DNA of 33,675 nt from Verrucomicrobiota bacterium (lineage in GTDB: Bacteria > Verrucomicrobiota > Verrucomicrobiia > Limisphaerales > UBA8199): the NCBI GenBank assembly GCA_038209025.1, contig JBBQYD010000003.1:1-33675 (forward strand), written 5' to 3'. This document shows, piece after piece, positions 1 to 33,675 of the stretch. Below the pieces are notes generated by a model. That model was not told the DNA's origin, did not search any database, and saw nothing but the letters and a program-made list of their open reading frames with translations. The position numbers and the translations under genes are program-made. The stretch's first letter is position 1. Each line of letters starts with the position of its first letter.

Positions 1-303
1 GGCTCTCCCGAAGATTTATCGTTCAGCCAGCGTTGGCACGACGCTCGAATTTGAGCCAGACTAACCCCGGCTGGACTTCTTGCAGCAGCCAAGCGAAAGA
101 ACAGTTATGAACAACAAAACACTCGCGGGCTTGGTCGGCCAGCAATCTGTAGCTTGGCCGGATGGCTCCGCCGCTGGGATGCCAGGTCTGCCGCTTGCCA
201 ACCGGGCCGGCGTAACAGAAAACCAACGCTCGCGGTGACAACGCTTGGCTTACCTGTGAGGGTGAGTCTCCGCTCGCCGCGAGCTTCGACCCCAGCCGGC
301 CGG

Positions 304-368
304 GCGCGTTTGAAACCTTCGCCGGGAATTTTCTTTGTCGTGTCAAGGCCCAGCTTGCTGCCGCTGGC
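304..368 (-). repeat. Copy 1 of a 65-bp direct repeat encoding a ubiD-like C-terminal peptide
   Basis: 60/65 identical to 1168..1232. The minus strand reads ASGSKLGLDTTKKIPGEGFKR, which matches the GSKxGIDATxK..EGF C-terminal motif of UbiD-family decarboxylases. Confidence 0.85.
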
Positions 369-373
369 CGTTT

Positions 374-811
374 TCATTTTTTCACCAACGGGTTGCGTGT
401 CTTGAGTTTTGGAAACAGGGAGAAATCGCGGTCGGCCGTCCAAAGTTCGCGCACGCCGTGGTGCAGGCACAGCGCGGCAATGCGCGCATCGTGGATGCGC
501 GGGCCGGATAATCCCGCGGCCAGCGAAAACTCACGCAACTTGTCAAAATAGCCGGGGCTTTCCGAAAGCAGATGCAATTGCGGCGAATCAAACAGCGATT
601 CAAGAAAGGCGAGGGCGCTGGGCAACGGGGAGGCGGGCTTGTAAACCTTGCCGCTGGTAACGACGGCGATGAACTCGTGAACGCAGGGCCAGGGCAAAGC
701 CCATGCGGAAGAACCTTCAATCACGGGACGGAGATTTTCAGAGGCGGTTTTATAAAATTCCGAATCCTCCCGATAGGCATAGACGAGCAGGTTGGTGTCA
801 ATGGCGATCAT
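374..811 (-). CDS. vapC: VapC-family PIN-domain toxin
   Basis: PIN motifs: IDTNLLVYA, WPCVHEF, IHDARIAA, LWTADRDF. 145 aa. Its start overlaps the antitoxin stop (ATGA). Confidence 0.93.
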   Translation of the reverse strand: MIAIDTNLLVYAYREDSEFYKTASENLRPVIEGSSAWALPWPCVHEFIAVVTSGKVYKPASPLPSALAFLESLFDSPQLHLLSESPGYFDKLREFSLAAGLSGPRIHDARIAALCLHHGVRELWTADRDFSLFPKLKTRNPLVKK

Positions 812-1056
812 GCGCCATGTCCCTTGTAGATTTCATCACGGATTTTTTCCCACGAGCCGTTTTTGAATTCGTCGGTCAAACCACCGCCTTTGAAAGTCAC
901 GGGCTTCCATTTCCATTGGGCGGGCCTGGCTGATTTTTCCTTCAAGACCAGACGAAGTCCCTGCTCGGCAAGAGCGCGGAACGTGGTCTTTTCCTTGCGG
1001 GCAAAACCCTTTGCGCGCTCAAAAAGGTCATCGGCGATTTCAATGGTCGTCTTCAT
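808..1056 (-). CDS. vapB: VapB-family (ribbon-helix-helix type) antitoxin
   Basis: MKTTIEIADDLFERAK...TFRALAEQGLR is a typical RHH antitoxin N-terminus. 82 aa from the ATG at 1056, translationally coupled to the PIN gene. Confidence 0.88.
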   Translation of the reverse strand: MKTTIEIADDLFERAKGFARKEKTTFRALAEQGLRLVLKEKSARPAQWKWKPVTFKGGGLTDEFKNGSWEKIRDEIYKGHGA

Positions 1057-1057
1057 A

Positions 1058-1093
1058 ATATGGCGACCCATATTCGCATGGGTGACCACCCAT
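1058..1093. promoter_or_regulatory. Tandem palindromes, likely TA autoregulatory operators
   Basis: ATATGG-cgac-CCATAT (1058-1073) and ATGGGTG-ac-CACCCAT (1078-1093) lie directly upstream of the antitoxin start. Confidence 0.55.
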
Positions 1094-1094
1094 A

Positions 1095-1253
1095 TCAAGG
1101 TGCTTTTCCGACAAGCGCATGCACCTTCGCCCTCACGCTTTCATCCATCTTGATCAGCGGCGGCCACGCGCGTTTGAAACCTTCGCCGGGAATTGTCTTC
1201 GTCGCGTCAATTCCCAGCTTGCTGCCGCTGGCGATTTCGCTGATGGCATGTTC
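1095..1253 (-). pseudogene. 3'-terminal fragment of a UbiD-family decarboxylase gene (contains repeat copy 2, 1168..1232)
   Basis: EHAISEIASGSKLGIDATKTIPGEGFKRAWPPLIKMDESVRAKV matches the last ~50 aa of UbiD/menaquinone-pathway decarboxylases. The rest of the gene is absent. Confidence 0.8.
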
Positions 1254-1303
1254 ACCCGCGCATCGCTGAGTGCGGGCGGGCACGCAATTTCCTATCAGTT
1301 CAG

Positions 1304-1438
1304 TCACAGTAGGTGGAGTCGCAACAGGTACAGCTCTTCATAGCTGATCGCGCCGGCCAGGGCTTCGTGGACGGGAGCGAGCCGCCGGGAGTCCAGACGT
1401 TCGAATACACTCATTACTTTTGCGCGCTCAGACCCGGG
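1304..1438 (-). pseudogene. Out-of-frame remnant of the RecQ C-terminal helix-turn-helix domain
   Basis: An alternate frame overlapping the recQ stop reads PGSERAKVMSVFERLDSRRLAPVHEALAGAISYEELYLLRLHLL*. This resembles the L.PV.EAL.G..SYEEL...R tail of HTH-bearing RecQ proteins. Confidence 0.65.
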
Positions 1439-3924
1439 CAAGCGCGAATAACTTGCAGGAATCGAGCGCCATAATTGGCGAGCTTGGTTTGGCCCACGCC
1501 ATTGATGGCGAGGAATTGCGCTTCGGTTTGCGGAAGAAACGTCGCCATTTCGATCAAGGAACGATCGGAAAAGATCACGTAGGCGGGCACCTGGGCTCGT
1601 TCGGCCAATTCTTTGCGGAGCGCGCGAAGGCGCTCGAAAAGCACGGGAGAGTATTGCGCGGAGCTGGCGGCGGGCAGGGCAACGGCGGCTTCGTGCGGCT
1701 GTGGAATGAGGACTTTCTGCTTTCCTTGAAGCACATCACGGCTTTTGGACGTGAGATGCAGGCCGCCATACTCAGGGTCCTGGTCAACCAAACCTAGACG
1801 GATGAACTGGCGCGCCAGTTCGCCCCATTCTTTGGCGGAATGTTCCTTGCCGAGACCGTAGGCGCTCAACCGCTCGTGCCGGCGATCAAGCACCCGTTGT
1901 GCCCGCGATCCGCGCAACACCGCGATCAGGTGCGCCTGACCAAACACTCCGCCAGTGAGCTTGATGCACGACAGGAACAGTTGCGCCGTGATTGTGGCAT
2001 CCACCATCTCGCCGTCCACCGGGACTTGAACACAGTTGTCACAATGGCCACAGGTCTGCGCGAGAGTTTCACCGAAGTACGCCAACAGCGGCACGCGCCT
2101 GCACTCGCGCGCTTCGGCGAAACTCAACAGCGCATTAAGCCGGGCCTCTCTGCCGGGCCGTTCGGACGGCGCGCCTTGGTCTATAAAATGGCGGTGGAAC
2201 ATCGCGTCGCCCCGGCTGTAGAGGAGCAGACAATGCGCGGCCAAGCCGTCGCGTCCGGCGCGGCCGATTTCCTGGTAATAGCTTTCCAGGTCTTTGGGCA
2301 AATGCGCGTGAATGACGAAGCGCACGTTGGATTTGTTGATGCCCATGCCAAACGCGACGGTCGCGACCATCAGCGAATCGTCCGCGTGGATAAAGCGGTC
2401 CTGGTTGCGGCGGCGCTGGTCGTCGTCCAGACCGGCGTGATACGGCAGCGCGGGCCAACCGTTCGCGTTGAGGGCGGCGGAAAGTTCATCGGTTTGCTTG
2501 CGTGTCCCGCAGTAAATGATGCCAGACTGGCCGCGGCGCTTTTCCAGGAACGCAAGTATTTGAACCAAAGCGTCCCGGCGCGGTTCGACGGCCAAGAACA
2601 GGTTTTGGCGATTGAAGCTGGCGACGAATTCGCCTTCCAGCGGAATGCCGAGCAAACGCCGGATGTCCTCACGCACGCGCGCTGTGGCCGTGGCGGTCAG
2701 GACGAGACAGACCGCTTGCGCGAACCGCCGGCGGACGCTGTGCATGTGGCGGTATTCGGGGCGGAAATCGTGGCCCCATTCCGAAATGCAGTGGCCCTCG
2801 TCCACAGCCAGGCAGGCGAGCTTGCTTTGTTCCAGCAGAAGCAGCGTTTCGGGCCGCAGCAGTGTTTCCGGAGCGAGGTAGAGAATTTTGATGCGTCCAT
2901 CCCGGATTTGGTTTGTGATCGCGACGTACTCGCGAAGCGGCACCATGTGGTTGAGGCAGGCGGCGGGCACGCCGATTTCATGGAGCTGGCGGACCTGGTC
3001 CTGCATCAGCGCCACCAACGGCGACACCACGACCGTCAACCCGCCGAAAAGGAGCGCGGGAAGCTGGTAACAGAGCGATTTGCCGCCCCCGGTCGGCATG
3101 ACGACGAGGGTGTCGCGCCGTTGCCAGGCGCGCGCAATGACTTCGGCCTGCACCGGAAGGAATTGCGAAAAGCCGAAGGTCCGCTTCAACACTTCGAGAG
3201 CGGGGCCGGGCAGAATGGCGGAATGGGCTGAGCTTTCGGCGGGTCTGGGCGCTGCTCCCGGGGTGCGGGACAGCCGTGGATCAATGGCAATGTCCGATGG
3301 CGCTACCGGTCCGAGAAACCAACCCGACAACTGCGCGAAGCAGCGCAATTCCTCGTCGGGCCGCTCCTTGGGCCGCCACCAATGCGCCAGGGAGACTCGG
3401 AGCAGCGTGCCGGCGGGAATCTCCGAAAGCGGCTCTTGAAAACCGACAAAGGTCAGCGCTCGTCCGCCGTCGGTTGTTGGATAGCGGTAGCGGATGCGTT
3501 TGCCCTCGCAGTCGAGTTGAAGCGGTTGGTCCGGCACCCAGAACATCGTGCTGCACCGCGGCAGGCCGGTGCGTTCGGCAATATAAAGCCCACCGCTGGA
3601 GGTGGCCTGCGCCAGTCCATCGAAAAGTTTGCTTGGCCCGCCCCGCACCGGCGGCATAAAGCGATGGATGGTTTCCTCCATCGGTTGCGAACGCCGGAGC
3701 CGGCGCGCCGAGCGCACGATGATGTTCTCCACGTGCGGAGGAACGAGGTCAAGGTCGGGAGTCGGATCTATTTCCCAAACCTCGCCGACTTCGTACTCCA
3801 GGCCCGCCCGGCCGTTGATCGCCGCGTCCGCCGCAATCAGCCGGACGCTGCGCCCCTCCTCCGCAATGCCGCCGACGCAAGCGCCGCCCCCGCGCCTGGT
3901 CTTGGCCACGATAAGGATGTTCAT
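1414..3924 (-). CDS. recQ: RecQ-family DNA helicase with an extra ~200-aa N-terminal (dual-OB-like) domain
   Basis: Walker A MPTGGGKSLCYQLPAL, DEGHCISEWGHDFRP (DEAH variant), YHAGL, ATVAFGMGINK, YYQEIGRAGRDG, Zn-site CRR...CGHCDNC, RQC region, and HRDC (PAYVIFSDRSL..MA). Residues 1-~205 are not RecQ-like. Confidence 0.93.
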   Translation of the reverse strand: MNILIVAKTRRGGGACVGGIAEEGRSVRLIAADAAINGRAGLEYEVGEVWEIDPTPDLDLVPPHVENIIVRSARRLRRSQPMEETIHRFMPPVRGGPSKLFDGLAQATSSGGLYIAERTGLPRCSTMFWVPDQPLQLDCEGKRIRYRYPTTDGGRALTFVGFQEPLSEIPAGTLLRVSLAHWWRPKERPDEELRCFAQLSGWFLGPVAPSDIAIDPRLSRTPGAAPRPAESSAHSAILPGPALEVLKRTFGFSQFLPVQAEVIARAWQRRDTLVVMPTGGGKSLCYQLPALLFGGLTVVVSPLVALMQDQVRQLHEIGVPAACLNHMVPLREYVAITNQIRDGRIKILYLAPETLLRPETLLLLEQSKLACLAVDEGHCISEWGHDFRPEYRHMHSVRRRFAQAVCLVLTATATARVREDIRRLLGIPLEGEFVASFNRQNLFLAVEPRRDALVQILAFLEKRRGQSGIIYCGTRKQTDELSAALNANGWPALPYHAGLDDDQRRRNQDRFIHADDSLMVATVAFGMGINKSNVRFVIHAHLPKDLESYYQEIGRAGRDGLAAHCLLLYSRGDAMFHRHFIDQGAPSERPGREARLNALLSFAEARECRRVPLLAYFGETLAQTCGHCDNCVQVPVDGEMVDATITAQLFLSCIKLTGGVFGQAHLIAVLRGSRAQRVLDRRHERLSAYGLGKEHSAKEWGELARQFIRLGLVDQDPEYGGLHLTSKSRDVLQGKQKVLIPQPHEAAVALPAASSAQYSPVLFERLRALRKELAERAQVPAYVIFSDRSLIEMATFLPQTEAQFLAINGVGQTKLANYGARFLQVIRACPGLSAQK

Positions 3925-3929
3925 AAACG

Positions 3930-4415
3930 TCAGTCTGGCATCAAATGCAAAACCTGAATGCCCAGGTCCTGCCGCAATCGCCCGGCCAGCAGCGAGCGAT
4001 GGCAGGCAGCCGGCTCGCGCTCGACACAGAAGAGCGCAACCGTCCGGACTTCGCTTCCCAATTGCGCGACAAACTGGCCGCTATCGAAGGTGGACAGGCG
4101 TTCCGCGCGGTAACCCTCGATGAACACCTCACCCAAAGCTGTCCGCTTGCGCTTGGCAGTTCCTTCCGCCTTGTCGGCCTCGGCCTGGCGCTGACGCAAA
4201 GCCGGTGCGGGCGCCAGTTCCCGGAAGTGGAGATAGCGGATGCCGATCTCGGCGAGCCGTTTCTGGAGACGAGCGCTGTTAACGAAGGCATATTCCGAAC
4301 CGCGCACGCCGCGCCGCCACCGGACGTCGCAGAAAGTGTCCACGCCCGCTCGTTGAAGGGCGCTAAAGAAGGCCGCTTCGCTGAACCCATAAACGCCAAT
4401 GGTGACCAAGTTCAT
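3930..4415 (-). CDS. DUF488-family protein (type B)
   Basis: MNLVTIGVYG, DVRWRRGVRG, GIRYLHFRELAP, LFCVEREPAACHRSLLA. Start placed at ATG 4415. It ends 5 bp before the recQ start. Confidence 0.85.
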   Translation of the reverse strand: MNLVTIGVYGFSEAAFFSALQRAGVDTFCDVRWRRGVRGSEYAFVNSARLQKRLAEIGIRYLHFRELAPAPALRQRQAEADKAEGTAKRKRTALGEVFIEGYRAERLSTFDSGQFVAQLGSEVRTVALFCVEREPAACHRSLLAGRLRQDLGIQVLHLMPD

Positions 4416-4449
4416 CGGAGTGAAGAGAGAATTCCGGTGGAATGATGGT

Positions 4450-5067
4450 TCAGGTTCCGTCCGATTCAGTTTCGTCCTCGCGCGGGCCGTAGCGTTTGCG
4501 GGAGGTGAAGGATTTCCCGAACAAATCCATTTGGCCATGGGTGAGCCGGTCTATCACCTGTGTCTGCGTGAGCAACCGGCCGTCCTCGTCAATGTGGCAA
4601 ACGGGAATGCCAATGGCCGTGAGCGCCTCGCCGATTAATTTGCTGCGATGGCACTGCTCCGGCCGGCCCTCGCTGCACATCAACGCCGCGCGCCGCCCCT
4701 GCTCGAACGCTTTTCGCAGCCGCTCGATCCCCGTCTGGAAGAACGGCTGCGCGCGGACCTTGTCGTAATCCACCTTGCCCTCCGTCTGGCAAGCCGGATC
4801 CCGGGGCTGGCCGCCGATCAGGTCGCCCATGAACAAGTAGCGGATACCAGCTCGCTCGATGTGATATTGGAGCAGTTCCCTGGAGAATTCCGATTTGAAT
4901 TTCGAGTATGGCGAGGTGCGCACATCAATGAGGTACTCGATGCGGTTTGCCTTCAGCGCCGCAATCAAGTCGTCCAGCGCGCGCGCGCCGTAGCCGATCG
5001 TGAAGAGCGGAGGAAGCCCGCCCGGGTCCACGGCTGCCGCCTCGGGTTTCGGTTCACTGGCATTCAC
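4450..5067 (-). CDS. DUF488-family protein (type A)
   Basis: LFTIGYG, LIDVRTSPYS, GIRYLFMGDLIGG, LMCSEGRPEQCHRSKLI are the conserved DUF488 motifs. Confidence 0.9.
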   Translation of the reverse strand: MNASEPKPEAAAVDPGGLPPLFTIGYGARALDDLIAALKANRIEYLIDVRTSPYSKFKSEFSRELLQYHIERAGIRYLFMGDLIGGQPRDPACQTEGKVDYDKVRAQPFFQTGIERLRKAFEQGRRAALMCSEGRPEQCHRSKLIGEALTAIGIPVCHIDEDGRLLTQTQVIDRLTHGQMDLFGKSFTSRKRYGPREDETESDGT

Positions 5068-5386
5068 GGGCCGAGTGTAGCGCCTCTAAGAAAATTGGAA
5101 AGAATGCTGTGAAGAGCAGAATCCGGCGTTTGGATCACGCGCGCACCTGGTCACCCACATACACATATAAAGGGGCTCTGTGCTCGCATGGTTGACGAAC
5201 GACGCACAACCCCGGCACCTCACGAAAAGGCCCGATAACGACGAGAGTGATCCCCTCGCATCCGCGGCCTCTGCCCGGGCTTTACTCCATCACTTTGCTC
5301 CCCTAAGGTGTTCCGATGGGAATTGTCGTTGTTCGCGTCGCGCGTTTTCGTGGAACCGAACCTTTGAGCCAAGGTCAAAACCTGAG

Positions 5387-6517
5387 ATGAAAGTGGTCTT
5401 TAATATTCGCCGTGGCCTCCCGCTCCTTTTCTGGGGCGCGCTCCTGTTTGCCCCGGTGGGCTGGGCCGATGAGAATCCTTACGTCCGCACCAACTGCTGG
5501 GCGACAGAGGTCCGCTCGCAGATTGATACCACCCCGGCGGTGGACGAGCAGGACAATGTCTTTTTTGGCACCTTCGATGGCAAAATGTGGTCTCTTGATG
5601 CGGTGGGGCACCGGCGCTGGTGCTTCCAGGCGCGGAATGAAATCAGGTCCTCCCCCGCCATTGCCGACGATGGGACGGTTTACTTCGGCAGCCGCGACCG
5701 CAAGCTATACGCCATCGGGGCCGACGGAACCAAGAAGTGGGAGTTTTTGACCGGTGCCTGGGTGGATAGTTCGCCGGCGATCGGCCGGGATGGCACGGTT
5801 TACTTCGGCTCGTGGGATACGAACTTTTACGCGCTGAATCCGGACGGGACCCTGAAGTGGCGGTTTCCGACCGCCGGCGAGGTGGTTTCCTCGCCCGCCA
5901 TCAGCCAGGCGGGGCGCATCCACTTTGGCTCGCACGATCAGAAGTTTTACGCGCTGAACCCGGACGGCTCCAAAGCCTGGGAGTTTGCCACCGGCGGTCC
6001 CGTGATATCGTCCCCCGCGGTGGATCAGGAAGGAGCGCTCTACTTCACCAGCGTGGATGGCTGGTTCTACGCCTTGAACCCGGATGGCGGCCTGCGCTGG
6101 AAACTGGCCACCGGGGGCATGACGGAAGCCTCGCCGGTCATCGCGGCGGATGGGACCCTGTATGTGGGGGTGACCACCAATCTCTGGGCGATCACGCACG
6201 AGGGCCGCAAGCTGTGGCAGCGGCGGCTCAATGATCTGCTCAACTCCAGCCCGCTGGTGCTGGCCAATGGCACCATCGTGTTCGACGGACGGTGGACGCA
6301 GGTGGCGTGCATCGCCCCGGACCGGACGCTGGCCTGGTACGCCGGCGGGGATACCACCCTGGCGGCCTCCCCGGCCGTAAACTCCGCGGGCAACATCATC
6401 ATCCCGTTCAATTTCAATTTTGTGGGCGCGATCGACGTGCGGGTGCCGCTGGCCCGGAGTGACTGGCCAAAGTTCCGCGGCAACCCCCGCAACACTGGCC
6501 GCGCGCCCGCGCCATGA
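5387..6517 (+). CDS. Exported PQQ-like beta-propeller repeat protein (BamB-like fold)
   Basis: Signal peptide, about 8 repeats of SSPAI..DGTVYFGS.D..YAL..DG..KW.F.T, and a C-terminal WPKFRGNPRNTG. Start placed at ATG 5387. Confidence 0.88.
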   Translation: MKVVFNIRRGLPLLFWGALLFAPVGWADENPYVRTNCWATEVRSQIDTTPAVDEQDNVFFGTFDGKMWSLDAVGHRRWCFQARNEIRSSPAIADDGTVYFGSRDRKLYAIGADGTKKWEFLTGAWVDSSPAIGRDGTVYFGSWDTNFYALNPDGTLKWRFPTAGEVVSSPAISQAGRIHFGSHDQKFYALNPDGSKAWEFATGGPVISSPAVDQEGALYFTSVDGWFYALNPDGGLRWKLATGGMTEASPVIAADGTLYVGVTTNLWAITHEGRKLWQRRLNDLLNSSPLVLANGTIVFDGRWTQVACIAPDRTLAWYAGGDTTLAASPAVNSAGNIIIPFNFNFVGAIDVRVPLARSDWPKFRGNPRNTGRAPAP

Positions 6518-6556
6518 CGGCTCGACTTTCCCGGCCCCTCCTTTTAGGCTCTGCGC

Positions 6557-7903
6557 ATGATTCAACGGTATTCGCGGCCCGCCATGCGGGAGATTTGGAC
6601 CGAGCAACGGAAGCTGGAGATTTGGCTGCAAATCGAGTTGCTGGCCAGTGAGGCTCTCTGCCGGTCCGGCCTGGTGCCGAAGAATGATCTGGCGCAAATG
6701 AAGGCCAAGGCCGCGTTCTCGATCGAGCGGTGCAAGGAGCTGGAACGTACCTTGAATCACGATGTCATCGCGTTCACCACCAACGTGGGCGAAAACATCG
6801 GCGCGCCCGCCAGCCGGTGGCTCCACTTTGGCCTGACCAGCAGCGACATCATCGACACCGCGTTTGCGGTTCAAATGGTCCAATCGGCCGACATTCTGCT
6901 GGAGGACCTGGCCGAACTGCGCGAGGTCATCGCCGCCCGGGCGCGCGAACACAAGTTCACCCCCATGATCGGCCGCAGCCATGGCATCCACGCGGAACCC
7001 ACCACCTTCGGTTTGAAAATGGCGCTGATGCATGACGAATTCGGCCGCGCCGAACGGCGTTTGCGCGCCGCCCGGGCGAGCGTATCCGTGGGCAAACTCT
7101 CAGGCGCGGTGGGAACCAGCGCCCACCTGTCGCCGGAGGTCGAGAAATATGTCTGCGAAAAGCTGGGCCTCACGCCGGCGCCGATTGCCACCCAGGTGGT
7201 GCAGCGGGACATCCACGCCGAGTTCATGACCACCCTCGCCCTGGTCGGCGCCAGCATCGAACACTGGGCCACGGAGTTCCGCCACCTGCAGCGCACCGAG
7301 GTGCTCGAGGCGGAGGAGCTTTTCGCCCGGGGCCAGAAAGGGTCCAGCGCGATGCCCCACAAGCGCAACCCCATCACCGGCGAGCGCCTCACCGGCCTGG
7401 CCCGCGTGCTGCGCGGCAACGCCCTCGCCGCCCTCGAAAACGTCGCGCTCTGGCATGAACGCGATATCAGTCACAGCTCGGTCGAGCGCATTATTTTCCC
7501 CGATTCCTGCACGCTGCTGGACTACATGCTCGCGACCCTGGCCAAGCTCACGGAGGGACTGATCGTTTATCCGGAAAACATGAGGAAAAACCTCGGGTTG
7601 TCCCTCGGGATGTGGAACTCGCAAACCGTTCTCCTGGCCCTGATCCGGAAAGGCCTGACCCGCGAGCAGGCTTACGACCTGGTGCAGCGCAACGCCATGG
7701 CCACGTGGGCGGTGAAGCACGCGGGGCGCGACGATGCGGATTTCCTCCGGCAACTTCAGCAGGACCCGGAAGTCGCCCGCCATTTCAGCCCGGGCGAGCT
7801 CGAATCCCTATGCTCCCTGGAATTCCACTTAAAGGAAGTCTCCGCCCGGTTTCAACAACTGGGACTGGAAAAAAGCGGCACCCGGCCGCGCAAAAAGGGG
7901 TGA
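6557..7903 (+). CDS. purB: Adenylosuccinate lyase
   Basis: MIQRYSRPAM, HDVIAF, HFGLTSSD, GRSHGIHAEPTTFG, and the signature GSSAMPHKRNP. Confidence 0.97.
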   Translation: MIQRYSRPAMREIWTEQRKLEIWLQIELLASEALCRSGLVPKNDLAQMKAKAAFSIERCKELERTLNHDVIAFTTNVGENIGAPASRWLHFGLTSSDIIDTAFAVQMVQSADILLEDLAELREVIAARAREHKFTPMIGRSHGIHAEPTTFGLKMALMHDEFGRAERRLRAARASVSVGKLSGAVGTSAHLSPEVEKYVCEKLGLTPAPIATQVVQRDIHAEFMTTLALVGASIEHWATEFRHLQRTEVLEAEELFARGQKGSSAMPHKRNPITGERLTGLARVLRGNALAALENVALWHERDISHSSVERIIFPDSCTLLDYMLATLAKLTEGLIVYPENMRKNLGLSLGMWNSQTVLLALIRKGLTREQAYDLVQRNAMATWAVKHAGRDDADFLRQLQQDPEVARHFSPGELESLCSLEFHLKEVSARFQQLGLEKSGTRPRKKG

Positions 7904-7995
7904 GCACCCTGTTCCAGCGTTCCGTATTGATCCCGATAGAGTTCCGTAATCTGCCGAGTTGCCTCTTGGCCTGATACAGGCAAAGATCGGGCTTG

Positions 7996-8871
7996 ATGGA
8001 TGTAACCCAAGATGTGCCGGTGCCCAGCACCGCAGCCCCCGCTTTTTCCGGCGGGGCCTCGCTGTTGGCATCCGCGGAGAAAACCCAGGGCCTGCCCCGG
8101 GTGCCTGGGTTGTTGCCGTTGCGCATCCTGATTGCCGATGACCAAACCCTGGCCCGCGAGGTGCTCCGCCGGATGCTTAGGGATGAGCCCGAAGTGCAAA
8201 TCGTGGGGGTCGCAGCCAGTGGTCATGAAGCTGTCGAAGCCATCCGGCGCGAGCAACCCGATCTGGTTCTGCTGGACGTGGAGATGCCAGACTTGGACGG
8301 CTTTGGGGTGGTGCGCCAGATTCAGGCGCCCAAGATGCCGGCGGTCATTTTCGTAACCGGCAACGAGAGCTTCGCGATCCGCGCGTTCGACATCCAGGCC
8401 ACTGATTATCTCGTGAAGCCCTGCTCGCGGGAGCGCCTGCGCGTGGCCCTGGGCCGCGCCCGGGAGTTGCTTCAACTCCGCCAGACCCAGGACCTGGAAA
8501 ACCGCCTCCGGACAGTGCTCGGCAGCGCGTTGCCCCGGAATGCCGCCGCCCAATCCCAATACCTTGCGGTTAATTCAGAAAACCGGATTTTGTTCCTGAA
8601 GACCACGGATATTGCCTGGATCGAGTGCCGGGATCGGCAGGTGTTCATCCATTTCAGACAGCAGGCTCACGCGCTGGCCGATGGGTTGGCCGCCCTCTGG
8701 CTGAAACTGCCGGGCGACCAATTCGTCCAGGTCAACCCGCAGACCATTCTTAATCTGGCACAAATCCAGGAACTCCAGTCCGGCCCCGGCCAGACCAGGG
8801 TCCTGCTGCGGGACGGATCCCAGCTTAGCCTGGATGACCAGAGCCTCGCCCGGTTGCGCCAATTCTGTTAA
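7996..8871 (+). CDS. LytR/AlgR-family response regulator (REC plus degenerate LytTR)
   Basis: REC domain: ILIADD, LLDVEMPDLDGF, IFVTG, DYLVKP. The C-terminal half has LytTR-like architecture. Start codon uncertain. Confidence 0.85.
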   Translation: MDVTQDVPVPSTAAPAFSGGASLLASAEKTQGLPRVPGLLPLRILIADDQTLAREVLRRMLRDEPEVQIVGVAASGHEAVEAIRREQPDLVLLDVEMPDLDGFGVVRQIQAPKMPAVIFVTGNESFAIRAFDIQATDYLVKPCSRERLRVALGRARELLQLRQTQDLENRLRTVLGSALPRNAAAQSQYLAVNSENRILFLKTTDIAWIECRDRQVFIHFRQQAHALADGLAALWLKLPGDQFVQVNPQTILNLAQIQELQSGPGQTRVLLRDGSQLSLDDQSLARLRQFC

Positions 8872-8884
8872 CCGCCCGCGCGCT

Positions 8885-9160
8885 TCAACGTTTCCGCACC
8901 TGGTCCTTCTTTTCCTCGAAATTCGCCCGGATGGTTTTCCGCTCGCTCACCAGTTGTTTCTCGAGCTGCTCCACGGCTTCCATCTCACCCTTCCCGGCAG
9001 CCTTGGCCAGCTCTCCATTCAAAAACAACTCCCGCTCGGCCAGGCGGGCGGCGCATTGCGAGTCCAACTCCGCAAGCTGCGCCTTCTGTTTGGCCGTCAC
9101 TTTGACGGTAGGCGCGGATTTATTGAGCCGTTCCATCGCCAGATCGTATGCTGATTTCAT
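8885..9160 (-). CDS. Small helical hypothetical protein
   Basis: MKSAYDLAMERL... 91 aa, charged and coiled-coil-like. It converges on the regulator gene without overlap. Confidence 0.75.
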   Translation of the reverse strand: MKSAYDLAMERLNKSAPTVKVTAKQKAQLAELDSQCAARLAERELFLNGELAKAAGKGEMEAVEQLEKQLVSERKTIRANFEEKKDQVRKR

Positions 9161-9234
9161 AAGACTTGTTTCCGAACCAAGGTGGTCCATCCCGTCCGCC
9201 GGGTCCAGCGCCGCATGATACGGAGCCAGCGCCG

Positions 9235-10131
9235 CTAGGTTTCCAACCGGGGAACGTCCGGCATGGGGCGCCCGGTTCCGGGGTCCACGGGGACGGCTTT
9301 CAAAATGCCGGGGACGACCTCGGCGGGCTTGGCCACCGGCCGCCCGGTTTCCTGCTCCCAGGCGCGAACGGCCAGGAGCAAGGCCAGTCTCCGGGTGCGC
9401 CGCACGGTGTCCTCGTGGCGGCTGCGAAAATCCTTGAAGCGCTCCGCGGAACCGCGGCTCGCCAACAGGCCGCCGAGCTGGCTCACCAACCCGAAGCTCG
9501 CCCGCGACCAGGCCGTTTCCGTGGCCAGCACCTGGGCGGCCGGTTCCCGGCGAACCTCACAGGCCTCGATGGCCTGCGCTGCCTTCCCGCAGGCGCCGCC
9601 GCCTAAATTGGCGGCCTGGGCCCGCAGCGCCGCACCCCCGACCAGCTCAATGGTCAGCCCGGTCAGGCCGTCCACCAGCACCCCTCCACGGCTGATGCCC
9701 TGCCCCAGCCGAATCATATCAATCTCGCACTCAATCGCTTCGTTAGTGCGGCTCTCCAGGAGATGCGACCGCGCCTGGATCCCCAAGATCAACGCCAGCC
9801 GTTTAAGGCTCTTCAAATCGTCGTGATGGCGGTTTACCCAGGCGCTTTCCGTGGCCAGCGGCACCTGCACCGGCCCATCCAGGAGCGTGTGCAACTCCCG
9901 CAGTAATGGCGCATTGGCCTTCCCCAACGCCAGAACCTCGGCGGACTTCATTTCCGCCATGTCCGCGGTCGGGCGTTTGAGCTGGCCGGCAAGCTCCACG
10001 ATTCGCGCGTAGCCGTTTGGGTGCGCCACCGCCGGCAGTTTGCTGGTGCGCCGGACCGTCCAATCGGCAACCCGGATGGCCACCAGCACCAACGCCAGCA
10101 CTATCAAAACCCGGGTGATCGATTTCAGCAT
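9235..10131 (-). CDS. Membrane-anchored helical hypothetical protein
   Basis: N-terminal TM segment (RVLIVLALVLVAI) and C-terminal LAVRAWEQETGRP....VPGILKAVPVDPGTGRP, a pseudopilin-like tail. Start placed at ATG 10131. Confidence 0.7.
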   Translation of the reverse strand: MLKSITRVLIVLALVLVAIRVADWTVRRTSKLPAVAHPNGYARIVELAGQLKRPTADMAEMKSAEVLALGKANAPLLRELHTLLDGPVQVPLATESAWVNRHHDDLKSLKRLALILGIQARSHLLESRTNEAIECEIDMIRLGQGISRGGVLVDGLTGLTIELVGGAALRAQAANLGGGACGKAAQAIEACEVRREPAAQVLATETAWSRASFGLVSQLGGLLASRGSAERFKDFRSRHEDTVRRTRRLALLLAVRAWEQETGRPVAKPAEVVPGILKAVPVDPGTGRPMPDVPRLET

Positions 10132-10399
10132 AAATTCGCCCGGCACCCCCGCTGAAGCGCGCCTGAGCCCGATCAACATACCAAGCCGCGGCCGGGGCGG
10201 AAAGCCCGAAGGCGGCTCCCGAATTTCCGTGCGCGCACCCCTCTGCGGGTCTAATTTGGGCTGGAACAATGGCGGCTGAGCATTGGAACAGACTATCCCA
10301 CGAGCGCGAGCCGCGGGAGCAAGGTTGCGGCCTGCCGGCCGGGGCCGCTGAGGCCGGCTGCGGTCTCTTCCCGCCCGAGTGCAAAACTCACTTTTGGCC

Positions 10400-11122
10400 A
10401 TGACCCCCAATTCCGCCACCCGCGAAGAGGCTGTTCCTGTCGATCTGGACGGGGCTGAAGGCGACCCCATGCAGACGACCATGGCCCTCGAAGACCAGCA
10501 GCCGGCCGCTGAGTTGCTGGAGTGCGGCGTGGATGAGGTTGGCATTGGCTCCGCCATCGCCGAAGTCTATGCGGCAGCGTGCATTTTAGACCCCGCGCAC
10601 CGGATCAATGGCCTGAGAGATTCGAAGCAGCTCACGCCCGAACGGCGAAAGGAGCTAAGTGACCGGATCAAAGAACGGGCCCTGGATTTCTGCATTGCCA
10701 CGGCGAGCCTGGAAGAAATCAACGAGCTGAACGTGTTCGGGGCAACCATGCTCGCCATGCAACGGGCGGTCGCCGGCCTGAAGCTTAAACCCGGGATTGT
10801 GCTCATCGACGGGAATCGCCTGCCCAAATTGCCTTTCCCCGCCCGCACCATCGTTCAGGGGGATGCCAAAGTGCGCGCAATCTCGGCCGCCTCCATTTTG
10901 GCCAAAGTGGCTCGCGATGAAGCCGTGGTGAAATACCACGAGCAATTTCCCCAATATGGTTTTGCTCAAAACAAAGGGTACTTGACCGGGTTTCATCTTG
11001 CCAGTTTGCGGCAGTTCGGCCCCTGTGCGATACACCGGCAGAGTTATGAGCCGATCAAATCACTGCTGGCTCAAGGCGGATCAGAGCGGCAGCTCAGCCT
11101 GATCGCCGAGGCGCGCGATTAA
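10400..11122 (+). CDS. rnhB: Ribonuclease HII (divergent)
   Basis: GVDEVG, LRDSKQL, LIDGN, IVQGDAK..AISAASILAKVARD, YGFAQNKGY, IHRQSY. Start uncertain (10379, 10400 or later). Confidence 0.92.
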   Translation: MTPNSATREEAVPVDLDGAEGDPMQTTMALEDQQPAAELLECGVDEVGIGSAIAEVYAAACILDPAHRINGLRDSKQLTPERRKELSDRIKERALDFCIATASLEEINELNVFGATMLAMQRAVAGLKLKPGIVLIDGNRLPKLPFPARTIVQGDAKVRAISAASILAKVARDEAVVKYHEQFPQYGFAQNKGYLTGFHLASLRQFGPCAIHRQSYEPIKSLLAQGGSERQLSLIAEARD

Positions 11123-11327
11123 ATCGGGCCGGAGCCTGCAGCTTTAGGTCCTGTGCGCTGGACAACCGGATTGCCTTCTTAGGCGCGGGCCAAGGGATTG
11201 GGGGGAAGCCCTGGCGATCTGGCAGCCTCCGCGACGCAGGAAGCGGTCTGGGTTACAGCGAAAAGCCGCCGCTCAAGCCAGCGAGTAAAACTCGCCACCG
11301 CCGCCTTTTTTTGGCAACGTCCAGCCA

Positions 11328-12500
11328 ATGCGAGAGACGTTTCGTGCCTGGACGGAAAATCTGGAGACTTTCTTTCTGGAAGTCATTCTGGAGCATCGGC
11401 GCGGCGCGCGGGCGACGGTGGTCCGGGGAATTCTCCTCACGCTCTCCAAGGTATTCGAGGTGGCGATCAAAACGCGGCGATTCCTTTACAATGCGCGCAT
11501 CCTGCGCGATTCCACCCTGGGCGTGCAGGTCATTGCCATCGGCAACCTGACCGTTGGCGGCACGGGCAAGACCCCGGTGGTGGAGAAGTTCGCCCGGGTA
11601 TTGCGCGACCAGGGGCGGACGGTTGCCATTCTCTCCCGCGGGTATCGGTCCAAACCGACCCCGCTGACCAAGCTGCTCTGGAACAAGCTCCTGCTCCGTC
11701 ACGACACCACCCCACCGCGCGTGGTGTCGGATGGAAAGAACCTGCTGCTGGACTCGGAAATGGCCGGCGATGAGCCCTACATGCTGGCATCCAACCTGAA
11801 AGACGTGGTCGTGCTGGTGGATAAGGACCGGGTGAAAAGCGGGCGCTACGCGATTCAAAAATTCGGCTGTGACACCCTGCTGCTGGACGACGGGTATCAA
11901 TATTGGAAGCTGGCCGGCCGGCGCCTGGATATTGTGCTGATCGATTGCCAGCAACCGTTCGGCAATGAGCGCCTGCTCCCCAGGGGCACGCTCCGGGAGC
12001 CGCCTTCGCACCTGGCCCGCGCCAGCACCATTTTCATCACCAAGAGCGATGGCAACACGGAAAAACTGCGCCAGCGCATCGCCCAGTTCAATCCCGACGC
12101 CGGCATCATCGAGTGCATCCATCACCCGCTCTATTTCGAAGACGTCTTTAACGGCCAGCGCCAGGAATTGGATTGGCTCAAAGGGCGGAAGGTCGCCTCG
12201 CTGAGCGGCATCGCCCAACCGGAGAGCTTCGAGCAGAGCCTGGTGAGCCTGGGGGCCGACCTGGTTTACTCCAAGCGCTTTGCCGACCACCACCGGTTCA
12301 CCCAGCAGGAGTTGCTCAACGCCATCAACCGCAGCAAAAAACGCCAGGCCGATTTCATCGTCACCACCCAAAAAGACGCGGTCCGGTTCCCGAAACTCGA
12401 CCGGCGCGACCTGCCGATCTTCTTCATGCGGGTGGAGATCAAAATCCTCAGCGGCGCGAAGGACTTTCAGGACTGCGTGCGCAAAATCTGTTTCCGCTGA
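11328..12500 (+). CDS. lpxK: Tetraacyldisaccharide 4'-kinase
   Basis: IGNLTVGGTGKTP, ILSRGY, GDEP, LLDDGYQ, LLPRGTLREP, FADHH, TTQKDAV. Confidence 0.96.
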   Translation: MRETFRAWTENLETFFLEVILEHRRGARATVVRGILLTLSKVFEVAIKTRRFLYNARILRDSTLGVQVIAIGNLTVGGTGKTPVVEKFARVLRDQGRTVAILSRGYRSKPTPLTKLLWNKLLLRHDTTPPRVVSDGKNLLLDSEMAGDEPYMLASNLKDVVVLVDKDRVKSGRYAIQKFGCDTLLLDDGYQYWKLAGRRLDIVLIDCQQPFGNERLLPRGTLREPPSHLARASTIFITKSDGNTEKLRQRIAQFNPDAGIIECIHHPLYFEDVFNGQRQELDWLKGRKVASLSGIAQPESFEQSLVSLGADLVYSKRFADHHRFTQQELLNAINRSKKRQADFIVTTQKDAVRFPKLDRRDLPIFFMRVEIKILSGAKDFQDCVRKICFR

Positions 12501-12507
12501 CCACCTG

Positions 12508-13434
12508 ATGCAAACGTTCCTCTATTTGCTGGCGCGCGGGTTGATCGGCCTGATTCAAGCCCTGCCCCTGACCTGGGTAGCCCGCCTGGGCCGCGGCGGC
12601 GGCGCCCTGGCCTTCGCGCTGGACGCGCGGCACCGGCGCGTTGCGCTGCGTAATTTAACCATGTGCTTGGGGGGGGAGAAATCAGCGGCGGAAATCCGCG
12701 CCCTGGCCCGGGAGAACCTGCGCCGCATCGGTGAAAATTTTGCCTGCGCCGTGAAAACCGCCGGCCTGACCAATGAAGAACTCAAGCCTTGCCTGGAATT
12801 GGTTTGTTCCCCGGAATTGGCGGAGCGGTTCGCGCGCCCCGGGACCAACCGCATGGTGGTCGCCATCGGGCACTTTGGGAATTTCGAATTGTACGCGCGC
12901 TGCATCTCGATCGCGCCGGGGGTGCCCAGCGCCACCACCTACAGGGCCTTGAAACAGCCCGGGTTTAATCGCCTGCTGAAATTGCTCCGCAACCAATCCG
13001 GGTGCCACTTCTTTGAGCGCCGCAGTGAGGGAGCCGAACTCAAGAGCTTCATGAACCAGCCGCGCGCGATGCTTGGATTGCTGGCTGATCAAAGCGCGGG
13101 GGGCACCCGGCTGCGGCTGCCGTTCTTGGGTCACGAATGTTCCACCAGCAGCGCCCCGGCGGTGTTTGCGCTTCGTTACGGATGCGACCTCTACACCGCC
13201 ATCTGTTACCGGGTGGCCCTGGCCCGGTGGCGGATTGAACTGGGCCGGGCCATTCCCACACATGACGCGGCGGGGATGCGGCCCATCGCCGCCATCATGA
13301 CGGACGTGAACCAGGCTTTTGAAGCGGCCGTGCGCCGCGATCCGGCCAACTGGTTTTGGGTCCATAACCGCTGGAAAGTTCCCCGCCAAAAAGCCCCTCC
13401 AGCCACGCCCGACAAGGACGAGGCCGAAAATTGA
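12508..13434 (+). CDS. Lipid A biosynthesis acyltransferase (LpxL/HtrB family)
   Basis: GHFGNFE (H-x4-E), LLADQ, PFLG, and C-terminal P.NWFWVHNRWK. Directly follows lpxK. Confidence 0.9.
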   Translation: MQTFLYLLARGLIGLIQALPLTWVARLGRGGGALAFALDARHRRVALRNLTMCLGGEKSAAEIRALARENLRRIGENFACAVKTAGLTNEELKPCLELVCSPELAERFARPGTNRMVVAIGHFGNFELYARCISIAPGVPSATTYRALKQPGFNRLLKLLRNQSGCHFFERRSEGAELKSFMNQPRAMLGLLADQSAGGTRLRLPFLGHECSTSSAPAVFALRYGCDLYTAICYRVALARWRIELGRAIPTHDAAGMRPIAAIMTDVNQAFEAAVRRDPANWFWVHNRWKVPRQKAPPATPDKDEAEN

Positions 13435-13515
13435 CAGGCTGGCCGGTTTTCCTGCCGGGTGGCCCGGTTCATCCGCTTTCTTGCCTTTCCGGCGTGTTAG
13501 CGGATAATTCCCGGT

Positions 13516-14436
13516 GTGCAGTTGACCGTTAATCAGTTAACCGATGAGTTAGTGGCGTCCTATGCGCGGACCGGCGGCATTAATCACCTGGATGGCCAGA
13601 ACCTGCCCTCCAAACGCACCATCGCCGTCATTACCGCCAACCTCCTGCGACTCCTGTTTCCCGGGTTTTTCGACGAGAAACTGCTGCATTCCTCCAAAGT
13701 CCACGAGGAAACCTCCGCCCTGCTCAAAGGCGTTGCCGCCAGCCTCGAGGACGAAATCTGCAAGAGCCTCGAGTATCATCCGCCGCCCGAGCTGCCGCGA
13801 AAAAGCCTCCGGCCCGCCGCCCGGGCCATGACCATTGAGTTCCTGCGCAGCCTGCCCCGCATTCGCGACCTCTTGCAGACGGATACCGAGGCGGCCTACA
13901 ACGGGGATCCCGCCGCCTTAAGCAAGGAGGAAGTGATCGTGGCTTATCCCTTCATCGAGGCCATCGCCGCCCAGCGCCTGGCCCATGAGTTGTATCTTAA
14001 GAATATTCCCCTGATCCCGCGCATCATGACCGAGTGGGCTCATACCCGCACCGGGATGGATTTGCATCCGGGCGCGCAGATCGGCTCCCATTTCTTCGTC
14101 GATCATTGCACCGGCACAGTGGTGGGGGAAACCTCGATGATCGGGGATCACGTCAAGATGTATCAGGGGGTGGGTCTGGTGGCCAAATCGCTCGCCGCCG
14201 GCCAGCTACTGCGGGGTCAAAAACGCCACCCCACCATCGAAGACCGGGTGACCCTCTATGCCGGCGCCACCATCATGGGCGGCGATACGGTCGTAGGCGA
14301 GGGCAGCACCATCGGCGCAAACGTTTTCCTTACCAGCAGCGTCCCCCCTCATTCCCTCGTGGTTCAGGAGGAAGCCAAAGTCAGAGTCATGAGCAAGAAG
14401 CGCCGGGAGAAACTGGTCATCGATTACTCCATCTAG
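13516..14436 (+). CDS. cysE: Serine O-acetyltransferase (long EpsC-like form)
   Basis: GDPAA..EVIVAYP, RLAHELY, TGMDLHPGAQIG..FFVDHCTGTVVGET, KRHPTIED, and hexapeptide repeats. Confidence 0.92.
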   Translation: MQLTVNQLTDELVASYARTGGINHLDGQNLPSKRTIAVITANLLRLLFPGFFDEKLLHSSKVHEETSALLKGVAASLEDEICKSLEYHPPPELPRKSLRPAARAMTIEFLRSLPRIRDLLQTDTEAAYNGDPAALSKEEVIVAYPFIEAIAAQRLAHELYLKNIPLIPRIMTEWAHTRTGMDLHPGAQIGSHFFVDHCTGTVVGETSMIGDHVKMYQGVGLVAKSLAAGQLLRGQKRHPTIEDRVTLYAGATIMGGDTVVGEGSTIGANVFLTSSVPPHSLVVQEEAKVRVMSKKRREKLVIDYSI

Positions 14437-14559
14437 CCGTCCCGGGCACCCCGCTCAGCGTAAGGTCAGTTCATGATCAGGGTTAATTCTGCGGCGGGCC
14501 ACTTGCGCGTTTATTAGGCCGGTGCTAAGGTCAAACTGCTTTTTAATACACTACTCTCT

Positions 14560-15270
14560 ATGAAGAATATCGCGACTTCGATTGTGCTCGCGGCTCTGGC
14601 CGCCGGCTTGTGCGCCGTCCAGGCGGGCGAAATCACCGGCAAAATCACGCTCAAGGGCACCGCTCCCAAGGAACGGGATATCACCCCGCTAAAAGAGGAC
14701 CCCACGTGCGGGAAACTCCACCCCGGTCCGGTCCCCACCACCCGGTTCTACGTGGTAGGCGCGGCCGGCGAACTGGCTGACGTGGTGGTCTCGCTGGAGG
14801 GCGTCAGCGGCAAATCCAAGGGCGAAGCCGCCGCTCCCGCCGTGATGGACCAGAAGACCTGCCTTTACGTGCCGCAAATCCTGGCGGTTCAGACCGGCCA
14901 GAAAATTACCGTCAAAAATTCCGACCCCGTCATGCACAATGTTCACGCGCAGCCTGCGACAACGGGCAATAAAGAAGAAAACAAGGTGCAGATGCCCAAT
15001 AGCGAGGATCTCAATTTCTCGTTCGCCAAGCCTGAGGAATTTGTGAAGTTCAAGTGCGATGTGCATCCGTGGATGTTCGCCTGGGTAAGCGTGTTCGATC
15101 ATCCCTATTTTGCCGTTAGCAAAGCCGACGGCACGTTCAAGATCAGCGATGTGCCGCCCGGCAAATATACGTTGAAAGCGATCCACCGGAAGGCGGGCGC
15201 CGCCACCCAGGAAATTGAGGTGAAGGATGGCGCCCCGACGACCGTGACGCTGGCGTTGGACGCCAAGTAG
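14560..15270 (+). CDS. Exported protein with cupredoxin-like core and carboxypeptidase-regulatory-like beta-sandwich
   Basis: Signal peptide, NSDPVMHNVH, KCDVHPWM (possible Cys/His/Met copper ligands), and GTFKISDVPPGKYTLKA. Confidence 0.8.
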   Translation: MKNIATSIVLAALAAGLCAVQAGEITGKITLKGTAPKERDITPLKEDPTCGKLHPGPVPTTRFYVVGAAGELADVVVSLEGVSGKSKGEAAAPAVMDQKTCLYVPQILAVQTGQKITVKNSDPVMHNVHAQPATTGNKEENKVQMPNSEDLNFSFAKPEEFVKFKCDVHPWMFAWVSVFDHPYFAVSKADGTFKISDVPPGKYTLKAIHRKAGAATQEIEVKDGAPTTVTLALDAK

Positions 15271-15288
15271 GCAAGGATCGGGGTTTCC

Positions 15289-15320
15289 GCCGCTGCGGTG
15301 CGCCGCAGCGGCTTTGTTTT
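15289..15320 (+). terminator. Rho-independent terminator
   Basis: Perfect 10-bp stem GCCGCTGCGG-tgcg-CCGCAGCGGC followed by TTTGTTTT, 19 bp after the stop codon. Confidence 0.75.
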
Positions 15321-15339
15321 ATAACGAAAGGAGGTTTGC

Positions 15340-16563
15340 ATGTTGTCCGACTCGGCGGTGAACCGAGCCCGCCACTGGTTTGCCGTGCTCACAGCGGCAG
15401 CCACCCTGGGGTTGATCCTGGCGGGCGGACTGGTGACCAGCCATGGCGTAGGGATGTCGGTACCGGATTGGCCCAATACCTACGGCTACAACCTGTTTTT
15501 CTTCCCGATCTCGAAATGGGCGGGAGGTATTTTTTATGAGCATTCGCACCGGTTGGTGGCTTCAGGCGTGGGGCTGTTGACGGTCATTTTAGCCATCTGG
15601 CTGCATGGGCGCGCCGCCCGGCCCCTGCTGCGGTGGGGAGGGGGCCTGCTGTCGGGGGCGGGACTGGGGCTATGGGGGGTCATGCCCGGCCGTTGGAGCG
15701 ATGCGGTGGTGGTTCTGGCGGTCGGCGTCGCGGGGCTGGCTGCCAGTGTCGTGTGGAGCGGCGGCGAGCCGGCCCCCAAGTGGCTGCGCCGCCTGGGCAT
15801 CCTGGCGGTGGTGGCCGTGATTGCGCAGGGCGTCCTGGGCGGCCTGCGCGTAACCCAGATCAGGGATGAACTGGGCATCTTTCATGCCGCGTTGGCGCAG
15901 GCGTTTTTTTGTCTGATGTGCGCCATCGCGCTTTTCACCAGCCCCTGGTGGGCCAAACGCAGGCCGGCCGACACCGCTGCCGCGCGCTGCCTGGCGCCCT
16001 GCTATGTGACGGCCAGTTGCCTGATCCTGGCCCAGTTGGTGCTCGGAGCAACCATGCGGCATCAGCACGCCGGGTTGGCCATCCCGGACTTCCCGCTGGC
16101 CTACGGGAAGGTGTGGCCCGATACCGATCCAGCCGCCGTGGAACGTTACAACCAGCGACGGATGGAAATCGTGGCTGTAAGACCAATCACCGGATTTCAA
16201 ATAGAACTCCAAATGGCCCATAGACTTCTGGCCACGGTCGTCGTGGCGGCGGTGTTTTTTTGCGCCTGGCAGACGTTCGCGCGATTGGGGCGGAATAATT
16301 TATGGTCTGTTTTAACCCTGGGTTGGGCCGGGCTGATTTCTCTGCAAGTCATTCTGGGAGCGGTAACTATATGGTCTGATAAAGCGGCTGACATCGCCAC
16401 TGCCCATGTGTTTGTGGGGGCCCTGTCACTGGCGCTTGGATCACTTATATGTATAGTAAGCATTCGAACGGCTTTAGACATAATGAAAGTTAAGGCTGCT
16501 TTTGACGCGGCTCGCGAGGCACCCGACCAGCCTCCCGGCCCGCGGATATCCGCCGCCAATTAA
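15340..16563 (+). CDS. ctaA: Heme A synthase (COX15/CtaA)
   Basis: GGLVTS..GMSVPDWP, FYEHSHRL, QGVLGGLRV, HAALAQ, MAHR, ATAHV. Multi-pass membrane protein. Confidence 0.9.
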   Translation: MLSDSAVNRARHWFAVLTAAATLGLILAGGLVTSHGVGMSVPDWPNTYGYNLFFFPISKWAGGIFYEHSHRLVASGVGLLTVILAIWLHGRAARPLLRWGGGLLSGAGLGLWGVMPGRWSDAVVVLAVGVAGLAASVVWSGGEPAPKWLRRLGILAVVAVIAQGVLGGLRVTQIRDELGIFHAALAQAFFCLMCAIALFTSPWWAKRRPADTAAARCLAPCYVTASCLILAQLVLGATMRHQHAGLAIPDFPLAYGKVWPDTDPAAVERYNQRRMEIVAVRPITGFQIELQMAHRLLATVVVAAVFFCAWQTFARLGRNNLWSVLTLGWAGLISLQVILGAVTIWSDKAADIATAHVFVGALSLALGSLICIVSIRTALDIMKVKAAFDAAREAPDQPPGPRISAAN

Positions 16564-16564
16564 G

Positions 16565-17467
16565 ATGAAAGTTACTGTAGAAACGTTTGTCGAGGCGGCA
16601 CCCGCCGAAAAGAGCTGGGTGGCCGTTTATGCGGATCTGTTTAAGGCCCGGCTCACCTTGCTGGTGTTGCTCACCACCATGGTTGGGTTTTACATCGGGT
16701 TCCGCGGAGCCATCGACTATTTGCTGATGTTCCATACGCTTTGCGGGACGGCGCTGCTGGCCAGCGGGGCGGCGGCGTTGAACCAGTTGTTTGAGCGCCA
16801 GTATGACGCCCGGATGCGGCGTACCCAGGACCGCCCCCTGCCCTCCGGCCGGCTGCAGCCGCGCACGGTTCTCCGCGTGGGGGTGGCGGCCGCCACGGTG
16901 GGCGTTTTGCAGCTCGCCTTCCTCGTCAATCTCACCACCGCCGTGCTGGGGGTGGTGTCCCTGATCACCTATGTGTTCATTTATACCCCGCTCAAGCGGG
17001 TCACCTGGATGAACACCCTCGTCGGCGCCTTCCCCGGGGCGCTGCCCCCCCTGATGGGCTGGACCGCGGCTCGCGGAGATATTTCCCTGGCGGGTTTGTC
17101 GCTCTTTGCGGTGCTGGCTTTCTGGCAGTTGCCTCACTTTTTTGCCATTGCCTGGATGTATCGCGGCGAATACGCGAAAGCCGGCTTCAAAATGCTGCCC
17201 GCGGTGGACCCCGACGGCCAGCGGACGGCCCGCCAGGCCGTCGGCCATGCGGTGGCGCTCGCGGGCGTGAGCCTCAGCCCGTTCTTTTTTGGCCTGGCGG
17301 GGTCTCTCTACCTGGTGAGCGCCCTGGTGTTTGGCGGCGCGTTTGTCTGGTGCGCCCTGCAATTCTCGCGGTGTCTGACGGTGAACCGGGCACGGCTGCT
17401 TTTCTTTGCGTCGATCGTTTACCTGCCCCTGCTCCTGGGGGTGATGGTGGTGGACAAAATCAAGTAA
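16565..17467 (+). CDS. ctaB: Heme O synthase (protoheme IX farnesyltransferase)
   Basis: NQLFERQYDARMRRTQDRPLPSGR, YTPLKR, GAFPGALPPLMGW, FWQLPHF, EYAKAGFKMLP. Confidence 0.95.
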   Translation: MKVTVETFVEAAPAEKSWVAVYADLFKARLTLLVLLTTMVGFYIGFRGAIDYLLMFHTLCGTALLASGAAALNQLFERQYDARMRRTQDRPLPSGRLQPRTVLRVGVAAATVGVLQLAFLVNLTTAVLGVVSLITYVFIYTPLKRVTWMNTLVGAFPGALPPLMGWTAARGDISLAGLSLFAVLAFWQLPHFFAIAWMYRGEYAKAGFKMLPAVDPDGQRTARQAVGHAVALAGVSLSPFFFGLAGSLYLVSALVFGGAFVWCALQFSRCLTVNRARLLFFASIVYLPLLLGVMVVDKIK

Positions 17468-17581
17468 CCCGGTGAACAACAGCGTGGCCACCACCAGGAA
17501 TGGAGCAGCTTTAACGCATATTGTTGTTGAGCGCGCAAAATAAGGTTAGCTATGGTATCCCAGATTAATTCCTAATTGACC

Positions 17582-19396
17582 ATGCAGGCCACCACTCAAG
17601 CCATCCCCCATACCTTTCCGGATCACGCGGCTCACGAGGACCTCGGCTTTTGGCGCAAGTACGTGTTCTCCATCGATCACAAGGTGATTGGGGTGCAGTA
17701 CGGGTTTACCGCGCTGGGATTCCTTCTGTTCGGCTTCTTTTTGATGCTGATGATGCGCTGGCAGATGGCTCACCCCGGCCAGCCGATCCCCGTGGTTGGC
17801 CCGCTGCTGACGGCGCTGCTCGGCGACATGGCCACCCGGGGCATCATGTCTCCCGAACTCTACAATTCCTTCGGGGCCATGCATGGCACGATCATGGTTT
17901 TTCTGGCGATTGTGCCGCTGGCGGTGGGCGCCTATGGCAATTACCTGGTGCCGCTGCAGATTGGGGCCAATGACATGGCGTTCCCCAAGCTCAACATGAT
18001 GAGCTACCAGGTCTATTTCGTGGGCGGGGTTATCATGCTAGTGAGTTTTTTCATTCCGGGGGGGGCGGCGCAAGCGGGCTGGACCTCGTATCCGCCCCTT
18101 TCCACCTCGATCCCGACGGACGGGCAGACCTACTGGCTGATCGGCATGGTTTTCCTGATCACCTCCTCGCTCCTGGGCTCCGTGAATATCATTGCCACCA
18201 TCATCCAATTGCGCGCGCCAGGGCTGACCTGGATGCGGCTGCCGTTCCATGTATGGGCGCAGTTCACCGCGGCGTTCCTGTTGCTCCTGGCTTTTCCCCC
18301 GCTTGAAGCGGCGGGCGTCATGCAACTCATGGACCGCGTGGCGGGGACGAGTTTCTTCCTGCCCACCGGCCTGGCCGTGGGCGGCAACCTGGCAAATATC
18401 AGTGGCGGCGGGAGTCCGTTGCTATGGCAGCATTTGTTTTGGTTTTTGGCGCACCCGGAAGTCTATGTTTTGATTCTGCCGGCGCTGGGGATCATTACGG
18501 AGATCATTGCGAACAACACCCGCAAACCGATATGGGGCTACCGCTCCATGGTCTATAGCGCGCTGGGCCTCGGGTTCATGTCGTTCCTCGTGTGGGCGCA
18601 TCACATGTATCTGACCGGCATGGGCACCAAGATCGCCACGTTCTTTCAAACCACCACCATGATCATTTCGATTCCCTCGGTGATCATTCTGACGTGCCTG
18701 TTGATTTCACTTTGGGGCGGGTCGATCCGGCTGAACACGCCCATGCTGTTTGCCCTGGCGTTCCTGCCGATGTTTGGCATTGGCGGCCTGACCGGCCTGC
18801 CGCTGGGCTTCAGCGCCAGCGATATTCACCTGCATGACACGTATTATGTCATCGGCCATTTTCACTACGTGGTGGCGCCCGGGACTATTTTCGCCCTCTT
18901 CGCCGGCATCTACTTCTGGTTCCCGAAACTGACGGGCCGCCGGATGAGTGAATACTGGGGCAAGGTGCATTTCTGGGGATCGTTCCTGTTCATGAACCTG
19001 GTGTTTATGCCGATGTTTATCCAGGGCCTCGCGGGCATGCTGCGGCGCATGTCGGATGGCGGCGTCCAATACTCCGCGCTGAAAGGAACCGGCGTTTCCG
19101 GCGCGCTGAGCGAAACCGTGATTGGCCTCAATCACTTCATTCTCTGGGGGGCGGTCGGGCTGGCCATCGCCCAGGTACCGTTCATCCTCAACCTTTTCTG
19201 GAGCATCCGTCATGGCGAGCGGGTGACCAGTGACAATCCCTGGGACTCCACCACGCTGGAATGGCAGACGCCCACCCCGCCGCCGCACGGCAATTTCCTG
19301 ACGCCTCCGTCCGTCTATCGCATGCCCTACGAATACAGCGTGCCCGGAGCCGCCAAAGATTTTCTGCCCCAGAACGAACCCCCGGTCAAACCCTGA
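17582..19396 (+). CDS. ctaD: Cytochrome c oxidase subunit I (A1 type)
   Basis: SIDHKVIG, MHGTIMVF, GWTSYPPL, WFLAHPEVY, VWAHHM, HDTYYVIGHFHY. Confidence 0.97.
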   Translation: MQATTQAIPHTFPDHAAHEDLGFWRKYVFSIDHKVIGVQYGFTALGFLLFGFFLMLMMRWQMAHPGQPIPVVGPLLTALLGDMATRGIMSPELYNSFGAMHGTIMVFLAIVPLAVGAYGNYLVPLQIGANDMAFPKLNMMSYQVYFVGGVIMLVSFFIPGGAAQAGWTSYPPLSTSIPTDGQTYWLIGMVFLITSSLLGSVNIIATIIQLRAPGLTWMRLPFHVWAQFTAAFLLLLAFPPLEAAGVMQLMDRVAGTSFFLPTGLAVGGNLANISGGGSPLLWQHLFWFLAHPEVYVLILPALGIITEIIANNTRKPIWGYRSMVYSALGLGFMSFLVWAHHMYLTGMGTKIATFFQTTTMIISIPSVIILTCLLISLWGGSIRLNTPMLFALAFLPMFGIGGLTGLPLGFSASDIHLHDTYYVIGHFHYVVAPGTIFALFAGIYFWFPKLTGRRMSEYWGKVHFWGSFLFMNLVFMPMFIQGLAGMLRRMSDGGVQYSALKGTGVSGALSETVIGLNHFILWGAVGLAIAQVPFILNLFWSIRHGERVTSDNPWDSTTLEWQTPTPPPHGNFLTPPSVYRMPYEYSVPGAAKDFLPQNEPPVKP

Positions 19397-19404
19397 ACGC
19401 CCGC

Positions 19405-20178
19405 ATGGAAATCGCATATACAGTTCATCCGCGCCCCGACACCGGCGTTTACAATGCCAAACTGGGCATGTGGCTTTTTCTGGCGTCGGAAGTCATGCTG
19501 TTTGGCGGCCTGTTCTCCTCCTACATTCTGCTGCGGGCAGGCGCCCTGCCGGGGACCTGGCCGAGCGGCTGGCTCAGCGTGCCCCTGGGCACGCTCAATA
19601 CCATCATCCTCGCTCTTTCCGCGGTGACCACGCTGCTGGCCTGGTATTCGTGCAAGTCGGGGATGTTTGATAAATTCAAGCTGTTTCAGGGACTCACCAT
19701 TCTGCTGGCGGTGGTTTTCCTGGGAATCAAGAGCTATGAGTACCGGGATAAGCTGACCCACTACGAGGTGGAACTCAAGAACGGCCAGCTTGCCGATGGG
19801 CATCTCGTCCGGCGCGAGGCCTCGGGCGCGGTCGTCCTCCACGGGCGCCTGGTCCAGAGCCGCGCGGAACTGATGGACGGCCGCAAAGCCCACGGCGAAC
19901 GCCAGGAATTAACCATTGCGAAAGCCGACATCGTCCGGATGCAGAACTATGGCCCGGCGCATAACACGTTCCTGGCGTTGTATTTCACCCTCACCGGACT
20001 GCACGCGCTGCACATCATCGGGGGCCTGGTGGTGATGAGTTACCTGTGGGGCCCGGGCAGCCGGATGTGGAAGACGAACCCCGAGCGGTTCACCAACCGC
20101 GTGGAGGTGGCCGGGCTTTTCTGGCATTTTGTGGACTTGGTGTGGATTTTTCTCTTTCCAACACTATATTTGATTTGA
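19405..20178 (+). CDS. ctaE: Cytochrome c oxidase subunit III
   Basis: GMWLFLASEVMLFGGLF, YFTLTGLHALH, GLFWHFVDLVWIFLFP. Contains a soluble insertion. Confidence 0.93.
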   Translation: MEIAYTVHPRPDTGVYNAKLGMWLFLASEVMLFGGLFSSYILLRAGALPGTWPSGWLSVPLGTLNTIILALSAVTTLLAWYSCKSGMFDKFKLFQGLTILLAVVFLGIKSYEYRDKLTHYEVELKNGQLADGHLVRREASGAVVLHGRLVQSRAELMDGRKAHGERQELTIAKADIVRMQNYGPAHNTFLALYFTLTGLHALHIIGGLVVMSYLWGPGSRMWKTNPERFTNRVEVAGLFWHFVDLVWIFLFPTLYLI

Positions 20179-20181
20179 AGT

Positions 20182-20505
20182 ATGAGCGAAACGCATGTTG
20201 AGGCTTTTGGAAGCTACGCCCGCCGCTGTGGGGCGGTGTTCCTGGCGGTGGTCTGCGGCACGCTGATCATGGTGGGCGCTTCCTACGCCCCGCTTGCCAG
20301 CCGGCCGTTGGTGATCGGGTTCATCCTCGCCGCCGCTTCGGTGAACGCCTTCCTGGTGGCCGGGTACCTGATGCACCTCATCACGGAGAAGAAGATGATT
20401 TTCGCGGTGCTGGCGTTGACGGCGTTCCTCTTTGTGGTGCTGATGGGGTTATCCGTCTGGGCCTCCCGGGATGTGCCGGCGATCCTGGCGCCCGCGTTGA
20501 AATGA
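20182..20505 (+). CDS. Cytochrome c oxidase subunit IV family protein
   Basis: Three TM helices, the motif NAFLVAGYLMHL, and its position directly after subunit III. Confidence 0.8.
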   Translation: MSETHVEAFGSYARRCGAVFLAVVCGTLIMVGASYAPLASRPLVIGFILAAASVNAFLVAGYLMHLITEKKMIFAVLALTAFLFVVLMGLSVWASRDVPAILAPALK

Positions 20506-20511
20506 TTGCGT

Positions 20512-20718
20512 ATGTCGCTGAAAGCTTTCCACCTGGTATTTGTCACGCTTCTGAGCGCCCTGGCGTTCGGCTTCGCCGGGTGGCGTTTCACAAACTATTC
20601 CGCCACCGGAGCGGGTTCCGAACTGGCCTGGGCGGCCGGGTCGGTGCTGGCCGGTCTGGCGGTGATCTTCTATGGGCTGCAGTTTTTGAAGAAGCTGAAA
20701 AACGTGAGTTTTTTATGA
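20512..20718 (+). CDS. Small two-TM membrane protein in the oxidase operon
   Basis: MSLKAFHLVFVTLL... with two hydrophobic helices. It fills the gap between neighbours, and its stop overlaps the next start (ATGA). Confidence 0.7.
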   Translation: MSLKAFHLVFVTLLSALAFGFAGWRFTNYSATGAGSELAWAAGSVLAGLAVIFYGLQFLKKLKNVSFL

Positions 20719-21002
20719 GTGACACGTGGCGATTTTGCAGGATGGCCTTGACGGTGTCGCTGGTGTGGGCGGCGCGCCCGGATGCCTGGGCTTGCGCGGC
20801 CTGCTTTGGACAGCAATCCGATTCCCCGATGGCCGTGGGGATGAATTGGGGGATCATGAGCCTGCTGGTGATCATCCTTGCCGTGCTGGGCGGAGTGGCT
20901 GGGTTCTTTGTGTTTATTGTCCGAAGATCAGGAAGCACCCTTCCCTTTGGCGAACCCGGCGGCCCTGAAACGGCCGATCCGCACCCACAGGCTCAGACTT
21001 GA
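20715..21002 (+). CDS. Small membrane protein with CxxC motif
   Basis: Signal-like N-terminus, AWACAACFG, then one TM helix and a basic stop-transfer (IVRR). Coupled to the previous gene and ends 10 bp before subunit II. Confidence 0.72.
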   Translation: MSDTWRFCRMALTVSLVWAARPDAWACAACFGQQSDSPMAVGMNWGIMSLLVIILAVLGGVAGFFVFIVRRSGSTLPFGEPGGPETADPHPQAQT

Positions 21003-21012
21003 AGGGAACAAT

Positions 21013-21777
21013 ATGGAGTTTTTAAACAAGTTGCTGGGGCTGCCGGTGATGGCTTCCGAACAGGCGGTGGAGGTGAACCGGTTGGTCATTTATATCCACT
21101 GGCTGATGATCGTGCTCTTCGTCGGCTGGTTCATCTACTTTCTGTTTGCGATTTGGAAGTTTCAACGCCGGCGGCATCCCAAAGGGGATTACGTGGGGGT
21201 GCGGAACCACGCCTCCAGCTACCTCGAGTTTACGGTGGCGGGCGTCGAGGCCGCCCTGCTGCTTTTTGTCGCCATCCCCATTTGGGCCCGGGCGGTGGAC
21301 AAATTCCCCAAAGAAAGCGAGTCCACGGTGTTTCAGGTAATGGGGCAGCAATTTGCCTGGAACGCGCGGTATCCCGGCCTGGACGGCGTGTTCGGAAAAC
21401 AGGATGTGCGCCTGGTGAAAACCGACAACACTTTTGGCGTGGACCCGAATGATCCCGCAGGCAAAGACGACGTGGTGGTGCTGAATGAGATGCATGTGCC
21501 GGTGAACAAGCCGGTGATCGTGCAGGTGTCCTCGAGGGATGTGATCCATTCTTTCAAAGTGCTGGCCATGCGGGTGGCCCAGGACGCCGTGCCGGGCATG
21601 CGCATTCCCGTTTGGTTTAAACCCACCAAAGAAGGCCGTTTTCAGGTGTATTGCGCCCAACTTTGCGGCAATGGCCACGCCGCCATGGCCCAGGGCGTCA
21701 TCGTGGTCGAAAGCGAAGCCGCCTATAAGACCTGGCTCGCCTCCAAAACCGGCGGCGCAAGCGTGAGTTTCGAGTAA
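21013..21777 (+). CDS. ctaC: Cytochrome c oxidase subunit II
   Basis: Two TM helices, GQQFAWNARYPG, DVIHSF, and CuA site CAQLCGNGHAAM. No fused cytochrome c domain. Confidence 0.95.
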   Translation: MEFLNKLLGLPVMASEQAVEVNRLVIYIHWLMIVLFVGWFIYFLFAIWKFQRRRHPKGDYVGVRNHASSYLEFTVAGVEAALLLFVAIPIWARAVDKFPKESESTVFQVMGQQFAWNARYPGLDGVFGKQDVRLVKTDNTFGVDPNDPAGKDDVVVLNEMHVPVNKPVIVQVSSRDVIHSFKVLAMRVAQDAVPGMRIPVWFKPTKEGRFQVYCAQLCGNGHAAMAQGVIVVESEAAYKTWLASKTGGASVSFE

Positions 21778-21890
21778 TGGCTCGAACGGGCCCGTGGCAC
21801 CCCGCTGAGACGGCGGGCTGATGAAAGACGGCGCGCCTCGCATTCTCGGCTTCTTTTTGGACTCCTGCTTGCTATTCTTTGAGGGTTGCG

Positions 21891-24029
21891 ATGATCAGCG
21901 CCATCGAGTCCCAATTATCCGGTTCAGATGCCGACCTCCTTGGGGAGGTCCAGCGTATTTTTTCACCGGAAGGCGTGCTGTCCCGCTCCTCGAATTTCGA
22001 ATACCGCCCGCAACAGCAGGAGATGGCGGTGGCGGTGGCCAAAGCGCTTGAAGATGGGGAACACCTGGCGGTGGAGGCGGGCACCGGGGTGGGCAAGAGC
22101 CTCGCGTATCTGGTGCCGGCGATTCTCTATGCGGTGCGCAACAAGAAGAAAGCCGTCATCTCCACGCACACCATCAACCTGCAGGAACAGCTTATCCTGA
22201 AGGATTTGCCGATGCTCAAGCAGGTGATGCCCGTGAATTTCACCTCCACCATGCTGAAAGGCCGGGCCAACTACCTTTGCACCCGCCGCCTCCAGAAGGC
22301 CATGCAGCAGTCCGGGAATCTCTTCACCGACAACGAGGCCCAGGAACTCCAACGCATTTACGAATGGTCCAAAACCACCGATGACGGCAGCTTGTCCGAC
22401 TTCGAAATCGAGCCGGACCCCAAGGTTTGGGCGCAGGTTTGTTCCGAACGCGGCTTGTGCTCTCCCAAGACCTGCGGCCCGCCATCCGATTGGTGCAAGG
22501 ACCATCCGCCGTGTTTCTTCCAGCGCGCCCGCGGGAGGATTCTGGCCGCCGACGTGCTGGTGCTCAATCACACGCTGTTTTTCACGTTGTTGGGCGGCAT
22601 CGAGGAGGAGTTGGAAGAGGGCATCCTCCTGCGCAACGATTTCGTTATTTTCGACGAGGCGCACACGATGGAAAGCGTGGCGTCGAAGCACATTGGCCTG
22701 AGCGTCTCCAGCGGACAACTGCGCTACTCCTTAAACCGGCTGTGGAACCCGCGCACCGAGAAAGGGCTGCTCGCCACTCTCCGCCGCGGAGGAGAGGTCC
22801 GCCTGGTGGCGGACCTGCTGCATGAATCCGACACTTTTTTTGCGAGCGTCGAGGGGGCCTGCGAAGAGATTCAAAAAACGTCGCGCAGCCCGGTCGAAGC
22901 GGGGGCGGGCCGGAAACGGGAATGGAGCGAGCTGCGCATTCGCCGCCCGGAACTGGTGAAGGACAATGTCACCCTGCCCATTCAACGCCTGCGGGAATCT
23001 GTCAGCGATCTCATCAAGACCAGCGAGGACAAGGACATGGGCCAGGAACTCATGGAATGCAACCGGCGCCTCGCGGAGTTGAAGGATGAAGTGGCGGTGT
23101 TCCTGAACCAGACTTCGGAGGATTACGTTTATTGGGTGGAGCGCGGCGGGCGCAGCCAGCGCATGATCTCGCTAAACGCGGCCCCCATCGATGTGGCGGA
23201 GTTCCTGCGCCGCCGGTTGTTTGGCGCCGACACTTCGGTGATCATGACCAGCGCCACCTTGTCCGTCACGGGCAGTGCGCCGGCGGTTCCGGCGCCCGGC
23301 GCCAACCCCAAACCTCCCACCCGGCGTCCGGCCCGGCCCGCGGCCCCGGCCTTCCCCGGCCTGGATTACTTCACCAAACGCGTGGGGGCCGAATCCGCCC
23401 GGCGGCTGCAAGTGGATACTCCCTTCGATTATGCCCGGCAAATGAAGCTCTACGTGGTCGGCAAAATGCCCGATCCCCGCGAGGCGGGCTACCGCGACGC
23501 TTTGGTCCGGTGGGTCGAACATTTTGTCCGGCTGACCCATGGCAAGGCCTTCGTGCTATTTACCAATTCCCGGCTTATGCAGGAAACCGGCGAGTTGATG
23601 CAATCCTTTTTCGAGGAACTGGGCGTCAACTGCCTGATCCAGGGCACCGGCACCCCGCGCTCGCTCATGCTGGAGAAGTTCAAGAACGACGTCGATTCTG
23701 TCCTCTTCGGCACGGACAGTTTCTGGCAAGGCGTGGATGTCCCCGGCCAGGCCTTATCGAACGTGATCATCACCCGGCTGCCGTTTGCCGTGCCCGACCA
23801 TCCGCTCATCGAAGCGCGCATCGAAGCCATCGAAGCCCGGGGCGGCAATCCGTTCATGGAATTCTCCCTGCCGGAGGCCATCCTCAAGTTCCGGCAGGGC
23901 GTCGGACGCCTCATCCGCACCAAGACCGATTCCGGAATTATTGTGACCCTGGACAACCGCATTCTTACGAAGAAATACGGCCAGGCTTTTCTCGATGCGC
24001 TGCCCAAATGCCCGGTGGAAATTGTCTGA
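21891..24029 (+). CDS. DinG/YoaA-family ATP-dependent DNA helicase
   Basis: YRPQQQEMA, EAGTGVGKSLAYL, KGRANYLC with further Fe-S cysteines, DEAH, TSATL, FWQGVDVPG, QGVGRLIR. Confidence 0.94.
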   Translation: MISAIESQLSGSDADLLGEVQRIFSPEGVLSRSSNFEYRPQQQEMAVAVAKALEDGEHLAVEAGTGVGKSLAYLVPAILYAVRNKKKAVISTHTINLQEQLILKDLPMLKQVMPVNFTSTMLKGRANYLCTRRLQKAMQQSGNLFTDNEAQELQRIYEWSKTTDDGSLSDFEIEPDPKVWAQVCSERGLCSPKTCGPPSDWCKDHPPCFFQRARGRILAADVLVLNHTLFFTLLGGIEEELEEGILLRNDFVIFDEAHTMESVASKHIGLSVSSGQLRYSLNRLWNPRTEKGLLATLRRGGEVRLVADLLHESDTFFASVEGACEEIQKTSRSPVEAGAGRKREWSELRIRRPELVKDNVTLPIQRLRESVSDLIKTSEDKDMGQELMECNRRLAELKDEVAVFLNQTSEDYVYWVERGGRSQRMISLNAAPIDVAEFLRRRLFGADTSVIMTSATLSVTGSAPAVPAPGANPKPPTRRPARPAAPAFPGLDYFTKRVGAESARRLQVDTPFDYARQMKLYVVGKMPDPREAGYRDALVRWVEHFVRLTHGKAFVLFTNSRLMQETGELMQSFFEELGVNCLIQGTGTPRSLMLEKFKNDVDSVLFGTDSFWQGVDVPGQALSNVIITRLPFAVPDHPLIEARIEAIEARGGNPFMEFSLPEAILKFRQGVGRLIRTKTDSGIIVTLDNRILTKKYGQAFLDALPKCPVEIV

Positions 24030-24165
24030 GAACCTTCTATGAAACCCGTTCGGGGTTTACGATTCAGCGGGTCGGGAGGCCTAACCACGCTCAAGCGCGG
24101 CCCCCAAACCCGTCATCCCTCGCGCCCGGGCAATCCATTCTTCAACAACGCGCTCCGGGAGCGCC

Positions 24166-25470
24166 TCAATCATCAATCGCCTGCATCACCAGGAGCCGGA
24201 AATCATCGCCGGTGCGGTCGCCTTTTGCGCCCTGGGTTTGTTTCATCAGAATGCCGATGACCTTTTCCCGCGGATCGGCAAAATATTGAGTGTTAAAATA
24301 ACCCCCCCAGTTGAAAGTCCCCACGCTGCCTCGTCCGCCTTTGTCGTTACCCGCTTTGGTCAGCACATTGAAGACCAGGCCGTAGTAGCTGTCGGCGTTC
24401 GGCGCGGTAATGCCCGGCATATGGTTGGCCATGACGGTTTCCACGGTCGTGCGGCTTAAAATGCGCGAGCCGTTGAGTTCGCCGCCGTTCAAATACATCT
24501 GCAGCAACGTGGCGTAATCCAGCGCTGTGCTCGACAGGCCGCCCCCGCCGGAAAAGAACATTTTCGCCCCTTTGACCGGGTAGTCAGGATCATAAAAGGT
24601 CACCGGCTGATAGGCCCAGCGTCCATCCCGGGGCGTTTGCACCGGGACCAGGCGCGCCGCTTTATCGTCAGGCAGGTAGAACCAGGTGTCGTTCATCCGG
24701 AGCGGCGCGAACAGGTGCTGGCGCAGGTATTGGTCAAACGGCTGGCCCGACACCAGCTCCACCAGGCAGCCGATGACATCCAGCCCTTCGCTGTAGGTAA
24801 AACGTTCGCCCGGGTTATGGTGCAGCGGCAGCCCCGCCAGTTTTTTGATGTTATCCCCGATCCGCACCGGGTCCGTTGTGAACGCGTCCACAATCCCGGC
24901 TTTGGCGTATATCTTTTTGATCCGTTCATCACCGTCGATGGCTCCATAACCAATGCCGGAAGTGTGCGTGAGCAGATGACGAATGGTGATCTCGGTCTTC
25001 GCCGGCTCCGTGGTGTAGTTATCCGCCGATTCAAACGTCTTGAGCACCTTCGGATTCTTGAACTCCGGAATGAACCGCGAAATCGGATCATCCAGGCGAA
25101 ACTTGCCTTGTTCCCAGAGCATCATGGCCGCCGTCGCGGCGACCGCTTTGGTCTGGGAGGCTATGCGAAAGATAGCATCCCGCTTCAACTCGCGCCGGGT
25201 GGTGTTGTCCGCCAGCCCAAACGACTTGTAATACACAATCTTCCCGTTCCGTGCCACCAGGGCCACCAGGCCCGGCACCGCGTTCTCGGCAATGGCTTTT
25301 TCGCACATGGCGTCGATTCGCGCCAGGCGCTCGGCGGACATCCCGACGCTCTTGGGTGAAGCCTCAGCCAGCGGCCGCGAAACCTGCCGGCTGGGGGTTT
25401 GAGCGCCCGCGCCCAGGGTGACCGCCAACATCACGACCGCCAGCCATTTCACGCCAAAATTTCGATGCAT
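24166..25470 (-). CDS. Exported serine hydrolase, beta-lactamase/AmpC-like family
   Basis: Signal peptide, FRIASQTK (SxxK), LLTHTSG, PGERFTYS, GGGGLSSTALDY, WGGY. Confidence 0.92.
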   Translation of the reverse strand: MHRNFGVKWLAVVMLAVTLGAGAQTPSRQVSRPLAEASPKSVGMSAERLARIDAMCEKAIAENAVPGLVALVARNGKIVYYKSFGLADNTTRRELKRDAIFRIASQTKAVAATAAMMLWEQGKFRLDDPISRFIPEFKNPKVLKTFESADNYTTEPAKTEITIRHLLTHTSGIGYGAIDGDERIKKIYAKAGIVDAFTTDPVRIGDNIKKLAGLPLHHNPGERFTYSEGLDVIGCLVELVSGQPFDQYLRQHLFAPLRMNDTWFYLPDDKAARLVPVQTPRDGRWAYQPVTFYDPDYPVKGAKMFFSGGGGLSSTALDYATLLQMYLNGGELNGSRILSRTTVETVMANHMPGITAPNADSYYGLVFNVLTKAGNDKGGRGSVGTFNWGGYFNTQYFADPREKVIGILMKQTQGAKGDRTGDDFRLLVMQAIDD

Positions 25471-25574
25471 ATCAGGCAAAAGCTATTGATGCGCGCTGAA
25501 CGGGACAAGCAAAAGAAAAGAGGCCGGTTAATGAGCTTGTCACATTTCCAGTGGGTATTAGCCGGTGACGTTTT

Positions 25575-25768
25575 GCTGGGCGACCTGGTGCCGGATCGCC
25601 CGGGACGTCGCGAGCCGAGAGCCGGGAAGCGTCGACCTAAACCTTACCCACTGTTAACGTGCCATCGCCACAGGTTCAGGAAAATCGAGCACCGTGATAA
25701 TCACTATCGTAAAAAGAAACCCAATCCGAAACACCGCAAAATCAAAGGGGCTTAACTAAGGGCCATTC
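25575..25768 (+). mobile_element. IS4-family transposase 3' remnant with terminal repeat
   Basis: DLVPDRPGRREPRAGKRRPKPYPLL is a typical IS4-family C-terminus. It ends in CTTAACTAAGGGCCATTC, which resembles IS4 right ends. No catalytic domain is present. Confidence 0.72.
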
Positions 25769-25985
25769 CGGTCTGACCCGTCGACTAAATCGTTACCTTT
25801 TTAAGCCACTCGGGGTGCGTGAGAAAGTTCTTGCGGTTGGCAGCGGTTTCGTATGTTCTTTTCCGGCAGCCCGAGCTGGAAGGTGAAGCAAAATCATGAA
25901 TGCTAACCTAATCTAATTGTATGGCGACTAACCAGATTTTTTAACACATCCGATTGGTTTGGCTATGGTCTTTCCCCTTCCGCAC

Positions 25986-26021
25986 ATGCCTCGCAAAGTC
26001 CAATTATCCGGGAGCGATGTG
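25986..26021 (+). pseudogene. Very short 5' remnant of a REP-associated tyrosine transposase (RAYT)
   Basis: ATG CCT CGC AAA GTC / TAT CCG GGA GCG ATG reads MPRKV..YPGAM across a frameshift, matching the RAYT start MPRxxRxxYPGAxYH. It is next to a REP-like palindrome. Confidence 0.5.
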
Positions 26022-26023
26022 CT

Positions 26024-26068
26024 TAACGGGGTCATAACGTAACGGGGTCAGACCGGCGGTCTGACCCC
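26024..26068. repeat. REP-like palindrome with a partial tandem copy
   Basis: Perfect 11-bp inverted repeat GGGGTCAGACC-ggc-GGTCTGACCCC (26044-26068). TAACGGGGTCA is repeated at 26024 and 26040. A half-site GGTCTGACCC also occurs at 25770-25779. Confidence 0.8.
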
Positions 26069-26123
26069 TCAAACGAACTGAATTTTGGGAAGCATTCTTG
26101 GACGCACGCGACATTCTAAGATA

Positions 26124-27206
26124 ATGCAGAAATGGTTCCGAATAAGTGTGGTGGTGATAGCGGTGGTGGTTTGCCTACTCGCTTATTTCAAGAGAGCACC
26201 GGAATCAGGGTTGAACGCACCAGAGGGTCGCGCCAGCCTGGCGGAAGATCAAACGAACTCTGGCCGACCATTGCACCAAGGCGAAAGAATATCTCCAATT
26301 GCGCCAGCACCTCGCTCTACCTCATCCTCCGGGTCGTCGTTAAATTCCAATAAGGACAAGCGGCGAGCACAGCTTGTTGATCTCCTTCGCCAAGCCAACC
26401 AGCCGGTTGAGTTTTACGGGCAAGTGTTGGATCAAGAGGACCATCCAATCGCGGGCGTAAAGGTGACCATGAAGCTATCGGCAGTGCGAGAGCGAATTCC
26501 AGGGCTTCCGGATGGCGTGTTTGAAGATCATACCGGGATCACAGACGATTACGGACGATTCAAGCTGGACAGAACTGAAGGCACTCTGCTGACCATTAAG
26601 TCCTTGGAAAAGGAAGGCTACGAATCTTCTCGCAAGCCGTTTCCTTACTTTTGGTACCGGACAGGCGAACCTGAACGGCACAATCCCAAGTCGAACTCAC
26701 CAATCGTCTTCCGCATGTGGAAGAAACTGCCTGCAGAGCGGCTAGTGCATGCCAATGCCTTCTACGGCATTGTGCCCGATGGGCGGCCTTACACCATCGA
26801 TCTCCTGGAGCGGAAGAAACGTGAGGGCCTCGCAGTCGGTGATCTCATTATCCAAATTGCTAGAGCCAAGGGCTCGGGCCAATCCAAATACGATTGGTCC
26901 TTCAGTATCGAAGTGATCGGCGGGGGCATTCTCGAAAGCACGAATGAATTCATGTTCCTGGCACCTGAGCATGATTATTACCCGAGCTTTCGCTTCGTTG
27001 CTCCGGCGGCTCAACCTGGTTGGAAGGAACGAGTTACGAAAGATTTCTATGTAAAATCGCGAAATGGACAGGTTTTTACGCGTATGCTGGTGGAAGTGTT
27101 CTCCGACTATCAGAATCAAGCAGTCTTTAGCGTGGACTATTACTCCAATCCCAGCGGCTCTCGGGTGCTGGAATACGATCCGTCCCAAAACTGGATAACA
27201 CAGTGA
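26124..27206 (+). CDS. Membrane-anchored hypothetical protein with carboxypeptidase-regulatory-like domain
   Basis: N-terminal TM helix, Ser-rich linker, PVEFYGQVLDQEDHPIAGVKV, and C-terminal NPSGSRVLEYDP. Visibly lower GC than the core genes. Confidence 0.8.
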   Translation: MQKWFRISVVVIAVVVCLLAYFKRAPESGLNAPEGRASLAEDQTNSGRPLHQGERISPIAPAPRSTSSSGSSLNSNKDKRRAQLVDLLRQANQPVEFYGQVLDQEDHPIAGVKVTMKLSAVRERIPGLPDGVFEDHTGITDDYGRFKLDRTEGTLLTIKSLEKEGYESSRKPFPYFWYRTGEPERHNPKSNSPIVFRMWKKLPAERLVHANAFYGIVPDGRPYTIDLLERKKREGLAVGDLIIQIARAKGSGQSKYDWSFSIEVIGGGILESTNEFMFLAPEHDYYPSFRFVAPAAQPGWKERVTKDFYVKSRNGQVFTRMLVEVFSDYQNQAVFSVDYYSNPSGSRVLEYDPSQNWITQ

Positions 27207-27215
27207 GAGTTGGAC

Positions 27216-27435
27216 GGTCGGTCCGACAAGCGACAATGAGAGGAGTAAAAGCAAGGCCAGGCTTGACCGGAGGGCCGCTTTATTTTGGCTTGCGATGGGC
27301 TACGAAACCCGCGTCAGCCAGGCTGTCAGCGTCGTTGAATCATCGCGCCAGGCGTCCTACAGCGGCTGGAGAAGAAGTTGACTCGATATGGGGTAGAAAC
27401 AATGAACACTATAATTGTCCATTGTCAGACCGACC
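27216..27435 (+). mobile_element. 220-bp non-autonomous element with terminal inverted repeats, probably RAYT-derived (copy 1)
   Basis: Left end GGTCGGTCCGACAAGCGACAAT and right end ATTGTCCATTGTCAGACCGACC match at 19/22 as inverted repeats. The interior encodes LAMGYETRVSQAVSVVE. A second copy starts at 32096. Confidence 0.75.
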
Positions 27436-27440
27436 CTGGC

Positions 27441-27722
27441 ACGGTGTTGCAGAGGTTCGATTTGAACAAACACCTGGCGGGGAGCCTGGGGCTTTATCGG
27501 GGGAATGGTGATTACGAGGTGGTGGTGGAATTGGACGTCTGGGGGGGCTGATGACGTGCGGGGCCGGCGATTGCATTCGAGCCAGAAGTTGACCAGCCAC
27601 CCGGGGGGGGGGTGGACTCACCGTGCGGCTGCGTTTGAAGAGTTTGGAGGAGGTGGAGCGGTGGATTTTGAGTATGGGACCGCACGCAACTGTGATCCGG
27701 CCGGAGGAGCTTCGGCAGCGAT
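27441..27722 (+). pseudogene. 3' remnant of a WYL-domain transcriptional regulator (WCX region)
   Basis: Joined frames read RFDLNKHLAGSLGLYRGNGDYEVVVELDVWGADDVRGRRLHSSQKL...VRLRLKSLEEVERWILSMGPHATVIRPEELR. There are two +1 shifts in G-runs, and the 5' part is missing. Confidence 0.8.
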
Positions 27723-27854
27723 ATGGTGGGGGCGGTGGGGAAAGGATGAAGGATGAAGTGGGAGGAATGGTCGGGGGGGGCTATTACCCATTGGAGATTG
27801 GAGATTTCAAAGGTAACTCCTTTACCGCACCGGGAAAGGGCGCGCCGTGTTAGA

Positions 27855-28283
27855 GGCGAGGGGCAGTACTTGGGCGGTGTCATCACCGAGAGTAAGAGCA
27901 ACGAGATCCCGGCGGCCCGCCAAGTGCTGCGGGGGCTGGATCTCAACGGCAAGATCGTGTTGAGCGATGCCCTCCATACTCAGGTGGACACGGGTCAGCA
28001 GATGGTCTTTGACCAGGGCGGCGACTACCTGATGACCGTCAAGGGCAACCAAGACCTGAGTCGGGTCAGAACACCCAACGCCGCCCTCGTGCTCGGAATG
28101 ATCCGGCGAGTCGTGCTCAGCTTGGCCAACGCGACCGTGGATAAAGCCCGCAAAGCCAATTCGAAGACCAAATACAATACCAAAAGCTTCCGCCAGCAGT
28201 TCCTCTCTGCGCGGGGCGGTCGAGAACGGCTCCAGGCACTAATTCTGGCCAAAAACCCTGCTGTGCTGCACTTACCATCATGA
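27855..28283 (+). mobile_element. ISAs1-family transposase remnant, 5'-truncated and internally deleted
   Basis: KSNEIPAA, DALHTQ and GGDYLMTVKGNQ are joined directly to the C-terminal DLSRVRTPNAA segment. The intervening catalytic region is missing. Confidence 0.85.
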
Positions 28284-28325
28284 AAAGACGCGTCCTAGCC
28301 CCGCCGGCTCTGCAAGAATCACATC

Positions 28326-28353
28326 TTGACGACATGCGCGCTCCCAGTAGAAT
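28326..28353 (+). promoter_or_regulatory. Candidate sigma70 promoter for the 796-aa gene
   Basis: TTGACG-16 bp-TAGAAT, about 145 bp upstream of the ATG. Confidence 0.45.
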
Positions 28354-28496
28354 GCGCCCGTGATAAGTGGGATATCAAAAGGAGTTCTCCATCACCTGCT
28401 GGGCGTAGTATGCCCGGGATCCCGGGAAATGCGTTCAAGCAAGTCCGTGTCTATTAATCTTACCCAAGAAACCAATCGTTAACAATCACCACCCCC

Positions 28497-30887
28497 ATGT
28501 TCACTAGCAACTTGAATGTTCTGCATTCGCGGGCGTCCGCAACGCCCCCCTGGCAACTCTTGCTGAAGCGCATCGTATTTGTGTGTACTGCACTGGCGGC
28601 AGCCACCGCCATTGAGGTCAGGGCCGGAACTCAATACTGGGACCCGGACGGCGATCCTTCGAACAATAACGTGGGCGGCACGGGCACTGGAGCCCTGGGC
28701 GCCATCGCGTCACCTATAGGCCCCATATCCTGGGAATGGGCCCTTTGGACGGACGACAGCAACCTGCCCGCGTCTATCAATAACACCCTCGTCAGCTTTA
28801 ACGAAGGGGACGACGTGATATTCTGGGGAACAAACCAACCTGTGGTCGGCAGCACACCTACGATCAAGATCGAGCTGAACTCCGCCCACACGGTCAATAG
28901 CATGTCGTTTTACAGCATCCTGATCACTAATCTTGCCTACAACTACACGCTCCTTCCAGGGACCGGGGACATCCCCTACATCACGAACATAACCGGCGTC
29001 ATTAATACCGACGGCGGACCGGAGAGCTACAAATTCCCAACTGTCGGGTTGGTTTCGACTATTGGGGTGCCTCTGGTTAGCACGAATGGCTTCAAGAAGC
29101 TCGGTAACGGTTCGCTTACGATTAAGACCAATATGATAATCTCTGGCGGACCCATAATCATAGACGGAAGGACCCGCCCGGGCTTTGGCGGCAACATTAT
29201 GTTGCCCACTGCCGCGCAATGGAACGTGACCGCAAACGGCCCTTACCAGCCGTTTCCCCTGGACGCCCAGATCATCATAACTAACGGCGGGTCAATCTCG
29301 CTTAACGGCACGCGCCTGGTCTCGAATAAGCCTATCATAGCCTGGGATGGCACCATCGGAGGCACTGGCGGTGTGCAGGCGCCGCAGTTTATCCTGAGAA
29401 CGACCAGGTTCGGCTGGAACGCTTTCAGCGGAGTGATGGAAGACGATGGGACCGGCAACACGACGATGCTTAAGACGGGCAACACTTACATCCTCATGTA
29501 CACTGTGGCGAACAATTATAAGGGCGGCACCATAATCAGCCAGGGCGAAATTCAGTGGGTTTACTGCACGGCTACGGCCAGTTGTCTCGGCACCAACACC
29601 ATCACCTTGGGCGATGCCAATACGGGCACCAATGATGTCGGGTTGGGCCGCGCTGGCGCCGCCCCGACCGTCACGAACACGAACCTTGCAAACAACATCG
29701 TTGTCAGCTCAGACGGCACAGGCCGGGTATTTATCGGTAACCAGTCCTGCAACGGCGTCATCCGTATGAGTGGCAATGTCACCCTGAACCGGTCGGCCAT
29801 CCTGGGTGGCTCGGGAAGCGCCGTGAATGGGCCCAACTATACTATCGCCCAGCGAGGCACGATCTTCGAGGGCGTGATCAGTGGTCCGGGAGGCGTTAGC
29901 GTGCAGGGGGCTTCGGGCCTTTTCTACAGCCCGACAGATCCATACGTATCCCCTCAGGTATGGTATTCCGGCGGCACAGTTAAACTGACCAACCCGGGCA
30001 ACTCTTATTCGGGCGGCAGCTCTGTGAATTGGGGAACGCTCCAGGCCGGAGCCGATGGCGCCCTCGGCACCGGCAGTGTCACCGTCAACAGCCCGGGCAT
30101 TCTGCTGCTTGATACCGCTCAAGGCATGGCTGCAAACGCAAACCTGACTCTCGGTGGGGCAACGCCGCGGGTAGCCCTCAGCTTTGCCGGGACCTGCACA
30201 ATCAATGCTCTCTCACTGGACGGCGGCATGACCTATGCCACTTCCGGCACGTTCGGTTCACCGACCTCCGATGCTGCCAACCAGAGTTCGCTCCTCACGA
30301 ACAACGGTGTGCTCAAGATCGTCACTAGCCAGACCGGATCGGCCACCATGCTGGCCTCTTCGCGCAATCCGGCGAACCTGAACGCTATTTATGACGCCAC
30401 CGTGCAGTTTACCACAACTGTGGGCTCCGTCGGAGCGGGCAACCCGACCGGAACCGTGACGTTCCAAAACGGCGCGGCGGTTTTGGGCACAGCCCCATTA
30501 GTCGGGGGTGTCGCTACTTTCACAGCCAGCAACCTGCCGTCGGGCACAAATGCCATCACCGCACGCTACAGCGGTGATGCCAACTTCGTCCCCAGCGGGG
30601 CTGCCTTGTCGCAGATCGTCTATACCGGCCTGAACACGACAAACGTGGCGACGGGCATTACGACCAGCGCGCCCGGTTCGTTCAATCTTGCATTTCAGGG
30701 CACGCCCGGCGTGTACTACTTGGTTGTAACCTCAACCAGCATCGAGAAGCCTGTGGCCCAGTGGACTCCTGTTCCCGGCAGCACGACAGTCGTGAGCGAT
30801 CCTGCGGGCACCTGGAGCATCACCGTCACGAACATGGGCTCCGCTGCGCAGTACTACCGGGCCATGGTGGCCGGCACGTCTCCTTAG
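28497..30887 (+). CDS. Secreted beta-strand-repeat (autotransporter-associated) protein with Ig-like domain
   Basis: Signal peptide and G/T/N-rich composition. Repeats KLGNGSLTI, NNYKGGTIISQG and NSYSGGSSVNWGTL. Ig-like PTGTVTFQNG...ITARYSGDANF. Ends with ..QYYRA. Confidence 0.85.
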   Translation: MFTSNLNVLHSRASATPPWQLLLKRIVFVCTALAAATAIEVRAGTQYWDPDGDPSNNNVGGTGTGALGAIASPIGPISWEWALWTDDSNLPASINNTLVSFNEGDDVIFWGTNQPVVGSTPTIKIELNSAHTVNSMSFYSILITNLAYNYTLLPGTGDIPYITNITGVINTDGGPESYKFPTVGLVSTIGVPLVSTNGFKKLGNGSLTIKTNMIISGGPIIIDGRTRPGFGGNIMLPTAAQWNVTANGPYQPFPLDAQIIITNGGSISLNGTRLVSNKPIIAWDGTIGGTGGVQAPQFILRTTRFGWNAFSGVMEDDGTGNTTMLKTGNTYILMYTVANNYKGGTIISQGEIQWVYCTATASCLGTNTITLGDANTGTNDVGLGRAGAAPTVTNTNLANNIVVSSDGTGRVFIGNQSCNGVIRMSGNVTLNRSAILGGSGSAVNGPNYTIAQRGTIFEGVISGPGGVSVQGASGLFYSPTDPYVSPQVWYSGGTVKLTNPGNSYSGGSSVNWGTLQAGADGALGTGSVTVNSPGILLLDTAQGMAANANLTLGGATPRVALSFAGTCTINALSLDGGMTYATSGTFGSPTSDAANQSSLLTNNGVLKIVTSQTGSATMLASSRNPANLNAIYDATVQFTTTVGSVGAGNPTGTVTFQNGAAVLGTAPLVGGVATFTASNLPSGTNAITARYSGDANFVPSGAALSQIVYTGLNTTNVATGITTSAPGSFNLAFQGTPGVYYLVVTSTSIEKPVAQWTPVPGSTTVVSDPAGTWSITVTNMGSAAQYYRAMVAGTSP

Positions 30888-30929
30888 GGATGTCCCTTAA
30901 GGGTTTGGATAACTAAGCCAGGGATTCAC

Positions 30930-30959
30930 GCGCGCACCGCTTATCGCAGCGGTGCGCGC
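30930..30959. repeat. GC-rich hairpin between the 796-aa gene and the Tat-exported gene
   Basis: 12-bp perfect stem GCGCGCACCGCT-tatcgc-AGCGGTGCGCGC, followed by AAAA on the + strand (no + strand U-tract). Confidence 0.6.
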
Positions 30960-30978
30960 AAAACCAAATCAACAGCAA

Positions 30979-32052
30979 ATGACAAATCGCAGAGAATTCC
31001 TACGGCGGGTGGCGGCAGCCAGTGTTATCAGCACGATGCCTTCGGCTCTCCTGGCCCAGGAAAAACCGGAACGCCGGATGATCTGGGCCAATCTTTTGCA
31101 TCTGAGCTATAACATGTGGGAGGATAATGTCCCCGAGAAATACAGGGATGATAACTATGTGTGCACCACATGCGACGAGGCCAGGAATTGGGCGCAGGGC
31201 TACAGGCCTTACTTGACTTTCGACGAAGGCGTGTGGAACGCTCTGTTGAAAGAGATGGCTGCGGCCGGCATGAATATGGTGATGATTGATCTCGGGGACG
31301 GGGTTCAGTATGAGAGCCATCCCGAGATCGCGGTGAAGAACGCCTGGTCAACTGCAAAGCTGAAAGCAGAGCTGGCGAAAATACGCAAGCTCGGCCTGGA
31401 GCCGATACCGAAACTGAATTTTTCGACGACTCACGATAGCTGGCTCGGCCCCTATTCCCGGATGGTCTCAACGGATGTTTATTACGGAGTTTGTCGCGAC
31501 CTGATAAACGAGGTGATCGCGCTGTTCAATAAGCCGCGGTTTTTCCATTTGGGTATGGACGAGGAGCGGGCGACCCACCAGGGGAATCAGAATCATGTTG
31601 TGTTGCGTCAGGGCGACCTGTGGTGGGGGGATCTCTATCTTCTCATTGGTGAAGTGGAGAAGAACGGGGTGCGTCCGTGGGTGTGGTCGGATTATGCGTG
31701 GAACAGGCCTGAGGTGTTCTTCAAAAAAATGCCCAAGTCGGTTCTCCAGAGCAACTGGTACTACAGCTACAGTTTTGACCTGAATAATATTATAGAACCG
31801 AACAAGACGTACCTTAAGCTGTATAATGCCCTTGAGGAGCATGGGTATGACCAGGTGCCGACGGGCAGCAATCATGGTGAACCTCACAATTTTGAAGCCA
31901 CGGTCGATTACTGCAAAAATATTATTGATCCTTCGAGGCTTCACGGGTTCATGACGGCTCCGTGGAGACCGACTCTTCCCCCATGCCTGGAACGGCATAA
32001 AGAAGCAATCGCACAGGTGGCGCGGGGGATTAAGAAGTTCTCCGGCAAATGA
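30979..32052 (+). CDS. Tat-exported GH20-like TIM-barrel glycoside hydrolase
   Basis: Twin-arginine signal TNRREFL, GLEPIPKLNFSTTHD, and FHLGMDEE (HxGxDE catalytic motif of GH20). Confidence 0.75.
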   Translation: MTNRREFLRRVAAASVISTMPSALLAQEKPERRMIWANLLHLSYNMWEDNVPEKYRDDNYVCTTCDEARNWAQGYRPYLTFDEGVWNALLKEMAAAGMNMVMIDLGDGVQYESHPEIAVKNAWSTAKLKAELAKIRKLGLEPIPKLNFSTTHDSWLGPYSRMVSTDVYYGVCRDLINEVIALFNKPRFFHLGMDEERATHQGNQNHVVLRQGDLWWGDLYLLIGEVEKNGVRPWVWSDYAWNRPEVFFKKMPKSVLQSNWYYSYSFDLNNIIEPNKTYLKLYNALEEHGYDQVPTGSNHGEPHNFEATVDYCKNIIDPSRLHGFMTAPWRPTLPPCLERHKEAIAQVARGIKKFSGK

Positions 32053-32095
32053 TGGGAGGGCGCCGCCAGGTATGGCGGGTAGGCAAGTGCGCAGC

Positions 32096-32253
32096 GTCGG
32101 TCCGACAATCGACAATGAGAGGAGTAAAAGCAAGGCCAGGCTTGACCGGAGAACCGCTTTATTTTGGCTTGCGATGGGTTACGAAACCCGCGTCAGCCAG
32201 GCTGTCAGCGTCGTTGAATCATTGCGCCACGGCGGCCTACAGCGGCTGAAGAA
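32096..32253 (+). mobile_element. Copy 2 of the RAYT-derived element, right end missing
   Basis: Near-identical direct repeat of 27217..27373 (a few substitutions and a 1-bp indel). No right inverted repeat follows. Confidence 0.8.
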
Positions 32254-32388
32254 TGAGCGGATTCCGGTTCAGGTCTGGAGGTTCCGGGTCCAAACCGGAT
32301 GCCGCCCCGGCTAAACCGTGACTATTCAGTGGCAGGGGAGCACGCCCGCCTCGTGACGATTCACGGACGGCCCGGTCCAATTCCACAG

Positions 32389-33267
32389 ATGACAGAAGTG
32401 ATTGATATCAACAAAGCCGCAAAGCGCGGACCGGGAGGCGGTTCCAGGCGGGAAGCCTTCACACTCATGGAACTCTTGGTGGTGATCGGCATTATCGGCA
32501 TTCTGGCGGCTTTGTTGATGCCAGCGCTTTCCGCAGCCAAGGCCTACGCGCACTCGACGACCTGCAAAAACCACCTGCGCCAAATGGGCGTGGCTTTGCA
32601 ACTCTATGTGCAGGAGAACCAGAGCAAATATCCGCTATACGCGTGCCGGATCGCCCCGGTGCCGCGCGGAACGACTGCGGGTGACGACTGGGAGCTTTGG
32701 TCAGGACAGCTCTTGGCTTATTACCCGGTTAAGTGGACAAACGCGGCATATCATTGCCCGGGATACAAAGGGTTAATTGCCTTAAAGCGAGGTGGTGAAG
32801 CCCGAGGCAGCTACGCCTACAATGCGCGCGGTGTGATCGGCAATATTAAACCGCTGTGGGGGCCGCTGAATCATCCTGCCCTGAACTACGGACTGGGAGG
32901 AGTGTACTCGTGGCGTCCCGGGCGCCAGAAGGATGCGCCGATTCCTGAAACGCCCGTGCGCGTGCCGAGCGAGATGTTCGCCATCGGCGAGTCCAGATTT
33001 ATCAAGGGCACCGGGAGAATCGGCGGCACGAGCTACCCATTTAGCGGTGGCAAGGACTACATGATCTGCGGCTTTCTTGGGGACAAATGGAAGGGCGTGG
33101 CTTTTGACCCGGCCCGACATGGCAAGAACTACAATCAGCTCTATTGCGATGGGCATGTGGCCGGGATGAGTCCCCGGGTGCTGTTCGATCCCGCCAAAAC
33201 CGCCGCGCAGTGGAACACTGACCACCAGCCACACCCCGAGGTGTGGGAATTGTGGCGGCCTTACTGA
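32389..33267 (+). CDS. Prepilin-type N-terminal cleavage/methylation protein with H-X9-DG motif
   Basis: [38 protein letters not shown], and [15 protein letters not shown]. Start uncertain. Confidence 0.92.
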
Positions 33268-33504
33268 GGAACCAACTTCCGCTGGACTGTTCAGCCCGCA
33301 ACCCTGCGCGGCCCGGCACGCCGACGGCGGCGGATTGCCACCGATTTACTTGGCTTATCCATGAGCATAGGATGTGTCTCACATATTATGCTAACATCAA
33401 CTCAAGTCGGCTTGACATTTGTGGCTCCAATATTAAATAGCATCAAGTTGACTCCATGATAATCAATGGTTAAGCATCTGAGCCAAACATCGGAGGTTCC
33501 ACAC

Positions 33505-33624
33505 ATGAAAAACAAAAAGCCGGGAGTGATCGTGGCGGTCCTCGCGGCCGTCGCGCTGCTCTTGGCGGCGCTCGCTCTCCCGCCCCGGCTGCTCCAGTGG
33601 ACGCGCCGATTGCGCGTCTGTTGA
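33505..33624 (+). CDS. 39-aa signal-peptide-like ORF (small protein or truncated gene)
   Basis: GGAGG 8 bp upstream of the ATG. Reads MKNKKPGVIVAVLAAVALLLAALALPP..., then stops early. Confidence 0.4.
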   Translation: MKNKKPGVIVAVLAAVALLLAALALPPRLLQWTRRLRVC

Positions 33625-33675
33625 CAATCTAACACCATTGCCCCGGCGTGCCTGAACCGGAGCGGGCGGGCAAAG

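Follow-up and report, generated by a model that had tools for sequence, protein, structure and literature searches.

The closest described relative of the locus reported here is PDC-M45, a candidate system in PADLOC that consists of an unfused trio, namely a DuOB protein (M45A) and two DUF488 proteins (M45B and M45C); no paper naming PDC-M45 was found. Pfam already names the DuOB and DUF488-N3a families, and both names presumably stem from the 2023 work of Burroughs and Aravind, who reportedly assigned DUF488 to the RapZ-C/DUF488/DUF4326 clade of the Rhodanese-phosphatase superfamily and are said to have predicted a part for this clade in DNA-end processing in nucleic-acid-modifying conflict systems. 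The coupling of RecQ helicases to OB-fold DNA binders is also a known theme, with bacterial RecQ working together with SSB, and eukaryotic BLM with the OB-fold partners RMI1 and RMI2. The window (the whole stretch of 33,675 nucleotides that was analysed) contains the same three protein families as PDC-M45, with DuOB fused to a RecQ helicase. Since the families are in Pfam and the unfused trio is in PADLOC, the system is not wholly undescribed, and the original prediction went too far in calling it undescribed. The part missed by both resources is the RecQ-fused subtype, whose DuOB domain was not detected by the PADLOC M45A models.

Differences from PDC-M45 were observed in both gene order and architecture. 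Standalone loci in relatives of the window, which match M45A, M45B and M45C at 1e-75 to 1e-93, are ordered DuOB, A, B (7/7), whereas the order in the window is A, B, DuOB; DuOB of the PDC-M45 type is a free protein of ~220-250 aa, whereas that of the window is fused to RecQ. These seven loci also bear out the pairing of DUF488 genes with a dual-OB protein, which had been proposed earlier. An unfused A-B-DuOB trio in the same order as the window was found on plasmid pRMAR01 of Rhodothermus marinus DSM 4252 (NC_013502.1), with identities of 42%, 44% and 33% to the window's proteins and with the subtype marks in common (a GQxxLFG tail on A and a basic insert in B), but, unlike in the window, without RecQ. 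In the NC_013502.1 annotation, this trio appears as two DUF488 domain-containing proteins and, for the DuOB gene, a hypothetical protein. The full domain set of bacterial RecQ (TIGR01389) is common to the window protein; compared with bacterial RecQ/SSB and BLM-RMI1/RMI2, however, the OB module of the window is covalently fused and belongs to a distinct family (DuOB), and the two DUF488 enzymes have no counterpart there.

All three genes are encoded on the minus strand, with DUF488-A at 4450-5067 (205 aa, GTG start) and the DuOB-RecQ fusion protein at 1414-3924 (836 aa), both as given in the ORF listing, and DUF488-B at 3930-4415 (161 aa, from an internal ATG at 4415). In the same listing, the ORF holding DUF488-B runs over 3930-4538 at full length; the start at 4415 was preferred because homologues in the orthologue alignment start at M-x-x-VTIG, and the ATG at 4538, which would run 89 nt into gene A, was rejected. 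Starting B at 4415 leaves 34 nt between A and B (4416-4449) and 5 nt between B and DuOB-RecQ (3925-3929), and the three co-directional, closely spaced genes of the original prediction were recovered as such. The cassette is adjoined by a PIN-domain gene (374-811) and a small upstream ORF (808-1098), a pair that is flanked by a 77-nt direct repeat of 88% identity, and its neighbours in the window are purB, a LytTR regulator, lpxK and cytochrome oxidase genes.

A and B were confirmed to be two different DUF488 proteins, both matching Pfam DUF488 (71 bits for A, 55.2 bits for B) and being ~29% identical to each other. The DUF488-N3a model (Pfam cut-off 27) is passed by B at 31.5 bits, while A stays below it at 19.2 bits. 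In the PADLOC comparison, A is of the PDC-M45B type (2.9e-45), while B matches PDC-M19A, M45B and M45C at 1e-14 to 2.5e-10, the match to M45C being weak (2.5e-10). The C-terminal tail of A (GQMDLFG..FTSRKRY) is subtype-specific, and the basic insert in B (..TAKRKRTALGEVF..) is missing from classical standalone B proteins. The TIG, DVR and cysteine motifs that had been noted earlier are present, with a cysteine spacing of x5 instead of the x4 given then: T23-I-G (T23-G25), D48-V-R (D48-R50) and C131-x-E-x5-C139-H-R141 in A, and T5-I-G (T5-G7), D30-V-R (D30-R32) and C130-x-E-x5-C138-H-R140 in B. The motif residues, including two cysteines per paralogue, are invariant in the 25-row alignments of A and B, except for R140 of B, which is kept in 24/25 rows.

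The predicted model of DUF488-A (pLDDT 84.7) matched cysteine phosphatases, RNA 5'-phosphatases among them, and tetrapyrrole-methylase N-domains at Z 8-9.2, and Foldseek gave matches at E 4e-3 or worse; all of these are middling and, as the tool warns, may reflect a common arrangement alone. The matches support, at these middling scores, a predicted fold of the cysteine-phosphatase or tetrapyrrole-methylase type, suggesting that A and B are phosphatase-like enzymes. The fold neighbours (cysteine phosphatases, and methylases of the diphthine-synthase or tetrapyrrole type) also agree with the superfamily placement mentioned above. The DUF488 substrate proposed below is a guess, and the chemistry of the Cys, His and Arg residues is what we infer for them; no biochemical or genetic test of any DuOB or DUF488 protein was found in the literature searched.

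The first 202 residues of the 836-aa fusion protein (3319-3924, minus strand) form a DuOB domain (Pfam PF22557, 79.2 bits), for which the model (pLDDT 90.5) has two beta-barrel OB-like halves, and A7, C16, R28, E66, L100 and S178 are invariant in the orthologue alignment. The best Foldseek matches were the tandem-OB DNA-binding domains of HIN-200 proteins (AIM2, IFI16, p202 and MNDA; E 6e-5, TM ~0.38-0.42), and the VIA rows, with Z up to 4.4, were mostly OB folds, including a sole HIN-200 row at Z 4.1. HIN-200 domains bind DNA and, like DuOB, have two tandem OB-like barrels in ~200 residues, but the sequence identity is just 7-13% and TM ~0.3-0.4; the modelled likeness is one of architecture, from which neither shared ancestry nor double-strand binding follows. 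The N-terminal extension had been predicted to be an OB domain that binds ssDNA; Pfam, the model and the HIN-200/OB matches all agree with a tandem OB-type domain, and DuOB may be expected to bind DNA. It is followed by a Pro/Ala/Ser-rich linker, read from the translation (residues 203-240; 3205-3318, minus strand), whose length varies among orthologues, and in the model of the DuOB region pLDDT is below 50 from residue 207 onward.

The fused RecQ retains all canonical RecQ domains, namely the core with the zinc-binding domain (residues 241-631; 2032-3204; Pfam DEAD, Helicase_C and RecQ_Zn_bind), the RQC winged-helix domain (residues 639-745; 1690-2010; Pfam RQC, 102.2 bits) and the HRDC domain (residues 762-826; 1447-1641; Pfam HRDC, 74.9 bits), all on the minus strand. 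The motor motifs, which had been described as intact beside an extra N-terminal domain, were read in the translation (Walker A GGGKS, DEGH, GRAGRDG and the Cys4 Zn motif), and the NCBIfam recQ equivalog TIGR01389 is passed by the fusion protein (702.6 vs. a cut-off of 640.2). The C-terminal domain varies in relatives, being HRDC, HTH_40 or both.

The order A, B, DuOB-RecQ on one strand was observed in 23/28 loci found with the DuOB domain, which come from at least six phyla. Among the other five loci, three are cut by the contig start and two, both of the same genus, have neither A nor B close by; for one of these (G009) an A+B pair lies on a separate contig and is 84% and 71% identical to that of the window, and for the other (G028) just an A-type gene was seen, at the contig end. 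The only recurrent gene clusters in the flanks are the three of the cassette. Since the same order recurs in 23/28 loci from several phyla, the arrangement is not due to chance, and A, B and DuOB-RecQ are supported as a conserved, self-contained unit, in agreement with the synteny that had been suggested as a check. By record titles, the carriers are Verrucomicrobiota, Chloroflexota, Poribacteria, Methylomirabilota, Phycisphaerales and Ca. Versatilivorator, with DuOB identities of 56-80%. At E<=1e-3, 974 protein clusters were matched; both DuOB and RecQ domains were present in all 120 of the matches listed, and these 120 fused proteins are named RecQ, with no other name.

Four independent kinds of fusion join the parts pairwise and link all three: DuOB::RecQ, which is the arrangement of the window; RecQ::DuOB, in which a classical DuOB makes up the C-terminus (8 clusters) and for which P0126 shows 53% RecQ identity with the window; DuOB::DUF488-A (8 near-full-length clusters and one partial); and an in-frame DUF488-A::RecQ in two Versatilivoraceae genomes. 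Versatilivoraceae have lost the accessory parts on three or more occasions, with in-frame scars left behind, and RecQ stays where the accessories were deleted. In addition, G017 (95% complete) has DuOB-RecQ and no DUF488 anywhere in the genome, indicating that the parts can work apart.

Our preferred reading, held tentatively and at somewhat less than an even chance, is that the three genes are one module for RecQ-coupled DNA-end processing, a RecQ-fused subtype of the system of DuOB and two DUF488 proteins. The tandem-OB DuOB would hold DNA at a single-strand/duplex junction, and the attached RecQ motor would unwind it in the 3'-5' direction, feeding out single-stranded DNA. A and B, each with its invariant Cys..Cys-His-Arg loop on a predicted fold of the cysteine-phosphatase type, may target a group that is joined through phosphate to the DNA end or lesion so exposed, and would remove or transfer either the terminal phosphate or an adduct of the nucleotide type, presumably through contacts among A, B and DuOB-RecQ.

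The strongest competitor, unlikely on balance and still to be taken seriously, is that the fusion is the cell's RecQ, with A and B healing termini blocked by damage of endogenous or environmental origin, for RecQ-dependent gap or break repair and having no role towards foreign DNA. The canonical domains, the status as sole RecQ and the retention of RecQ after accessory loss fit an ordinary RecQ job. In the window's MAG (83% complete), the fused protein is the only full-length RecQ found, above the equivalog cut-off, and it is likewise the sole protein above this cut-off in G061, G062 and G065; ordinary recQ was found among relatives in just 2/7 carriers vs. 40/54 non-carriers, a soft count, as incomplete MAGs are frequent among the carriers and related genomes do not count as independent. 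The flanks are also of a housekeeping nature: among the 98 flanking proteins of the 28 loci, Pfam matches were most often to COX1, Nuo-type and aminotransferase families, PADLOC matches at 1e-10 were singletons, and the defence-island enrichment considered in the original prediction was not found for the fused type, nor were cassette copies found in phage records or viral contigs.

Against housekeeping repair, the distribution is patchy, the cassette being absent from the complete genome G001 of the same genus (also without recQ at E<=1e-60) and the fused type being found in 0/200 high-quality genomes representing the phylum's other families. Horizontal transfer is indicated by the high cross-phylum identity and by the varying genomic position, there was repeated deletion of the accessories, and of the unfused relatives, which PADLOC counts as a defence candidate, one lies in a plasmid CRISPR island. 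In favour of the preferred reading, the tree unites all 32 RecQ cores associated with the cassette (support 100) and places outside them 12 recQ of the ordinary Verrucomicrobial kind and two more, and a quick IQ-TREE with 6 fused and 30 ordinary RecQ gave the identical split (SH-aLRT 100), indicating that the window's RecQ and the ordinary recQ of its relatives are in different clades and that the former was not vertically inherited. The counter-case raised earlier, an only and vertically inherited recQ, thus agrees with the MAG in its first half and not in its second.

Considerably less probable, and doubtful in our view, is self/non-self marking, in which the paired cysteines of the DUF488 proteins would add sulfur, phosphate or sugar-phosphate to the RecQ-exposed DNA rather than remove a group. 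The two invariant cysteines of each paralogue, the fold matches, which take in phosphatases as well as methylases, two branches of one Rossmann-like assemblage, and the prediction attributed to Burroughs and Aravind in 2023 would suit such a role, but no donor-generating enzyme (cysteine desulfurase, kinase), nuclease or other reader can be recognised in the cassette, only three genes are recurrent, and nothing points to a modification.

It is very improbable that the trio prepares prespacers for Cas1-Cas2 and that the RecQ-fused form is a derivative without that link. This is suggested by pRMAR01, where the A-B-DuOB trio lies directly upstream of, and co-directional with, a Cas4-Cas1 fusion and Cas2 (122-bp gap), in a plasmid island that also has type III CRISPR genes and PDC-M16A, but the adjacency is limited to this single locus, and tblastn with R. 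marinus Cas1/Cas2 gave no match in the other fetched loci, the window included. The recovery of the DUF488 protein YeaO in an E. coli screen as affecting spacer acquisition points the same way, but the authors give an indirect explanation of the effect (bioRxiv 10.1101/2024.05.24.595836). Chance adjacency or shared transcription alone, without joint function, is hardly credible, since the parts do lie apart in some genomes but their order is kept in 23/28 loci across phyla amid non-conserved flanks, and the four fusion kinds join them pairwise.

Within the preferred reading of RecQ-coupled DNA-end processing, we lean slightly towards a conflict-type role, in which DNA that is foreign or under attack would be processed, rather than towards housekeeping repair alone, because the classical trio matches PDC-M45A/B/C, the pRMAR01 trio is adjacent to cas1-cas2 and the accessories were repeatedly lost in Versatilivoraceae. 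The DuOB/DUF488 trio would then be a facultative accessory, mobile between lineages, which in this clade may have become hard-wired to a RecQ that is also the sole full-length RecQ in most of the carriers searched.

The three cassette genes of the window were confirmed as a real, conserved and mobile module, and what is new here is a RecQ-fused variant of a catalogued candidate system with unusually rich natural variants. In the ORF listing the three genes are tightly packed on the minus strand (1414-5067). Gene A (4450-5067) encodes a 205-aa protein with Pfam DUF488, gene B (3930-4415) a 161-aa protein with Pfam DUF488 and DUF488-N3a, and the third gene (1414-3924) an 836-aa protein, DuOB-RecQ, composed of DuOB, a Pro/Ala/Ser-rich linker and a complete RecQ; the ORF coordinates matched the intergenic gaps of 34 and 5 nt in the original prediction. 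A and B are ~29% identical, and both exceeded the gathering score of 22.2 for DUF488 (PF04343), with 71 and 55.2 bits, respectively. For DUF488-N3a (PF22751, 'active N3 subclade', gathering score 27), B was above (31.5 bits) and A below (19.2 bits). The DUF488 motifs TIG, DxR and C..CHR were invariant in the alignments of A and B orthologues (A2 and A1); the predicted motifs are present, with the cysteine motif corrected to C-x-E-x5-C-H-R from the x4 spacing first given. DuOB (PF22557, 'dual OB-containing domain') scored 79.2 bits (gathering score 27) over the full model length (positions 1-210), at protein residues 1-202. The RecQ part contains all five Pfam domains (DEAD, Helicase_C, RecQ zinc-binding, RQC and HRDC), and the fused protein passed the curated cut-off of the NCBIfam recQ equivalog TIGR01389 (702.6 bits vs 640.2). 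An identity as DpdF was rejected, since the NF041063 score of 196.7 bits falls short of the cut-off (550) and the strong PADLOC 'DpdF' matches span the generic RecQ core, and the PADLOC label PsyrT was set aside as generic RecQ-core similarity. In a promoter/terminator scan of window 1-5600, no sigma-70-like promoter was found and terminator-like sites showed no excess over shuffles.

The DuOB domain was scanned in one genome per species, giving 28 loci, followed by tblastn with the four parts of the window's cassette. By record title the loci are assigned to Verrucomicrobiota, Chloroflexota, Poribacteria, Methylomirabilota, Phycisphaerales and Ca. Versatilivorator (the last being Acidobacteriota in the tree labels), where misbinning may account for some of the MAG labels and loci L077 and L078 have the same match coordinates and scores. 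The order A, B, DuOB-RecQ on a single strand was observed in 23 of the 28 loci. Three more are truncated by the contig start (L082 and L084 retain part of B, L088 is without upstream DNA), and in the remaining two, L070 and L072 of one genus, neither A nor B occurs in an upstream stretch of at least 5.8 kb. One of the two genomes with such a locus, G009, carries an A and B pair on a separate contig (84% and 71% identity with A and B of the window), and in the other, G028, the only A-type gene seen was at a contig end. DuOB was followed by RecQ in 27/28 loci, the exception, L081, stopping short of RecQ. After crude gene calling and clustering of the flanks of all 28 loci, A, B and DuOB-RecQ were the only recurrent genes; any further clusters in common were shared by near-identical genomes only or represented antisense artefacts. 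Additional DNA separates B from DuOB-RecQ in L087 (~1 kb, 4951-6001) and L089 (~1.7 kb, 4319-6001), and the fused RecQ of L074, L086 and L093 is broken across at least two reading frames, representing pseudogenes or assembly errors.

The fused type was also searched in 5.8 billion proteins with query residues 1-240 and a length window of 459-1463 aa, which returned 974 clusters at E<=1e-3. Among the 120 matches listed, all 120 contained DuOB and RecQ domains, with HRDC, HTH_40 or both at the variable C-terminus, and the only name given by their sources was 'DNA helicase RecQ'.

The DuOB/DUF488 trio is already catalogued by PADLOC as the candidate system PDC-M45 (DuOB protein M45A, DUF488 proteins M45B and M45C), and the RecQ-fused subtype lies outside the current PADLOC models, since classical trios match M45A/B/C and the fused-type DuOB has no M45A match. 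Relatives of the window's genome also contain seven standalone DuOB genes, all with a pair of DUF488 genes behind them (order DuOB, A, B), and these trios matched M45A, M45B and M45C at 1e-75 to 1e-93. The window's A likewise matched M45B (2.9e-45), and the likeness of B was partial, with M19A as the best match (1.2e-14), then M45B (6e-14) and, weakly, M45C (2.5e-10). In contrast, the window's DuOB region had no M45A match at E<=1, and the DuOBs of L066, L087 and Rhodothermus marinus (R. marinus) had none at E<=0.01, compared with 1e-91 for classical DuOBs. For annotation, this means that M45A models miss four of the four subtype DuOBs tried, in addition to the 120 listed fused proteins being named only RecQ. 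No paper on a DuOB/DUF488/RecQ system was found in the literature searched, and the supplements of Burroughs and Aravind 2023 and of the PADLOC papers could bear on novelty.

The trio on R. marinus plasmid pRMAR01 (L118; NC_013502.1, 5911-9684 from the trio into Cas4-Cas1 and Cas2) resembles the window's cassette in its A-B-DuOB order, in identity (42%, 44% and 33%) and in carrying both marks of the subtype. Unlike the window's cassette, it is unfused, and the genes immediately downstream of it encode a 525-aa Cas4-Cas1 fusion and Cas2. Upstream of the trio are an SSB gene and a PDC-M16A-type ATPase, with type III CRISPR genes on the downstream side, and none of the other loci had a Cas1 match nearby.

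Predicted structures were compared with known folds. The DuOB model (pLDDT 90.5, pTM 0.86) is nearly all beta, and its best Foldseek matches in the PDB were the HIN-200 domains of MNDA, AIM2, p202 and IFI16 (E 6e-5 to 1e-3, TM ~0.38), which are DNA-binding tandem OB folds; POT1, RPA and BRCA2 appeared at lower ranks. The VIA search gave Z <=4.4, with rows that were mostly OB folds (RPA, SSB, PriB, RecO). By sequence, DuOB had no PDB match below E 0.28. The DUF488-A model (pLDDT 84.7) weakly resembled two groups in Foldseek, at E no better than 4e-3: cysteine phosphatases, among them the RNA 5'-phosphatases of the capping enzyme and of baculovirus, and tetrapyrrole methylases. VIA gave Z 9.2-8.0 (CbiL/CbiF methylase N-domains 9.2, KAP 8.9, laforin 8.5, SsoPTP 8.1). 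Since a VIA Z near 8 can reflect a common arrangement, a cysteine-phosphatase or Rhodanese-phosphatase-type fold is regarded as plausible for DUF488. In the model, C131 terminates strand 127-131 and the helix is called from H140; a first Cys at the strand end with C-H-R at the helix start would correspond to the layout of a phosphatase P-loop. Burroughs and Aravind are said to have placed DUF488, in 2023, in a 'RapZ-C-DUF488-DUF4326' clade of the Rhodanese-phosphatase superfamily and to have predicted DNA-end processing in conflict systems, and the Pfam names of the cassette families (DuOB, DUF488-N3a) presumably come from the same work. A PDB sequence search with A gave, over residues 102-163, a weak ribose-1,5-bisphosphate isomerase/eIF2B-delta-like match (E 0.008), probably local motif similarity over the cysteine-motif region.

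Gene fusions link all components of the module: each pair is fused somewhere, and four independent kinds of fusion were observed. Domain order was assigned by local profiles in 21 long relatives of the classical DuOB. In eight of these protein clusters (P0126, P0130, P0132-P0135, P0137 and P0139) RecQ is N-terminal and the classical DuOB C-terminal, the RecQ of P0126 being 53% identical to the window's. In another eight (P0123-P0125, P0127, P0131, P0136, P0140 and P0141) an A-type DUF488 of near-full length comes after DuOB; P0128 is a ninth such protein with a partial DUF488. An AlbA_2 domain occurs in P0122 and P0131.

Within the same RecQ clade, in the Ca. Versatilivoraceae relatives of genome G062, accessories have been lost repeatedly while RecQ was kept. 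The full cassette is present in L103 and L104. In L097 and L101, DUF488-A is fused in frame to RecQ in the absence of B or DuOB (Pfam DUF488 and RecQ in 936 and 943 aa). RecQ is preceded by just the first dozen residues of A in L102 and L106, by the C-terminal part of A in L105 and by a remnant of B's N-terminus in L099 and L100, and every remnant is gone in L095, L096 and L098. These reduced forms are nested among full cassettes in an unrooted FastTree phylogeny, requiring at least three changes. Whole-genome searches found no significant full DUF488 besides the fused one in genomes G074 and G076 (G076 adds a 22-residue fragment, E 4.7e-4) and none in G078 and G068. Among the window's relatives, G017 has DuOB-RecQ and no DUF488 genome-wide. 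The fusions tie DUF488 and DuOB to RecQ, and the predicted substrate is therefore DNA under unwinding. The C-terminal tail of A was considered as a RecQ-specific docking peptide and rejected because it is also present in the RecQ-less R. marinus A.

The descent and copy number of RecQ were determined in 60 relatives together with the window's genome. Ordinary recQ (~720-767 bits) was found in 42 of these genomes and the fused form in seven (G000, G009, G017, G025, G028, G031 and G039). In a quick IQ-TREE of 36 RecQ cores, the six fused sequences fell on one side of a long branch (SH-aLRT 100), and in a FastTree of 46 rows the 32 cassette-associated RecQs of every phylum grouped with support 100, to the exclusion of 12 ordinary Verrucomicrobial recQ and two further sequences; both trees are unrooted, and no donor phylum is claimed. 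Against the alternative of a vertically inherited recQ, which the original prediction had raised, the fused RecQs are thus separate from those of the relatives by descent. G001, a genome of the same genus (single contig, 96% complete), had no cassette, no DuOB and no recQ at E<=1e-60 and retains the locus on its purB side (75% identical). The fused-type DuOB was found in 0 of 200 high-quality genomes sampled from other families of the phylum. The separate RecQ group, the absence from G001 and this last result together indicate that the cassette is an acquired, patchily distributed element. At least 13 more relatives were without ordinary recQ at E<=1e-60, which together with G001 shows that recQ is not universal in the window's order.

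The search for a separate housekeeping recQ had a divided outcome: in the window's MAG, which is 83% complete, the fused gene was the sole recQ above the cut-off, and in G025 and G039 the ordinary kind occurs beside the fused one. The fused form was the sole recQ in 5/7 carriers among the relatives and in the genomes G061, G062 and G065, and no second full recQ was found in G063 and G064. Ordinary recQ was present in 40 of 54 non-carriers, figures to be read with the kin not independent and several carriers incomplete. The fused RecQ may be doing RecQ's ordinary work.

As regards genomic surroundings, the other window genes are housekeeping genes (purB, a LytTR regulator, lpxK, ctaA, COX1/COX2, a DinG-like helicase and a beta-lactamase-fold protein). 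The DinG-like helicase (716 aa, 21879-24029; Helicase_C_2 and DEAD) is unrelated to the cassette. A PIN-domain gene (374-811) and a small upstream ORF (808-1098) lie downstream of the cassette, bracketed by a 77-nt direct repeat (297-373 and 1161-1237, 88% identity). Both copies encode, in a minus frame, the peptide GSKLG-x-D-x-TK-x-IPGEGFKR, so that the repeats look like duplicated termini of an older gene interrupted by toxin-antitoxin insertion; we take the peptide to resemble the C-terminus of the UbiD family. Farther away, a 176-aa ORF (27753-28283) matches the DDE transposase family PF01609 in part (E 1.2e-5), and GC dips to 0.53-0.57 near 25-29 kb.

The mechanism with most support is helicase-coupled processing of DNA ends or lesions. 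As to chemistry and contacts, we infer that DuOB would hold the DNA, RecQ would unwind it, and A and B would use their cysteine loop to attack a phosphate-linked group at DNA ends or lesions. For the biological role of this processing, we lean slightly and tentatively towards a conflict-type function over plain repair, at somewhat short of even chances. Plain repair, the less probable role, is consistent with the housekeeping flanks in the window and with the flanks of the 28 loci: the defence-island enrichment anticipated for the cassette did not appear, as no recurrent defence genes were found among the 98 flank proteins, in which PADLOC matches at 1e-10 were singleton families only and COX1, proton-antiporter subunits, LysM and aminotransferases were the commonest Pfam families. 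It is also consistent with the lack of phage or viral copies, since searches of phage records and viral contigs returned no copy. A metagenome scan with the C-terminal DuOB of P0126 gave nothing either. However, the sole plasmid match, the unfused R. marinus trio, lies in a defence-type island adjoining Cas4-Cas1 and Cas2, and this was counted as telling against the housekeeping flanks.

A more far-reaching reading appears unlikely at present: A and B would be new helicase-coupled, Cys-dependent enzymes that edit the strand extruded by RecQ and thereby disable or mark invading DNA, in an immune-type module merged with a core helicase. Its chemistry could, for example, involve a covalent Cys-phospho-DNA intermediate at DNA termini or in the backbone. 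If this were true, the cell's only RecQ would double as a defence motor, and a core maintenance helicase would have been displaced in most carriers searched.

DUF488 is a very widespread family for which no activity is known, there has been no study of DuOB, and the cassette gives unusually direct access to both. The deletion series provides natural controls (full cassette, DUF488::RecQ, DuOB-RecQ alone and RecQ alone), and genetics is feasible in R. marinus, a cultured thermophile with the unfused trio on a plasmid. If DNA-end processing is true, the cassette would either add a new step to the pathways of RecQ or represent a new kind of defence chemistry, and it would be an example of an accessory module capturing and replacing a core repair helicase.
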